IMG/VR virus record: IMGVR_UViG_3300017917_002466
Span: 186,001-250,000 of that record
Reading direction: 5' to 3' (one strand)
DNA length: 64,000 nt
In this document: positions 1-64,000 of the stretch, piece by piece
How the letters are laid out: each line of letters starts with the position of its first letter
How positions within the stretch are numbered: the first letter of the stretch is position 1
Translations under genes and position numbers: made by a program
Notes under the pieces: generated by a model
The model's database searches: none
The model's input: the letters and a program-made list of their open reading frames with translations, nothing else
What the model was told of the DNA's origin: nothing

Positions 1-127
1 GTTTTTTAGTTTTAGCACAAAGAGTACTAACTAATGCAGAGTCAACCCCACCACTAATACCAATAACAAAACCATTGTAACTCTGTAGCCAATTAACAAT
101 TTGTTTTTCAACTTTAATGCAGTCCAT
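1..127 (-). CDS. nadE: NH3-dependent NAD+ synthetase, 5' part only (runs off the window)
   Basis: Manual translation from ATG at 127: MDCIKVEKQIVNWLQSYNGFVIGISGGVDSALVSTLCAKTKK; SGGxDS PP-loop in NadE context; directly downstream of pncA. Confidence 0.85.
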   Translation of the reverse strand, partial: MDCIKVEKQIVNWLQSYNGFVIGISGGVDSALVSTLCAKTKK

Positions 128-144
128 AACACTTTATTTTCGTA

Positions 145-675
145 TTAAAGTTTTGCTACTGCAAAGTGCGCTCCAGCAGCGCGCATTTCTTTGATTGCTA
201 CTTCGGTAGTTTCTGGAGCAACCCCAGCAATTGCATTCTCAAAGACGTAAGTCTTAATCCCAAGTTTACAAAGACCAAGAACAGCCGCCTTCACACAGTA
301 GTCAGTGGCAACTCCAGCGATCCAAGCATCAGTAATCTTATTCTTTTTCAACCAATCTACAATCTCCTTGCTTCCAAGTTCTGGATGAAAAACATCATAA
401 GTCTTTTTATTAAAAACCACTGCTTTATTAGCGGCACATTCTATTATACTAGCTTGTCCGCTGGTTTCTGTTATACAATGAGGTGGAAAAATCTTAAACT
501 CTGGATCGTTGACATCGTGACAGTCCATTGTCTTGATAAGAAGAATATTGTCTTCTTTAACCATTTCTGTAATTTTGGCAAGAACTGGCCTAATTTTATC
601 GGTATTCGGAACAGCCAGTGTTCCACCAAAAAAGAAATCATTTTGACAATCAACTAGAACAATTACCTTTTTCAT
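145..675 (-). CDS. pncA: Nicotinamidase/pyrazinamidase (isochorismatase family)
   Basis: VDCQNDF, D-x-H metal ligands, FPPHC, K, GVATDYCV (catalytic Cys) motifs. Confidence 0.92.
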   Translation of the reverse strand: MKKVIVLVDCQNDFFFGGTLAVPNTDKIRPVLAKITEMVKEDNILLIKTMDCHDVNDPEFKIFPPHCITETSGQASIIECAANKAVVFNKKTYDVFHPELGSKEIVDWLKKNKITDAWIAGVATDYCVKAAVLGLCKLGIKTYVFENAIAGVAPETTEVAIKEMRAAGAHFAVAKL

Positions 676-704
676 ACTATATACTCCTTTGTTGAGTTCA
701 CAAT

Positions 705-733
705 AATATAATATCTTGTAACAAGTTTGTCAA
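705..733 (-). promoter_or_regulatory. sigma70-type early promoter for pncA-nadE
   Basis: TTGACA-17 nt-TATATT on minus strand. Confidence 0.75.
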
Positions 734-741
734 GGACAATC

Positions 742-837
742 TATAAATACCTTTAGAAGTTGGGAGACAAGGGCCGTACACCTTTTTCTTGCCAATCCAA
801 GAATTACCTCAACTTCCTTACTTATACCTGATTGGAG
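742..837 (+). ncRNA. Late promoter box plus structured pseudoknotted 5' leader, copy A
   Basis: TATAAATA 742-749; P1 756-765/807-816; GACA; P2 770-784; P3 786-791/798-803; loop CCAATC 792-797 complementary to GATTGG 830-835, overlapping SD GGAG. Confidence 0.75.
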
Positions 838-843
838 AGCTAT

Positions 844-912
844 TGTCATAAAGATATTCATAAAAGATTTAGTAAATTTACAACAGAAGAATACTTAATT
901 CTGTTTATCTAG
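844..912 (+). pseudogene. C-terminal stub of an HNH endonuclease
   Basis: Translates CHKDIHKRFSKFTTEEYLILFI*, like the CHKAIHKQFG tail of 3404-4084; follows leader A; overlaps the stop of 895-1176 tail-to-tail. Confidence 0.6.
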
Positions 913-1176
913 TTTATTAGATTCGTCAAAATATTGTTTGATTATTTTCAAAACTTGAACCCAGAACACCTTTATTGAAAGTTCTTTGGATTCTCTCATA
1001 TTGTTATCCACGTATCTTATCCCTTTTTCAAAATCCAGAGTATCGTGCAAAAAACCTATAAGAATATAATCAAGTTTATTATTCATCTTATTTGGAACCA
1101 TAGACTGAAGTTCAGCTAATTCCTTTATCATCTTGATAACTAAATCTTTCTTAGTCTGATTTTTTCTTACGTTCAT
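895..1176 (-). CDS. Hypothetical protein
   Basis: 93 aa ORF in a translationally coupled minus-strand run. Confidence 0.65.
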   Translation of the reverse strand: MNVRKNQTKKDLVIKMIKELAELQSMVPNKMNNKLDYILIGFLHDTLDFEKGIRYVDNNMRESKELSIKVFWVQVLKIIKQYFDESNKLDKQN

Positions 1177-1284
1177 AGAATGTAGACCTTGACTGTTGTT
1201 TCACCAAAACATTCGTTAATCATCTTCTCAACGATTGACCACTCACCATTGGTCAACCCACAACCAATCTTTATACTTAATCAT
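1173..1284 (-). pseudogene. Macrodomain (Appr-1-p processing) gene reduced to N- and C-terminal stubs
   Basis: MIKYK start joined out of frame to KIGCGLTNGEWSIVEKMINECFGETTVKVYIL*, the typical macrodomain C-terminal motif (PxIGCGLxGGxW). Confidence 0.7.
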
Positions 1285-1520
1285 TAAAACAACACTCCCT
1301 CGTCCATAAGACGAATCTTTTTTTCTTTTTCACATTTTTCAATACATTCATCACATAGGGCTACTTGATAGACATTTCCATCAAAAAGACTTCCGTATGG
1401 CATTTGAAGAAGAAAAGTCACCCCACCGTTTACATTGTTGAATGATTTGTTAAGGATACTCTCAAGCTTCTTTCCGCAAATCATACAGACTGGCTTCTTA
1501 AATTTCTTCTTGTTGTTCAT
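1284..1520 (-). CDS. Hypothetical Zn-finger protein (CxxC...CxxC)
   Basis: Start moved from 1610 to 1520 (GGAGG RBS before MNNKKKF); CMIC and CDEC pairs. Confidence 0.65.
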   Translation of the reverse strand: MNNKKKFKKPVCMICGKKLESILNKSFNNVNGGVTFLLQMPYGSLFDGNVYQVALCDECIEKCEKEKKIRLMDEGVLF

Positions 1521-1552
1521 TTCTTCCTCCGTTAAATATTTATCATTAAAAA

Positions 1553-1649
1553 TATAAATACAAGTAGAAGTTAAAAGACAGCGTAGGCATACGTTTCTTT
1601 GCTCACTCAAAGATTATTTTAACTTCACTAACATAAACCTAGTGAGAGG
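1553..1649 (+). ncRNA. Late promoter box plus structured pseudoknotted 5' leader, copy C
   Basis: TATAAATA 1553-1560; P1 1567-1576/1617-1626; GACA; P2 GCGTA/TACGT; P3 1596-1601/1608-1613; loop CTCACT 1602-1607 complementary to AGTGAG 1641-1646 at SD AGAGG. Confidence 0.8.
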
Positions 1650-1656
1650 TATATCT

Positions 1657-2406
1657 ATGCGTCCTAAAATTATCAAAGATGAATTTATCCAGAAAGCTAA
1701 TTTTATTCATAATAATAAATTTAATTATGATTTAGTTGTTTTTAACAACGCAAATGATAAAATAACTATCAAATGTAATGATTGTCAAAATATATTTATT
1801 CAAAGATTAAGTTCACACATAGAAAAAAATCACCCTAAAGGATGCCCAAATTGTGCAATAAAACAACAATCCAATGTTCGTTTATATAAAGCATCAAACA
1901 AATTTCATAAAACTATTCAAATTAAACAACCAGATATTGATTTTTCAAAAGATACTTATAGTGGTTGGAATAAGCCTTATAAATGTATTTGTAAAAAATG
2001 TAATCATGTTTGGTTATCTACTCCCAATAATTTAATGAATGGTAAAGGTTGTCCAAAATGTAAATCTTCTAAAGGCGAAAAACAAATTGAACAATGGCTT
2101 AAAGAACATAGTATAAAGTTTATTCCACAAATGAAGTTTGATAAATGTAAAAATAAAAGAAAACTTCCTTTTGACTTTTATTTACCAGAACTTAATACTT
2201 GTATTGAATATGACGGTGAACAACATTTTAAACCTTTTGGTTTTGGTGAAAATCCACAAGAGAAATTTCAAAGAACTAAAATAAATGATGAAATTAAAAA
2301 TCAATTTTGCAAACAAAAAAGAATTAATTTATTAAGGATTAAATTTAATGAGAATATTAATTCTCGTCTAAATCATTATTTAAAACTTCTTTTTAAAATC
2401 TTCTAA
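1657..2406 (+). mobile_element. Free-standing putative homing endonuclease: Zn-ribbon repeats plus C-terminal PD-(D/E)XK (DUF559/Vsr-like) nuclease
   Basis: CNDC/GCPNC/GCPKC modules; SKGEKQI...LPFDFY...IEYDGEQH...LLRI; antisense insertion; ATG 1657 fits the SD. Confidence 0.85.
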
Positions 2407-2937
2407 ACTGATTGTATTCTTTTTAATTTCTTCTTCGCTCATATTCTTTATTTCTTCAACCCTCTGCTTGAGATCATCCATCTTATCCTGTATTTCTTCT
2501 TCTTCGTATCCAATGAATGTCATTTCGTATAAAATATGTGCCACGATGTCAGCTCTACTAAGTTCTATATTATTTGATGTTTCCGTATCAATTTCCATAC
2601 CCAAAAATTCGCACCATTTATTAAACTCAAGAGCCCAATTGACTTCAGAATTTAAAAACTCTTCATCGGCATTAGGAAACAGTTCAGCATCCTCAGTATC
2701 TTTGTGGAGCTTCCCATTCCTTCCGTGAACAGTCCAATATCCATTTTCATTGAATTCATCAGGCGGAACCCACTCAACACAAATTCTCATATCACTTTCT
2801 TTTGAATTCATTGTAGTAAGATTCTGAACAACACTCATATAATCTTCAAGATTATGTGGAGTGACTTCATAAAGCTTAATAAGAGATTCTTTAATTTCGC
2901 TCCAAGTTACGTCTTCCAAAAGTTCTTTGAACTTCAT
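2380..2937 (-). CDS. Hypothetical acidic protein
   Basis: 185 aa ORF with phage-like composition; 3' end overlaps the endonuclease 3' end. Confidence 0.7.
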   Translation of the reverse strand: MKFKELLEDVTWSEIKESLIKLYEVTPHNLEDYMSVVQNLTTMNSKESDMRICVEWVPPDEFNENGYWTVHGRNGKLHKDTEDAELFPNADEEFLNSEVNWALEFNKWCEFLGMEIDTETSNNIELSRADIVAHILYEMTFIGYEEEEIQDKMDDLKQRVEEIKNMSEEEIKKNTISLEDFKKKF

Positions 2938-3260
2938 TGGCTAAATCCTTCGCGAATCATATCCGCTATTTGAAATTCAGAATACCAGTGTCCATCCCAT
3001 CGTTTCTTTTCAACACCATCCACATAAACAACAGCAAAAGGCATTGCACGAATAGAAAGGACTTCTTTTATTTCGCTTGTCAACTGAAGAAGAAAATACA
3101 AACCACTCATAGGAGGATTCGCATTTTCTATTATTCCAATTGCGTTGTTAGTTGTATTGACAAACTTCTTACAAGGAGCCCGAAAGCCGTTGATAATGAC
3201 AACAACGACTTTGCCAGTTGTCGGAACCTTGCTTATACTATCAATCTCTGTAAGTGCCAT
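2934..3260 (-). CDS. Thioredoxin-fold protein with atypical RAPC motif
   Basis: VVVIINGFRAPCKKF at the WCxPC position; IRAMP cis-Pro; VDGVEKKRWDG. Confidence 0.7.
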   Translation of the reverse strand: MALTEIDSISKVPTTGKVVVVIINGFRAPCKKFVNTTNNAIGIIENANPPMSGLYFLLQLTSEIKEVLSIRAMPFAVVYVDGVEKKRWDGHWYSEFQIADMIREGFSQ

Positions 3261-3266
3261 ATAACT

Positions 3267-3294
3267 ATTATAACATTTACCACCAAAATGTCAA
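3267..3294 (-). promoter_or_regulatory. sigma70-type early promoter
   Basis: TTGACA-16 nt-TATAAT with TG upstream of the -10 box. Confidence 0.7.
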
Positions 3295-3302
3295 GATAAA
3301 TA

Positions 3303-3398
3303 TATAAATACTTTGGAAGTTAAGAGACAGGGAGTAATTAACCTTTCTTTACTTACTTAAAGATTATCTTAACTTCACCACACATTCTCAGTAAGGAG
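3303..3398 (+). ncRNA. Late promoter box plus structured pseudoknotted 5' leader, copy B
   Basis: TATAAATA 3303-3310; P1 GAAGTTAAGA/TCTTAACTTC 3316-3325/3367-3376; GACA; P3 3346-3351/3358-3363; loop CTTACT 3352-3357 complementary to AGTAAG 3390-3395 overlapping SD AAGGAG. Confidence 0.8.
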
Positions 3399-3403
3399 AA
3401 ATT

Positions 3404-4084
3404 ATGATTATTTCCAAAACAGTTCTAGTTAATATTAATTCATCAAATATTTATTACTTTGAGTCTAAAGGTTATTCTATTCCAAAACAAATTGATAAAC
3501 ATAAAAGAATCGTTGTCAAAAGAGGAAATAAAATAGAAGTCAAAGTTTCTGATTTGCCAAAAGGAAGTCATATTAAAGTTCTTTGTAAATGTGATGTTTG
3601 TAAAAAAGAGAAACTAATAATTTTCAAATCTTTAACTAATATATTTAAATATCTTTGTCATAGTTGTTCTCATAAAAAATTAATAGGAGATAAACGATTG
3701 AAGTTTTGGGAAAACAAAAATTTTTCACTAAGTCATAAAAATAAACTTTGTTCTAATAATTGGAATGCCAAACATACTGGTAAAAATAGTCCTCTTTGGA
3801 ACTTCAAATTATCTGATAAAGAAAGAGGAAAACAACATCAAATTTCTGGAATTAATCAATGGAAAAGAAAAGTTAAAGAAAGAGATAATCATACTTGTCA
3901 AAAATGTGGTTCAAAAGAATTTCTACAAGTCCACCATATAAATAACTTTAAAGATTTTGAAGAACAAAGAACTGATATTAATAACGGAATTACTTTGTGT
4001 CAAGAATGTCATAAAGCTATTCATAAACAGTTTGGTTTAAAAACTAAACTAAGTAATCTTTTAGAATTCTTAAATCATACTTAA
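3404..4084 (+). mobile_element. Free-standing HNH homing endonuclease
   Basis: C-terminal CQKCG...VHHINNF...NGITLCQECHKAIH HNH motif; antisense; overlaps the ligA stop. Confidence 0.88.
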
Positions 4085-5995
4085 AAATTCTTTTTCGTTG
4101 ATTACTTTAACTCCTATTTTAGATGCTTTTTCATTCTTAGCACTTCCAGAATCATTATCGTTAGTTACCAAATAATCAAGTCCTTTAGAAATAGTTGATT
4201 TATAAACTCCTCCGTTATCTTCAACCATTTTGATAAAATCATCTCTCTTTCCTAAAGATAAAGCACCAGTTACACAAAAAGACTTTCCATCAAGATTACT
4301 TCTTTTATTTGACTTTTTTTCCTTCTTCATAATTGTTATTCCAACCTCCATCAGTTCATTTATAACCTTCTGCTTCTTCTTCAATCCATCTATGATTGCC
4401 TCGGCTGTAACTCTTCCAATTCCCTTGATACCAGCCAAGTCTTCAACTCCCTGCGAAAGAATCTTGGTAACAGAATCCAAACCATTCTTTTCAAGAAGCT
4501 CTGCCGTCTTGTCACTGAAGTTCGGGATATTCAAACCTCCGACGAACTCCCCAAAAGACAGTTCTTTCTTTGCGTTCAAAGTATCCACAATCTTGTTTGC
4601 GGAACTAGAACCGAATCCTTCAAGCTCGCAAATCATATTCGGCTTCAATTTGTAAAGATCAGCAGGAGTCTTGACAAGACCCGCTTCATACAACTTCTCA
4701 AGTGTAGCAGAAGCAATCCCTTTCAGATCAAGCTTCTTCACCCACTTATTCAGATTGCCAATTTCTCCACCAGAGCATCCTTCATTTTCGCAAGTAAGGA
4801 AAATTCCACCAACAGAAACCTTCTCTCCACAAATAGGACAGTTCTTCGGAACGATAAGCTTATCTCCGCGTTTTGCTCCCGGATGATTACTCAAGTTCTC
4901 GCATATCTGTGGTATAACATCGTTTGCGCGCTCAACAAGAACTGTATCTCCCTTGTGGAAATTAAACTCATTGAACATTCCAAGATTGTGAACAGAAGCC
5001 CTTGATACCTTGACTCCTGCAAGTTCAACAGTCTCCATCACAAGAACTGGAGTGATTCTTCCCGAATTGCCCAACTGCCACTCAACCCCAAGAACCTTTG
5101 TCTGCTTCTTCATACTTGTAAACTTCCAAGCAATCATTCCACGATAGTTCTCACCCTTGAATCCAAGAGTCATAAGAACATCAATATCATTTGGCTCAAT
5201 CACAAGACCATCAATTTCGTGGTCAAGGCTTGCTCTCGTACTTTGTTCGTATTCATTGTAAACAAGTTTGGCTGTTTCAATATTGCCACAAAAATGCTTA
5301 CAAGTCCTCAGACCAAGCTTCTTCTCAATGAAGTCATACATTTCCTTCTTGGTCTTGAAATCTCCACTCGCAAAGTAATATTCAACATAAAGATACTCGG
5401 TATATTTTCCGTCATATCCCTTTGCGATACCAGAAGCTCCGTTCCTTACATTCTGATAAGGTCTTTCTCCGCGGATATTGCAGACCTGATTGACAGCCGA
5501 AAAATCGCCAGTCTTCATCATAATCTCACCACGAAGACTGCCGGTATAAGAATTAGGAACATTAGCTTTGACATTCTGCATCCGAAGAACATTCTGAGTA
5601 ATCACTTCACCAGTGATACCATCGCCCCTTGTGATTGCTTTTGTCAGCTTTCCATTGGTATATTCAATTTCAAGGGAGATACCATCAAGCTTCTCTGAAA
5701 CAATCATTTCCTCACCAGCAAGCCCATTATCCTTTGCCCAAGCAACGAACTCTTCAACAACGTTGACCTTGTTGCAACTGTGCATCGGAATCTTGTGCTT
5801 TGCCTTATCCCATTCAGAAGCTTCAGGAACAGGGGCACCAATCGTCTTCAAGAAGGGATCATTCGGATAAAGCCTTGTGAACTCATCTTTGAGTGCATCA
5901 AAATCCTTATCAGAAATTGTAGAAAATGACTTGTTGTAATAAGAGTCACAGGCTTCAACTAATTTTCTTTTCATTTCCTCATATTTCATAATCAA
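4070..5995 (-). CDS. ligA: NAD-dependent DNA ligase
   Basis: EKLDG adenylation motif, RGE, OB fold, C4 Zn finger, HhH repeats, C-terminal BRCT. Confidence 0.97.
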   Translation of the reverse strand: MIMKYEEMKRKLVEACDSYYNKSFSTISDKDFDALKDEFTRLYPNDPFLKTIGAPVPEASEWDKAKHKIPMHSCNKVNVVEEFVAWAKDNGLAGEEMIVSEKLDGISLEIEYTNGKLTKAITRGDGITGEVITQNVLRMQNVKANVPNSYTGSLRGEIMMKTGDFSAVNQVCNIRGERPYQNVRNGASGIAKGYDGKYTEYLYVEYYFASGDFKTKKEMYDFIEKKLGLRTCKHFCGNIETAKLVYNEYEQSTRASLDHEIDGLVIEPNDIDVLMTLGFKGENYRGMIAWKFTSMKKQTKVLGVEWQLGNSGRITPVLVMETVELAGVKVSRASVHNLGMFNEFNFHKGDTVLVERANDVIPQICENLSNHPGAKRGDKLIVPKNCPICGEKVSVGGIFLTCENEGCSGGEIGNLNKWVKKLDLKGIASATLEKLYEAGLVKTPADLYKLKPNMICELEGFGSSSANKIVDTLNAKKELSFGEFVGGLNIPNFSDKTAELLEKNGLDSVTKILSQGVEDLAGIKGIGRVTAEAIIDGLKKKQKVINELMEVGITIMKKEKKSNKRSNLDGKSFCVTGALSLGKRDDFIKMVEDNGGVYKSTISKGLDYLVTNDNDSGSAKNEKASKIGVKVINEKEFLSMI

Positions 5996-6405
5996 TCTTT
6001 TCCTTCTTCATCGTCTATATCTATTTCTTCTTCAATAAAAGTTCCAAATAAAAATTCAACATTTTCAGAATAAATAGTAAATTCTTTATTATTCATTAGT
6101 CCAAATTCTATTAATTGAAGTTCCATCTCTTTTTTGTGTTCGATTAATGATTTATTTTCATCAAGCAAAGTAATATCTTTTCCAAATAAAATAACCCCAT
6201 CAGGCCAACTAATAATATTATTCGAACTAACCCAACAAAAATTATCTTTAAGGTTATTTAATTCTTTTTCATTAAGTTTATCAATCCATTTTATAAAACA
6301 ACAATTGCAGATAACAATACCTAAAATAGAAATATCAGAAATACCTTTACAATTTCCTCTAACTTTTTCTTTAATAGTTATCATAAATTTATTTGTTCCT
6401 TTCAT
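5992..6405 (-). CDS. Hypothetical protein
   Basis: 137 aa ORF coupled to ligA. Confidence 0.6.
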   Translation of the reverse strand: MKGTNKFMITIKEKVRGNCKGISDISILGIVICNCCFIKWIDKLNEKELNNLKDNFCWVSSNNIISWPDGVILFGKDITLLDENKSLIEHKKEMELQLIEFGLMNNKEFTIYSENVEFLFGTFIEEEIDIDDEEGKD

Positions 6406-6640
6406 TAAAGTTGTGTTTTTCCACCCAATAAAATTTAGATTTAACAGTTTGATATGATTGATTTTTAAAATATTTATGAGTTATTTTTTCATTCATTTCA
6501 TTTGCTAAAAGAATTATATCTCTATATGCAAAACAAGCTACTATTCTATGATCATTATTACCAAAATAAATATCTTTTCCTTCTAGTCTTTTTTCACGAA
6601 TATTATTACAAAGCTCTTTCCATTGTTTTATAGTAATCAT
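6389..6640 (-). CDS. Hypothetical protein
   Basis: 83 aa ORF in operon. Confidence 0.55.
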   Translation of the reverse strand: MITIKQWKELCNNIREKRLEGKDIYFGNNDHRIVACFAYRDIILLANEMNEKITHKYFKNQSYQTVKSKFYWVEKHNFNERNK

Positions 6641-6642
6641 AA

Positions 6643-6948
6643 TTAGTCTTTAATTTTTTGAAAAATTTTATATATAATATCGTATGTTTCATTAAAAGTA
6701 GTATGATCTATAGGTTCACCCTTAATTTCCAAAGGTAAACCAGTAGAGAAAACTTGACTATGGAATTCATTAAACTTTTTACAGGCTTCAATAGCAAGGT
6801 CTATAACTTCAATCTTACGAAGATGATGGTCTCTAAAATACCTACGGAATTCATTTACAGAACAGTCAATAGTAACACGAACACGATTATCGGTTTGATT
6901 GACTCCTCTATCTTCCGATCTGTATGTGATAAAATTGGTTACTTTCAT
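6643..6948 (-). CDS. Hypothetical protein
   Basis: 101 aa ORF directly after a promoter. Confidence 0.6.
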   Translation of the reverse strand: MKVTNFITYRSEDRGVNQTDNRVRVTIDCSVNEFRRYFRDHHLRKIEVIDLAIEACKKFNEFHSQVFSTGLPLEIKGEPIDHTTFNETYDIIYKIFQKIKD

Positions 6949-6954
6949 ACAAAC

Positions 6955-6983
6955 AATATACTATATTGTATATATTTTGTCAA
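6955..6983 (-). promoter_or_regulatory. sigma70-type early promoter with inverted repeat
   Basis: TTGACA-17-TATATT; ACAATATA-C-TATATTGT inverted repeat 6953-6969. Confidence 0.75.
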
Positions 6984-6986
6984 GTC

Positions 6987-7208
6987 CTAAAATGCGTTAT
7001 TTTGACACAGCAATTCTTCTGTGATTTTTCGAATTCTCATTTGAGACTGCATATCAGCCATAACTCTATCACCCTTAACATTACCAAGAAATCGTTTGTA
7101 GGCTTTCTTGGCTTTGGCAAGAGTGGGTTCTTTATGAGAACCATACCATTGCCCATTACGATGATTCTCTAATTCAATCACGTAATAAGTCACCTTTTTC
7201 ATAAACAT
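6987..7208 (-). CDS. Hypothetical protein
   Basis: 73 aa ORF with AGGAG RBS. Confidence 0.6.
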   Translation of the reverse strand: MFMKKVTYYVIELENHRNGQWYGSHKEPTLAKAKKAYKRFLGNVKGDRVMADMQSQMRIRKITEELLCQNNAF

Positions 7209-7223
7209 CTCCTTTCAAATAAA

Positions 7224-7271
7224 AAATCCCTCGCAGAATATCAATATAACACTCTGCAAGGGATTTGTCAA
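7224..7271 (-). promoter_or_regulatory. sigma70-type promoter embedded in a long inverted repeat (possibly also the terminator of the upstream gene)
   Basis: TTGACA-17-TATATT; arms AAATCCCTCGCAGA / TCTGCAAGGGATTT followed by a T-run on the minus strand. Confidence 0.7.
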
Positions 7272-7307
7272 TAGTTATCTTTAAAATTTATTTAGAACTC
7301 TGCATCC

Positions 7308-8747
7308 TTAAACCGCATCAAAAGGATTTGGTTTCTTTACCTCTGGGGATTTGGCCTCTTTCTTCTTTTGCAAGAACTTCTTGAAACCTTGCTTAAGCTG
7401 ATCGGCTTTGGACTTTGCAGTATCACCAACTTCCTCAGCTCCCTTCTTAATTACTTCTCCAGCCTTCTCTACACCAGATTTGACCTTGGTTTCTATATCA
7501 CCTTTTTCGATTGCTTCTTTAGCTTTCTCTATACCAGCCTTTGTTTTAGCTTCTATTCCTTTACCAACTTCCTCAGCTCCCTTTTCAATTTCCTTACTAA
7601 CTTTTTTAGTACCTTTTTCAATTTCTTTACCAACTTTTTCGGCTCCTTGTGTTACTTTTTCTCCGGCCTTTGCTCCCTGTTCTTTTACAATCTCAACAAT
7701 CTTTTCAGCATTCTTCTGTGCCTTTTTAAAAGCTTCTTCACCAGTATCACTCTTAGCAAAGACGTGTTGGCCTGAACCCATAATCATTAATATAAGAGCG
7801 GCAGCAGTTAGAACTTTAGGACTCTTCTTAGCAACAAGGTCAAGAATGTTCTCCTTCAAAATTTCTCCACTAAGAATTTCTTCCTCAAAAGTCAACTGCT
7901 TCTTATCCATCATATGTCTTGCAATATCCATTGCGTGAACGAAATCTTCCTTATTATCATTTAGCCACTGTATCATTTCGTCCTTTGAAAGACCCATGAC
8001 TTCTCCACAAACACCCTTGATCTTTTCCTGAATCCTCTTGAATGCGGCTCTTGCGGCTCCTTTCAAAGCGTCTATTCCTTTTCCTTCTTCAAGAACTCCA
8101 AGCTTCTTTGCCTTGAACTCGGAGAAAGATTCGGTCTTGGTATCATAAGCCTTATCACCCTTTTCCAACTTATCTGTCTTACTTGTACCTGACATATGAG
8201 CTTTATTTGGCTTAATATCCTTTGGTAATTCATAATCAGGTTTAAACTTATCAGAAACAATTGCTTCTCTATCTTCTGTATCAACTACTTCTTGTGGAAC
8301 CATTTTAGTCCAAGTTATCTTACCAATTTCATTTCCTTTAATAACTTCTTTAGTTTCCTCATCCTTCCTATCAGCAGTATCATCTATTAAATTATATTTT
8401 TTAATTTTCTTTTTCATAGCTTCTAAAATAGACTTAATGGGTTGTATAGATGAACCATATGTAAAAAAACTAAAAGGATTTTTTTCTTTAATAAAATTAT
8501 TAACGGCTTCAGCAAAACTAGAAGCAATTTTAGAATTTGAATCGTTTATACTAATTCTATGAGAAATACTGTTTTCAAATTCCAGTATCCAAGTATTAAA
8601 ATCTTCTGAACCATTTCCACCAACAGAATTGCATAATAATGCGTATTCTACTCCATCAACAACAAATCTATTTTCCCATTTTCCAGCCATTCCATTATAA
8701 ATTTGTTGACTTTCTAGTTTTTCTATTAAAATATTTTTAAAAGACAT
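7308..8747 (-). CDS. Putative virion internal polyprotein; CTS-like N-terminus, internal signal-peptide-like segment, K/E/A/G-rich helical repeats
   Basis: MSFKNILIE; internal TESFSEFK; KKSPKVLTAAALILMIMGSGQHVFA; LEA/apolipoprotein-like repeats. Confidence 0.6.
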   Translation of the reverse strand: MSFKNILIEKLESQQIYNGMAGKWENRFVVDGVEYALLCNSVGGNGSEDFNTWILEFENSISHRISINDSNSKIASSFAEAVNNFIKEKNPFSFFTYGSSIQPIKSILEAMKKKIKKYNLIDDTADRKDEETKEVIKGNEIGKITWTKMVPQEVVDTEDREAIVSDKFKPDYELPKDIKPNKAHMSGTSKTDKLEKGDKAYDTKTESFSEFKAKKLGVLEEGKGIDALKGAARAAFKRIQEKIKGVCGEVMGLSKDEMIQWLNDNKEDFVHAMDIARHMMDKKQLTFEEEILSGEILKENILDLVAKKSPKVLTAAALILMIMGSGQHVFAKSDTGEEAFKKAQKNAEKIVEIVKEQGAKAGEKVTQGAEKVGKEIEKGTKKVSKEIEKGAEEVGKGIEAKTKAGIEKAKEAIEKGDIETKVKSGVEKAGEVIKKGAEEVGDTAKSKADQLKQGFKKFLQKKKEAKSPEVKKPNPFDAV

Positions 8748-8770
8748 TTTTAATCCTCCTTTGATAATCT

Positions 8771-8798
8771 TTAATAGTATTTATATAAATACTATTAA
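8771..8798. promoter_or_regulatory. Perfect 28-bp palindrome holding back-to-back T4-type late promoter boxes
   Basis: TTAATAGTATTTAT|ATAAATACTATTAA; TATAAATA on both strands (8778-8785 minus, 8784-8791 plus). Confidence 0.7.
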
Positions 8799-8867
8799 GA
8801 GATTAGACTTAATATTCGTTGTATTAAGTCAACAAGATGAGGTTTCATATCTTGCTGTTCCTCTTAA
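8795..8867 (+). ncRNA. Second type of three-way-junction leader (copy D) before an endonuclease pseudogene
   Basis: TTAAGAG/CTCTTAA; GACTTAATA/TATTAAGTC; CAAGAT/ATCTTG. Confidence 0.5.
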
Positions 8868-8888
8868 CAATATTTATAAAGGTTTCAA

Positions 8889-9162
8889 ATGAAAAAATCA
8901 CTACAGAAGAATTTATTCAAAAAGCTAAATAAGTCCGCGGTGATAAGTTCAATTACTCTAAAGTTAAATATATTAGTACTCATCAATTTGTATTGAATAT
9001 AACGGCAAACAACACGTTGATAAAGAAAGTAAATTTTATTCTGATGAAAATGTTAAAAACGAATATTGTCAGAAAAACAATATTCGCTTAATCAGAATTC
9101 CATATTGGGAAACTTCTAATATAGAAAAAATTCTTAAAAATTTAATTATACTAATATTTTAA
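8889..9162 (+). pseudogene. Degenerate PD-(D/E)XK homing endonuclease with internal deletion, frameshifts and an internal stop
   Basis: KITTEEFIQKAK*VRGDKFNYSKVKY joined to CIEYNGKQH...KNEYCQKNNIRLIRIPYW; homologous to 1657-2406 and 19837-20757. Confidence 0.85.
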
Positions 9163-9394
9163 GCATCTGCTGAATTAATCTAATATCAATTCCTTCTTGA
9201 ATAAGGAAAGAGGTAAATTGAGCTACTTCGCTAACAGTTTTCATCATTTTTTTAAAATCATCTATACTTCCTTGAAAATAAGTATTATATGCTTCATCTA
9301 AAGCGTCTTGAGTCATTCCCTTTGAAACTGTTTTTGTGTACTCCGCTACTTCATCATTGCCTAAAAATCTATTAAAATAAGTGTTATTTTTCAT
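9146..9394 (-). CDS. Hypothetical protein
   Basis: Start moved to 9394 (AGGAG RBS). Confidence 0.6.
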   Translation of the reverse strand: MKNNTYFNRFLGNDEVAEYTKTVSKGMTQDALDEAYNTYFQGSIDDFKKMMKTVSEVAQFTSFLIQEGIDIRLIQQMLKILV

Positions 9395-9398
9395 TTTA

Positions 9399-9734
9399 TT
9401 ACTCCTGTTTCTTTTTAGATTTATATGATTCATCGGCTAAATCTTGCATTCTAACTATTGCTTTCCTGAGTGAAACTTCAGCTTCAAATGCAGTTGTATT
9501 ACCTTCATCAGTTGTAAGTGTATCAATAAATTCAGCTGCTTTTTTAACATTATCAATATGCTTTAAAATTTCACCAACAGCACTACCAGATGATTTTTCT
9601 TCATTTTCTTCATCATCAACTACTTTAGATGCAATTTTCTTAATAGTTGGACTATTTTCTTTTTCATCCTCAATATCTTCAATATCTTCAATATCTCTTT
9701 CTACTAATTTTTCAAGATCGTTTAAAATACTCAT
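9399..9734 (-). CDS. Acidic hypothetical protein, weak CTS-like N-terminus
   Basis: MSILNDLEKLVE; IED x3 microrepeat. Confidence 0.6.
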   Translation of the reverse strand: MSILNDLEKLVERDIEDIEDIEDEKENSPTIKKIASKVVDDEENEEKSSGSAVGEILKHIDNVKKAAEFIDTLTTDEGNTTAFEAEVSLRKAIVRMQDLADESYKSKKKQE

Positions 9735-9791
9735 ATATTATAATCCCCTTATGTTTTAATTTTATAACAAAATATTTCAGAAGTATTTATA

Positions 9792-10112
9792 TTAATCAGT
9801 AGATTTTTTAGAAACTTCAATACTTGGATATTCTTTCTTAACAGCCCTTGCTACAGCCATCTTAAGTCCTTTAAGTGTTCCTTTATACCAAGATGGAACT
9901 TTATCAAATTGATTGGCTCTTGCCAAAGCATTTCTTGCCTGAGCAGCACTTCCAAGTGGAAAATGGTCTTTATCATCCTTAACACTTTTACTCTTAGCAT
10001 CAAAAACAGGATTTGGACGATTTCTAACCTTTGCCTTTTCACTTTTTTCTTTAGCTTCATTAACAACTATACCATCAATGTTCTCAAAAAGTTCTTCAAG
10101 CATTGTTGTCAT
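9792..10112 (-). CDS. Small basic virion-associated protein (HFP...ARNALARA motif, DUF6582-like)
   Basis: DHFPLGSAAQARNALARANQF motif recalled from phage head-associated proteins. Confidence 0.55.
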   Translation of the reverse strand: MTTMLEELFENIDGIVVNEAKEKSEKAKVRNRPNPVFDAKSKSVKDDKDHFPLGSAAQARNALARANQFDKVPSWYKGTLKGLKMAVARAVKKEYPSIEVSKKSTD

Positions 10113-10113
10113 A

Positions 10114-10533
10114 TTATCTCCTTGCTAAGAAAAGCTCATCATCATAGGTTTGAACTTCTCTATTTTCTATAAGACTATGTATTTCTTCTAAAGCTTCATT
10201 TTGATTTTTGAAAGTTCCATATTTAAGAACCAAGTTCTCATCAAATATTCCAAAAATATTATCTCTCTCAAACACAAATAGACGATTTCCTTTAGAGTGT
10301 GGTTTTCCATCTAAATCCAAATTATTTAAACTATCTTCGTATTCTGTAAAAAATACGCTACCGTCATTAGACAAAGGGTAATTACCTTGTCCATCAGTCA
10401 CAGTATATAGAGTGTATGGACCTTTTTCAAAATTCCAAGACCACATATCCAATTCAATTACTTGTCTTGGAGATTCTTCTTCCATCTTTTCAAGAAGAAA
10501 ATTGGCTTTGTTCATATAAAAGTCTGATTTCAT
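10114..10533 (-). CDS. Hypothetical protein
   Basis: 139 aa; TATAAATA upstream at 10579-10586. Confidence 0.65.
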   Translation of the reverse strand: MKSDFYMNKANFLLEKMEEESPRQVIELDMWSWNFEKGPYTLYTVTDGQGNYPLSNDGSVFFTEYEDSLNNLDLDGKPHSKGNRLFVFERDNIFGIFDENLVLKYGTFKNQNEALEEIHSLIENREVQTYDDELFLARR

Positions 10534-10644
10534 TGATTGATTCCTTTAATATTTTGTAATCTTTTCTTTATTATTAAGTATTTATAGTTTAACCAATCTT
10601 TCTAAACGGAAATAAGCACATAACAAAAGAAATGTTCGATAAAT

Positions 10645-12069
10645 TTATTTCCAGTCTTTTATAAACTTTTCAATTGATTTCATATCATTTATATCAATTT
10701 CATTATTAAGTACATAATCTATTGTGTCTTTAATAATTTTACCAAATTGAATTCCTTGTTTAATATCTGGTCTTAATTTCATTATTAAAGCACCATTAAT
10801 AACTTTTTTAACAGGATCAACAATATCTTTACCTTTAACCATATTTCTGACTTTTTCTATTTTTTCTTGAATATCATCCCATTCTTTTTGGTCAAATAAA
10901 CTACCTCTGCTTTTATTATCACAATATGCCGTCTTTTCTAATAAATCAAAATATGGCGATTTAACTAAAGTAGCAACAGTACTATTATTCATTTTTAAAA
11001 TATCAAAAAATTTCATATGATTTTCGGCTACCCATTTTATAGCAGAAATTGTATCATTATCCATCTTCATTCTTTTACCAATTTCTTCTATCATCTTACC
11101 AGATTGTTCAGCATGGCCATGATAAGAATGGGTTCCTTTATCTGTTAATGCATATGTTTTATTTTTACCCAAATCATGCATTAATAAACACCAATTTAAT
11201 AAAGCATTAGGTTCTTTATTTACTTTAAGAACTTCCATGACATGACCGAAAACATTTGGAGATTCTGGATGGTGGTCTGGTGAATGTAACATTGACTCTT
11301 GTTCCACCAATTCAGGAAGAACATATTTCAATATTCCAATATCCTTTAACATAATAATAGCATCTGCAAACTTTGATCCGGATTGTTTTGCCATAGATGT
11401 AAGTTCTTTTAGTATTCTTTCTTGTGCGACCTTCTTTATCTCTGGTGCGTGTGACTTCATTGCTTCTAATGTTTCTTTGTCAATATCAAATCCAAGACGA
11501 GAAGCAAAACGAATTCCACGAAGAACTCTTACTTCATCTTCCTTAAAGCGTAAATTAGGATCACCAACGGCAGCAACCACTTTCTTTTCAATATGGTCTA
11601 ATCCACCATGATGGTCTATAATATTACCATCTTTATCAATACCAAGTTGATTGATTGTAAAATCTCTACGAGAAGCATCATCCTTAAATGATGTTGTAAG
11701 TTCTACTTTGTCAGCTCCTTTACCACCTTCACCAGAATACAAATCTTTTCTATAGGTAGCAATTTCTACGTTTTGACCTTTGTATGGAATAACAGTAACG
11801 CCCATAGCCTTATTCTTTCCAATGTCAATAGTTCTTCCAAATATCTTTTCTATTTCATCTGGAGTAGCATTAGTAGTAATATCAACATCATTTGGATTAT
11901 TACCTAATACCAAATCTCTAACAACACCACCAACCATGAGGGCTTCAAAACCAGCAGCATTGATCTTATCTAAAATCTCAATAGCGTTTCTGATTTCGGG
12001 ATTGCTTTGTTTAATGGAATCCCAGTTATTTAATTTAGTTTCTTGAAAGTAATACTTTTCAAATCTCAT
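10645..12069 (-). CDS. cca: CCA-adding tRNA nucleotidyltransferase (class II) with HD domain; CTS-like N-terminus
   Basis: VGGVVRD, DVDITT, RRDFTIN, EDxxRxxRxIRF, HD motif MHDLGK; starts MRFEKYYFQE. Confidence 0.92.
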   Translation of the reverse strand: MRFEKYYFQETKLNNWDSIKQSNPEIRNAIEILDKINAAGFEALMVGGVVRDLVLGNNPNDVDITTNATPDEIEKIFGRTIDIGKNKAMGVTVIPYKGQNVEIATYRKDLYSGEGGKGADKVELTTSFKDDASRRDFTINQLGIDKDGNIIDHHGGLDHIEKKVVAAVGDPNLRFKEDEVRVLRGIRFASRLGFDIDKETLEAMKSHAPEIKKVAQERILKELTSMAKQSGSKFADAIIMLKDIGILKYVLPELVEQESMLHSPDHHPESPNVFGHVMEVLKVNKEPNALLNWCLLMHDLGKNKTYALTDKGTHSYHGHAEQSGKMIEEIGKRMKMDNDTISAIKWVAENHMKFFDILKMNNSTVATLVKSPYFDLLEKTAYCDNKSRGSLFDQKEWDDIQEKIEKVRNMVKGKDIVDPVKKVINGALIMKLRPDIKQGIQFGKIIKDTIDYVLNNEIDINDMKSIEKFIKDWK

Positions 12070-12620
12070 TTTAATTTTTCCACGTTTAATATTTTAATTA
12101 AAGAATCAGAATAAGCTACATAAATTTTTCCTCTTCCTTGTATATCATCAGCAATAGACCCATAAACATTTAAATCATAAAGAAATTCAGAAGCTTTTTT
12201 ATCACTTTTAAAAGTATCTCTTAATATTCCATAAGTTTGATCTAAATTATAAGTTTCTCTATAACTTTCTAATTCTTCTTTCATATTATTAGCATCTTCA
12301 TCATAACCATTTTCTTCGAGTTTATTAGCTATATCTAAATATATATTTTCAGGAATAAGTTGATCCCATTCATAAAAATTTTCTAATCCATTAATTTTAA
12401 CTTCATATAAAAACATTCCCTGATGTTTTTTACCTAAAAAATTTTCACGAGCATAATATTCAGCCAATTCTATATTATCGGCAAAATATAATCCAAATCC
12501 ATATTTATTTAATCCATCGCCAGTTCCAACTTTATTCAAATCAAATTTATTAAAAGAATAAGCTGATCCATGATAAAGGACTTTAGATTCTTCTGTTAAA
12601 TAATATTCATCGAATTTCAT
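12066..12620 (-). CDS. ADP-ribosyltransferase-like protein; CTS-like N-terminus
   Basis: LYHGS...YGFGLYFADNIELAEYYA...LYEVKI ART-fold motifs; starts MKFDEYYLTEE. Confidence 0.65.
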   Translation of the reverse strand: MKFDEYYLTEESKVLYHGSAYSFNKFDLNKVGTGDGLNKYGFGLYFADNIELAEYYARENFLGKKHQGMFLYEVKINGLENFYEWDQLIPENIYLDIANKLEENGYDEDANNMKEELESYRETYNLDQTYGILRDTFKSDKKASEFLYDLNVYGSIADDIQGRGKIYVAYSDSLIKILNVEKLK

Positions 12621-13141
12621 GATACATACCTTGAAAATCTAGAAGCAGCTAATTTAGCATCTTCTAATGTTTTAATATCTTTACTTCCGTGTTTAATGAA
12701 TGGAGTTTTATCATCATTACTAAAATATTCATCAAATAACTTATCTCCAATTTTAAATCCACAAATTGCACGATGACTCCACCCATACCATTTTTTACTA
12801 GTAGGTGAATAACCAATACTACAAACAGAATGTTTAGGACTTACTTTTTCAAATTGTTTTATTTTAAATTTATCTGATAAATGTTTAGCTGTTTTAGAAT
12901 CACCAATCCAATCACCATTTTCATTGTATGCATTTAGCATTTCAAGTTTACCATTTCCACCATATTCACTATCATCTATTAATTCTTTTTTAATAATATA
13001 ACTACCATGATTTCTAGTAAAAATAATTTCTTTTATTTTGAATGGACTCGCTTCTAATAATATATTTTTAAAAGCTGGTTCTAATAATGATAAAAAATAT
13101 TCAGTTGAGTCTTCATTAAAATATAATTCGTCAAATCTCAT
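12617..13141 (-). CDS. Conserved phage hypothetical protein (WYGWSHRA motif); CTS-like N-terminus
   Basis: MRFDELYFNE; SIGYSPTSKKWYGWSHRAICGF. Confidence 0.7.
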   Translation of the reverse strand: MRFDELYFNEDSTEYFLSLLEPAFKNILLEASPFKIKEIIFTRNHGSYIIKKELIDDSEYGGNGKLEMLNAYNENGDWIGDSKTAKHLSDKFKIKQFEKVSPKHSVCSIGYSPTSKKWYGWSHRAICGFKIGDKLFDEYFSNDDKTPFIKHGSKDIKTLEDAKLAASRFSRYVS

Positions 13142-13143
13142 TT

Positions 13144-13752
13144 TTAATATCCTCTCATTTTTTTTAGTCTTTCTGGGCTATTATTTACAACATTTTTACC
13201 ACTATTTGAAATACCCCCATTAGCTTTTATCAATCCTTTTTGTAATAATGACTGATGTATTTCTTCTGGTACTCTTGGTCTAGCCGATGAAATTAAACTT
13301 TGTTTATAATAAAGATGTTTGAACTCTTCATCGGAAACTTCAGTTGATATATCTGGTAAAAATTTAGAAGCATCAGAAGCGGTATAAATTTCTAATCTTG
13401 GAGGATATGTACCAACTACAGCCATAACAAAACCACTTGGAATTTCGGTTTCTCCGCCAATTTCTTTTCCAGTAATTGCTCCATCTCCTTCCATACCGCT
13501 TCTTGTAAAAGAAAAAGGTACTTCAATAGCTTTATTATTAGAAACCAATTTAAACATTTGATAATATTCTCTATCAGCTTCATGCCAAGGTATATCTACT
13601 TTTATAGTTCCTTTTTGAATTAATCTAATATGAGAATTAATTTTTTTATAAAGTTTTTCATCAGCCCATTTCAAAATTTCAATTGGAACTTGTTTTCTAT
13701 CTAAATTTACATTTTCTATTAAATATTTTTCTAGTTCTGATAAGAAACTCAT
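13144..13752 (-). CDS. Hypothetical protein; CTS-like N-terminus
   Basis: Start 13752 by RBS spacing; MSFLSELEKYLIE. Confidence 0.7.
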   Translation of the reverse strand: MSFLSELEKYLIENVNLDRKQVPIEILKWADEKLYKKINSHIRLIQKGTIKVDIPWHEADREYYQMFKLVSNNKAIEVPFSFTRSGMEGDGAITGKEIGGETEIPSGFVMAVVGTYPPRLEIYTASDASKFLPDISTEVSDEEFKHLYYKQSLISSARPRVPEEIHQSLLQKGLIKANGGISNSGKNVVNNSPERLKKMRGY

Positions 13753-13833
13753 AACCATTCTCCTATTAGTTCATATAATCTGGAAACTTCGCATTTGGAA
13801 ATAAATTTAATAAAATTGGTTTAATTTTTTTAA

Positions 13834-14313
13834 TTAATTTTTTTCTTCTTTTGGATATTCATTTATTTCCAAAACTTCATCTTCTTTAATATTTATATCT
13901 TCTTTAACCATAGTTACTTGTCCTTTCATTCTATTTTCTTCTTTAAATCCTTTTGCTAACAAAATCTTTTCCATTGTTGGATTAACAACATATGCTCTTA
14001 TTATAGGTTCATCAAAAGCTTCTTTGTCTTGATTATATGTATCAATTGCAATATCAACCAATCTCTTTCCAACTCCCTTACCTTGAAAATCATCACGAAC
14101 TACAACATCAAAAGAGAATTCTCCACTTAACCAAGTTGTCCAAAGTGCACCAACTACTTCATTATTTAAAATAGCAACTGTATGAATTTCTTTATCTGAT
14201 AGGACTCCAATATCATATTTCTTGGCCATTTTATAGGCATCATCTATATGCTTTGAGTCTAGCTCATCTGCATAAACATATGCAACATTTTCATAAAATT
14301 CTACAAAGTTCAT
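13834..14313 (-). CDS. GNAT N-acetyltransferase; CTS-like N-terminus
   Basis: VVVRDDFQGKGVGKRL motif A; MNFVEFYE. Confidence 0.85.
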   Translation of the reverse strand: MNFVEFYENVAYVYADELDSKHIDDAYKMAKKYDIGVLSDKEIHTVAILNNEVVGALWTTWLSGEFSFDVVVRDDFQGKGVGKRLVDIAIDTYNQDKEAFDEPIIRAYVVNPTMEKILLAKGFKEENRMKGQVTMVKEDINIKEDEVLEINEYPKEEKN

Positions 14314-14693
14314 GTTATATCTTTAAGTACCTTTTGGAAAACTTTCTTGCCCAAAGGAGTAAAACCGCCCGTCTTCTTCCTATGTTCTGGGTATTTTTCC
14401 CAAAACTCTTTAGCAAGCAAAGTTCCTATTCCCTGTTTTTGAAATTCTTGAACCACCGATAAATCAGTTTCATCACCACCAAGTTTAAGAATAAATCCGA
14501 CTTCTTGAATACCAATTTTTGCTATGATTCCTTCCCCATTATCATATAGCTTTACTTTTCCAACCATCTTATAAGGCTTCAATCCATCTGTCATACCTTC
14601 CATATCTCCGATATGCAGAACTGGTCTTGAAGAATTCGGAATATCTTTTCCGTAATCTTCTATATTTTCTTTATAAAAGCTTATAAAGTTCAT
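14310..14693 (-). CDS. GNAT-like acetyltransferase; CTS-like N-terminus
   Basis: VVQEFQKQGIGTLL motif A; MNFISFYKE. Confidence 0.7.
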   Translation of the reverse strand: MNFISFYKENIEDYGKDIPNSSRPVLHIGDMEGMTDGLKPYKMVGKVKLYDNGEGIIAKIGIQEVGFILKLGGDETDLSVVQEFQKQGIGTLLAKEFWEKYPEHRKKTGGFTPLGKKVFQKVLKDIT

Positions 14694-15322
14694 TTTGTTT
14701 CCTTCACCTTTCCTGGAATAAAAACTTCAAGATGATCTCTACTTATAAATCCACCCTTACCTCTTTTGTAAGGGTCTGCTATTGGTCTTGGCTTTCCTTT
14801 CTCTTGACCTAACCACTTATCACCTTTAAGTGACTTAATATCTCTTGATACAACTTTATTTAAAAGTAATGGTAAATCTTTAGTATCTACTTTAACCCAA
14901 GAACCTTTATATTCTTTACCAACTCCAAATTCTTTTGCCTCTTGAACAAAATGACACCAAATATCTCCGTGATGCTGAAACTTCTTAATAGGTGGAAATC
15001 TATACTCTGGTTCTCCATACTCGTCCGTTCCAATCTTAACCATCATTTCCTTATTCCACGCTGCAAGAAAAGGCTCAATATAAGGCCAGATATATGCATA
15101 GATTCCTCTATGCTCTGGTGCGTGATGGAATCCAACAATCGGACTTCCGAGTTCTTCACTTTTAGAAAACGCCTTTTCCTTTCTCTTATCTTGCTTGGGG
15201 TTCATATGACCCCAACGAGCAAACATAATTTTAGGAGCCTTCTCAGATTTTTCTCTTGCCTTTACTCTGATAGGCTCCTCGTCTTCATCGTCATAATAAT
15301 AGGCTTCAAATTGATTAATCAT
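14690..15322 (-). CDS. Hypothetical protein; CTS-like N-terminus
   Basis: MINQFEAYYYDD; coupled operon. Confidence 0.7.
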   Translation of the reverse strand: MINQFEAYYYDDEDEEPIRVKAREKSEKAPKIMFARWGHMNPKQDKRKEKAFSKSEELGSPIVGFHHAPEHRGIYAYIWPYIEPFLAAWNKEMMVKIGTDEYGEPEYRFPPIKKFQHHGDIWCHFVQEAKEFGVGKEYKGSWVKVDTKDLPLLLNKVVSRDIKSLKGDKWLGQEKGKPRPIADPYKRGKGGFISRDHLEVFIPGKVKETK

Positions 15323-15686
15323 AAAAATCTATTACGTCTGCCTCATTAAAAGCTATTTCCATATTATATTCATTTATTTGAACATCGCTTATATCTTTAT
15401 TTTGTAACAACTCGTTTTTTATCTTAACAATAGTTTCTGGTGGAACTCTACCATTATATGCTTTGCTCGTAATAGGAAATGAGATATATGCATCAAATTT
15501 ATGGATTCCAGTAGGAACATCTTTCTTTTTGATTTCTCCATCAATTTCAATTCCATATTGACTCAAGTATTCTTTTAATTCATTAACGCGAATGTCTGCT
15601 ATCATAAACATATCTTCATCAGCACCTACAGTAACAAAAGAAGATTTGGATTCAAGCGCCTCTTTTAAATATTCATTAAAACTCAT
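15315..15686 (-). CDS. Hypothetical protein; CTS-like N-terminus
   Basis: Start 15686 (MSFNEYLKEALES). Confidence 0.7.
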   Translation of the reverse strand: MSFNEYLKEALESKSSFVTVGADEDMFMIADIRVNELKEYLSQYGIEIDGEIKKKDVPTGIHKFDAYISFPITSKAYNGRVPPETIVKIKNELLQNKDISDVQINEYNMEIAFNEADVIDFYD

Positions 15687-15687
15687 A

Positions 15688-16293
15688 TTATGCTCCTTCA
15701 CTCTTTTCTTCCGGGTCTGAAAGGTGGAAATCTATTTGATCTTTGAACTTAAAGAAGTCTACAAGGTAAACATCGTTATCAGTCCAATTGATAAGCTCAA
15801 ACTTTTTCTCATCATCCATATCTTTAGGAAACGAAACCCATTCACTATTCTCATAATCCCAATACTTTTTGAAAGCATCTATTGGAACCATATGAGCAAC
15901 TGCTACAGAATGTCCCTGCTTTTCAATATCCATTGCCTTTGCGGAATCGTCTGTAACCATAACAAGCTTACCTTCTGTAAACTTATCATAAGAACCTTCT
16001 GGTCTATCCGCTGAATAGTAAACTATAAAAGTTCTCTTTGGTTTTTGTGTTACTTGTGGTTCAGATGGTGGTGTATTGAAATCTGTATTGCTTCTATCTC
16101 CACCAAGCTTCTGTTGTCTCTTGATTTTGACTTCCAATGGAGCATACTTCCACTGATCTTCTTTAGGAAGACTCTTTACCTTAATCTTATTACGCTGGCC
16201 GGATTTAGTCCTATGCCAAACATATCTTTGGCGCCAGTCGTCGTTAGGATTTCTTTCTTCTGTTAGTAAACAGAAAAATTGAAAATCATTCAT
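15688..16293 (-). CDS. Hypothetical protein; CTS-like N-terminus
   Basis: MNDFQFFCLLTEE; coupled operon. Confidence 0.7.
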   Translation of the reverse strand: MNDFQFFCLLTEERNPNDDWRQRYVWHRTKSGQRNKIKVKSLPKEDQWKYAPLEVKIKRQQKLGGDRSNTDFNTPPSEPQVTQKPKRTFIVYYSADRPEGSYDKFTEGKLVMVTDDSAKAMDIEKQGHSVAVAHMVPIDAFKKYWDYENSEWVSFPKDMDDEKKFELINWTDNDVYLVDFFKFKDQIDFHLSDPEEKSEGA

Positions 16294-17819
16294 TATTTAC
16301 CTAACTCCTTTTGAAGTCTTCCAAAAACTCCTGCGTGTTGCTTTGCAAGGGCTCCAGTAATCTTTGGCTGTTCACCCCTCTGAGCCTGCTCAATAGCATT
16401 ATTTAGAGCTTTGATTAATGAACCCCATTTCTTCTGTGCAGGTGCTTGGCCTTGTGCAATTGCTTGTTCTATTGCTTGCTCAAACTTTCCGGTAAGAGCA
16501 TCAACACTCTTTGCCAATCCTTCTGCACTTGCTTCCTGTGAAATAGGTACCTCAACATTTCCATCCTTTGGTCTGGAAACATATGCCTCAATTGCTTTCA
16601 TCAACACCTCTCTATTTCCTTGACTCTTTATAATCTTGGTAAAAAGGTCAGCTCTATCTTGACGAATTGGAACAAGTCTGGTAAACTTCTTTTTCATTTC
16701 CTCTGGAACCAATGCAAGGGCTTGTTCTCCTTTTTCGGCTGGCTTACCCTCCGCTGCATAAAGAGCAGCGAACTCGGGAGTTCCAACAACTGAAGTTAAT
16801 ATGTTTTCTAACTCTATCTGATAAGGAGTTCCTGAACCGTGAATAGGAAGGAAGATATGCTTCTTCTCTTTCTTCTTGCAATAGGAACACTTTCTACAGT
16901 CTCCCATACAATGAACCCCACGGGACACTGGTTCACCATTAAATTCCTTAAGCTCCTTCTTTTCAATCAAATCCATCACTCTGTTGAACTCTTCAAGCTC
17001 AAGAGGAACAAAGTTATTATCAAGCATAAATCCTGAACCATTTATACAAACATTGTCTCCCAAGTCTCCAATCTCTAAATCACTTCTATGTGTATATGTG
17101 TAAAGTGTAAGTGGGGCGCCCAATTTCTTAAGCTCATCACCAACTTGTTGTAACTTCTCAACATCGTTTACTTCAGCAAGCTTTGCTTTTCTTTCTTCTG
17201 GAACCCTTGCCAAAAGTTCTGGATTGGATGGAAGGTTTCTTATTTCTCCTGCTTCATTGATTCTGATGAACCTGATAGAAGGCATTACTTCGGCAATCTG
17301 TGCAATTCCCTGTGCAATTCCTCTTGCTGTCAAACAAGCCCACTGTTCTTCGTGTCTTAGGTTCTTTGCCAAAGCATCTTTCCATTGCTTCTCAAATCTA
17401 AGTGCATAACACTGACCATTCGGACCAAGCTTACAAGTTCCAAGGATTGCAGACATACAGTTACCGGCTGTTGACATATTAAGAAGAACTGTATCTCCAC
17501 CAATCTTTGCATTACCGGCGGCAACCTCAAAGTCTCTTTCAACTCCAGTCTCTGGGTCTTTCACCTTAGTTCTAAGCTTATTTGGCTTCTCTATCTTTTC
17601 TTCTTCGGAAAGATTATCAAAGTGTTCATAGGCTTCTTTAAGGCTCTTGAATATCTTGCCATCTCTTGACAATCTGATAACATCGTGTTCTATAAGCTCT
17701 GGAAGATACTTCAAAGGAATACCAATCTCAAGTTCACCCGTCTCGTTGATAGAGCAAAGGTCTAAATCAATGGGCATATAGAAAGTGTTATCTTTAAAGT
17801 AATGGTCTAAAAATCTCAT
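16293..17819 (-). CDS. Gp88-like Fe-S/radical-SAM-like protein with helical C-terminal extension; CTS-like N-terminus
   Basis: NMSTAGNCMSAILGTC...CYA, IRINEAGEI, YTYTH, CMGDCRKCSYC match the Gp88 family pattern; MRFLDHYFKD. Confidence 0.6.
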   Translation of the reverse strand: MRFLDHYFKDNTFYMPIDLDLCSINETGELEIGIPLKYLPELIEHDVIRLSRDGKIFKSLKEAYEHFDNLSEEEKIEKPNKLRTKVKDPETGVERDFEVAAGNAKIGGDTVLLNMSTAGNCMSAILGTCKLGPNGQCYALRFEKQWKDALAKNLRHEEQWACLTARGIAQGIAQIAEVMPSIRFIRINEAGEIRNLPSNPELLARVPEERKAKLAEVNDVEKLQQVGDELKKLGAPLTLYTYTHRSDLEIGDLGDNVCINGSGFMLDNNFVPLELEEFNRVMDLIEKKELKEFNGEPVSRGVHCMGDCRKCSYCKKKEKKHIFLPIHGSGTPYQIELENILTSVVGTPEFAALYAAEGKPAEKGEQALALVPEEMKKKFTRLVPIRQDRADLFTKIIKSQGNREVLMKAIEAYVSRPKDGNVEVPISQEASAEGLAKSVDALTGKFEQAIEQAIAQGQAPAQKKWGSLIKALNNAIEQAQRGEQPKITGALAKQHAGVFGRLQKELGK

Positions 17820-17822
17820 AAT

Positions 17823-18011
17823 TCATTCCTTTTGTATTGATGAAACTTCTGCTTTGGTTACTTGTTTCTTTTTCTTTCTTGCTTTATTTTCTGCTTCCTT
17901 TGCATTCTTGGCTTGTAAAAATCCAACTTTTGGTTTTCCTTTTTCAACGTAAGAAACTTTATATGTTAAATCTTTCTGAAAAGATTCTAAAAAATATTCT
18001 AAAAATGACAT
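17823..18011 (-). CDS. Small basic protein; CTS-like N-terminus
   Basis: MSFLEYFLES; TATAAATA at 18062-18069. Confidence 0.65.
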   Translation of the reverse strand: MSFLEYFLESFQKDLTYKVSYVEKGKPKVGFLQAKNAKEAENKARKKKKQVTKAEVSSIQKE

Positions 18012-18027
18012 TAGCTAACTATTCCAT

Positions 18028-19212
18028 TTAAGTTTTTAAATTATAATCAGTCTTATTATAGTATTTATAAATATTTCCTTCATAATTTTTGAGCAAAATA
18101 CTTTCATTTTCATAACCAACCACATAATCAGGATTGATTGGGATTTTACCTCCACCACCGGGAGCATCAATAACAAATTGAGGAATTGCGTATCCTGTAG
18201 TATAGCCCCTTAAACTTTTAATAATTTCAACTCCTTGAGATATAGGTACTTTAAAATGAAATCCTCCTTTTATTAAATCCATAGAATAAATATAATATGG
18301 TTTAATTCTTATTTTAAGTAAGTCTTTCATTAAGTTTCCCATTGTTTCAACATTATCGTTTATATCTTTTAAAAGAACTGTTTGACTGCCCAAAGGAATT
18401 CCAATATTAGCCAATTTATTACAAGCGATTGAAACTTCTTTAGTTAATTCATCCGGGTGAGTGAAATGAATACTCATATATAATGGATGATATTTTTTTA
18501 ATACTTTTAATAAACCTGAAGTTATTCTTTGTGGCAGAACTACTGGTACTTTAGTTCCAATTCTTATAATCTCAACGTGTTTTATTTTTCTAATTTTATT
18601 TAAAAGATTATCTATAATTTCATCTGAAAAAGTTAAAAAATCTCCTCCACTAAGTAAAACATCACGAACTTCTTTATGTCTTTGAATATATTCAATTGCT
18701 AAATCCCAATCTTTAATATTAGGAATTTCATCAAAATCATTACAATTAATCATTCTTGATCGAGTGCAATATCTACATCTTGCGGCACAAAAATGAGTAG
18801 TTAAAAATAAAACTCTATCTGGATATTTATGAACTAATCCCGGAATAACCATATCCGAGTCTTCGTCTAACGGATCGTCTAACTCTTCCGGTCTATTTTC
18901 CATTTCTTCAATTACAGGAATAACAGTCTTCCTAAGAGGATAATCAATTCCTTTATTATAAATCAGATTTAAAACATAAGGAGTAATTGAAATATTTGCT
19001 CCTTTTTTAAAGGCTTGAATTTCTTTTTCAGAAAGTTGAATAAATTTTTGAATTTGACTATAAGAAATAATCCTATTTCTTATTTGCCATTTCCAATCAT
19101 TCCATTCTTTTTTTGAAGCATTCAATTTTTTGATAAAATAATTTTTATAATTACTACCCGAAGGCTCTTCTTTGTCTGAGGAATATTCTTCCAATTTTTT
19201 ATTCTCTGGCAT
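18028..19212 (-). CDS. kamA: Lysine 2,3-aminomutase family radical SAM enzyme
   Basis: WNDWKWQIRNRI, GLVHKYPDRVL, CAARCRYC, LLSGGD, DAPGGGGKIP (PLP lysine). Confidence 0.9.
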   Translation of the reverse strand: MPENKKLEEYSSDKEEPSGSNYKNYFIKKLNASKKEWNDWKWQIRNRIISYSQIQKFIQLSEKEIQAFKKGANISITPYVLNLIYNKGIDYPLRKTVIPVIEEMENRPEELDDPLDEDSDMVIPGLVHKYPDRVLFLTTHFCAARCRYCTRSRMINCNDFDEIPNIKDWDLAIEYIQRHKEVRDVLLSGGDFLTFSDEIIDNLLNKIRKIKHVEIIRIGTKVPVVLPQRITSGLLKVLKKYHPLYMSIHFTHPDELTKEVSIACNKLANIGIPLGSQTVLLKDINDNVETMGNLMKDLLKIRIKPYYIYSMDLIKGGFHFKVPISQGVEIIKSLRGYTTGYAIPQFVIDAPGGGGKIPINPDYVVGYENESILLKNYEGNIYKYYNKTDYNLKT

Positions 19213-19239
19213 TTAAATAATTCTCTTTCTCCTATTTTA

Positions 19240-19269
19240 TTATTTGAAATAGTGATCTAAAAATCTTAA
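19240..19269 (-). pseudogene. Orphan copy of the N-terminal tag of the Gp88-like gene
   Basis: Encodes LRFLDHYFK*; differs from ATG AGA TTT TTA GAC CAT TAC TTT AAA (17793-17819) only at synonymous positions after codon 1. Confidence 0.65.
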
Positions 19270-19280
19270 CTTAATTAATT

Positions 19281-19508
19281 TTATTTCTTATTATATTCAT
19301 GTAATTGTCTAAGAGCAATTTCTGCGTTTGAAAAGCTTGTGTGCCAATTAGTAGTTAAACCACATGGACACGAATATCTATAATTTTGACCATACTTATC
19401 TTTTTCTTTTTTAATTTCTGGTTTAGCTTTATTATGGCATGAACTATATACAACACTTGGAATAGATTCTTTATTAATTTTTTCTTTTAAATATTCTTGA
19501 AAACTCAT
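19281..19508 (-). CDS. Small Cys/His protein; CTS-like N-terminus
   Basis: MSFQEYLKE; CH...CPCG. Confidence 0.65.
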   Translation of the reverse strand: MSFQEYLKEKINKESIPSVVYSSCHNKAKPEIKKEKDKYGQNYRYSCPCGLTTNWHTSFSNAEIALRQLHEYNKK

Positions 19509-19723
19509 TTAATTTTTCCTTGATTAAAATTTTTATTTATATGTTTATTTATTCTTTGTGCTATTGCGTGAAAGTCAATTCCCCAATCATCTTGTTTTCT
19601 ACCAATGAAAGTCTTTTCTTTCTTAGTTCCAGTAGTATCATCAACTTCAAAATAGTAATTATGGAAGTCTGGCGTATAGTGAAGCTTCTCGGTAGATGAG
19701 TTCTGAATCTTATCTTTCTTCAT
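19505..19723 (-). CDS. Hypothetical protein
   Basis: 72 aa; AGGA RBS; minus-strand TATAAATA at 19817-19824. Confidence 0.55.
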   Translation of the reverse strand: MKKDKIQNSSTEKLHYTPDFHNYYFEVDDTTGTKKEKTFIGRKQDDWGIDFHAIAQRINKHINKNFNQGKIK

Positions 19724-19783
19724 TCTATAACCTCAAATCCTTCATCTTTATGTAAGATTCCTATGATTTTTTCATTCTTTTTA

Positions 19784-19824
19784 TATAAATACTTATAACC
19801 AATAAACCTTTATACTTATTTATA
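19784..19824. promoter_or_regulatory. Face-to-face late promoter boxes
   Basis: TATAAATA on plus at 19784-19791 and on minus at 19817-19824. Confidence 0.55.
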
Positions 19825-19836
19825 GGAATATAAAAT

Positions 19837-20757
19837 ATGAAAAAACTTACTCAAAAAGAAGTCATTAAAAAATTTCAAAATATTCATAATACAAAGTATG
19901 ATTATAGTCTTGTTGATTATTCAAATGCTCATACTAAAATCTGTATTATTTGTCCGGAACACGGTGAATTTTGGCAAGAGCCAAATAGTCACTGGACTGG
20001 TTGTGGTTGCCCCAAATGTAAATCCGAAAAATTATCCTTAACATTTATTTCTAATCAAACGGATTTCGTTAATAAAGCCCTTAAAGTTCATAAAAAGTTT
20101 ATTTATGATAAAGTTCAGTATATCAATAGTCAAACTAAAGTTTGTATTATTTGTCCAGAACACGGTGAATTTTGGCAAACTCCATCCAAACATCTTTTCG
20201 GACAAGGATGTTCTAAATGTTCTAATATTATTAATTCAAACCAATTAAAATCCAATAAAGAAGAATTTATTAAAAAAGCTCAAAATAAACATAAACATCT
20301 TTATGAATACGATGTTGTTAAATATATTAATGCTTTGACTAAAGTCTGTATTATTTGTCCAGAACACGGTGAATTTTGGCAAACTCCAGCAAACCATTTA
20401 AGTGGTCAAGGATGTCCATTTTGTAAAAAATCTAAAGGCGAAAAACAAATTGAACAATGGCTTAAAGAAAATAGTATAGATTTTATACCACAAAAAAGAT
20501 TTGAAGATTGTAAAAATATTTACCGACTATCGTTTGATTTTTATATTCCTAGTCTCAATTTTTGTATTGAATACGATGGTCAACAACATTTTAAACCAAC
20601 CGGATTTGGTGGAAATCCCCAAGAAAAATTTCAAAGAACTATTGAAAACGATAGAATTAAAAATAATTACTGTCAACACAAAAATATTAAATTACTAAGA
20701 ATTTCTTATAAAGAACTTAAAAAGATAAAAGAAATTTTAAAAACCAAATTGCTTTAA
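19837..20757 (+). mobile_element. Free-standing putative homing endonuclease: three DUF723-like Zn repeats plus PD-(D/E)XK nuclease
   Basis: 3x KxCIICPEHGEFWQxPxxHxxGxGCxxC; FDFY...IEYDGQQH; antisense; overlaps the stop of 20737-21267. Confidence 0.88.
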
Positions 20758-21267
20758 CTGTTTAATTGTATTTTCAGCATTCTGGTGGTGTATGCCAATA
20801 CCGTCTCCGCGATTTATCCAGTCCATTATTTTCTTTTCGTAATCATCTATTAAAATACTATTCGTATCTGCATACTTGAACTTATCTTTCTCAAAAATAA
20901 AAGGAACTTTCGGTCCTAGTTCTCTTTTAATCCAAATCTCTTTTCCAGTTTTACTTGCTTTACTTTTTGCAGGGGTTGTAAGGATAGTTGGATTGTGCTT
21001 CTTTACATAATTCCAAAGCTTTCTACCATCATCCATCCAAGGCATTTCACTCCAAAATTCAACTCCACCACTATTAATAAGTTTCCAAAGAGCCTCGGTA
21101 CCATACTTATCTTCAAATTTCTTAGGAGAAAGACCTTTAGTCTGTTCCTTTCCGAAACTACTAAAAGCCTTTTCAAAGTCATTAATAGTTCCATCCATAT
21201 CAACATAGATTTTAAACTCTTTGCCTTTGTTACTTTCAAATAAACCAATCTGTTCTAGAATACCCAT
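20737..21267 (-). CDS. HAD-family 5'(3')-deoxyribonucleotidase
   Basis: YVDMDG, ILT, K, ILIDD HAD motifs. Confidence 0.88.
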   Translation of the reverse strand: MGILEQIGLFESNKGKEFKIYVDMDGTINDFEKAFSSFGKEQTKGLSPKKFEDKYGTEALWKLINSGGVEFWSEMPWMDDGRKLWNYVKKHNPTILTTPAKSKASKTGKEIWIKRELGPKVPFIFEKDKFKYADTNSILIDDYEKKIMDWINRGDGIGIHHQNAENTIKQLKQFGF

Positions 21268-21656
21268 TATGTGTTTCCTTTTGCAAAATAAGCTGATAAC
21301 TGAGACAAATCCATTGGCTCACATTCATCTGGTGGTTCTTTTGAAATAGATGAATCTGGCTTATATCCATTCGGGAAATTCTTTTTCATTATGTAATCAA
21401 GGTAGTCGGGAAATCTTGCTTCAAGTTTCTTTATGATTTCTTCTTCGTTCTTTGCAGTAAAAGTATTCCTTGCGTTTGGAACATTTTGGGGAATAGTAAA
21501 CATAAAAGTAATCTCTTGCCAACCATTTAGGATAAGCCCAAAACGATCTGCAAGCCTTTGACCAAATAAAACACAAGATTTATCTTTTTGTGTATCAATT
21601 GGCTCTCTAAGACTAATTGACTTTTCTGATAAGTAGAAATCCGAAAATAAAATCAT
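21267..21656 (-). CDS. Hypothetical protein; CTS-like N-terminus
   Basis: MILFSDFYLSE. Confidence 0.65.
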   Translation of the reverse strand: MILFSDFYLSEKSISLREPIDTQKDKSCVLFGQRLADRFGLILNGWQEITFMFTIPQNVPNARNTFTAKNEEEIIKKLEARFPDYLDYIMKKNFPNGYKPDSSISKEPPDECEPMDLSQLSAYFAKGNT

Positions 21657-21699
21657 TATAATATTCCTCTTTTAGTCAAACGCAGTATACTCTAAATTT

Positions 21700-22062
21700 T
21701 TATTCTACTTCTGATCCTCTTATTTTTGCAAATCCAATAGTAGGACTATCAGATTTAATAGCACTAACACTTCCATATCCCAATTCATCTCTTATAGAAT
21801 CTCTATTAACAAATTGAAATTTACCAAGATTTTCTTTTACTTTTGGGTAAATATCTCTTAAAAACTTTCCTTTCATTATAAAAATACCAGTATTACTGGC
21901 TTCAACCCATTCAACTTCACCATTTCTAGCATAATTAATATTAAGAAATTTACGTGAATTTCCTTCCTTTTCACGATCCATACTAACAACAGCTATATAA
22001 GAAGCTAAATCGGCTACTTGTGCTCTTGTCAACATTTCTTTAAGAATCTCCAAAAATGCCAT
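21700..22062 (-). CDS. Hypothetical protein; CTS-like N-terminus
   Basis: Start 22062 after GGAGG RBS; MAFLEILKE. Confidence 0.65.
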   Translation of the reverse strand: MAFLEILKEMLTRAQVADLASYIAVVSMDREKEGNSRKFLNINYARNGEVEWVEASNTGIFIMKGKFLRDIYPKVKENLGKFQFVNRDSIRDELGYGSVSAIKSDSPTIGFAKIRGSEVE

Positions 22063-22101
22063 AATATATCCTCCCATTGAAGTTATAGTTCATTATTAAC
22101 T

Positions 22102-22130
22102 ATTATAATATAATTATTTATAGTTATCAA
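22102..22130 (-). promoter_or_regulatory. Nested sigma70-like and late promoter
   Basis: TTGATA-17-TATAAT with TATAAATA (22115-22122) in the spacer. Confidence 0.6.
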
Positions 22131-22160
22131 TAGAAGATATTGTGAAGATTATCAAAAAAG

Positions 22161-23825
22161 TTAGGCTTTAAACTTAAGCATATAATTTGGAAAGTTTTCT
22201 AACATTTGATGGTTGCGGCAATATATTATATCAAAGAAGTCGTCCCAAAGCGGTTGTGTCTTTTTCCAGCTAAAGTTTTCTTCTACAAACCATCTATTTC
22301 TAATACCAACATCCCTTCTAAGAATTGGATTTTTGAAAAGAATATTAAGCTTTTCATTAGCTTGTTTAACCACTTCTTTCTCTGGGTTAGCATCAACTAT
22401 CCATTCTTTATCAAGTAACATACTCAAACATCCAACATTTGTAGCAACAACTGGTAATCCCATTGCCATTGCTTCTAAAACTACTCTTGGAATGCATTCT
22501 GTTATACTCAATAAAATAAGAACGTCAATAGATTGATAAAAATTCTTCATATGATCTTGGGTTTGCTGTACCCAAAACTTTTGGCCCCAATCACTTTTCT
22601 GTATTACTGGAAAATTAAGCTTATCAAATAAATAAGTTCTTTTAAGTGGGATTGGACTTCCTGCATATCCTACGTTGAATCTATTTGAATTAAAAGAAGA
22701 ATTTGATTTAAAGTAATCAGTATCAACTGATTCAGGAAGAAAGATTGTTGGACAGTCATATTTTTCTTTTGCATAATTATATGTCTCTGGGGAGATTGTA
22801 GCAATAACATCTGCATACTGATAGGTTGCACTCACAAGTCCACCATAACCTCCAATAACTGGAATACCTTTATCTTTACATTTTTGAATTAATTCATCAT
22901 TAATGCTTCTTGGAGCCATATCAGGGCCGTGGAAATATATTACATCAACATCATCAAGACTCATATTAAATTCAGTATACTTTTGTAATATAATATTATG
23001 CCTTGTAAATTTTTGTTGCTCTTTTCCAAGATAATAATAAGCCCATCCCCATTGGTCAATAACTTTAACAACATTAAGCTTCTTATCATCATTCATAAAA
23101 GTCTCCATCCTTATCAATTCTTTCTTCTTACCAAGAGTATAATCCTTTTCTTTATGTTCTATTTCTTCTTTAATTATACTTGTATAGGCTCCCAATAAAG
23201 CATAAAGGTTATTTTTGGTAGGATTCTTTTTCAGAATATTCCAAAGCTTAAGAGGAACTCTTTCTAACCAATTATACTTAAACTCTTTGTATTTCTCCAT
23301 CAAATTATAGTATCTTTCAAAAATAGTTTCATCAGTCCAATTTGGACTATGATCGCCAACAATTTTTTGCTTAGTAATAAAAGTATATCCATCTCTTTTC
23401 ATTCTATCAGTCTGTTCAACTTCACAGGATAAACAAGATAGATTATATGGATACTTCTTAAATATATCGTGCTTGTAAATTTTAACTCCACAGATAGGAA
23501 AATTCAAATGAACATCTTTAAGCATAAAAGCTACCATTGAAATCTCTTTTCTTGACTTAATAATCGCATTATACATATCTTCAATGGCATTTGGATAAAG
23601 AATCATATCATCATCAACTTGCACATAGTAAGGAGTCTGACATTGATTAATCATTTGCTGGAATGCTTTTGACATTGGATGATAGTTGCTAATAGCAAAA
23701 AGTTTAAATCCAACTGACTGATTCTTTAAAGCCTCGATACAGTCTTCGTAGTTTATACTTTTATCCGTCGTAATAACAAACACTGTCAAATCATTAATAA
23801 ACTTTTTCATACTTACTTTTTCCAT
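22161..23825 (-). CDS. Bifunctional glycosyltransferase (GT-A-like plus GT-B/GT4)
   Basis: QVDDDMIL DxD motif; ECIPRVVLEAMAMGLPVVATNVG. Confidence 0.85.
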   Translation of the reverse strand: MEKVSMKKFINDLTVFVITTDKSINYEDCIEALKNQSVGFKLFAISNYHPMSKAFQQMINQCQTPYYVQVDDDMILYPNAIEDMYNAIIKSRKEISMVAFMLKDVHLNFPICGVKIYKHDIFKKYPYNLSCLSCEVEQTDRMKRDGYTFITKQKIVGDHSPNWTDETIFERYYNLMEKYKEFKYNWLERVPLKLWNILKKNPTKNNLYALLGAYTSIIKEEIEHKEKDYTLGKKKELIRMETFMNDDKKLNVVKVIDQWGWAYYYLGKEQQKFTRHNIILQKYTEFNMSLDDVDVIYFHGPDMAPRSINDELIQKCKDKGIPVIGGYGGLVSATYQYADVIATISPETYNYAKEKYDCPTIFLPESVDTDYFKSNSSFNSNRFNVGYAGSPIPLKRTYLFDKLNFPVIQKSDWGQKFWVQQTQDHMKNFYQSIDVLILLSITECIPRVVLEAMAMGLPVVATNVGCLSMLLDKEWIVDANPEKEVVKQANEKLNILFKNPILRRDVGIRNRWFVEENFSWKKTQPLWDDFFDIIYCRNHQMLENFPNYMLKFKA

Positions 23826-24664
23826 TTTCTAAACTTATTATGAATTATCATTGCAATATCATTATAGTCCGTACATTTAAGAATTGAGGATTCCCAATAA
23901 TCTTCAATTGGGTTTCTAAGTATAGAAAGCAATTCTTGCTTATTTGAGAAGACTGGAATGTTTAATCTATCAATCATACATTTTGGAAGAAAATTAGGCG
24001 GAGTACAAATCCTCGTTCCCCTACACGCCATATCAATTACTCCATAAGCATAACTTTCTTTATGAGTAATGATATAGGTTTCAATAAATTCGGTATTCTT
24101 CAAATAAGTTTCATAGTCTGAATAAAAGATAGGATTCTCAAAAAGCTTAATATTATTTTCTTCCCCTTTGAAACGAATCATTCTATAGAACTTATATCCT
24201 TCATCCAACAATTCTTCTACAGCGATTTCAATTTGATATGTCCAATCATCAAAAGTATTAAGATATTTTTCCCAGTAATGATCTATAAGGATAGTCTTCT
24301 TATCTTTTTCTGTTGGGAATAAAACTTTCTTATCAGCTGGTAATGGAATAACAGTATAATTTTCAGAAGATTCATCGCCATTAAAAAGAAAAGAATGGTC
24401 TAGAAAAGGAAATATGCACTCCATCAAAGAACAAACTTTAAGACATTGAGTCTTATGTTTAATAATTTGGCTTTTAATATCAACTTCATCACTGAAATAA
24501 CTAACTATCAAAACAAAATCAACTTTAGGTAAATCTTGAAAATTAGTAAAAGGCGAATTAAAAACTTTAACATTCAGATTTTCAAAAGCCTTTCTAATGT
24601 TCCTTGTAATCATTTGAACACTATCATTAGCTCCTTCATCACCCATTATCAAAAGTTTGTACAT
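23813..24664 (-). CDS. Putative GT-B glycosyltransferase-like protein
   Basis: ESYAYGVIDMACRG resembles the GT4 E-x7-E region; context. Confidence 0.5.
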   Translation of the reverse strand: MYKLLIMGDEGANDSVQMITRNIRKAFENLNVKVFNSPFTNFQDLPKVDFVLIVSYFSDEVDIKSQIIKHKTQCLKVCSLMECIFPFLDHSFLFNGDESSENYTVIPLPADKKVLFPTEKDKKTILIDHYWEKYLNTFDDWTYQIEIAVEELLDEGYKFYRMIRFKGEENNIKLFENPIFYSDYETYLKNTEFIETYIITHKESYAYGVIDMACRGTRICTPPNFLPKCMIDRLNIPVFSNKQELLSILRNPIEDYWESSILKCTDYNDIAMIIHNKFRKWKK

Positions 24665-24666
24665 AC

Positions 24667-25104
24667 TTATAGCCCTATAAATTGTTTCATATGGTTAACG
24701 AATAATTCGTGTCTTTCTATGTCTCTGGGTAGTTCGTTCAACTTCCTAACAACTTTTGCAGGATTGCCTACCACCAATGAATTATCGGGGATTGGATGAG
24801 CCTTGGTAACAACAGTTCTCGCTCCAATCACGCAATTATTACCAATGACTGCACCGGGACAAATGAAAGCACCATATCCAATATAACAATTATCCCCAAT
24901 AGTTACTGGAAGCCAATCTAATGGGTAGCCGTGACATAACACAACAGCTTCAGATGCTATCATAGTACAAGTACCAATTGTTATAAGTTCAGGTCTTGTT
25001 CCCGGCCCAATATCTAATCTTCCAAATATCAAAGTACCTGTTCCAATCTTTGAACCCTCTGCTCTTGCATTATCCGCATTTATTATTGCTTGACTTTTAC
25101 TCAT
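24667..25104 (-). CDS. Hexapeptide-repeat O-acetyltransferase
   Basis: VTIGDNCYIGYGAFI...VVGNPAKV. Confidence 0.9.
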   Translation of the reverse strand: MSKSQAIINADNARAEGSKIGTGTLIFGRLDIGPGTRPELITIGTCTMIASEAVVLCHGYPLDWLPVTIGDNCYIGYGAFICPGAVIGNNCVIGARTVVTKAHPIPDNSLVVGNPAKVVRKLNELPRDIERHELFVNHMKQFIGL

Positions 25105-25107
25105 TTA

Positions 25108-25674
25108 TTAACTCCTGTATGCTAAAGCAATTCCCACTAAATGTCCATCACCTTCTATATATCTTGTCGGAAAATTCAAAATGTTCCAACCGTCTTCTTT
25201 GAATTTCTTAAAATAGAATGATTCAGCTAAACTAGAATCGTGGAACATAATCAGATTGGAAAAGTTTTTACAGTTATTATAATCAGCAATAATAGCTTCA
25301 TCTGAATGATCTCCGTCAATAAATATCAAATCCACCTTTCCTATCTTTTCAAAGAGCTTTGGAATCTCTACTTTAGAATCTCCTTGTATCATATTAATGT
25401 ACCAATCAAATCCAGCCTTTTGAAAATTGGATTGTGCTACTACTTTCATATCAGCCTGAATCCAACTATCTACTGAATAGATTTTTGGAATCTTCTTATT
25501 ATCAAGAATGGCTTGACAAAAGGTAATTGAGGAGCCTCCCTTATGAGTTCCTATCTCTACAACCTTTTCAACTTGGAAAGTCCTTGCAATAGTGTACATC
25601 ACATCATAACACTGATTGGAACTTCCAAGGTTTCTATCCCTATTGATTTCATCTAATACTGCATTGATTTTCAT
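25108..25674 (-). CDS. Class I SAM methyltransferase (Methyltransf_24-like)
   Basis: VEIGTHKGGS; DLIFIDGDH; HD. Confidence 0.85.
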   Translation of the reverse strand: MKINAVLDEINRDRNLGSSNQCYDVMYTIARTFQVEKVVEIGTHKGGSSITFCQAILDNKKIPKIYSVDSWIQADMKVVAQSNFQKAGFDWYINMIQGDSKVEIPKLFEKIGKVDLIFIDGDHSDEAIIADYNNCKNFSNLIMFHDSSLAESFYFKKFKEDGWNILNFPTRYIEGDGHLVGIALAYRS

Positions 25675-26390
25675 TATCTACTTCTCCCTAAAAGGTCTTG
25701 ATGCTTTTGTTTCAAATATTCTCTTATCTTTTGAAGCTTAATATCTTTATCATTATGAACTTGTGAGAACTGAGAATCTCCCCTTCTATACAACAAATAA
25801 GTTGTATCACACTTTTTAAACTTAAATCCTTTCTCATATGCCATCATCCAGAAGTCATAATCTTCCCAACCATCAACCATTGATTCGTCGTATCCACCAA
25901 CCACTTCCCAAACTTCCTTTCTGAACATTGATGCACAATGGATAAAAGGACTCTGTAACATTCTACCTATTTCAAAAGGTGGCCAGTTATAAAGCTTATC
26001 AGATGATCCAAAGCATTGAGAATTGGAATAAGAAATATCTACTTTATTATATATGAGATTGTCATAGTTCGCTTGTATATAGTTATCTGGAATCTTATCG
26101 TCTGCATCCAAACAAATGATAAAATCTCCATTACAACTTTCAATAGCTTTATTTCTTGTTGTAGGTAACTTCAGATTCTTTTCATTTCTTATAACTTGAC
26201 AACCAAGGAGTTGAGCTTCATTATAGGAATCATCTGAACTATAATCATCAACTACAATAATCTCATACTTCAAACTAGTTATATTTAAAGTAATAGAGCC
26301 AATACAATCTTTCAGGTACTGGCTCTTATTAAAGCAAGGGATGATTATTGAGATCATAACAAATTTCCGAAACAATACAAACATCAACAC
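25674..26390 (-). CDS. GT2 glycosyltransferase
   Basis: SIIIPCFN, VVDDYS, LDADD, EDYDFW; probable start at MISIII. Confidence 0.92.
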   Translation of the reverse strand: MLMFVLFRKFVMISIIIPCFNKSQYLKDCIGSITLNITSLKYEIIVVDDYSSDDSYNEAQLLGCQVIRNEKNLKLPTTRNKAIESCNGDFIICLDADDKIPDNYIQANYDNLIYNKVDISYSNSQCFGSSDKLYNWPPFEIGRMLQSPFIHCASMFRKEVWEVVGGYDESMVDGWEDYDFWMMAYEKGFKFKKCDTTYLLYRRGDSQFSQVHNDKDIKLQKIREYLKQKHQDLLGRSR

Positions 26391-26444
26391 ATGCTATGGG
26401 CTTGTATTAAAGTAAGAAGTTATATTCTCTTTGTGGTATTAATT

Positions 26445-27206
26445 CTATAAACATATCCAACCTTCTCTATAAATATCTTGATAGTCCTTTGGCCCTGTTT
26501 CTCCAAACCAATTCTTTGGAGCAATTACTTTTTCTTTATCTTTTCCAAGGTATGCTCCCCACCAAGAAAAGCTACTATTACAAATAACCAAAGAATCACA
26601 TTGAGAAAGTAAGTATAAATCTTCTATTTCATTAGTAAAAGGTGAATTAATCGCATTAGTAAACTTCATTTCCTTTTGAACAGAAGCCCAATCATCTGTA
26701 CAAATAATAGCTTGACTTTTGCCAAGTACTTTTGAGGCTTCTATATAGTAGTCTGATTTCTGTACTTTATGATAGTTTGAAAGTCTTATATAGTCTCCCC
26801 TTCGAATATGAATACCAACTATGGGATGGTTTAAGTTCTTTATAAATTGGTCTACTTTAAGTTTACATTCTTTTGAAAAAGTAAACAATTCTTTAACTTC
26901 ATTTGAATAGTCCCCAAAGTATTTTTCAGACTGAAAGAATCCATCTAATAAGATATTATCAATGGCCGGTATTGGATCAAAGTTAAATCTTGGTTCATTA
27001 TAAATTGATGGTGGTTGAAAATCTATTGATGGAATCTTTTGATAGAAGTTATCTTTATACTTATGTGCGGTATTACCTTGATTCGGACAAAAACTAAAGT
27101 TGTAATTGATTCCCCAATTAAAACTATTTCTCTTAGCAAATGCAAAAGCATTAGCTATTTGAAACATTTGATTTCCTAAACCGCCTTTTAATATTGGAAC
27201 TATCAT
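26445..27206 (-). CDS. GT11 alpha-1,2-fucosyltransferase-like
   Basis: GGLGNQMFQ, HIRRGDY, NSSFSWW. Confidence 0.92.
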   Translation of the reverse strand: MIVPILKGGLGNQMFQIANAFAFAKRNSFNWGINYNFSFCPNQGNTAHKYKDNFYQKIPSIDFQPPSIYNEPRFNFDPIPAIDNILLDGFFQSEKYFGDYSNEVKELFTFSKECKLKVDQFIKNLNHPIVGIHIRRGDYIRLSNYHKVQKSDYYIEASKVLGKSQAIICTDDWASVQKEMKFTNAINSPFTNEIEDLYLLSQCDSLVICNSSFSWWGAYLGKDKEKVIAPKNWFGETGPKDYQDIYREGWICL

Positions 27207-28148
27207 TTAAGCTCCTAATATTTCAATCAATATTTTAGCTCTATTAATATAAGTATGATTCTCTTTAACATATAACATCATTCTTTTCATATTTTCTTTT
27301 GATAGGGAAGCATAAGATTGTTCAGTAGTATAAAAAAGAGTATATGGGTTATTATCATAGGCTATATATCCTTTAAGAATATTACCAATATGTGGTGAAT
27401 TAGTTCCTGTAAACTTACCATAGCTAATATTTTTCCATATCCTACAAGGTATATAACCGCATTGTTGGTGCCAATTTCCACGAATATCTACTGAAATATA
27501 AGAGTTCTGAATTAGCTTTTTATTTTCTTCAAAGCTAATATTTCCTTGTCCAACTTTTATATTTTTCCCATTCTGTTGACAACATTGAGCAAACATTTGA
27601 AACTTAGGTAAAATATTATCGTGATTAGTACTTCCTATATAATAAACTGTTGGAATATTGGGATTGAATCTTATAGGATTTTCAACGTCTATTTCATGTG
27701 GAAGTAAATCGGTTGCCCAAGGTTGATAAATCGCATTATTCTTTTTATCCCAAAAACAAAAATCCCTTATTTTTTCAACTGTTGGCGTATTAGCAGTTTT
27801 AACTAAAAGATTATTAGGATCATTATAATTCATACTAATTCCACGTTCACAAGGCTCAACATAATTACAAAGATTGATTTGTTTACAACCAATGGCAACA
27901 TATTTGTCTGGATTACAATGATGAGTTATATATTTTATATTCTTAAAAAGAGGAACTTGTTGGTCTACTTGACCTTCTGTAAAAATAACAGTATCATTAA
28001 AATCAAAGTCTTTTACTTTTTCAACATCGCTATTATCAAACCAATAAGGTGTATATCCAAGATATTCAAATGCACGAAAGTATCCATAATAAACATAGCT
28101 ATTAGTATGCGTATGTAACTTATGACCCCATATCATAAACTTTTTCAT
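27207..28148 (-). CDS. Putative glycosyltransferase-associated protein
   Basis: Island context; YIPCRIWKNISYG...HTYINR tail like CgeB-type GT-B proteins. Confidence 0.55.
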   Translation of the reverse strand: MKKFMIWGHKLHTHTNSYVYYGYFRAFEYLGYTPYWFDNSDVEKVKDFDFNDTVIFTEGQVDQQVPLFKNIKYITHHCNPDKYVAIGCKQINLCNYVEPCERGISMNYNDPNNLLVKTANTPTVEKIRDFCFWDKKNNAIYQPWATDLLPHEIDVENPIRFNPNIPTVYYIGSTNHDNILPKFQMFAQCCQQNGKNIKVGQGNISFEENKKLIQNSYISVDIRGNWHQQCGYIPCRIWKNISYGKFTGTNSPHIGNILKGYIAYDNNPYTLFYTTEQSYASLSKENMKRMMLYVKENHTYINRAKILIEILGA

Positions 28149-29107
28149 ATTAACTCTCCAACTCTGTTTTTAATTTTATTATACAAACAATCTTTAATAT
28201 CTATGTCACCAAAATACTTAATAAACTCGCTATTTGAAAAAACGTAATGACCACAAACTTTAATTAGCTTTAATTTATTTTCAAACGGATTAAAGGTATT
28301 GTCGCCTTTAAGCCACTTAACCCACATATTAGAATTATAACATATTTCAAAAAATTTATCAAAGCTTTTTTCATCCATTTTATCTAAATAACATTCAGTT
28401 TCCATTCTACCAATTTCTGGAGCAATATTAATAGCATCTAATCCTTTTTGAAATTTAGACTGAATTAACGAACTATCTAAGTAATCTCCGTTATGTTCTT
28501 TACTCAAAATATTATAAAGTTTACAAATTTCAATCATTTCTCTAAGTTTATTTTCTTCATACTTACCAGTATTCATATCAAGTTTTAAATTTGTTCCAGA
28601 TTGTATAACAGCATATTTAATTTGATTAAAGCATTTAACATTCTTTTTCATAAAAGTAAGCATATACATTAATTGATCTGGTTTAAAACTTCTTATAGAT
28701 TCTTCAGTTCCAATTTCAAACATTATTTTTGAATTTTTTTTATTACAAAAATTTATGAAATTCGCTGTTATTTCAAAACATTTCATAAAATCTTCATCAA
28801 GCTTCCAAGGGTCAATATGAATCAAATCCATATATTCACAATCAGTAATTAAAGAAGCAATACCAAAGTCTTCTTGAATTCCTTGTTTTGGTCCTCCATG
28901 ATCTCTGCATATAACAATATCTTTATTTCTTTCTTTAACATATTGTACAAATTCTTCAGTAGTCCAATTATTAACATAACCACCATTAAAATCTATTTGT
29001 CTTCTTGAGGGAATCAAACCAATATTCAAACCAAAATTATTTAAGTTAATAATTACATCAACTATATTCTTACTCATTGGACCTAAAAACAACTTGGGAA
29101 AATTCAT
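28145..29107 (-). CDS. GatZ/KbaZ-like TIM-barrel aldolase/epimerase
   Basis: IPSRRQID..GGY, RDHGGP, IHIDP, KEHNGDY. Confidence 0.6.
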   Translation of the reverse strand: MNFPKLFLGPMSKNIVDVIINLNNFGLNIGLIPSRRQIDFNGGYVNNWTTEEFVQYVKERNKDIVICRDHGGPKQGIQEDFGIASLITDCEYMDLIHIDPWKLDEDFMKCFEITANFINFCNKKNSKIMFEIGTEESIRSFKPDQLMYMLTFMKKNVKCFNQIKYAVIQSGTNLKLDMNTGKYEENKLREMIEICKLYNILSKEHNGDYLDSSLIQSKFQKGLDAINIAPEIGRMETECYLDKMDEKSFDKFFEICYNSNMWVKWLKGDNTFNPFENKLKLIKVCGHYVFSNSEFIKYFGDIDIKDCLYNKIKNRVGELI

Positions 29108-29124
29108 ATTGGATTCCTTTAAGT

Positions 29125-29484
29125 CTAAATATTAACGTCTTTAATTCCATGATTTCTAGGAACGGTAATAGAAACTGATGTATTTTCTCCATCAAGTTTA
29201 CAATCATTAATAACAACTCTGATTCCTCCCCCAATTCCCATAATAAGTTGGTCATATATTATACCCGATTCGGCTAATTGTTTTTCAGTTGCTTTTCTAG
29301 TTGACTCTCTCCTACCAGTTGTCAAAATAATGTTATAACCTTTAATATCCCACTCTAATAATTTTTCTTTTGTGCCTTCTAACAATTCTAATTTGAAACT
29401 TTCTGAAGTAGTCTCAGTAGGTGGATTATGTCTAACTAATGTACCATCTATATCACAAAAAATTGTTTTAGGTCTGGAATCCAT
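29125..29484 (-). CDS. Small HAD phosphatase (capsule-biosynthesis type)
   Basis: FCDIDGTL, LTTGR, IND. Confidence 0.8.
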   Translation of the reverse strand: MDSRPKTIFCDIDGTLVRHNPPTETTSESFKLELLEGTKEKLLEWDIKGYNIILTTGRRESTRKATEKQLAESGIIYDQLIMGIGGGIRVVINDCKLDGENTSVSITVPRNHGIKDVNI

Positions 29485-29497
29485 ATAAACTCCTTTT

Positions 29498-30676
29498 TCA
29501 TTCCCATATTATTATACTTTCATTTTGTTTTTTCAAATTATTTACAATTTCTTCTTTATAAGCTCCAACTTTTAATATTATAGCCGAGTCGTTTTTAATT
29601 TCAATCTGATTAGGTGTTCTGATCTTTAAATTATAGCCGTATAATCTTGTATTATTTTTCATTTCAGAATTGTCAAGTATTAACTTAATCCTACTTTTAT
29701 TCAGTCCCAAGTTTAATAAAAATTGAGAAAATATATGGGCTCCAAATAAGTAAACATCTCCTTCAAACTTCTCTAATTTTTGATTGATTTCTGCCACAAA
29801 GTCTTGATAATATTTGATGCAAGACAGATACATTTCTTTATACTCATTATATTTATTAATGACAATACTATTGATTTTTTCATTGGTTTTTCTAGTCACA
29901 TATATTATGCTATGATTCGTATAATAAGTTTTATAAAGTATCTTAAAACTATTTTGGGCTAATAAAAAATCAGTAATTTCTTCAGTCAAAAATATTGTGT
30001 GCTCAAAATTAATAGTATTAATGAACTTATTTTTCAAAAAATCATAAAGATTTGGAATAGAGAATATATGTAAGCCTTCATCATTTAAAGACTGATTAAT
30101 CAAAGATAGAAAAGAGTTAATATCATAAGTATGCTCTAAAGTGTGCGAGTGCACTATTATATCCTTTTTTGATACTTTTAAGTCTTCAAAAAAAGAATCA
30201 ATGTATTTAATTTTGATATTTAAGTCTTTGGGCTTAAAAATATTTGGCTCAATAATTGTCCAATTTTTAATTTGTGGATTACTGCTCAAAACCATTGAAG
30301 CCAATTTTCCATTAGACCCACCAATTTCTAAAATATCAGGTTCTAATACTTTTTCTTTTTGAAGTATTTCATTGATTACATCTACAAAACAATTCCTATG
30401 TTTTTCCCACACTTCTCCAATTGATTCGGAATGATACTTAGAATAGATTAAATCTGGCTTTAAAACATTTCTTAGTTGAATGATTCCAGTATCTTTGCAA
30501 ATATCCCATATCATATCACAGAACAAATCTTTCTCAAAAGGCTCTTTAGTATGACCAATAAAAACCGGAAATTCTTTAATCGTAATTAAATGTTCTAAGC
30601 TGTCCAAACCCGTAACTATACTTTTAGTTCGGGTTTGATGTATGTAATTTTTATCCATCATATTTGATTCTCGCAT
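29498..30676 (-). CDS. NDP-sugar C-methyltransferase-like protein
   Basis: LEIGGSNG, HSHTLEH, FEH, C-terminal FGAH...ILDN Rossmann domain. Confidence 0.75.
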   Translation of the reverse strand: MRESNMMDKNYIHQTRTKSIVTGLDSLEHLITIKEFPVFIGHTKEPFEKDLFCDMIWDICKDTGIIQLRNVLKPDLIYSKYHSESIGEVWEKHRNCFVDVINEILQKEKVLEPDILEIGGSNGKLASMVLSSNPQIKNWTIIEPNIFKPKDLNIKIKYIDSFFEDLKVSKKDIIVHSHTLEHTYDINSFLSLINQSLNDEGLHIFSIPNLYDFLKNKFINTINFEHTIFLTEEITDFLLAQNSFKILYKTYYTNHSIIYVTRKTNEKINSIVINKYNEYKEMYLSCIKYYQDFVAEINQKLEKFEGDVYLFGAHIFSQFLLNLGLNKSRIKLILDNSEMKNNTRLYGYNLKIRTPNQIEIKNDSAIILKVGAYKEEIVNNLKKQNESIIIWE

Positions 30677-32231
30677 TAATTTCTTTCAATTTCCTATTTA
30701 AGTTAAATTTTCCAAAATTGAATAAAAATGTACTCAAAGGTTTTTCATGCAAAGGAGCCATATTAATCCAAATTATACTTGTCAATATTTCAACTTTATT
30801 GAAATCATAATGATTTTTAAGTATAAAATTATGAAGTACTTCTTTACAATTAATCAAATTTTTACTGCATAACAAATCACAGTATATTTTGTTATCTTGT
30901 TTTTCAATAGTGTATAATTTTCTATTGATTATGTCGTGATTGAAAATTAAGTTATGATTAAGCTTAGCCAAGTCATAATAAATATCTCCATTAATCAAAT
31001 CACCGGCAAAATCTTGTCGCCAGTCTAATAAAACAAAATCCTCTTTACTTCGACAAATTATATTATCTAAGATGTAATCACCATGATATTGGTATGGTTG
31101 TTCTGAGCATAACCAGTCCCTATCTATTGATTCTATTAATACTTTGGCGCTTGGTACTAAAACTTCATTGATAATATTAGGTTTATCTGTATCGTTTTCT
31201 TGTTCCAAGTATTTTTTAATTCTTTGAAGAGTCTTATCAAAATAAAAACTCTCGCATAGTTTTTTGAACTGATTATTTTTGGGCTTAACAATCCAAAGAT
31301 TGTTCTTACTCCAATTCAGAAAAGTTAAAAAAAAATCATCATTAACTACTTTGGATAATAACTCCCCTTCTGAATACTCATACTTATAAAAATTATTACG
31401 ATAGTCGATCAATTTCGGAGTAAGTGGTTCTAATTGTTTACATCTTTGAACTCTATTTAAGCACATTTTTTCGTCAAAAAAGAACTTTATAACAAAACCA
31501 TCAAAGATAAAAATGGACTCATCTACTTTATCTAATATTTCAAACTTATCGCTTATATGACTTCTAGCAAATTTTAACTCAGAAGAAGTACCAACATCAA
31601 ACCATGTCTTAAATTCCAGTATTTTAAAATCTTTATTCATATTGTTTATCCCATCACAGTCAGACAATTCTTGACAAGATGGGTTCTTGTTATAACAATT
31701 CTCCAATGCTTTCCAAAAAACATCATAATCCTTAATACCACACAATCCAATATAACAAAAAGTTGAATCGTGCAACTGACCTTTATCAAAGATTTTGAAC
31801 TTTCCTTGACTATTAATCATCCTATATTGTGAAGTATTGTTTTTATTACAACCAACCACATAGTTGTATTTTGGTTTAGGTATGGATTCAACAACAATGG
31901 TATCTGCGGCATGGAAGATAAATGGACATTGTAATCTATCCTTTGCTTTCAACATTGAATATCCTAAACTACTACCTTCACCTGAAAACTTATCAACTTC
32001 TACAAACTCAAAATGTCTATCATTATAAGCTAAAGTTAAAAAATCACGAACCTGATTCCCAAAATGTCCTAAGGTTATTACAAACTTAGTATCTTTAGGA
32101 TAGTTTTCTATGATATAAGATATGGATGGCTTCTTTCCAATTCTAACCAAGGATTTATTTGTATACTTAGTTAAATCACCAAGTCTACTTCCCAATCCAC
32201 CAGTAGTTATTAATACTTTAAACTCTTCCAT
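30651..32231 (-). CDS. Fusion of sugar-phosphate nucleotidyltransferase and choline/aminoglycoside-type kinase
   Basis: TGGLGSRLGDLT...NKSL; YHGDYILDNI, LLDWRQ. Confidence 0.85.
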   Translation of the reverse strand: MEEFKVLITTGGLGSRLGDLTKYTNKSLVRIGKKPSISYIIENYPKDTKFVITLGHFGNQVRDFLTLAYNDRHFEFVEVDKFSGEGSSLGYSMLKAKDRLQCPFIFHAADTIVVESIPKPKYNYVVGCNKNNTSQYRMINSQGKFKIFDKGQLHDSTFCYIGLCGIKDYDVFWKALENCYNKNPSCQELSDCDGINNMNKDFKILEFKTWFDVGTSSELKFARSHISDKFEILDKVDESIFIFDGFVIKFFFDEKMCLNRVQRCKQLEPLTPKLIDYRNNFYKYEYSEGELLSKVVNDDFFLTFLNWSKNNLWIVKPKNNQFKKLCESFYFDKTLQRIKKYLEQENDTDKPNIINEVLVPSAKVLIESIDRDWLCSEQPYQYHGDYILDNIICRSKEDFVLLDWRQDFAGDLINGDIYYDLAKLNHNLIFNHDIINRKLYTIEKQDNKIYCDLLCSKNLINCKEVLHNFILKNHYDFNKVEILTSIIWINMAPLHEKPLSTFLFNFGKFNLNRKLKEINARIKYDG

Positions 32232-32568
32232 AACTATCCTCCAACCTAATTACATCATCCAAGAAGTTTGTAGAGCTTTCTAAATAAAGACTATCAACCA
32301 ATGCTTCCATTCTATGAATTACTAAAGGCTCTATTGTATAGAAGTCTTTTTTGTTCAGCAATATCTCTGATAGATTTTCTTTGCTATCTCCGACATAAAA
32401 CTTTAAACACCCCTCTATAACATAAAAAGATTCATGCTTCTTTTTATGGTATTGTAAACTACAACGATGACCAGCTTTCATAAACAGTTCTTTAACAACA
32501 TAACCTTTATTAACTTCAATCCACTTTTCCCAACCCCAAGGTTTTTCCTTCAGTATAATATTTTTCAT
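32218..32568 (-). CDS. Cupin (mannose-6-phosphate isomerase type II-like)
   Basis: KPWG, SLQYHKKKHE, HR, DVIRLEDSYGR. Confidence 0.88.
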   Translation of the reverse strand: MKNIILKEKPWGWEKWIEVNKGYVVKELFMKAGHRCSLQYHKKKHESFYVIEGCLKFYVGDSKENLSEILLNKKDFYTIEPLVIHRMEALVDSLYLESSTNFLDDVIRLEDSYGRV

Positions 32569-34074
32569 TTATTCCTTTCCTATTCTCATTAGCTTTTCAA
32601 ACATCATTTGACCTTCTTCATTATTTTTCTCAGCTATTTTAATATCTAAGTAATATGATTCTGGCAATGTCACATAAAGCACAAAAGTTTTCTCTAAGCC
32701 ATATATTTCATCTTTATTCATAGTAGGCATGTTTAGTATGCTTCTATCAAAAAACGAAATTGGAATATCTTCTTCTCCTGTTATATATCCTTTCTCAATT
32801 GAAAGATTTCTTAATTGAGTACCAGAAAACGGAATGAATGTAAATACATTCAAATGACATTTTCCTTTAAGGATTTCAAAGGCTTTTTTAGTTAATCCTA
32901 TTGTTTCAAAAACTTCTTCTCTTGTTTCATCCGGCAGCCCAATCATACAGTTGATAACTGGAATAATATCATACTTAGCCAATTCTTTAAAAGCCGATAT
33001 AATTTGGATATTTGATAAACGCTTATCTAATAATTCTTTCCTTATTCTTTCTGAACCATGTTCCAAACCAACTGCAATAGATTTACAACCCATTTCGGCC
33101 AATAATTTAGTCTTTTCTTCAGTAAGAGTATCTAATCTACTTTGACAAAAGAATGGTAAGCCAACTTCTTTTTTGTAGCGAATAGCAAAATCTTTAAAAT
33201 CTTTCCTTGATAAAGCTGTAAAAGTTTCAGAAAAAAATGACAAATAGTCAATATCAAATTCCTTAACTAAGTATTTGATTTCATCGAAAATCTTATCGTA
33301 CTTTTTAACTCTATAATATCGACCAATATTTTCAGCCTTACATAAATTTTTGATAGCGGGTGCGGCACAATATGTACACCACCACGGACAACCCCTATCA
33401 GTATCAATGGGCATTACCCTAACAACCTTTCCAGAAAAAGGTCTATAAAACCTATAATTCTCATATATTGAAAAATCAGGCATAGGAGTTTTGTTTATAT
33501 CAACCAATGCCCTTAATGGATTTTTAACTATCCCACCATCTTTAATTGTGTAGATATTCTTAATTTTTGAGCAGTCTTTATTTTCCATGATATTAGTGGC
33601 TAATTCAACTATTGTTTCTTCACCTTCACCAATACAAACATAATCAACTAACCCACTTTTTAGAATCCTTTCATATGCAAAAGTTGCTCCTACACCTCCA
33701 AAAACTACTGGTATTTTCTTATCTTTAATCAGCTTTAAAAAATCTAATGAAAAGAAAATCGTACTATCAATAACCGATATTCCGATTAAGTCTGGTTGAT
33801 AATCGTTGATAGTTTTTACAAAATCCTCATAAATATTTTCAGTTTTACCTTTAAAGTAATTCTCAATATTTGTTTTCTTAACGTGTCCTAATTTGGTTCG
33901 CACATCATCATTAGTTTCAGTTTTAGACTTATAAATGCTACAATCAAATAACTTAGTTATAAATCCGGCTTGTTTTAAACAAGCCGATAATATAGCTAAA
34001 TGAGTGGGAGCAATTCCTAATAATGATTGATTAGGATAGAATAATAAGACTTTAAAATCTTTTTTAGTATCCAT
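32569..34074 (-). CDS. Cobalamin-binding radical SAM enzyme (copy 1)
   Basis: N-terminal B12 domain (GGVGAT, GEGE); RGCPWWCTYC; VGLEHG. Confidence 0.9.
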   Translation of the reverse strand: MDTKKDFKVLLFYPNQSLLGIAPTHLAILSACLKQAGFITKLFDCSIYKSKTETNDDVRTKLGHVKKTNIENYFKGKTENIYEDFVKTINDYQPDLIGISVIDSTIFFSLDFLKLIKDKKIPVVFGGVGATFAYERILKSGLVDYVCIGEGEETIVELATNIMENKDCSKIKNIYTIKDGGIVKNPLRALVDINKTPMPDFSIYENYRFYRPFSGKVVRVMPIDTDRGCPWWCTYCAAPAIKNLCKAENIGRYYRVKKYDKIFDEIKYLVKEFDIDYLSFFSETFTALSRKDFKDFAIRYKKEVGLPFFCQSRLDTLTEEKTKLLAEMGCKSIAVGLEHGSERIRKELLDKRLSNIQIISAFKELAKYDIIPVINCMIGLPDETREEVFETIGLTKKAFEILKGKCHLNVFTFIPFSGTQLRNLSIEKGYITGEEDIPISFFDRSILNMPTMNKDEIYGLEKTFVLYVTLPESYYLDIKIAEKNNEEGQMMFEKLMRIGKE

Positions 34075-34076
34075 TA

Positions 34077-34748
34077 TTATTGTCTTCCCAAAAATATTTT
34101 TTGAAAATATTCTAATTGATTATTTACAACTTGAGGGACTTTAGCTAAATAATCACCTTCAACTGAATACTTATGAAGGTCGACTTCTTCTTGTGATAAG
34201 CAAATTCCAACTATTCTTTCTTTCATTTGTGATTCAAATTTATCATTAGGAAGTAAAGCTTTATGTAAACCCTTTTCAAAAAACTTTTTCATAATATCTT
34301 GCTTATAAATTCCAGCAGCAGCAAATACTCCAATATGTCCAGTATTTGGAATAGAATTGTATTTGGTCATTGATAATACTTTAGTTGCATAATTTAATTC
34401 TCTTGATAAAAAAGGCCCCTCATTAAAATACATAAGGTTCCAAGTTTTATCATCATATAAGAATTTATCAAATGATTTCTTTAAAAGCATACTATCTTGC
34501 ATCAAGAAATAAAAATGTTCATTGGGATATTCTTCATATGCTTTCCATAATGATCCTGCTCCACGATGAGGATTTATATAATCTGAAACTATTACGTTTG
34601 GATACTTTTTTACTTTTTCTATATAGGTTTTATCATCCGAATTTGAATCATATATTATCGTTCGTTCGTTTGGATGAAATTGAAATATAGCATCTAAACA
34701 TATAAAAATTGGACTTCTTTCTGTATATTTGGATGGTATAATAAACAT
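34077..34748 (-). CDS. GT-A-like glycosyltransferase
   Basis: IYDSNSDD, LMQDS; context. Confidence 0.55.
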   Translation of the reverse strand: MFIIPSKYTERSPIFICLDAIFQFHPNERTIIYDSNSDDKTYIEKVKKYPNVIVSDYINPHRGAGSLWKAYEEYPNEHFYFLMQDSMLLKKSFDKFLYDDKTWNLMYFNEGPFLSRELNYATKVLSMTKYNSIPNTGHIGVFAAAGIYKQDIMKKFFEKGLHKALLPNDKFESQMKERIVGICLSQEEVDLHKYSVEGDYLAKVPQVVNNQLEYFQKIFLGRQ

Positions 34749-36257
34749 TTATCCTCCCATAATTTTTTTAAGTTTTTCAAACATCCTTTGACCTTCTTCA
34801 TCATTTTTTTCGGCTATTTTAATATCTTTCCAATATTTCTTATCTAACTTAATATATAAATGTACTGTTTTCTCTAACCCTAATATTTCTTCTTTACTTA
34901 AATTTGGCATATTAAGTATACTTTCTTTATACCAAGAAAAATTAATTTCATCTTCTGGTGAAATATATCCTCTATCTAAAGCTATTTGTCTTAGTTTAGT
35001 TCCAGAAAAAGGTATAAAAGTAAATACATTGATATTGTGATTACCCTTTAATATCTTGGATATTTTTCTATTCATTTTAATTGTTTCAAATATTAGTTCT
35101 CTATTTTCATCTGGTAATCCAATCATGCTATTAATTGTTGGCTTAATACCATATTTTGCCAACAATCTAAATCCTTTAAGTACTGATTTATTAGTTAGCT
35201 TTTTATTAAGTATTTTAGTTCTAAATTCTTCATCTCCATGTTCTAATCCAACTGAAATAGCTACACAACCAATTTCTTTAAGAAGTTTAGTTTTTCCATC
35301 TGTAAAACTATCCAATCTTGTTTGACACCAGAATGGAAGATTAATTTCTTTCTTATATCTTTCAGCAAAAATTCTAAATTTTTCAAAAGGTAAAGCTAAC
35401 AAAGTTTCTGAACTTATATAAAGAAAGTTAATATTATATTTTTCTATAATCTCTTTAGAATCAGAAAAAAATTTGTCTAAACTCTTAACTCTATAATATC
35501 GGCCTGACTTTTCTGTTTTAAAGAAAGATTTTAAACCTTCAGCAGCACAATATGAACAAGAAAATGGACACCCTCTATCAATATCAAATTGAGCCATTCT
35601 AACAATATTACCGTCAAATGGACGATAAAACCTTTCATTATCATAAATTGAAAAATCTGGAGTTGGAAGATCATCTAAGTTAGATAATTTTCTAGATGGA
35701 TTTTTAATTATCTTATCATTTTCAATATAACACATATTCATAACTGTTTTAGGATTTTCTTGATTCTTAATTCTATTACACAATTCTGGTAAAGCTTCTT
35801 CTCCTTCTCCAAGACAAACAAAATCAACATAACCGGACTTAAGTATTTTTTCATATGAAAATAAAGCTCCAACACCACCAACAACTACTGGTATTTTTTT
35901 ATCTTTGATTTTTTCTATGAAAGAATAAGATATTTGTATCGTACTATCAACTAAAGTTATAGCTAAAAGATTTGGTTTATAAGAATTAACTAAGTCTATA
36001 AAATCATTATAGATATTTGAAGTTTTTAATGGCGCGATTTCATCTATATTAGTTTTCTTTACATGACCTAATTTTTCTCTTATATCATCTTGCTTTTCGT
36101 TAATAGATTGATAAGTTGAACAATCAAATAACTTAATATCATATCCGGCTTTTTTCAGACAAGCGGCCAACATAGCAATGTTACTTGGAACAACTCCAAC
36201 ACGAGGATCATTTGGAAATAGAAATAATACTTTAAATTTTTCAATTGGTTTTTTCAT
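34749..36257 (-). CDS. Cobalamin-binding radical SAM enzyme (copy 2)
   Basis: B12 domain; RGCPFSCSYC; colinear paralog of 32569-34074. Confidence 0.9.
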   Translation of the reverse strand: MKKPIEKFKVLFLFPNDPRVGVVPSNIAMLAACLKKAGYDIKLFDCSTYQSINEKQDDIREKLGHVKKTNIDEIAPLKTSNIYNDFIDLVNSYKPNLLAITLVDSTIQISYSFIEKIKDKKIPVVVGGVGALFSYEKILKSGYVDFVCLGEGEEALPELCNRIKNQENPKTVMNMCYIENDKIIKNPSRKLSNLDDLPTPDFSIYDNERFYRPFDGNIVRMAQFDIDRGCPFSCSYCAAEGLKSFFKTEKSGRYYRVKSLDKFFSDSKEIIEKYNINFLYISSETLLALPFEKFRIFAERYKKEINLPFWCQTRLDSFTDGKTKLLKEIGCVAISVGLEHGDEEFRTKILNKKLTNKSVLKGFRLLAKYGIKPTINSMIGLPDENRELIFETIKMNRKISKILKGNHNINVFTFIPFSGTKLRQIALDRGYISPEDEINFSWYKESILNMPNLSKEEILGLEKTVHLYIKLDKKYWKDIKIAEKNDEEGQRMFEKLKKIMGG

Positions 36258-36259
36258 TT

Positions 36260-37675
36260 TTAGTCCAATTTAATAGCTGACCAACTAGTATCTTTAAATA
36301 CTAAGATTTTACTTATACCTTTTTCTCTAAAAAATTCGTTAACAGCTTTTTTAACTCCTTCTTGATTATAATCGTGACCAGCTAAAATTCCACCCTTTTT
36401 AACTTTACTATACCAAGATTCTAAATCAGCTTTAACATATTCATATGAATGGTTGCCATCAATATATATCATATCAATAGAATCATTCTTAACTTGTTCA
36501 CAATATTTTTCTCCATATTCTTTAATCAATTCAACATGAGGATATTTTAAAAGTCTTTCTCTTGCTTTTTGTTCAATAATTGGCCAATAATTTCTTGGAT
36601 TTTCACCACCTTCATAAGATAAATCCATCCCCCATAAATCAATTGAAAAAACTTTTTTACAAAAAATAGCAAAAAGTTCAGTTGAAATTCCTAAATAACA
36701 TCCAATTTCTATTACTGTTTTTCCTTCCAACTTATAATGATTAATCAAATCTAATAATCCACCAGTAGTATTTTCTGGTGATCTGACATTAGAATTTGGC
36801 CCCATCCTAGGTTCTTTAATAATAGCTTCAATTCTTCTAGATGGTTTATTTTCATCATTACATAAAAGATGTTCGTACTTTATTAGATTACTTAAAATAT
36901 ACTTTGAACAATTTCTTTCGTCTAAAATTATTTTAGAAGGATTCCAACCAGGTCTTGAAATAACATCTTCCAAATTAGATATTTTTCTATCCATTGAATT
37001 TTTATAAAAGTCATTATTATATTCTACGTGTCCAAAAGATTTTAATTTAAGTTTAGCTTTTTCTGCACCACCTAACCAAGTATAATGCCAACCTGTTACT
37101 TTTCCATATTTTTCTTTGTTCACATAAAGAATTTCATCTGTATGATTTTTCCAATAATTCCCACTATAACTTCTAAAAGAATCAAAAGAATATTGTTTAA
37201 AATAACTATAATTACAAAGTCTTGTTCCACGCCAAGGTTGATTTACTATCGCATCTATGAAATAAGAATAAAGATCAACATTAAAAACAAATAATTTATT
37301 AGCTTGAAAATCATTCTTTAATAATTCTCTAAGTACTTCTGGATTTGGAATTTCATCCAAATCTGACATAAGAATAATATCATCATCTTTACAATTAACA
37401 AGAGATTGGGCTATACTATTTTTATGGTTTACATCTCTATCCCAATGATTCCATTTATTACCCATGTCATCTATAAACTTATTATGAATAATTTTATCTT
37501 CAAACTTTTTAAACCTATCTTTATTTTCTAAATAATAAAATGGTTTATCGTTTCCTTGAAAAGTTTTGTTACATTCCCCAATAACAAAATAATCAACATA
37601 AGGATCAAGCATTTCCATCCTAATTTCAAGTAAATCTAATTCATTTAGAAAAGGGAAGACATCATAAACTTTCAT
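36260..37675 (-). CDS. GT17-like (beta-1,4-GlcNAc transferase) fused to a Methyltransf_24-like domain
   Basis: FLNELDLLEIR, SDLDEIP, GWHYTW; then IEIGCYLG, IDGNH, GHDY. Confidence 0.88.
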   Translation of the reverse strand: MKVYDVFPFLNELDLLEIRMEMLDPYVDYFVIGECNKTFQGNDKPFYYLENKDRFKKFEDKIIHNKFIDDMGNKWNHWDRDVNHKNSIAQSLVNCKDDDIILMSDLDEIPNPEVLRELLKNDFQANKLFVFNVDLYSYFIDAIVNQPWRGTRLCNYSYFKQYSFDSFRSYSGNYWKNHTDEILYVNKEKYGKVTGWHYTWLGGAEKAKLKLKSFGHVEYNNDFYKNSMDRKISNLEDVISRPGWNPSKIILDERNCSKYILSNLIKYEHLLCNDENKPSRRIEAIIKEPRMGPNSNVRSPENTTGGLLDLINHYKLEGKTVIEIGCYLGISTELFAIFCKKVFSIDLWGMDLSYEGGENPRNYWPIIEQKARERLLKYPHVELIKEYGEKYCEQVKNDSIDMIYIDGNHSYEYVKADLESWYSKVKKGGILAGHDYNQEGVKKAVNEFFREKGISKILVFKDTSWSAIKLD

Positions 37676-37800
37676 TTTTTAACTCCTCTTATTAAAATTA
37701 AATCCACCGAAAACAAATTACTTTTATAATACCATTTATTCATTAATTTATTATATTCAATTTATTGTTCATCGCAAAATATTTTTATATTCTTAAATTT

Positions 37801-38676
37801 TTATTTGTAGCACTCAAAATTATACAAATAAGCATATTTACTTTCTTTAACTTCTTTTATAACTTCATCATAAGATTCTAATTTTTCTTTCCTACTTAAA
37901 TACATCCAACCCTTTGTAAAAATATTACTATTAGCCCAATAACCATCCGAAACATTATATCTTGCCCAATACTTAGGAGCAATAGTTAATTTTGACCTTT
38001 CATTTAACCAAGCTGGAAAATAAGCAAAAGATGAATTAGAAAGAATTAAATAATTAGCCTGATAAATCATAAAAAAATCAGTATTAATTCCAGTATGATA
38101 ACATTTCAAAGGAAATTCAGGAAACAAAGTTCTTGCATATGAAACATCATCAGTAATCACAGTAAACTTCACATCTGGATTTATTTTTCTTATTTGAGTA
38201 ATTGCATTATCCCAATATGATTTAGGGAGAAGTACTTCTCTAATTCCTTTATACTCTCCTCCACGAACATTAATAATACACTCATTATCATCAGTTCTCA
38301 TATTTTTATATGAATCTATATTTTTAATTTGAATCCATTGTCTAACTTTCTCTTTATCCAAATATTGTTCAGTCTGCCAACATCCTATTAATTTTGAATT
38401 ATCTTGAAGATCATCAAAATTATGATATAAATGTATATTCACCTCATCAACATGATGAATTTGAACTACTTTCTCTTTATATTCTCGTTCTATTTCAACA
38501 ACATCTTTACCATAATCCAAATCAAGAAAATCTATCTGTGATTGTCCACCGTAATAATCTCCATAAATTTTTTTAGTAAATCCCCATTCAAATCCTTTTC
38601 TTTCGGCTATTGAACGTAAAACAACATACTGCCAAATATGATTACCAAAATTACCTGTAAAATCAGTTGTTATCAT
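37801..38676 (-). CDS. GT11 fucosyltransferase-like (copy 2)
   Basis: GNFGNHIWQY, NVRGGEY, NSSFAYFPAWL. Confidence 0.85.
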   Translation of the reverse strand: MITTDFTGNFGNHIWQYVVLRSIAERKGFEWGFTKKIYGDYYGGQSQIDFLDLDYGKDVVEIEREYKEKVVQIHHVDEVNIHLYHNFDDLQDNSKLIGCWQTEQYLDKEKVRQWIQIKNIDSYKNMRTDDNECIINVRGGEYKGIREVLLPKSYWDNAITQIRKINPDVKFTVITDDVSYARTLFPEFPLKCYHTGINTDFFMIYQANYLILSNSSFAYFPAWLNERSKLTIAPKYWARYNVSDGYWANSNIFTKGWMYLSRKEKLESYDEVIKEVKESKYAYLYNFECYK

Positions 38677-39320
38677 ACTTTTCCCAATACAAAAACGTGA
38701 TTTCCTTTTCCGTAGGCAAAATCTTGCCAGTTATCTTTTAATCCTTGAACATGATTACAATGTTTAATAACTTTCCATTTATTCAATTCAAAATTCTTTA
38801 TCCACCAATCTTCATTTTCTGCAATTAAATGTGAAATTTCTAAATGATATTCATCAATCCTATATTTTCCATTATCTCCCATTGGAATAACACACATAAT
38901 TTTCGAACATACTTTAGAAATATTATCTAACATATCTATAAGCTGTTCTTTTGTTAAATGTTCCAAAACATCTTTCATAATAACATGAGTATAACCAGTA
39001 TTAGAATGTTTATCCCAAGAACTTTTATCTGAACAATTCCAACAACCTTCTGGGGCAAATGATAAAGCATAATCACTTATATCGCATCCATCTGCTTTAA
39101 TTTCTAATTGTCTAAAAGCTTTTACAATAAATCCTTTAGCACATCCAACATCAAGAACATAACTATTAGAATCTAAACCAAAATAATCAATAAAAGATAA
39201 AGCTTCTTTACAACTACGAATTGGCATCCATCTATAGTTAGTTAACCAACCTTTTCCTGATTGTCTTCCTCTTTCGTAATAATCAGCGTCATAAAAATCT
39301 CCTGTATATTTTTCAAACAA
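38673..39320 (-). CDS. Class I SAM methyltransferase
   Basis: LDVGCAKG, DVLEH. Confidence 0.85.
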   Translation of the reverse strand: MFEKYTGDFYDADYYERGRQSGKGWLTNYRWMPIRSCKEALSFIDYFGLDSNSYVLDVGCAKGFIVKAFRQLEIKADGCDISDYALSFAPEGCWNCSDKSSWDKHSNTGYTHVIMKDVLEHLTKEQLIDMLDNISKVCSKIMCVIPMGDNGKYRIDEYHLEISHLIAENEDWWIKNFELNKWKVIKHCNHVQGLKDNWQDFAYGKGNHVFVLGKV

Positions 39321-40245
39321 AATCTATATCCTCCATTTTTTGTAATAAATTATGTATGTATTCATTTTCATCTTTACCACAATTACAGAAAGTGCATCTA
39401 TATCCCAAATCATACACAGGATTATTTTCTAACCAGTTTTCTAAATCTTTAATTTTACAAAGTGCAAAATCTTCTGGTAATTTTCCTGGTGATTCAAAAG
39501 AAAGTTCCATAGATGGGCATGGTAGAAAATTACCTTTCCAATCAATTGCTGCTCTCAACCAAACCATATAACATCCCGAAGGTGTTCCAAATTCTTTACG
39601 AAAGAATATTAAAGGATTTCCATATTTACTTACTTCATTTACAACTTCATCTTCCCAAGATTTTTCACAAGGTCTATTTGGTGCAACTCTAACTATAGTA
39701 TTATTTTCTTTTGCAAAATTATATATGTTTTTAATTTCTTCAAGACTTTTCTGGTTATATACTATAAATGACATACTTCTTTTAACATTTGATGGAATAT
39801 GATTTAAGTTTATTTTCTTTGCATAGCTTGCAGATTGTACGCTGACTCTTATCCAACTAAAATTACTAAATAATTCTGGCTTATATTTCTCTAAATCTAA
39901 ACCATTAGTAACTAATGACAATTTTAAATTCTTACTATGTGCATATTCAATAGCAGATTCAAAATGTGTCCATAAAAGCGGATCACCACCACCACTAAAT
40001 TCAAGAGCTTTTAATCCTTTCTTTGTAAGAACATCAACTACTAGTTTAAAATCTTCAATTGATAATTCAGACGAATCTTTATTTTCATTTTTAAAACAAC
40101 AATACTTACATTTTAATTGACATCTTATATTTGGAAAAACTGAAATATGAATCGGTGAAACAATTTCTCTTTTCTCTAACTTTGCAAGATGTTCTTGGTG
40201 ATGAATTAATTTATGTACTCCAGGTGAAAAACTTTTTAAGCTCAT
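39313..40245 (-). CDS. Radical SAM enzyme with C-terminal Cys cluster
   Basis: CQLKCKYC, FSGGGDP, GNFLPC, CTFC. Confidence 0.88.
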   Translation of the reverse strand: MSLKSFSPGVHKLIHHQEHLAKLEKREIVSPIHISVFPNIRCQLKCKYCCFKNENKDSSELSIEDFKLVVDVLTKKGLKALEFSGGGDPLLWTHFESAIEYAHSKNLKLSLVTNGLDLEKYKPELFSNFSWIRVSVQSASYAKKINLNHIPSNVKRSMSFIVYNQKSLEEIKNIYNFAKENNTIVRVAPNRPCEKSWEDEVVNEVSKYGNPLIFFRKEFGTPSGCYMVWLRAAIDWKGNFLPCPSMELSFESPGKLPEDFALCKIKDLENWLENNPVYDLGYRCTFCNCGKDENEYIHNLLQKMEDIDFV

Positions 40246-40916
40246 TTTAATTCCTCCACAGCTTGAAGTTCACCTTTTAGAATCATCCATAAAGCCCTTT
40301 CTATAATATGACCTTCTGTTGGATTTTTAGCAACAAGATGATCTTTTAAATTCTGCCAAAAAGAAATAGAATAAAATAAAGCCTGTCTTTTTTCAATTAA
40401 GTATTGTGAACCTGGACAAAATCTTATCCAATCGACATGATTGTAGTTAGCAAAAATTGTATTCATAAACTCATCAAACGAACTATATTTACATCCTTGA
40501 CTATAAGTTTTATTACATTCTGGTATATACCAGGAATTATTTATTTCCATATATCCACCATCTTCAGCTTTTTTATGGCATCCTTCTGCTTTAACATGAC
40601 TATAATCTTCTAATGAAGTAAATTCATTATTTAAAATAAGTTTATCGAAAGTTTCTTTTTTACAATGGTCAAAAGGAAAAGCTTGAACAAATGCCATTAA
40701 ATTTGGTAAGTTATCATAATTACTTATTATAAAATCAAAAATATCTCTTTGATTTCCACCAAGATTTTCTACATTCAAAATATGATTATTATTTTCTATT
40801 ACTTCTCCTTTATTGTAAACAACATAATTATCAGTATATTCTTCAACCCAAGAATAATCTTCTTTAAATCTACTTATAATTATTTTAGCTTTAATTTCCA
40901 TTTTTATTTTCTCCAA
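40242..40916 (-). CDS. DUF3431-like glycan-associated protein
   Basis: IISRFKED, VYNKG, PFDHC, GHIIERAL. Confidence 0.7.
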   Translation of the reverse strand: MEKIKMEIKAKIIISRFKEDYSWVEEYTDNYVVYNKGEVIENNNHILNVENLGGNQRDIFDFIISNYDNLPNLMAFVQAFPFDHCKKETFDKLILNNEFTSLEDYSHVKAEGCHKKAEDGGYMEINNSWYIPECNKTYSQGCKYSSFDEFMNTIFANYNHVDWIRFCPGSQYLIEKRQALFYSISFWQNLKDHLVAKNPTEGHIIERALWMILKGELQAVEELK

Positions 40917-41101
40917 TAACTATATATATTTTATCAATTTCATACTTCACAAATTTTTGTTCTCGTCTTGGTTGTTTCGTGGCTCAATTAAACATTTCAT
41001 AAACTACTTTCTCAATATCAGTTTTATCTTTCAAATATCAAGTAAGTATCTTGAAAAGTTATTTTTATTAAATCAGCAACACCAGTAATAAATATATTCA
41101 T
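40904..41101 (-). pseudogene. NAD-dependent epimerase/dehydratase reduced to head and tail stubs
   Basis: MNIFITGVA (Rossmann start) coupled by ATGA to the upstream gene; tail KTDIEKVVYEMFN*ATKQPRREQKFVKYEIDK plus frameshifted IYSYWRK*. Confidence 0.65.
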
Positions 41102-41760
41102 TGAACAACTTCTCTAAAATGTGAACCATATTCATTCCATCCATGAAAACCAAAAGGTGTAATGCCTTGAATCTCTGGTACATTTTTTTCATGTGAAAAA
41201 TACTTAGCAACTTCTATTGGGGCATATTTAATACCAGCTTTAAGAAAAGCTTCTCTATTATACACACAAACATTTCCATCTTCATTATAAAAACCTCTTT
41301 CGTGAGTAAATCCAATATTGTATTTTTTAGGAGCTTCAAGAAGCTTTTTACTTCTTAAAGTAAAACCTCCATTTCCAACTCTAACATGCTCTCCTTGTGG
41401 AGAAATATATGAATCTTCTGAATAAGGCCATATAGCGCCAATATAATCATACTGTAAAAATTCTTCTCTCCATAAATGAGGATTCGTAATAAACCCATCA
41501 TATTGAACCAATATACAAAAATCAGTATCAATATAGTCTACTAAATCTTCAAATACAAAACGATTATACTTAATATAAGTATCCATTGGATAACATTCAC
41601 AAAATTGAATATTAGATGGTAAATTTTTAGGCCAAATATGACTTACAAATTTAACAGTACCAAAGTTAATTCCTTGCATACTATACAACATTGCTTTAAT
41701 AGTATCTTCAATATGAGAACCTGTTGGAGCTACTAAAGTAATATTAGATAAATTCAACAT
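41098..41760 (-). CDS. DUF5672-like GT-A protein
   Basis: VQYDGF..NP..W..EFLQYDYIGA.W, VGNGGFTLRSK, NED, FGFHG. Confidence 0.8.
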   Translation of the reverse strand: MLNLSNITLVAPTGSHIEDTIKAMLYSMQGINFGTVKFVSHIWPKNLPSNIQFCECYPMDTYIKYNRFVFEDLVDYIDTDFCILVQYDGFITNPHLWREEFLQYDYIGAIWPYSEDSYISPQGEHVRVGNGGFTLRSKKLLEAPKKYNIGFTHERGFYNEDGNVCVYNREAFLKAGIKYAPIEVAKYFSHEKNVPEIQGITPFGFHGWNEYGSHFREVVQ

Positions 41761-41765
41761 AATTA

Positions 41766-42467
41766 TTAACTCCTATTTTTATATTTTAACAATATATATT
41801 GTGTTTCTCTATTGACTAATTCTTTATTTATTATTGAATTTGTAACACTTCCACTCCAAGTTCTATTGACTATTGTTATTTCATTGAGAATTAACGGCAA
41901 CCCATACTTTTCTTTAATTCTTTTATAAAATTCACAATCCATAAACCATATCAAATTTTCATCAAAAAATATTGAACCTTCATTTATAAAACTTAAACAA
42001 CTATGAGTTCCTATAGTATTATGAAAATGAATATTATCATTCCATTCTGGAATGTGTTCTCTATAATAATTGATTCCATCGTTAGAATGTATATACTTTG
42101 AAACCAACCATTTTGCATTAGGATTTTTATTTAGGATTTCATAAGTATTTAACAAAGATTCTGTATTAAAAAGAAAATCGTCTTGACAAAGAACTTTAAT
42201 AAACTTACCTTGACTTTTTCTTATACAATTATTAACATTTGCCGATGAATTCCCTCTTTTTTCTTCAAACTTAAAATACTTAATATCTAAACATTTGCTC
42301 CAAGATGCACACAATCCTTTTATTGATTCATCAACTGAATGATCTGAAACAATAACTTCAAAATCTTTAAAAGTTTGTTTTTCTAATATAGCAAGCGATT
42401 GGTTTAAAAAATTCAAACCAAATCCGTGCATCTCATAACAAGGTATTACAACACTTATTAATATCAT
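41766..42467 (-). CDS. GT2 glycosyltransferase
   Basis: SVVIPCYE, VSDHS, LCQDD, MDCE. Confidence 0.88.
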   Translation of the reverse strand: MILISVVIPCYEMHGFGLNFLNQSLAILEKQTFKDFEVIVSDHSVDESIKGLCASWSKCLDIKYFKFEEKRGNSSANVNNCIRKSQGKFIKVLCQDDFLFNTESLLNTYEILNKNPNAKWLVSKYIHSNDGINYYREHIPEWNDNIHFHNTIGTHSCLSFINEGSIFFDENLIWFMDCEFYKRIKEKYGLPLILNEITIVNRTWSGSVTNSIINKELVNRETQYILLKYKNRS

Positions 42468-43195
42468 AATTTCTCATATGGTTTTTTGTTTTTAATTTCA
42501 TTAGCAGAATTCAACTGTTGCATTACATTTTTTCTAAAGTCATTGATTGGATTATTGTCGTTATAAACATACAACGTCTTTTCTATAAATCGGATTCTTT
42601 CAGCCCCACTCATTTCAAGCAAAGGATACATTATAGCCATATCCCACGCCATTGCATAATATCTTCCAAACGCATCTCTCAAATCCTTATCTTCTATCTT
42701 TTTCCATAGCCAATATTTGAATGTTCTTAAGTGTGAAGTTACCCAGGAGTCTTTTCTATAATTTTGAATACTTGGAATTGGTTTACAAAAGCCATTATGC
42801 ATACCAGATTCGCTTACAAAAGAGCCATAAGTCATCCAATTTTTCTCTTTAGTATAAACTTCATCTAAATAGCTTAAAACGTATTGGTCATAAAGCCAAT
42901 CATCACCATCTAATAAAACTATTACTTCTTCATCATCTTTACAAATACTTTGAATTCCATAAACTATATTTTCCATTGCTCCAATATTTAAACTTCTTTT
43001 CATTACCTTAAAAAATTCTTTTAAGTTATGACTTTTAATAGTTTCCTTAATAGATTCAATCGTTTTATCCGTTGAGTTATCATCTATTATAATTGCTTTC
43101 CAATTCTTATATTCTTGGTTTATTAGTGATTCAATACACTTAGAAATCCATTTCTCTGAATTATAAACTGGTATTATTATTCTAAAGCTTATCAT
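42464..43195 (-). CDS. GT2 glycosyltransferase
   Basis: IIIPVYN, IDDNSTD, LDGDD. Confidence 0.92.
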   Translation of the reverse strand: MISFRIIIPVYNSEKWISKCIESLINQEYKNWKAIIIDDNSTDKTIESIKETIKSHNLKEFFKVMKRSLNIGAMENIVYGIQSICKDDEEVIVLLDGDDWLYDQYVLSYLDEVYTKEKNWMTYGSFVSESGMHNGFCKPIPSIQNYRKDSWVTSHLRTFKYWLWKKIEDKDLRDAFGRYYAMAWDMAIMYPLLEMSGAERIRFIEKTLYVYNDNNPINDFRKNVMQQLNSANEIKNKKPYEKL

Positions 43196-43998
43196 ATTCT
43201 AAGTTCCTTTATCCATTTTTCAACAATTTTTTGCTTATCAAATTCATACTCAATATTCAAATAGTTTTTTCCTTCAATAACATGAAGCTTTTTATCTGCC
43301 ATTCTAGCCTCACCAGGAACATAAGGAGCACATTCTCTAATAGAAGAAAAGTAAAGATCAGTAAAGGAATCATACATCTTTTGCTTGTTTTCTTCGTATC
43401 CTTTATAAACTACTTTATTTCCATCCACTAATTTTGAAACTTCGGTCTGCCAATACCAAGGGTCTGTTATTGCTCCATATATATAAATCTTTTCACAACC
43501 ATCTTCTAATGCTCTCTTGATAGAAAGATGGACTTGTTTATTCTTATCTACAGAACCAACTATTCCTCCAATTTTTCCTTGAAGATTAGAATTGGGCTTT
43601 AAATCTTCAAGAATATTGGGAAGTATGAAGTATGGATGATCTAGTCCATGATAATTCCTCTGGTGTTCGCTAACATAATGAATCTTGTCAAATATCTCAT
43701 ACTTTATATTTACGAGTGGAAATATGTCTTGTTCGTGGCAGGAAAGGAAAAAACCTTTGATTGGTGGTCTTTCAATGAAGTTACTTCTAAAATGGACTAC
43801 TAAAGTATCTTCTTTATTAACTTTAAGTCTACTATTTGGAGTATACTGTTCTGCTTTGCACTTATTCAAATGCCATGAGTGGGGCCCCATGAATACTGTT
43901 TCATAGCCGGACTCGTTCAAAGCATTAGTCAAATTTATGAAAGAAACAGTTGATCCACCTTGAGCACTCCACCCACTGAGTATAATTATTTTTCCCAT
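43192..43998 (-). CDS. GT-B-like glycosyltransferase
   Basis: GGSTVSFINLTNAL, ECAPYVPGEA; context. Confidence 0.65.
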   Translation of the reverse strand: MGKIIILSGWSAQGGSTVSFINLTNALNESGYETVFMGPHSWHLNKCKAEQYTPNSRLKVNKEDTLVVHFRSNFIERPPIKGFFLSCHEQDIFPLVNIKYEIFDKIHYVSEHQRNYHGLDHPYFILPNILEDLKPNSNLQGKIGGIVGSVDKNKQVHLSIKRALEDGCEKIYIYGAITDPWYWQTEVSKLVDGNKVVYKGYEENKQKMYDSFTDLYFSSIRECAPYVPGEARMADKKLHVIEGKNYLNIEYEFDKQKIVEKWIKELRI

Positions 43999-44174
43999 TA
44001 AACACCCTCTAATATTTTAGAAGCTCTTGAACTCATAAACTTTAATAAAGTTTTATTCCATTTTTCTCCGTTAAACAATCTTGAAGCAATATTATTATTT
44101 TGAATAATATGTTGTATTTTTCCAATAATATCTTCCATGAAATAATTAGAATAGTCAAATGTACCACCGCTCAT
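43998..44174 (-). CDS. Small hypothetical protein (MSGGTFDY), possibly truncated
   Basis: Manual translation, 58 aa, stop coupled to the next start. Confidence 0.5.
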   Translation of the reverse strand: MSGGTFDYSNYFMEDIIGKIQHIIQNNNIASRLFNGEKWNKTLLKFMSSRASKILEGV

Positions 44175-44190
44175 AAAAACCCCTAAAAAT

Positions 44191-44226
44191 GAAAAGAAAG
44201 GAATAAAGTCATTACAACTTTATTCC
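44191..44226 (-). terminator. Intrinsic terminator
   Basis: GGAATAAAGT/ACTTTATTCC stem then TTTCTTTTC. Confidence 0.7.
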
Positions 44227-44241
44227 CCTCTAATACGAAGA

Positions 44242-44394
44242 TCAGGCAGACTCTTGAATGATCTCATGAACTCTTGACTTACTCACTCCGGTGATCTCCG
44301 CAATCTGCCTAGTACTCTTACCCTTATCATGGTAAAGCTTACAAATCCTCTCGTCACGCTTCGCCCTCTGCTTCTCAGTCAACACCTTTGCCAT
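44242..44394 (-). CDS. 50-aa helix-turn-helix DNA-binding protein (below ORF-track cutoff)
   Basis: MAKVLTEKQRAKRDERICKLYHDKGKSTRQIAEITGVSKSRVHEIIQESA; GGAGG RBS; own promoter and terminator. Confidence 0.8.
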   Translation of the reverse strand: MAKVLTEKQRAKRDERICKLYHDKGKSTRQIAEITGVSKSRVHEIIQESA

Positions 44395-44465
44395 ACAAAC
44401 CTCCTATCAAAAAAGTGAAAGTGATTAATAAAATGGTTCAAACACTTCTATGAACCAACAATATA

Positions 44466-44494
44466 ATGATAACATTTTCTTTTATATATGTCAA
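44466..44494 (-). promoter_or_regulatory. sigma70-type promoter for the HTH gene
   Basis: TTGACA-17-TATCAT. Confidence 0.65.
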
Positions 44495-44501
44495 TGGTTT
44501 T

Positions 44502-44882
44502 TTATGAAACAACAAATAATCTTACAAAAAATATTTCAGCCTTATTATAATCTTCAACCCAATCATAAATAATAGCTTCTGGATTTCCTTCTTCATCATC
44601 ATAAGTTACTTCTGTTGCCAACTCTTTTAAAGTTTTATCACAAAACTCTTTATATTGCTTAGTATCCATTTCATAAAGATAGACAAGTCCATTAAGAGCT
44701 TTAACATCTTTAAAAAAGTCATCATTTTTCAATTCCTCTAAAGAATTCCATTTAAATATTTTAGCAGCTAATGGTACATTATTAATTAGTGTTACCGGAG
44801 CAAAAGCTACTTCAACTTTTTCAACACCGAGTTCTTTCTGAATAAATTCTTTTGTTAGATAAAAAGTATTTACATATTTCAT
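44502..44882 (-). CDS. Hypothetical protein
   Basis: 126 aa; AGGAGG RBS. Confidence 0.65.
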   Translation of the reverse strand: MKYVNTFYLTKEFIQKELGVEKVEVAFAPVTLINNVPLAAKIFKWNSLEELKNDDFFKDVKALNGLVYLYEMDTKQYKEFCDKTLKELATEVTYDDEEGNPEAIIYDWVEDYNKAEIFFVRLFVVS

Positions 44883-44979
44883 TATAAGCCTCCTATTTCG
44901 GGATTATATTTCCCCAAACAAAATATTGCTTCTTTAGAAACTTCGGATAAGCTATCTATAGTTTTATATTCAAAAAATT

Positions 44980-45153
44980 TCATATTCCCTCCATATGTTT
45001 GATATGTTTTTCAAACCCTTCATAATTTTCTTTGGCTATCTTTCTAGTTTCTTCATCTGGAGCCATTTCTATTTGTTTCCCCATCATAGAAAGAATTGAT
45101 TTAGCATTCTCAATTTCCTTTTTCAGTTCTTCTTTTTGAGTTTCAGTTATCAT
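44980..45153 (-). CDS. Small coiled-coil hypothetical protein
   Basis: Manual translation MITETQKEELKKE..., 57 aa, GGAG RBS. Confidence 0.55.
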   Translation of the reverse strand: MITETQKEELKKEIENAKSILSMMGKQIEMAPDEETRKIAKENYEGFEKHIKHMEGI

Positions 45154-45201
45154 AATTTAAACTCCTTTGTAAAATTGTATCAATACTAACTATTGAAAAT
45201 A

Positions 45202-45747
45202 TTAAAAAATACGATCATTTAGTTTTATAAAAATATCATCAATCAAAATTGGTTTAAATCCTATCATTTCAACGGAACAATTAAACATATTACTTTTTAG
45301 TTTATCATTTGCTTCTTTATCATTATGAATATGCCCACACAATTCAATATCTTCATCAAAATCATAAATTGGTTCGTGACAAAGTAATATTGTTTTATCT
45401 TTATATTTAAGACTAATAGGACCATCATACGCATTAATTGTAGTATATTCGTTCAAATAAGTATCGTGATTTCCTAGAAGAAATTTTTTAATACCTGGTA
45501 AACTATCATAAAGTATTTGTGCGGTGGCATATTTGTTTGGATGACCAATTACCCAATCGCCCAAATGAAATATAATATCTTCTGGTGATACTGTTTCACA
45601 CCAATTCATATACATCAGTTCATTCATTTGTTCAATGCTTATAAATTGCTTTCTAAGCCCAAAATCAAATGCTAAACGACTATGAAACCAATGACAATCA
45701 CTAATAACATAAAAAGGTTTATCAAATTCTCCAATAAAATTAATCAA
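45202..45747 (-). CDS. Calcineurin-like metallophosphoesterase
   Basis: SDCH, HLGD, GNHD, HEP, GHIH. Confidence 0.92.
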
Positions 45748-46265
45748 TGAAAACTCCTTTCAAGTTGTTCTTTATAAACTTGTAACTTCAAAAATTTCTC
45801 TGTACTTCCACCCTTATCTGGATGGTATTTCAAAACAAGTGATCTATAGCTTCTTACTAATTCTTCCTTTGTAAAGTTTGGTTTCAATCCCAAGAAAACT
45901 AAAGCTTCATTCTTTACTTCAGCAATATTAATCTTCGTTGTAGAGTATCTAAACTCTAAGTCTAGAAACTTCTTATTGATGATGAAGATATAATAGTTCA
46001 ATCCAATGTTTCTAATTCTACTGAATACAGATACCCAAATCAAATTACAGTTGGCATTCTTTACAGAATTATATATAGTATCCATATACTTCAAGGTTTT
46101 ATTAACGGCTTCAACAAAATTATGTGGACAACCTAAAATTATCTTACCGTTCTCATCAGAAATCTCATTGTAGAAATCTATCCACAACTGGTCTATGATA
46201 TAGGATGTTTGATCTGGGTGTGCGCGTAAGTAGTTAACCAACTCAACTACATTCAACATTATCAA
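45744..46265 (-). CDS. Protein with C-terminal DnaJ (J) domain
   Basis: LGL...[15 protein letters not shown]. Confidence 0.85.
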
Positions 46266-46275
46266 CCTCTTTCAA

Positions 46276-46860
46276 TTATCTTTTGAACGAATAATAGAAG
46301 TCTACTAAACTTCTATCCTTCTTTACTTTTTCAAATACTTCCTTGGAGTCTTTATTGGTTCTTATGATTTTGTAATCTTCTACGGGGTTTCTTTCGCCGG
46401 TTTCTGATCTTTGCTGGGATTGCTTGATTGCGACTTCTTCGGGAACATCTATGTGAATGAGCACTGTTGTAAATCCATTTGCCTTTGCAAGCTGAAGTTT
46501 CGCAATAGTTCCATTTAGATTTGCATTAGTACCAGTATGAATGAAGGATTCTTTTTTAGTAAAGGCTATTGGGAGTTCTTTTTTAAACTGAGAGGTAGCT
46601 TTACCGGCGAGTTCTCTTTTGTATTCTCCGCCGCCTATCTTAGAAGCTAAAATATCTACATCATAAACTGGTAAGTTACCAACTACTTTCTTTAGAACAT
46701 TATCAATGAAGTATGTCTTTCCTGAACCAATTCCACCACCAACGGAAATAAAGAGCTTATCTTCTAAATAGGTCTTCAAGTCGTCAATATTGTTTAACGA
46801 CCTACCATAAAAGGTATCGCTCTCGTAAAACTCAATAAAGTTATGGATTTGGTAGGTCAT
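46276..46860 (-). CDS. P-loop kinase (zeta-toxin/AAA_33-like); CTS-like N-terminus
   Basis: GGIGSGKT, DVD, R-x3-R lid; HNFIEFYES; start moved to MTYQ. Confidence 0.75.
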   Translation of the reverse strand: MTYQIHNFIEFYESDTFYGRSLNNIDDLKTYLEDKLFISVGGGIGSGKTYFIDNVLKKVVGNLPVYDVDILASKIGGGEYKRELAGKATSQFKKELPIAFTKKESFIHTGTNANLNGTIAKLQLAKANGFTTVLIHIDVPEEVAIKQSQQRSETGERNPVEDYKIIRTNKDSKEVFEKVKKDRSLVDFYYSFKR

Positions 46861-47257
46861 AAGAAGAATCCCCTCGCATTGCATCATCTACGGCTAAAGG
46901 TTTATAACTCTGTGGTGGTTTTGGTTCTTCCTTTGGAAGTATCTTTACCTTCTCCACCTTATCTTGAATGTTTCGCAGAAATTTACTCTTTGCTTTATTA
47001 ATGATTTCGTGAATTCTCTGCTTGACCTTCTTTATATATGAGTTATCACCTTGCATATACTGTCGGATTTCGTTTCCAACAGCCACATCAAAATCGCCGT
47101 AGTTAGGGAATCTTCTTTCAAGATAGTTACAAAGTCTTGAAACAAATGCAGGATTTAAACCAACTGAAGCAGACTCTTCCTCTATCAGAAGTTTTACTTC
47201 ATTGGTGAAAGCTTTGGCTTCGCTTTCTTGAAAATAATGATCTTGAAATTTCTTCAT
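46841..47257 (-). CDS. Hypothetical protein; CTS-like N-terminus
   Basis: MKKFQDHYFQES. Confidence 0.7.
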   Translation of the reverse strand: MKKFQDHYFQESEAKAFTNEVKLLIEEESASVGLNPAFVSRLCNYLERRFPNYGDFDVAVGNEIRQYMQGDNSYIKKVKQRIHEIINKAKSKFLRNIQDKVEKVKILPKEEPKPPQSYKPLAVDDAMRGDSSYDLPNP

Positions 47258-48204
47258 TATAGCATTGTCTTTTCTGAAAGGTATATAGTAGATTCTTTCA
47301 AATGACTTTCAAGATTACTTCTTAACCTCTTTATAACTTCGTCTTCATTCTGTTTCAAACAAAATGCCGATACAATGAATTCTCTTAGCTGTGCAAAGGT
47401 GAAATCCTTTGTCTTCTCAGCCAACTCCATAATCCTCTTTTCATCCTGATGTTCCTTTAGCTTTGCTTTTAAGTAGGCATATCTTCCAGTTGTTGGTGGA
47501 TTTCCAATCTCTATCTTCCTATCAAATCTGGAAGCTCTAAGAATTCTAGGAGGAAGTCTATCAATATAGTTAGTTGTTCCAAGAAACAATACATTGTTGG
47601 TCTGTGCATCACCATCAAAAAGCTCAAGGATAGCGTGTTCTCCATACTTTACAATCTCGTCAATGTCTTCCATAATGACAAGAATCTTTCTCTCTGGCTC
47701 AACTTCTCTTACAACTTTAAGTGCTTCAACAAGGTCGTGTGCTTCTCTAGTAATGAAAACTATGTTACCCTTACTTACCATATCTTCCATTGCTAACTTC
47801 AAAAGTGCACTCTTACCACTTCCCGGTTGACCATAAAGAAGAACTCCTCTCTTATGAGTGAATCCATACTTCTTAAAATCATCCTTCAATGTCCAGAAGT
47901 TATCAATCTCTTGAAGTATCTTAGTATAACGAGAATCTTCAAAGCGAAGAATATCATCAGTATTAATATCGTGAACTTCAAAGAAAACACCAGACATATT
48001 TCTCTGTATTCTGAAAACACCAGCGGGAATAGTCTTCTCGGTTACTACTTCACCAACAGGCTGAAAAGAATTACCTTGCACGATATACTTCTTGTAAATC
48101 TGCTTTCTCTTACTTGGTTGTGTTGAAAGAACCTTTGGACCAATATCAATTGGTTCAGCCTTTAAACAGGATTGATTTTCTTTGATAAATTCTCTAAAGC
48201 TCAT
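47257..48204 (-). CDS. AAA+ ATPase; CTS-like N-terminus
   Basis: GQPGSGKS, MEDID, TTN, RASRFD; MSFREFIKE. Confidence 0.92.
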   Translation of the reverse strand: MSFREFIKENQSCLKAEPIDIGPKVLSTQPSKRKQIYKKYIVQGNSFQPVGEVVTEKTIPAGVFRIQRNMSGVFFEVHDINTDDILRFEDSRYTKILQEIDNFWTLKDDFKKYGFTHKRGVLLYGQPGSGKSALLKLAMEDMVSKGNIVFITREAHDLVEALKVVREVEPERKILVIMEDIDEIVKYGEHAILELFDGDAQTNNVLFLGTTNYIDRLPPRILRASRFDRKIEIGNPPTTGRYAYLKAKLKEHQDEKRIMELAEKTKDFTFAQLREFIVSAFCLKQNEDEVIKRLRSNLESHLKESTIYLSEKTML

Positions 48205-48503
48205 ATTAAAACCCCCTTTCCTAAAATATCTTCAACCATCCATCTTGCTCTTGTTTGAATCTTTGCAATAAGCTCTTCTTTATCTTGAACTACTGCACCT
48301 TTCTTAATGGCTATTCCAATTGCTTCAGCAGCTTCTCTTGCCTTTATCATAGCGTTACTTAACTTTATAACATTTGAATTAAGCAACTTTTGATAGTCTT
48401 TTCCTTTTGGTTGTTGTGCCAAAGGGGATTCTATTGGCTCTTCACCAATGGCTTCACCTAGGTATCTTTCAGCTTCACCTAGGTATTTTTTGTAATCTTT
48501 CAT
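48201..48503 (-). CDS. Hypothetical protein; CTS-like N-terminus duplicated in tandem
   Basis: MKDYKKYLGEAERYLGEA; 15-bp repeat GCTTCACCTAGGTAT; TATAAATA at 48522-48529. Confidence 0.65.
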   Translation of the reverse strand: MKDYKKYLGEAERYLGEAIGEEPIESPLAQQPKGKDYQKLLNSNVIKLSNAMIKAREAAEAIGIAIKKGAVVQDKEELIAKIQTRARWMVEDILGKGVLI

Positions 48504-48524
48504 ATTACTTACCCCGTATAATAT

Positions 48525-49937
48525 TTATAAATTCTTTAATCTTATAATATTAGCTATTTCTTCTTTTTCTTCGGTTGTTAAAATCTCTGGTGTCCATTTC
48601 ATTGATTTTAGATATTCCAAATTGTTTCTTATATTAGAAGCTGAAATTTTTTCATCCGATTCTTCGCCCACTCTACCGAATTCCATAATCCGTACTTTAG
48701 AGTATTTATCTTTATGTTTTACAAAATAATCATACTTCTTCGTATCGCCTTCTGTTCCTCCGATAAGAACCTGACTAACTTCGTTCTGGTGAGTATCCAC
48801 CCAATCGTATATATCTTTAACCGGTGTTATTTTACTTAACAATATTTCAACTGGTTTGTTGATATGCCTTATATAAACTTCCCATATCTTTTTAGATTGT
48901 TCGGCTGTGATAGTTTCTCCTTCTCTCAGCTTATGACCAATAAAAATGATTATCTTATCAGACTGTTTTGATAGTTGTTCAACTATACTAAAATGTCCTT
49001 TGTGTGGTGGTTTAAACCCACCGGCATACAATCCTATAATTCCAGCATCACTACTTTCCCAAAAGTAATGTTCAACAAAGTTGCCAGAGAAAGCCTGTTT
49101 GATTTTATTAATGGCTCCCAATTTCATTTTTTCTTTTGCTGTTCCAACTTCACCAGATTTAACTGATACTAAAGATTGAAAGGTACCAGGGATTCTTCTT
49201 CTTGATCTTGGCTGTTTAACTTGTTTATTAACTGAATCTAATAGTTCATCGAAGCTACTATATATGTTATAATTGTGAAACAGTTTTTCCACATCAGGCC
49301 AATTAGTTGTAGACCAAACATCTATATGTCCAACATCTCTACTATCTTTAACATCAACGACTCTTAAAGTTAACTTATTAGAGGAAAGATTAAATTCATA
49401 CTCTTGATCTTTTTCTAATGCGGGCACTTTTCTAATTCCTAATTTCTTAAAAACAGTATTGTAATCTTCTTCTAACAACAACACTTTAGCCAAAGCCACC
49501 AGTATGCCTTGTTTATCTGCCGGTAGATTTAGGAACTGTTCTTTGAAATCATATTCCTCTGTGGACAAAGCAATGATATTATCTATTTGAATATTACCTT
49601 CAGCCCCAACAATAGGATACAAAATCGTAATTATTTCACCTGAATTATAATACTTACGTCCTTTATATAGTGAAGATTGGAAAGGAACAATAACTCTATC
49701 TGGCATAGATGATACATAATCTATAATTGCTTTTTTGACTGCTTTCTTATCGTTTCCCTTAAAATGAACTACTATATCTAAATCACCATAATCATCTTTG
49801 GATTTTATTTTAGCACTACCTGTTAATTTGGCATTTTGAAAATCAGGAATATTTTGTAGTACTTTTCTCTGATAATCAGCAAAAGTTCTATCAACATTGC
49901 TTTTTAGTATTCTGGAACCACCAGCAACTCCACTCAT
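48525..49937 (-). CDS. Pol-beta-superfamily nucleotidyltransferase fused to an HxGH cytidylyl/adenylyltransferase domain
   Basis: TGS...YGDLDIV...QIDN; GGFKPPHKGH; internal NFVEHYFWES at the junction. Confidence 0.8.
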   Translation of the reverse strand: MSGVAGGSRILKSNVDRTFADYQRKVLQNIPDFQNAKLTGSAKIKSKDDYGDLDIVVHFKGNDKKAVKKAIIDYVSSMPDRVIVPFQSSLYKGRKYYNSGEIITILYPIVGAEGNIQIDNIIALSTEEYDFKEQFLNLPADKQGILVALAKVLLLEEDYNTVFKKLGIRKVPALEKDQEYEFNLSSNKLTLRVVDVKDSRDVGHIDVWSTTNWPDVEKLFHNYNIYSSFDELLDSVNKQVKQPRSRRRIPGTFQSLVSVKSGEVGTAKEKMKLGAINKIKQAFSGNFVEHYFWESSDAGIIGLYAGGFKPPHKGHFSIVEQLSKQSDKIIIFIGHKLREGETITAEQSKKIWEVYIRHINKPVEILLSKITPVKDIYDWVDTHQNEVSQVLIGGTEGDTKKYDYFVKHKDKYSKVRIMEFGRVGEESDEKISASNIRNNLEYLKSMKWTPEILTTEEKEEIANIIRLKNL

Positions 49938-50890
49938 TATATTCTCCTATCTTCAAAATAAATATCTTCAAACTTTAGCGATTCGGTTTTATACTTTATA
50001 AGTTTAGAATTGTCTGGTAAAAACTTTCCTTTTAATCCAAGTCTATCTTGGTTTTTAATCCAGTATTCTTGAAGGTCTTCTGGTATATCTGCTCTTGTAC
50101 TATCTAATATCTTTAGGTAAGTATCGTACAATTTATTCAAATCTTCTTTAGATAGATTAGCTCTTACAAATTTTTGTAGCTTAAAATAGTCTTCCAGTAT
50201 ATTTTCGTTTATATCAAACTTATATATTTTGTTTAAAAGTTCAATAGCTTCTTTTGGATTGGAAGCTGCCATCTCTTGCGTTTCTTTATTCTTCACACCA
50301 TAATTATGCGAGAAGGTATATCCCTTGATTGCATAAAGGGCTAACATAAGTTGTGTTCTGTGCAATCCTTTTACATTACCGCTATATGTCGATGAATAAT
50401 ATGCGAAACTAAGCCAATCAATATTACCAACATTCAAATCTATTTGAACCCAATCTTTGAGTTTCTTTCCCGAAGAATCGAATTGTGGGAAAGCAAAAAA
50501 CAAAGAACCACCAATACTACCTTTAGTATCTAAATGAATATCCTTGACTTTTTCAAGAATTTTTTCTGATAGAGCCACTAAAATAGCTCTTTTCATAATT
50601 TGCTGGTCTGTGGAAGTTTTTGACCTTTTCTTAAAATTATTGAAAAGACTATTGATATGTTCTTGGTCTAAATTCCATTCTTTGATGTTCTTAAAAATAT
50701 CTTCGGATATAGCCAAGTCTATATCACCAGAAACATCCTTCTTTCCTACTGAACCCAGTGTTCTAATATCTTTAAAGTATTTCCGAGCTTTAGGAAAAAC
50801 AGTGGCCAACTCTTCATAGAACTTGGCAAGAGTTGGTTCAATGTTTTCCTTGCGAATCGAAGTTGTTAAATCAAAAACATTTCCACCCAT
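49937..50890 (-). CDS. Pol-beta-superfamily nucleotidyltransferase (MGGNVF type)
   Basis: LGSVGKKDVSGDIDLA...VQIDL. Confidence 0.75.
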   Translation of the reverse strand: MGGNVFDLTTSIRKENIEPTLAKFYEELATVFPKARKYFKDIRTLGSVGKKDVSGDIDLAISEDIFKNIKEWNLDQEHINSLFNNFKKRSKTSTDQQIMKRAILVALSEKILEKVKDIHLDTKGSIGGSLFFAFPQFDSSGKKLKDWVQIDLNVGNIDWLSFAYYSSTYSGNVKGLHRTQLMLALYAIKGYTFSHNYGVKNKETQEMAASNPKEAIELLNKIYKFDINENILEDYFKLQKFVRANLSKEDLNKLYDTYLKILDSTRADIPEDLQEYWIKNQDRLGLKGKFLPDNSKLIKYKTESLKFEDIYFEDRRI

Positions 50891-50930
50891 TATTAGTTCC
50901 TTTCTTTAATAGATAATAACATTTTCTTTT

Positions 50931-50975
50931 TCAAAAATCAACAAGCCAACCAAATTATTAGTTTGATTGGCTTGT
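50931..50975 (-). terminator. Intrinsic terminator
   Basis: ACAAGCCAATCAAA/TTTGGTTGGCTTGT stem then TGATTTTT. Confidence 0.7.
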
Positions 50976-51025
50976 CTTCAAATCAATTCCTCTCTTTTTG
51001 TTTATTTCAACTTGAAGCCATTTCC

Positions 51026-53074
51026 TTATCCCTTGAAACCACCTTTCTTATATTCTGGTGGCAAAGCTGGTGCACTAATCTTCTCTACTTTTTGACCAGT
51101 CTTACCCGGCTTAGCTGTAAAGCTTCCCTTTGGAGCAGCCTTGGAAGGAGCCTTTGGTGCACTACCAACCTTCTCAATCTTCTTTGGTGGTGCTTTTGGC
51201 TTTGCTGTCAATGCTGTTGATGGGCCTTTCTTAGCAGGAGAAGATGGTGCAGATGGAATCTTCTCAATCTTCTCACCTGGCTTGCTTGGCTTTGCTGTCA
51301 ACGCTGCTGTTGGGCCCTTGACAACTGGTGCCTTTGGAGCTGGCTTAATTGAAGCAATAGTCTGATTGATAACACCTGGCTTAGAAGTTAATCCACCACC
51401 TTGAGTAGTTGCCATCTTTGGAGGTGTCAATGCATCTTCGTCAAGATCAAAGTATTTATTAGCGGCAATCTTTACAAAGCTAAGAGACTCTTCCTGACTT
51501 CCAGAGGCTTCTTCATCATCGTCTTCTGATTCCTCTCCCTCTTTTTCATCATCCTCAGATTCCTTTGGTTTCTCTGCTTCTTCTTCAGCAGGAGCAGCTT
51601 CTTCCTCACCACCAAGTTCAGCAGAAGTCTTCTGAAGCAACCATTCAAACGGGTCGCCAGTTCTTGCCTTCATTGTTCCATATGGCATTTCATCTGCATA
51701 GTAATCCATCAATGCCTGATAAAGCTCATCTGATGGATCGTTCTGTGGGTCTGCTATCCAAGCCTTAAGCTCTTCAAACTGTTCAGGAGAAAGGGCTTTC
51801 TGAAGTCCAACTGATCCTAGCTCTTCCTCACCCTTATCACAAGGAACACATTCTTCTGCACCGGCTGGGCAAGACTTTTCCTCTGCTTTCTCAGAATCTT
51901 CTAATTTTTCTGTTTCTTCTTCAGCATTAGGTGAAACTGCACTCTTTGCTAGTTCACCAAGGGTCTGTTCCATTTCTTCAATCTGCTCAAGATCAAAATA
52001 GTTTTCTGTTCCTTCCTTATCAATACAAATAACTTCGTTATTCTCAGTAATAGAATTGACCTTATACCACTTGCTTTCAACCTTTACAAGAGTATTGATA
52101 AGCTTTTGAAGATCAAGACTCTCAAGTTCAGTAGAACCAATTACACGAACAGGAGCAACGATACATTCTTCTGCATCGCCTTCTTCCTCACCTTCACCGG
52201 CGGCAATATCTTCCCAATCAATTTCCCCAGCATCCTCAGGCTCTTCACCTGCATCCTCTGGTTCCTCGCCAGCATCCTCAGGCTCTTCACCTGCGTCTTC
52301 TGGCTCTTCACTAACATCCTCTGATTCATCACCAAACTCATCAGCTTCAGAAACAAGCTTCTTATTACTTGAAGTAGATTCTTCTTCAGTTCCAGAAATT
52401 TCTTCCTCGGATGCACCGGCTCCCTCTGATTCTCCCTCGGCCGGTTCTTCCTCGGACTCTCCCTTCTCAACCTTAAATCCCTTGAAAAGATTCTCAAGTG
52501 AATCTACAAATGCCTTTGCTTCTTCTTCGTCTTCAAAATCGTGTTCAGACTTTTCAAGACCAGTGTTTTCAGAAGGCTCAACCGTTACTTTGTTATCCAC
52601 AACGGAAACTTTTACTACCTTCTCATCTTCTCCTTCTCCACCAACCGATCCTCCCATTTCTGTTCCAAGTTCCTCAGTTGGCTCTACCTCGTCCATTTCT
52701 TCCTTGACTACATCCTTCTTACCTTTCTTACTTTCAGTTTCCATTCCAGTAACAGAAGTACGTGTTGAACCCTTCTGAACATCTCCTGTATTAATAATAA
52801 TTTTAACATCCCCTTCTTCTAAAGAGTTTATTTTTTCAATAATATAATTCAAATTTTCTTTAACAAAAATAGAATCTATATTTTTAGGAGAAATTTTTGG
52901 ATTTACAAACTCATTTTGAATTTTAAAGATAGCATTCTTTTTATCAATATATGGTTCGTCAAATGCTGCTTTAATTACTTCAATTACTTTATTCCATTTT
53001 TCAGAAATAATCTTCTCAGTAGAAGAAACATCTTCTTTATAATTTTCCTTTAAATAGCTTAAAAATTCCAACAT
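51026..53074 (-). CDS. Large acidic low-complexity protein with P/K/A-rich C-terminal repeats; CTS-like N-terminus (head core/scaffold-like)
   Basis: Start 53074 (AGGAG RBS, MLEFLSYLKE); E/D-rich body; basic repeats KGPxxALTAKPxxPxxKIEK. Confidence 0.7.
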   Translation of the reverse strand: MLEFLSYLKENYKEDVSSTEKIISEKWNKVIEVIKAAFDEPYIDKKNAIFKIQNEFVNPKISPKNIDSIFVKENLNYIIEKINSLEEGDVKIIINTGDVQKGSTRTSVTGMETESKKGKKDVVKEEMDEVEPTEELGTEMGGSVGGEGEDEKVVKVSVVDNKVTVEPSENTGLEKSEHDFEDEEEAKAFVDSLENLFKGFKVEKGESEEEPAEGESEGAGASEEEISGTEEESTSSNKKLVSEADEFGDESEDVSEEPEDAGEEPEDAGEEPEDAGEEPEDAGEIDWEDIAAGEGEEEGDAEECIVAPVRVIGSTELESLDLQKLINTLVKVESKWYKVNSITENNEVICIDKEGTENYFDLEQIEEMEQTLGELAKSAVSPNAEEETEKLEDSEKAEEKSCPAGAEECVPCDKGEEELGSVGLQKALSPEQFEELKAWIADPQNDPSDELYQALMDYYADEMPYGTMKARTGDPFEWLLQKTSAELGGEEEAAPAEEEAEKPKESEDDEKEGEESEDDDEEASGSQEESLSFVKIAANKYFDLDEDALTPPKMATTQGGGLTSKPGVINQTIASIKPAPKAPVVKGPTAALTAKPSKPGEKIEKIPSAPSSPAKKGPSTALTAKPKAPPKKIEKVGSAPKAPSKAAPKGSFTAKPGKTGQKVEKISAPALPPEYKKGGFKG
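52227..52310 (-). repeat. 4 x 21-bp coding tandem repeat (EEPEDAG)
   Basis: Units 1 and 3 identical (CCAGCATCCTCAGGCTCTTCA on plus). Confidence 0.95.
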
Positions 53075-53160
53075 ATCTTTTCTCCTTTTTGGTCGTTTTC
53101 TAAAGCTTTCAATTTTTTCTTTTTCTATTTTACAAATATTACAATTTTTTTTCATACAAT

Positions 53161-53238
53161 CCCCCAAGACAAGGAAATCTCCAAGACTTTTAGTATTTTA
53201 AAGGAAAAAGTAAAGTCTTGGTTCTACTTCTTGTCGGG
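53161..53238 (-). promoter_or_regulatory. Long hairpin occluding the RBS of a short Cys-containing upstream frame
   Basis: CCAAGACTTT/AAAGTCTTGG plus GACAAG/CTTGTC and CTCCC/GGGGG arms. Confidence 0.5.
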
Positions 53239-53255
53239 AGCTACCCTATCCTTTT

Positions 53256-53441
53256 TTAACCATCAATTTCTTCAGTTCCTTCTCTGTCTAAAGAACAATC
53301 TCCAACTAATTTATTTTCAGTGTTGCTAAAGTCCAATTCACTTGGTTCTTCTTCAACTTTCTGTTCTAACCCATAAAACTCTTCAAAATCCTCAAAGTCT
53401 TCAAAGTCATTCTCATCACAATAGTATTTATCTTTAACCAT
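53256..53441 (-). CDS. Small highly acidic protein
   Basis: 61 aa, 23 D/E against 5 K/R; AGGAG RBS; TATAAATA at 53460-53467. Confidence 0.6.
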   Translation of the reverse strand: MVKDKYYCDENDFEDFEDFEEFYGLEQKVEEEPSELDFSNTENKLVGDCSLDREGTEEIDG

Positions 53442-53862
53442 TTGAAGACTCCTTACTTGTATTTATAGAATTTATACTTCTAAAATTGAACTTATGACTA
53501 ACTTTCCAATCTTGTTTCTGATTATAAGGAAGAACAAATACAAATTTATTATGTGGTTCTATTCTTTCATTCGCAACTTCTATTAAACCCCACGATTTTA
53601 AACAAAAAGCAATTGCATTTCTTCTAAGTATATCATCCTCACAAATAGCATTATAAGCAAAATCTCTTGTTAAAAGAAACATCTGTTTAAAATGAACTAA
53701 ATATTTTTTATTATCTTGGTCATAAAGATAACAAGAAGGATACAAAATCTTCTTTTTCTTATTAGCGATACCAATACGATTAAGTGTTTCTTTAATAACT
53801 TTATCGTCAACTAAAACTTTTATTTCCAATAAGTCCTTTTCAATTTCCATATTTTCCTCCAA
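53434..53862 (-). CDS. regA: T4-type RegA translational repressor
   Basis: KETLNRIGIANKKKKILYPSC...YLVHFKQM...RRNAIAFCLKSWGLIE matches T4 RegA. Confidence 0.92.
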   Translation of the reverse strand: MEENMEIEKDLLEIKVLVDDKVIKETLNRIGIANKKKKILYPSCYLYDQDNKKYLVHFKQMFLLTRDFAYNAICEDDILRRNAIAFCLKSWGLIEVANERIEPHNKFVFVLPYNQKQDWKVSHKFNFRSINSINTSKESSNG

Positions 53863-53888
53863 TTTAAAAAATTCAAATATCTTCTAAT

Positions 53889-55589
53889 TTATTTATAAGA
53901 AACACCTTTCATTCTTTCAATAATAGGATTTAATGTTGTAGCAAAATAAAAACAATCGCCAAATATACCAAAACCAATAATATCACTATTTCTTTCAAGC
54001 AAAATACTATATCCATCAAAAGGATCAAAAGTATTAATATTTAATACGCTAATATATGTTCCATTAGAATAATAAGTATTAATAGGATATAATAATAACA
54101 AATTTTTATAATGTGTCATACTATAACACGAATAAAAATTAGAATTAAACTTTAAAACATCAACTGACCTTATAGATTCTACATTAAAGTTTTTAGTATC
54201 AATTCTATTAATAATACCATTATATACTTTCGTAAATGAATCGAAAATTTTATGATCAGAAGGACTCATATAAATATATCTACCATCAAAAGTAGCACCA
54301 TAACAAGGACTAAAAGAACTCACCGATGGACATTTAATAGCATCAATATAACTAAAATCTGAACATCTAATTCTCGGAATATATATAGCTGATAATGATT
54401 CTGGTTGAGGAAAGAAAATATTATCTGCTAATGGTATCATATAAACATATTTACCATCAGTAATAACATTACCAAATGATTTCATATCTGGATTTATAGA
54501 TTTTAAATCTAAAAATGTAGCTGATCCTGTAAAATTATTTTTATCAATTCTAGCAACTAATCCATTATCCATTTCAAATAAAGAATTATAATTTGGTGCT
54601 AAATAAATATATCTATTATCTTGTGTCATTGAATTATATCCAACTGCTGATATATTATCAGATTGAAGGTCTTTAACTACCATTGAAGCTGAATTTCCAA
54701 ACATAGTTAAATCTATTCTAGCAACTTTACCATATACTAATGGATTAATGTTATCAAATTGTATTAATACATAAAGATATTTACCATCACTTAACATATC
54801 AATAACATAAGTTAATGTTGGGTCTATATCAGTTAAACTCATTATAGTACAACCAGATATTGTAAAATTATTAGGGTCTATCCTAACAATAGAATTTTGT
54901 TCTCCTGTATTTAAAAAAGCATCATAATATATGTATCTTCCATCTGATGCCATCGCAATAGAAGCAAAAAATGTAGGTAATATTGCGCTTAAATTAAGTT
55001 CTACTGGTTTTCCAAAAGGTATTAATTCTTGTGGTATTGTTGATTTTTGACCTATATCTCCATTATAAGTATATCCAGTAATCTTAAATGGTTTAGAAAA
55101 GAAAGCCGTACTTCCGCCAAATATTAAAATACCAGTTTGATAATTAAATAGCCAATTACAAGGATCAGTGGGAAATATTTCATTATTATCAGCATCATAT
55201 AAATGAATAGTATAATCTAAACCATACTTATCACTTATCCAATTTTTAATTCTAGTTCCACCTTCAAAAGCAAAATAACATTGTTGGTTTGCAACAGAAG
55301 TATCTTCTGTTAATGCAAATAATACTCTTTGTGATGCTTTACCTGCGCTTACAGCAATATTAGAATTAGAATTAATACTATCTACCCAAACTTCATCTAA
55401 AGTTGTATTAATAGTAAAATCACCAAATTCTTCGTAAAACATTTTTGAAGATGTTGTTACTCTTTTATTAATTAATTCTTTAAAAGATAAATCTTCTTGA
55501 GTCCACATAATAGGGTCCGATAAAAGTGAAATACCTGAATTATTACCACCATTAGTATATAATGACGCATATATATTTATGTTATTCAT
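53889..55589 (-). CDS. Tail/structural protein with C-terminal beta-propeller (xDGRYIY repeats)
   Basis: WLFNYQTGILIF N-domain; SDGRYIY, SDGKYLY, QDNRYIY, TDGKYVY, FDGRYIY blades. Confidence 0.65.
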   Translation of the reverse strand: MNNINIYASLYTNGGNNSGISLLSDPIMWTQEDLSFKELINKRVTTSSKMFYEEFGDFTINTTLDEVWVDSINSNSNIAVSAGKASQRVLFALTEDTSVANQQCYFAFEGGTRIKNWISDKYGLDYTIHLYDADNNEIFPTDPCNWLFNYQTGILIFGGSTAFFSKPFKITGYTYNGDIGQKSTIPQELIPFGKPVELNLSAILPTFFASIAMASDGRYIYYDAFLNTGEQNSIVRIDPNNFTISGCTIMSLTDIDPTLTYVIDMLSDGKYLYVLIQFDNINPLVYGKVARIDLTMFGNSASMVVKDLQSDNISAVGYNSMTQDNRYIYLAPNYNSLFEMDNGLVARIDKNNFTGSATFLDLKSINPDMKSFGNVITDGKYVYMIPLADNIFFPQPESLSAIYIPRIRCSDFSYIDAIKCPSVSSFSPCYGATFDGRYIYMSPSDHKIFDSFTKVYNGIINRIDTKNFNVESIRSVDVLKFNSNFYSCYSMTHYKNLLLLYPINTYYSNGTYISVLNINTFDPFDGYSILLERNSDIIGFGIFGDCFYFATTLNPIIERMKGVSYK

Positions 55590-55591
55590 AT

Positions 55592-57676
55592 TTAGCTTGC
55601 ATTATTTAAACCAGTTAATTTAATTTTACCCATAGTAATATCAACTTGTGGTGCGAAATTAAATCTACTTCCTATTGTTTTAGGTTTCCATTCCAGATTA
55701 GAAGTAGTATTACCAATATCACCTGGTTTAAACGATGGTAATATCCATTTAGAATTATTTAAAGTTTCCCAAGTTATAATTTGACCAGGAGTTTTTGCTT
55801 GTAAATTTGCTATTTGATCTTGTGTTATAGAAATTTCTGAATTTGATCCTTCTAAAATAATTTTAGTATACTCAAAACCAAAAGGATTATAACCAAAATA
55901 ACCTTTTATTATATTTAAATTATTTTTAATTTTAAGATTATTCGGTTGTAAATTACTTAAAAATCCTAATGATGCATTACTTATTAAAGTATTTGATGTC
56001 ATATTAACTGTTAAACTTTTAATTGAAGCTAAATCTAATTCAGTCATTCCATAACCATTATTAATAGTAATTTTAACATAAGAATCTTTATTATCTTGTG
56101 ATTCAAAATATATATCGTATGGATAATAATTCATATTACTAACTGTCAATGATAAATTCTGATATGGAAAAGTATCTTCTATTGGTACATATGATAACAT
56201 TCTAATAGTTTGTAAATTTGGTGCATTTAAAGTAAAAATAGCATCGTTTCTATATGATCCAATAATAAAATCTTTATTTAAAATTCTTATTTCTGTTGCA
56301 CTTATATTTACTGTTAAATTTTCATTAGAAAGTATATTTATTGAATCAAAAGTTATAATATTTTCAGAAAATAAATCTATTGTTGAACTTATTGATGGAA
56401 GTGCTATTGTTGGATAATATTGTATTCCAACTCCTGATATATTTCCTAAAAATCTCCATTTAGTACCAGTTGCACTAATTTCATCTGGAATAATATTAAT
56501 TATATTAGATGTTGATTCACCTATATTTTTTGTTTTTGCCAATATTATTTCTGAAAAATCAAAAGTTATATTATTAGAAATATTATATGGTATTATATTA
56601 AATTGCAAAAATCCATAAAAATTAAAACCTGAATATGCTGAAATTATATATCCTGATTCTTTAGGATAAATTGAAAAAACTTTTTCTTCTCCAAAAATAC
56701 CTGAACTTGGGAATCCTTCTTTAATAATTAAAGATTTCATATTAACATTATTATTAATAGTACAATGACCAATACCATTTTCATTAAATTCAATATCATT
56801 TGTACTATCAGGAATAATACCCAAAGACCAATTTAAAGAATTATTCCATAAACCAGATGTATTTGCTATCCAATAATTTTTAGGTCCAAATTGAAGAGTT
56901 CCATTTACTGGATGTGTATATCCTTTTAATCCACCAAGATCAGCGCTTAATGTATAAATATTATAAACTTCTTCATCTGATAATACTCGATTATAAATTA
57001 TTATATTATAAGTATCAATAGATTGATTATTATTAGTAGTTTGGAAAAAATTTCCAATTGAAATATCTGATAAAATAGCGTCATTAAATGGTATTGTATT
57101 TATAGGAGTGGAATATATTGTTGATTTATTACTAATGCCATCAATATAAAATTTATATTCTCCAATAGAATTTCTTATAACTGTAATTGCGTGAATTCCT
57201 AATGGAATTCTGCCTTCCAATGTATAATCAATATATACGTTTTCTTGATATATTTCAAATGGTTCCCAATTTCCTACTAATATAATTAAATTAACATTTT
57301 TTTGACCTTGAGTAATTATAAATTGTAATGACCCAAAATCATAATTTCCAAATGGAAGAAAATTACCAGCATTTAAAATATAAAACTCAGCTGTATTAGT
57401 AATATTAACTATACTATGAATTGTAAAACCATCATTGCCCCAAATAATTTTACCATTTGTTTGTAAATATTTTGCTATAATTGTATCAGTTTGGGACGTT
57501 AAAAGAATACCATTATCATAAACTAAGTTATTAACCATCGTTCCACTTATATTAGCACTAGGACTATAAATTGGAAAAGTAGTTCCTGAAAATGGTGGTG
57601 GATTTTGACCATTCTTCAAACATTCCGGAAGAATAGCAAAATTACAACCAGAAGCATTCCAATTACCTATAAACAT
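55592..57676 (-). CDS. Tail fibre/adhesin-like protein with LamG-like domain
   Basis: FYIDG...SIGN...IYNRVLSDEEVYNIY; WxxSxNWSxGxIP motif; N/S/I-rich. Confidence 0.65.
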   Translation of the reverse strand: MFIGNWNASGCNFAILPECLKNGQNPPPFSGTTFPIYSPSANISGTMVNNLVYDNGILLTSQTDTIIAKYLQTNGKIIWGNDGFTIHSIVNITNTAEFYILNAGNFLPFGNYDFGSLQFIITQGQKNVNLIILVGNWEPFEIYQENVYIDYTLEGRIPLGIHAITVIRNSIGEYKFYIDGISNKSTIYSTPINTIPFNDAILSDISIGNFFQTTNNNQSIDTYNIIIYNRVLSDEEVYNIYTLSADLGGLKGYTHPVNGTLQFGPKNYWIANTSGLWNNSLNWSLGIIPDSTNDIEFNENGIGHCTINNNVNMKSLIIKEGFPSSGIFGEEKVFSIYPKESGYIISAYSGFNFYGFLQFNIIPYNISNNITFDFSEIILAKTKNIGESTSNIINIIPDEISATGTKWRFLGNISGVGIQYYPTIALPSISSTIDLFSENIITFDSINILSNENLTVNISATEIRILNKDFIIGSYRNDAIFTLNAPNLQTIRMLSYVPIEDTFPYQNLSLTVSNMNYYPYDIYFESQDNKDSYVKITINNGYGMTELDLASIKSLTVNMTSNTLISNASLGFLSNLQPNNLKIKNNLNIIKGYFGYNPFGFEYTKIILEGSNSEISITQDQIANLQAKTPGQIITWETLNNSKWILPSFKPGDIGNTTSNLEWKPKTIGSRFNFAPQVDITMGKIKLTGLNNAS

Positions 57677-57689
57677 TTTTATCTCCTAA

Positions 57690-57935
57690 TCAAATTTCTA
57701 GTTTATTTAAAATATTCATTAATATTGGAATAAATGCTATAAAAGGTATTGGTAAAAATTTAAACAGAATTTTTTCATCACCAACTTTAGTTAATATTAT
57801 TATATTATTCGTTAAATCTAATTTATAATTTTCTTTATTAATTTTTCCTTTAAAAATTATTTCTGTATCACTTGAACTAACTATTTCATATTCTTTCTTT
57901 CTAAAAAATTCTATAATCATTGAAGAATTAATCAT
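57690..57935 (-). CDS. Hypothetical protein
   Basis: 81 aa; AGGAG/GGGG RBS; hydrophobic C-terminus. Confidence 0.55.
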   Translation of the reverse strand: MINSSMIIEFFRKKEYEIVSSSDTEIIFKGKINKENYKLDLTNNIIILTKVGDEKILFKFLPIPFIAFIPILMNILNKLEI

Positions 57936-57945
57936 AACCCCTCCT

Positions 57946-60339
57946 TTATAAACCTACTATTAACATTTGTGATGCTTTAGCTATACTATTATTTAATAAT
58001 GTTACTCTAATAAAAACTATTCCATTTGAATTTGAAGATGTAAATGTTCCAAATGAAAGGTTAAAAATATTTCCAGACGAAGAACCTAATTTACAACCAT
58101 TACCATCTCCAAATGATTTACCACAATCTAACCAACCAGATTCATTAGGTAATCTTATTTCTATATTTAAATTTCCTGTTCCAACAGGAGATACGTCTGA
58201 AACTGTAACACCTGTAAAAGTTATTCTCATACTAGAATGAGCCATTCCAATATTGGAAGCCCATACACCGACTTGATTTCCTGTAAATCCAGAATAATTA
58301 ACTGATTGTAATGGTAAATATCCACTAGAATAATTAATTGAAGGATAATCCCAAACGCTATTAAATAATACTAAATTTCCATTTGTTAATGGAAGATTAC
58401 TATTCCAGTTTCCTGTTATAGAAATAGGAATTATTGAAAAATCTGCTGATAATGGAAATCTATAATTTTCATCAAACATTGTAATATTTCCATTAGTACT
58501 ATTAAATGGTGAATATGTATTAACTAATCTATTTTCAGAAATAGATTGTGATGTTGCTGTTATTCCATTTGGTTTTTTTGCTGTAATTATAATTCTATCA
58601 TTAATTGAATATGCACTTAATACATTAAGAGCAACTGATAAATCATTTAAAGTATAAACTCCATTGTAAGCAAAAGAACTACCAGATATCGCTTTATTAA
58701 CATTATTTAAACCTTCCATAATATAAGAAATGGGATCAATTGGTCTAATTGCTCTATTTGCTATATTTGTTACTTGTGCACTAATATCAAATGTATCACC
58801 TAAATAATAATATCTAATACCAGAAAGGTATCTTGAACTTGATATTACATTTTGAACAATTGTTGCAATTGTAGAAAATGATGGAGTTGAATTAACATTA
58901 TCATATCTAACAGCAATATCTCCTGTTTGTAATATTGTAGCACCATCAATATATTTCATAGAATGCTTTTTAAATCCTTCTGTTGATTGAACCGCATTAA
59001 TACGTGCATTTGCTTTTTGCCATATAGAGTTATATGTTGTAAGGGATGTAATTTGAAGCTGACCTGTAACTCCTACTCCGGCTGAAATAGCTCTACTTTC
59101 ATTATTAATTCCATCTTCTATATGAATTAATGTTCCTCTTGCTGTTTCAAAAGCAGTACCAACCATAAAAGCAGAAGTTATATTTGGTGTTTCCATTATT
59201 GATGTATTAGAAACCATATAATCAGTTATTGTATTTCCGGCTATACTTCCATCAGCATACCAAGCTGAAGTTAATCCTGTTGGAAGAATAGCGCTATATT
59301 TTGTTCCTGTAAAATTAAGAGTTCCTCCGAACGCTAATGGTGCTGCCGGAGATATAGCATTTATAATAGTTTGAAGTTGACTTATTTCATTCTCTGTAAT
59401 TATATCTTGGGCGCTTAATGCTGATATTTCTGATTGAAGAAAATTATCCATAGCACTTAATGCGCTTAATTCAATATTAACAGCGCTTGAACTTCCACCA
59501 CTTATAACTATATTTTGAATAGCGGCACTTAATTGATTAATTTCATTTTGTAAATTTATATCATTAGCACTAACTTGAACAATTAAATTATCAACATATC
59601 TTTTATTAGCTGCATCAGTTGGATTAACTGGATTAGCTAAATTAATAATTCTAAAATTACCAATACTTAAATTAGCAATCATCGGAATGCTACCATCTGA
59701 TAAAATAGCATTTGATGTTCTATTAACAACTACGCCTGGAACTGTTACTACAGGTGATTCTCCACCAGTAGAACATTCATTATTTGTTGATAAAAGTTTA
59801 GATTCAAATAATATTTCTTCATAACTAAAATTACATAAAAATGTAATTTCATCACTAATACCTTGATTTAATGAAATAGGACCAAGACTTAAAAGAAAAG
59901 CTTCTGAAAATCTCCAAAAAGCTATTGGTCTTTTTTTATTATCAAGAATACTTAAATTAATAGATTTAATTGTATATTTACGAAAAAATTCTTCTTCTTT
60001 ATTAAAATTTTCTACTTTTCCATATTTTAAAGATTGCATCCAATTAAATAAATTGGAATAATTCTTCATATCTTCTGAAAGTTTAAATTCTATTGAAATT
60101 TGAGAAAGATCAGTATTTGCTTTAATACCACCAACAGGATGTCTGATACGAAATCCCATTGTATCAGAGTATATTTCATTCATTGTATATTCTGGAAAAC
60201 TAACACTTTTAACAAAATTATCATAAATTCTCATATCACGAATAGATTCTAATGTTGGTAAATTAGAAAAACTTACTTGCCAACGATCACTATGAAAAAG
60301 ATTCGGATAGACATTAGATGGTAAAACTATTTTATTCAT
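57946..60339 (-). CDS. T4 gp3-like tail terminator/tube-fold domain fused to a fibre-like extension
   Basis: N-terminal ~170 aa tube-fold (SIEFKLSEDMKNYSNLFNWM...LSILDN...FSEAFLLSLG); then DAANKRYVD, coiled coil and beta-rich domain. Confidence 0.7.
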   Translation of the reverse strand: MNKIVLPSNVYPNLFHSDRWQVSFSNLPTLESIRDMRIYDNFVKSVSFPEYTMNEIYSDTMGFRIRHPVGGIKANTDLSQISIEFKLSEDMKNYSNLFNWMQSLKYGKVENFNKEEEFFRKYTIKSINLSILDNKKRPIAFWRFSEAFLLSLGPISLNQGISDEITFLCNFSYEEILFESKLLSTNNECSTGGESPVVTVPGVVVNRTSNAILSDGSIPMIANLSIGNFRIINLANPVNPTDAANKRYVDNLIVQVSANDINLQNEINQLSAAIQNIVISGGSSSAVNIELSALSAMDNFLQSEISALSAQDIITENEISQLQTIINAISPAAPLAFGGTLNFTGTKYSAILPTGLTSAWYADGSIAGNTITDYMVSNTSIMETPNITSAFMVGTAFETARGTLIHIEDGINNESRAISAGVGVTGQLQITSLTTYNSIWQKANARINAVQSTEGFKKHSMKYIDGATILQTGDIAVRYDNVNSTPSFSTIATIVQNVISSSRYLSGIRYYYLGDTFDISAQVTNIANRAIRPIDPISYIMEGLNNVNKAISGSSFAYNGVYTLNDLSVALNVLSAYSINDRIIITAKKPNGITATSQSISENRLVNTYSPFNSTNGNITMFDENYRFPLSADFSIIPISITGNWNSNLPLTNGNLVLFNSVWDYPSINYSSGYLPLQSVNYSGFTGNQVGVWASNIGMAHSSMRITFTGVTVSDVSPVGTGNLNIEIRLPNESGWLDCGKSFGDGNGCKLGSSSGNIFNLSFGTFTSSNSNGIVFIRVTLLNNSIAKASQMLIVGL

Positions 60340-60392
60340 TTAAACTCCAATCTAAAATACCATAGAATTTATGAAAAGCAATACTATATTCT

Positions 60393-60899
60393 TTAAAGTA
60401 TATTTTCAATTTCTTCATCTGTTTCTTTAACTAAAATACGAAGAATATCAAAATTAAAATCATTTGGAAGAGCCTCAAATTTACACTGTACAATATCTAC
60501 TTCGACTTCTTGTTCCAAAATTTCATTAAAAATATTAATTTCTTTAGAACGTTCTTCAAGAACATTCGCATATTCTTTTGCCAACTGATTAACTTCTTCT
60601 TGACACTTTTGTTTTTCTTCATCTGACTTAAATTCTCCGTTAATTATATAATTGTTTATAATTATTTGTTTTCTTTCTTCAAACTCCTTAAACTTTGGTA
60701 ATCCTGATTCTCTTGCTTTTAAAATATCAGAAGCAATTGGTTGAAGATATGTAAGAGTTCTACTAATAGCAAAATTAAATCTTTTATCAAACTTCTCTAA
60801 ATCAGGATATTTATTCCTTAAAAGATATACAATATTAAATATTTTTTCATTAGTTAACCGAGTTTTCATAAACAAAACCTCCTTATTGTTCACACTCAT
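60393..60899 (-). CDS. Helical hypothetical protein, possible tail-fibre chaperone
   Basis: Position between fibre genes; charged helical composition. Confidence 0.5.
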   Translation of the reverse strand: MSVNNKEVLFMKTRLTNEKIFNIVYLLRNKYPDLEKFDKRFNFAISRTLTYLQPIASDILKARESGLPKFKEFEERKQIIINNYIINGEFKSDEEKQKCQEEVNQLAKEYANVLEERSKEINIFNEILEQEVEVDIVQCKFEALPNDFNFDILRILVKETDEEIENIL

Positions 60900-63825
60900 A
60901 AATTATAGTATAATAAAAATTAGTTGGTAAATTATCTGATCCTTGTGCTATAAATGTAAATAAACTATTATCATTTTCAAAAATCATTATATCAATATTT
61001 GATAATGATTTGCGTGTATTAATTGAATTAAACTGTATTATTGAATAACAGTTAAAATTAAATAAAGGATTATCTTGATTAAAATAAAGTTGTTCTGGTA
61101 AATTAACTGTAATAGAATGTACTACTTCATTTGTTAATACCATTCCGTGAACAATTGCAGTTTTTCCTACTTTAGTATATTTAAAAGGAGCAATATTTGT
61201 ATTTCCAATTTGTAAAGATGGATTAAGAGTTAATTCTCTCAATGGACCACCAGTACCTCTAATATTACTGTTAGGAAAATTAATTTGAAAAGTAATAATA
61301 TCAACTTTAAAAGACCCTTCTATATATCCTCTAACTTTAACATAACCATTTTCTAAAGAAACTTCAAAATTTGATGGAAATTCTTCTCCGGTTCCATTTG
61401 ATGTTGGATTTTGTAATATATTATTAACTTCTGATTTAATATTTGATAATAAATTTTCAATAGTAGTATTACTATTAATACTTACTGAAATATTTGATTT
61501 ATTTAAAGATGTTATAGATGATCCGTGTGTAAGATATAAAATAAAAGAAAAAGTTAAATTACTTGTTGTAGTTCCTACTTGAGCATCTATATTACCTAAA
61601 AATAATTCAGAAAGAGTTCCATTACTATTAGTTTTATCTTGTATATAATTTTGGAGATCAGCAATTAAAAAAGTTTGAGTAGTATTATTTAATGATCCAT
61701 CCCATTCTCCAACTGCTACCGATCTCTTTCTCTCATAAAAACCTGAATTTGAAAATGTTGCCATAGTAGCATATATGTTATGATAACTACGAATATTTTC
61801 CATAGCTATAATTTCACTATCGCTAACAATATTATCAGTTGCACTAATATTTTCTGCTAGAATTCTTTTTGAAAAAAGATTATTCCAACGAATATTTTGA
61901 GTTCCTAAATCACATATTTCATTTGATATTGGCTGTATTGTTGAATCAACATAAATTTTCTTACTAATAAGAAATAATTTTGAATTATTATCTAATAAGT
62001 CTTGCATTGTTTCTATTGAATTAGCTTTTTCAATAATATCTGTAAATGCAATAACTTTTTTAAATCCTGCTCCAACAACTAAATTAAAGTCTCCTGCATA
62101 TCCAGAATCTTCTACTTTAGATATCAATAAAGCTGTATTATAAGTTGTTCCAATATTTCTTAACTCAACAGGACCAAATAATCCGATTTTTCCTTTCGAT
62201 CCAAGTATAAGCTCAGCAGAAGTTGAAAGATTAGTATTTTGGCTATTAAATAAACCAGGAGACTTCCTTTCAATTTCATAAACAATATTTTTATGAGTTG
62301 CTCCAGTTTGACCAGCTAATGAAGCATATGAAGCTGAAGTATCAAGACCAGCAAAAATGTAAATATTTTCTACATTATATTCTTTACCAAGATTTTTATA
62401 ATAAGTATTATATATAAGAAGATTTTGTTTTTCTCTCCATAAATCTCCTCCTTTAAAAGCACCGATCAAATAAGAAGATTGAATTTCGGAAAAATCAATT
62501 ATATCAATTCCTCTTAATTGTAAGGTAATTCCAAAAGGGTCTTTTTCTGGTGGAACCGAAGTTCCTCGAACTCCTCCTATTGTAATACTACCATAATTAA
62601 CACTAATAGCATGATTATACCAACTAATTACATTAAGTGGAATTATATTCGTTGTATCTTTTGATCCTGTATGTGATCCATTTTCAAGATATAATTCTCT
62701 AAAACGGTACTCATCTGTTCCAAGAGCAATTGATTGAGTTATTTTTGGACGAATAGATATAGCATCTCCACAATATGTATTCCAATTTGCAACATTAAGA
62801 ATAATATCTGCTCCAATTTTTCCATCAGTACTTTCAGTAACATCATATTGATTTGGACTAATATCAATACTATCAAATCTATTATTATCGTAATCCATTC
62901 TAAGAATTGGAATACCTGTATCCAAATCTTGTCTAGCATATCTAAGATGCATTGCTGCACTTATTTCACTAGTATTTCCATCAAATTGTCCAACTCCAAT
63001 TCTATTTGGAAAGTATAATCCACCCGGAGAATGTGACCAATAATCAGCAGAAGATGAGAAAAATATTTCTTCCCACGTTGCATCTACTCCACTAATATCT
63101 AATTGAATATCAAATTCAAATTGACTATATCCAGTTTCTGTTCTTGAAATTTGTGCTGGAAAAGCTGATAAATAAGCTTCTCCAAAAAAGACTGAGGTTC
63201 CTAATGATGGCGGAGCCTCTGAAGCAAATAAAGCTATCTTATTAAACTTAAAAGAACCTTTACTATTATCAATAATACATTTTATTGAACCTCTAAGTTG
63301 AGTTAAACTTGGTCCTTCATAAACTGGGTAATAATCACCAGCAGACCAATATTCTGAATATGTTGAAGGAGAATCTTCAAGAGGAGTAACTCCAGAAACA
63401 ACTTGAGCATTAGTAGCCGACCAATTAAATAATCCACCACCAACATTTATTGAAGTCCATTCTGAAGCACTAATTTGATCTGAAAGTGGTTGGTTATTTA
63501 AAAGGTTTACAGGAACAGTTGATTTTTGATAAGAATTATATAAAGTATTTGGACTCCATAGACCAGCACTTGTAATATAACTTTCAGTATTATCAATAGA
63601 ATATCCATTTTTTCTCCAAATTACTTCACCATATGGTACTAGTCTATGAATACCATCTTCAGCAACTTGTTGAACAGAAGACAAAGTACTTGATTCAGTT
63701 CTAATATATGGGTCTATTCTATCATCATAAACTGGTACAAAATACTTCAAGTAAATGAAGATACCTTCATCCTTTGCATACTTAACGAAATTCAATCCAC
63801 CCTGTGTTAGCATTACATTTGGCAT
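60883..63825 (-). CDS. Large tail/baseplate-associated structural protein
   Basis: 980 aa; S/T/N-rich; C-terminal YTKVGKTAIVHG fibre-tip-like motif; TATAAATA at 63864-63871. Confidence 0.6.
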   Translation of the reverse strand: MPNVMLTQGGLNFVKYAKDEGIFIYLKYFVPVYDDRIDPYIRTESSTLSSVQQVAEDGIHRLVPYGEVIWRKNGYSIDNTESYITSAGLWSPNTLYNSYQKSTVPVNLLNNQPLSDQISASEWTSINVGGGLFNWSATNAQVVSGVTPLEDSPSTYSEYWSAGDYYPVYEGPSLTQLRGSIKCIIDNSKGSFKFNKIALFASEAPPSLGTSVFFGEAYLSAFPAQISRTETGYSQFEFDIQLDISGVDATWEEIFFSSSADYWSHSPGGLYFPNRIGVGQFDGNTSEISAAMHLRYARQDLDTGIPILRMDYDNNRFDSIDISPNQYDVTESTDGKIGADIILNVANWNTYCGDAISIRPKITQSIALGTDEYRFRELYLENGSHTGSKDTTNIIPLNVISWYNHAISVNYGSITIGGVRGTSVPPEKDPFGITLQLRGIDIIDFSEIQSSYLIGAFKGGDLWREKQNLLIYNTYYKNLGKEYNVENIYIFAGLDTSASYASLAGQTGATHKNIVYEIERKSPGLFNSQNTNLSTSAELILGSKGKIGLFGPVELRNIGTTYNTALLISKVEDSGYAGDFNLVVGAGFKKVIAFTDIIEKANSIETMQDLLDNNSKLFLISKKIYVDSTIQPISNEICDLGTQNIRWNNLFSKRILAENISATDNIVSDSEIIAMENIRSYHNIYATMATFSNSGFYERKRSVAVGEWDGSLNNTTQTFLIADLQNYIQDKTNSNGTLSELFLGNIDAQVGTTTSNLTFSFILYLTHGSSITSLNKSNISVSINSNTTIENLLSNIKSEVNNILQNPTSNGTGEEFPSNFEVSLENGYVKVRGYIEGSFKVDIITFQINFPNSNIRGTGGPLRELTLNPSLQIGNTNIAPFKYTKVGKTAIVHGMVLTNEVVHSITVNLPEQLYFNQDNPLFNFNCYSIIQFNSINTRKSLSNIDIMIFENDNSLFTFIAQGSDNLPTNFYYTIIYECEQ

Positions 63826-63893
63826 ATTTCTTTATACTCCTTAAAAACTCCTTATCTTTCAATTATTTATATTTCTTATAGAGTATCAACTAA

Positions 63894-64000
63894 TTATTCT
63901 GGATAAATATAACCATTCCAATCATTAGAGTATCCATTTGAATCAATTTTAATATAAACTGAAGACCTTACCCAACAAGCGACTTCAAGCTCGAAAACTC
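63894..64000 (-). CDS. 3' end of an upstream gene (partial)
   Basis: Open frame VFELEVACWVRSSVYIKIDSNGYSNDWNGYIYPE* entering from the window edge. Confidence 0.55.
   Translation of the reverse strand, partial: VFELEVACWVRSSVYIKIDSNGYSNDWNGYIYPE

What the first reader, a model, noticed from the sequence alone, without database searches (positions are those of the whole stretch)
49053..51494. Internal and C-terminal copies of the tag mark domain junctions: possible protease-processed polyproteins
Seen: NFVEHYFWES lies exactly between the Pol-beta and HxGH domains of 48525-49937 (~49053-49083); KTESLKFEDIYFE ends the 49937-50890 protein (~49952-49990); EESLSFVKIAANKYFDLDE precedes the basic repeat tail of 51026-53074 (~51436-51494). 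Similar internal copies: KTESFSEFK in 7308-8747 (~8101-8140), a second FKNILLE in 12617-13141, and FKSLKEAYE in the Gp88-like protein. Inference: the tags are portable modules that record gene fusions and let the head protease release separate enzymes, or allow non-N-terminal targeting.
Basis: inference. Interest (0 to 1): 0.6.

Follow-up and report, generated by a model that had tools for sequence, protein, structure and literature searches.

The report
Movable capsid-targeting tags in T4-like phage
A large T4-like phage places its short "pack me into the head" peptide between two enzyme domains and at a protein's end as well as at protein starts, which suggests the signal works wherever it sits, though only comparison and not experiment shows this.

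Summary
The window lies in a 253,664-bp T4-like phage genome that encodes a portal, a gp21-type prohead protease, a scaffold and a gp23 capsid protein. About two dozen of its proteins start with a 9-10 residue peptide resembling the T4 capsid targeting sequence (CTS).

  - One (49053-49082) fills the only disordered stretch between a PolX-like nucleotidyltransferase domain and an NMNAT-like domain.
  - The other (49949-49978) is a disordered C-terminal extension of the paralogous nucleotidyltransferase.
  - Both are kept in the nearest metagenomic relatives and absent from more distant ones.
  - Thirteen of the 120 best-matching orthologues carry the tag at the N-terminus instead, with [LI]-x-E directly before the conserved mature start.
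- **Stand-alone NMNAT-like homologues begin with a CTS-like peptide at the equivalent place.** The tree, however, suggests the fusion is older than the tag.
- **The third copy (51437-51487) is a different motif.** It resembles the C-terminal end of gp22-type scaffolds.
- **Two of the minor copies are at chance level.**

Packaging and cleavage are inferred, not shown. I rate this a new variant of a known kind.

The parts
48525..49937 (-). Gene for a 470-aa two-domain protein: a PolX-like nucleotidyltransferase (aa 1-283) fused to an NMNAT/cytidylyltransferase-like HxGH domain (aa 297-470).
   Evidence: Pfam PF01467 matches aa 303-438. AlphaFold2 gives mean pLDDT 90.6 with two domains. Foldseek matches the N-terminal domain to pol lambda, pol beta and PolX.
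49053..49082 (-). Internal copy of the tag (aa 286-295), lying in the interdomain linker.
   Evidence: Scores 18.4 bits. It is the only segment of the model with pLDDT below 50 (residues 286-296). It is conserved in P0134-P0137 at 15-21.9 bits, whereas untagged junctions score 2.5 bits or less.
49937..50890 (-). Gene for the paralogous 317-aa nucleotidyltransferase, which has no N-terminal tag.
   Evidence: It aligns to the first domain of the 470-aa protein and to the immuto gp089 family. AlphaFold2 mean pLDDT is 88.9.
49940..49987 (-). C-terminal extension of 16 residues that more distant orthologues lack. The tag proper is at 49949-49978.
   Evidence: Alignments A2 and A5 show the extension. 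It is kept in the reading frame of this gene in the six nearest relatives. Residues 306-317 have pLDDT below 50.
51026..53074 (-). Gene for a 682-aa protein: an N-terminal tag (53045-53074), a long acidic region and a basic repeat tail (51029-51436). The likely true start is at 53074, not 53167.
   Evidence: ORF listing and translation. The tag at Met32 of the long ORF scores 12.8 bits. Homologues occur in L015, L017 and L018.
51437..51487 (-). Motif at the boundary between the acidic and basic parts. It is not the tag. It resembles the C-terminal end of gp22-type scaffolds, pattern [FY]-[AV]-x(2,3)-A-[NS]-[KR]-[FY], and is followed by L-D-E.
   Evidence: Only 3.1 bits on the tag matrix. It is conserved in three relatives' contigs. 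It is similar to the end of this genome's scaffold protein and to the end of T4 gp22. The pattern hits only the scaffold, the portal and this protein in the whole genome.
13052..13141 (-). Two tags in tandem (13112-13141 and 13052-13075) ahead of a Tad6 (Thoeris inhibitor) domain.
   Evidence: Pfam PF25188, E = 1.4e-36, starting at residue 47. The second tag scores 11.8 bits and is almost identical to the N-terminal tag of 7308-8747.

Best explanation
The tag is this phage lineage's version of the T4 capsid targeting sequence (CTS). In T4 the CTS is a short propeptide that docks a protein onto the scaffolding core of the prohead and ends in a site for the gp21 protease (hydrophobic residue, any residue, Glu).

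In this phage and its nearest relatives the same peptide has been placed at two non-N-terminal positions. One is the flexible linker of a PolX-like/NMNAT-like two-domain enzyme. The other is the C-terminal end of the paralogous nucleotidyltransferase. Both enzymes have a conserved native N-terminus.

The most likely function is loading these enzymes into the head so that they are injected with the DNA. At the internal copy, cleavage after its final Glu would separate the two enzymes inside the head. That would leave the first enzyme with a C-terminal tag, like its paralogue.

**Shown:**
- The motif copies exist, and they are conserved in relatives.
- They lie in disordered segments.
- The tag changes position among orthologues.
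- The genome encodes a gp21-type protease with a conserved L-T-E site in the capsid protein.

**Inferred:**
- Binding to the core.
- Packaging into the head.
- Cleavage.
- Injection.

The motif at 51437-51487 is a separate element that mimics the scaffold's C-terminal end.
For: **The genome is T4-like.** It has Peptidase_S77 (6.4e-24) and Gp23 (7.6e-87) matches, and portal, protease and scaffold PHROG matches. The capsid protein's V-L-T-E aligns with F-L-T-E of T4 gp23.

**The tag resembles the T4 CTS.** The CTS sequence comes from PMC8442874. In T4, residues 4 and 7 matter for targeting and residues 8 and 10 for processing (PMC9026906). The tag has aromatic residues, I/L/F and Glu at the matching positions.

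**The copies are conserved.** Relatives at 55-76% identity keep both copies, while more distant relatives lack them.

**The copies are disordered.** Each tag is the only low-confidence segment of its model.

**N-tagged orthologues fit protease processing.** All 13 have [LI]-x-E directly before the conserved G-G-N-V-F start, which is the N-terminus that untagged orthologues have after the initiator Met. L010 shows the same arrangement.

**Stand-alone NMNAT-like homologues start with a CTS-like peptide**.

**Precedent for C-terminal processing.** T4 Alt loses a C-terminal propeptide to gp21 (PMC5694885).
Against: - There are no virion proteomics, cleavage data or packaging data for this phage or any relative.
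- T4 experiments placed the CTS only at the N-terminus.
- The C-terminal copy ends in Asp at the position where Asp blocks processing in T4, and no [LI]-x-E lies upstream of it, so it may never be removed.
- The stand-alone homologues' N-termini score low on this genome's matrix. Their likeness is to the general CTS pattern, not to this genome's own version of it.
- Several tagged proteins are enzymes that need not be virion cargo.
- Immuto-like phages have the protease but no tag on these proteins.
Confidence: 0.55

Rival explanations
1. The tag is a short linear motif for something other than the head. It might bind a phage or host hub protein, or act as a stability or localisation signal. 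Its resemblance to the T4 CTS would then be convergent.
For: Function is untested. The tagged set includes a tRNA nucleotidyltransferase, AAA ATPases and an NMNAT-like enzyme, which could act in the cytoplasm of the cell where they are made. The motif works at either end of a protein, which is typical of docking motifs.
Against: The match to the T4 CTS falls at the functionally mapped positions. Every genome that could be checked has a gp21-type protease. N-tagged orthologues carry [LI]-x-E exactly before the mature start, which points to removal by a Glu-specific protease.
Confidence: 0.2
2. The non-N-terminal copies are neutral scars. The internal one would be the fossil start of a once separate tagged gene. 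The C-terminal one would be a leftover of a shifted or deleted gene start. Neither would have a present function.
For: Stand-alone tagged NMNAT-like genes exist, and in L010 one sits directly after a nucleotidyltransferase gene. Two relatives have Met as the first residue of the C-terminal tag.
Against: Both copies are kept in relatives at 55-76% identity although they lie in disordered segments whose flanks vary in length and sequence. The C-terminal copy stays in the frame of the upstream gene in all seven sequences, while the few residues after it differ. The tree places the tagged fusions among untagged ones.
Confidence: 0.12
3. The two nucleotidyltransferase genes are joined by a programmed -1 frameshift, so the C-terminal tag is really an internal junction of a larger polyprotein.
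For: The downstream gene is in the -1 frame and overlaps the stop codon by one base. The same frame relation holds in L015.
Against: There is no slippery heptamer, and a TAG in the -1 frame lies four codons before the downstream ATG. An A-G-G-A-G ribosome-binding site precedes that ATG. The downstream start is conserved in all relatives. Such overlaps are ordinary in phages.
Confidence: 0.02
4. The copies are chance matches.
For: At 12.7 bits the C-terminal copy alone is within chance expectation.
Against: The junction copy's score, the conservation of both copies in relatives, and their location in the only disordered segments.
Confidence: 0.03

Closest known systems
T4 capsid targeting sequence of internal proteins IPI-IPIII (Mullaney and Black 1996, as reviewed in PMC9026906)
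   Same: About 10 residues long, with aromatic residues three apart, then I/L/F-x-Glu. It sits on otherwise unrelated cargo proteins in a phage with gp21, gp22 and gp23 homologues.
   Different: In T4 it is known only at N-termini and on a handful of small basic proteins. Here it is on about two dozen proteins, many of them enzymes. It also occurs in an interdomain linker, at C-termini, and once in tandem.
T4 Alt, which is processed by gp21 at both ends (PMC5694885)
   Same: An injected enzyme with a C-terminal propeptide as well as an N-terminal one.
   Different: Alt's C-terminal propeptide is 63 residues long and is not reported to resemble the CTS. Its role is unknown.
Encapsulin cargo-loading peptides
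   Same: A short, disordered, terminal peptide that loads enzymes into an HK97-fold shell, and that occurs at either end of the cargo depending on the lineage.
   Different: They bind the shell protein directly and are not removed by a maturation protease. There is no sequence relation. This is an analogy only.
T4 prohead core proteins gp22 and gp68
   Same: The motif at 51437-51487 resembles the last residues of gp22-type scaffolds. The acidic-then-basic layout of the 682-aa protein recalls gp68.
   Different: BLASTP finds no similarity to gp68. The protein is five times longer. The motif is internal rather than terminal.

Membership tests
T4-type capsid targeting sequence (CTS) | The phage builds a T4-type prohead with a gp21-family protease, a gp22-type scaffold and a gp23 shell. 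| tested here: met
T4-type capsid targeting sequence (CTS) | A peptide of about 10 residues with aromatic or hydrophobic residues at the targeting positions, and I/L-x-Glu at the processing positions. | tested here: met
   Met by the N-terminal tags and by the junction copy, using the T4 positions. The C-terminal copy has Glu-Asp at its end.
T4-type capsid targeting sequence (CTS) | Located at the N-terminus of the cargo. | tested here: not met
   The two copies are at aa 286-295 of 470 and aa 305-314 of 317. This is the point of difference.
T4-type capsid targeting sequence (CTS) | Sufficient to bring a protein into the prohead. | not testable with these tools
   Needs packaging assays. The one complex prediction gave no verdict.
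T4-type capsid targeting sequence (CTS) | Removed by the prohead protease after Glu. | not testable with these tools
   Indirect only: [LI]-x-E sits directly before the conserved mature start in 13 N-tagged orthologues.
Protease-processed polyprotein | One translation product with two or more independently folding functional units joined by an accessible linker. | tested here: met
   Two confident domains joined by a disordered linker. The second domain exists as a stand-alone protein elsewhere.
Protease-processed polyprotein | Cleavage at the junction releases the units. | not testable with these tools
   No proteomic data are available.
gp22-type scaffold C-terminal motif | The pattern [FY]-A-x-x-A-[NS]-[KR]-[FY] at or near the end of the scaffold protein. 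| tested here: inconclusive
   The pattern is present at the ends of T4 gp22 and of this genome's scaffold, and internally in the 682-aa protein and its relatives. It rests on two scaffolds only. The immuto scaffold ends differently.

The most novel reading that the evidence does not exclude
The capsid targeting sequence of T4-like phages may be a position-independent loading signal that evolution moves between the N-terminus, the C-terminus and interdomain linkers of the same enzyme family. That would let these phages pack multi-enzyme precursors, cut them apart inside the head, and inject the pieces. The cargo here would be a PolX-like nucleotidyltransferase plus an NMNAT-like enzyme, alongside a tagged Thoeris inhibitor and a tRNA nucleotidyltransferase, forming a ready-made counter-defence kit.
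Probability: 0.35. Interest if true: 0.75.

Novelty: new variant of a known kind. Interest (0 to 1): 0.6.

Why it matters
The CTS is known from a few T4 internal proteins, always at the N-terminus, and its receptor in the prohead is still undefined.

A natural series in which one enzyme family carries the tag at the start, at the end, in a linker or not at all offers three things:
- It says what the signal needs, namely a free and flexible peptide rather than a free N-terminus.
- It gives a sequence rule for predicting virion cargo in uncultured T4-like phages.
- It suggests C-terminal or internal tags as options for loading proteins whose N-terminus must stay native into T4-based delivery particles.

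It also predicts that these phages inject NAD-related and anti-Thoeris proteins, which can be tested by proteomics.

Tried and rejected
- **Complex prediction.** The prohead protease folded with the 49-residue linker segment gave no verdict. It is not evidence either way.
- **Late promoter.** The T4 late-promoter word T-A-T-A-A-A-T-A occurs at the frequency expected by chance in this AT-rich genome (46 and 38 sites against 38 expected), so it says nothing about when tagged genes are expressed.
- **Tag-coding DNA.** The tag-coding stretches are no more alike than the peptide similarity and codon bias explain, so there is no sign of recent copying or recombination between tags.
- **Relatives of another C-terminally tagged protein.** A search for relatives of the protein at genome 33518-33982 found none.
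- **Scaffold search.** A scaffold search of isolated phages found only two weak hits, so the scaffold-end motif rests on T4 and this genome alone.
- **Tad6 search.** A Tad6 search of isolated phages did not cover the N-terminal tags.
- **Extra C-terminal half of immuto gp088.** It has no counterpart in this genome.
- **Similarity to T4 gp68.** None was found by BLASTP.
- **Programmed frameshift.** A frameshift joining the two nucleotidyltransferase genes was rejected from the sequence.
Full report
**Genome.** The window is bases 186001-250000 of a 253,664-bp virus record with terminal repeats. The genome encodes a Peptidase_S77 (gp21-type) prohead protease and a Gp23 capsid protein. These sit beside portal and scaffold genes. 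The capsid protein's propeptide has L-T-E where T4 gp23 has its L-T-E. That T4 gp23 is cut there is established knowledge. The nearest isolated phage is Flavobacterium phage immuto, at about 50-60% protein identity for the genes studied.

**The tag.** Many minus-strand genes start with M-x-F-x-[ED]-[FY]-[ILY]-x-E, or with a form one residue longer, M-[RKN]-F-x-x-x-Y-[FL]-x-[ED].
- A loose version of the pattern is about 10-fold enriched at ORF starts (p = 1.5e-11).
- The T4 CTS is MKTYQEFIAE (PMC8442874).
- In T4, residues 4 and 7 matter for targeting and residues 8 and 10 for gp21 processing. Asp at position 10 blocks processing but not targeting (PMC9026906).
- The tags here have aromatic residues, I/L/F and Glu at the matching places. 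For example, the AAA ATPase gene at 47257-48204 begins MSFREFIKE.

**Check of the observation.** On a matrix trained on this genome's N-terminal tags:
- the junction copy scores 18.4 bits, with 0.115 hits at 16 bits or more expected by chance;
- the C-terminal copy scores 12.7 bits;
- the second tag ahead of the Tad6 domain scores 11.8 bits;
- the peptides in 51026-53074, 7308-8747 and 16293-17819 score 3.1-4.7 bits, which is background.

**The junction copy (49053-49082).**
- AlphaFold2, run on 41 homologues, gives two confident domains (mean pLDDT 90.6). The single segment below pLDDT 50 is residues 286-296, which is the tag.
- The first domain resembles family X polymerases. The second matches cytidylyltransferase-like and NMNAT families.
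- Of 120 homologues, the four nearest (55-60% identity, 467-470 aa) keep [SN]-F-x-E-H-Y-F-[FYW]-E-S at this place, although the flanks differ in length.
- Of the remaining 115, the 103 whose junction could be extracted have a shorter linker without the tag. Those are mostly the 670-700-aa immuto-like proteins.
- A search with the HxGH domain alone finds stand-alone proteins of 180-192 aa. Their first 8-10 residues are CTS-like and lie 5-15 residues before the conserved G-G-F-K-P-P-H motif.
- In contig L010 such a gene follows a nucleotidyltransferase gene that has its own N-terminal tag. The neighbouring genes also start with tag-like peptides.
- However, on a tree of the NMNAT-like domain the fused forms are one clade and the tagged ones a single subclade (SH-aLRT 92) that is not clearly basal. 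Forcing all untagged fusions into one clade costs 6.6 log-likelihood units (p-AU 0.040; the group was named after seeing the tree).
- The tag was therefore probably inserted into an existing linker, or was lost repeatedly. It is not established as a fossil of the fusion.

**The C-terminal copy (49949-49978).**
- Relative to most orthologues (302-303 aa), the window's protein has a 16-residue extension.
- The six nearest relatives (70-76% identity) all have such an extension. Each has F-x-[DE]-x-Y-[FY] in the frame of this gene, while the residues after it vary.
- AlphaFold2 (mean pLDDT 88.9) leaves only residues 306-317 below pLDDT 50.
- Thirteen other orthologues instead have a 15-18 residue N-terminal extension, M-x-S-F-x-x-[YF]-[YF], ending in [LI]-x-E immediately before the conserved G-G-N-V-F. 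L010 has the same arrangement.
- Untagged proteins start M-G-G-N-V-F. Removal of the propeptide after Glu would therefore recreate the native N-terminus. This is the best indirect sign of gp21-type processing. It also suggests why a lineage might place the tag at the other end of the protein.
- C-terminal tag-like matches recur in this genome, at genome positions 33349-33516, 33518-33982 and 106061-106408. They are more frequent than in shuffled sequences or interior windows.

**The third motif (51437-51487).**
- It is conserved at the boundary between the acidic and basic parts in three relatives' contigs, but it is not the tag.
- It resembles the last residues of this genome's scaffold and of T4 gp22.
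- The pattern drawn from those sequences hits only the scaffold, the portal and this protein in the whole genome.
- It is followed by L-D-E. I read it as an element that mimics the scaffold's end, in a core or internal protein whose basic tail would be freed by cleavage. This is a lead, not a result.

**Mechanism.**
- Shown: the motif copies, their conservation, their disorder, their mobility among orthologues, and the T4-type head machinery.
- Inferred by analogy with T4: docking to the core, encapsidation, cleavage after the tag's Glu, and injection.
- T4 Alt gives a precedent for a C-terminal propeptide (PMC5694885).
- I found no report of an internal or C-terminal CTS in the searchable literature.

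**Limits.** There is no experimental data on any of these phages. The matrix is trained on one genome. The nearest relatives are short metagenomic contigs.

Noticed in passing
window 12617-13141 (-): A Tad6 (type I Thoeris inhibitor) domain (Pfam E = 1.4e-36) preceded by two tags in tandem. If tags mean packaging, this phage would inject an anti-Thoeris protein.
   Followed up: partly
window 10645-12069 (-), 47257-48204 (-), 46841-47257 (-), 46276-46887 (-): A tRNA nucleotidyltransferase (CCA-adding type), an AAA ATPase, a 138-aa protein and a P-loop kinase-like protein all carry N-terminal tags. Orthologues of the last two in L015 and L018 are tagged too.
   Followed up: partly
genome 33349-33516 (-), 33518-33982 (-), 106061-106408 (+) (outside the window; L012, L013): Three more proteins end in tag-like peptides. 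Two of them are adjacent small basic proteins just upstream of the portal gene, separated from it by an HNH endonuclease gene.
   Followed up: partly
genome 30457-32343 (-), portal protein residue about 305: The portal contains the same F-V-K-x-L-A-N-R-Y pattern as the motif at window 51437-51487 and the end of the scaffold. The meaning is unknown.
   Followed up: no
window 51026-53167 (-): The longest ORF starts at 53167, but a tag at Met32 indicates the real start is 53074. The protein has four tandem acidic heptad-like repeats and a threefold basic proline/lysine-rich repeat tail.
   Followed up: partly
P0152, P0202 and similar 482-aa homologues of the 470-aa protein: These start with a five-residue M-I-L-L-E ahead of the conserved S-G-V-A-G-G. 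This could be a minimal propeptide ending in L-x-E.
   Followed up: no
L001 9001-11724 (immuto gp088) and 670-700-aa metagenomic homologues: In immuto-like phages the same two-domain protein carries a further C-terminal region with two H-E-x-x-H motifs (metallopeptidase-like). That region is absent from the window's genome.
   Followed up: partly
window about 22161-43998 (-): A long run of glycosyltransferase-like and B12/radical-SAM-like genes lies between the tagged gene clusters. It was not examined.
   Followed up: no
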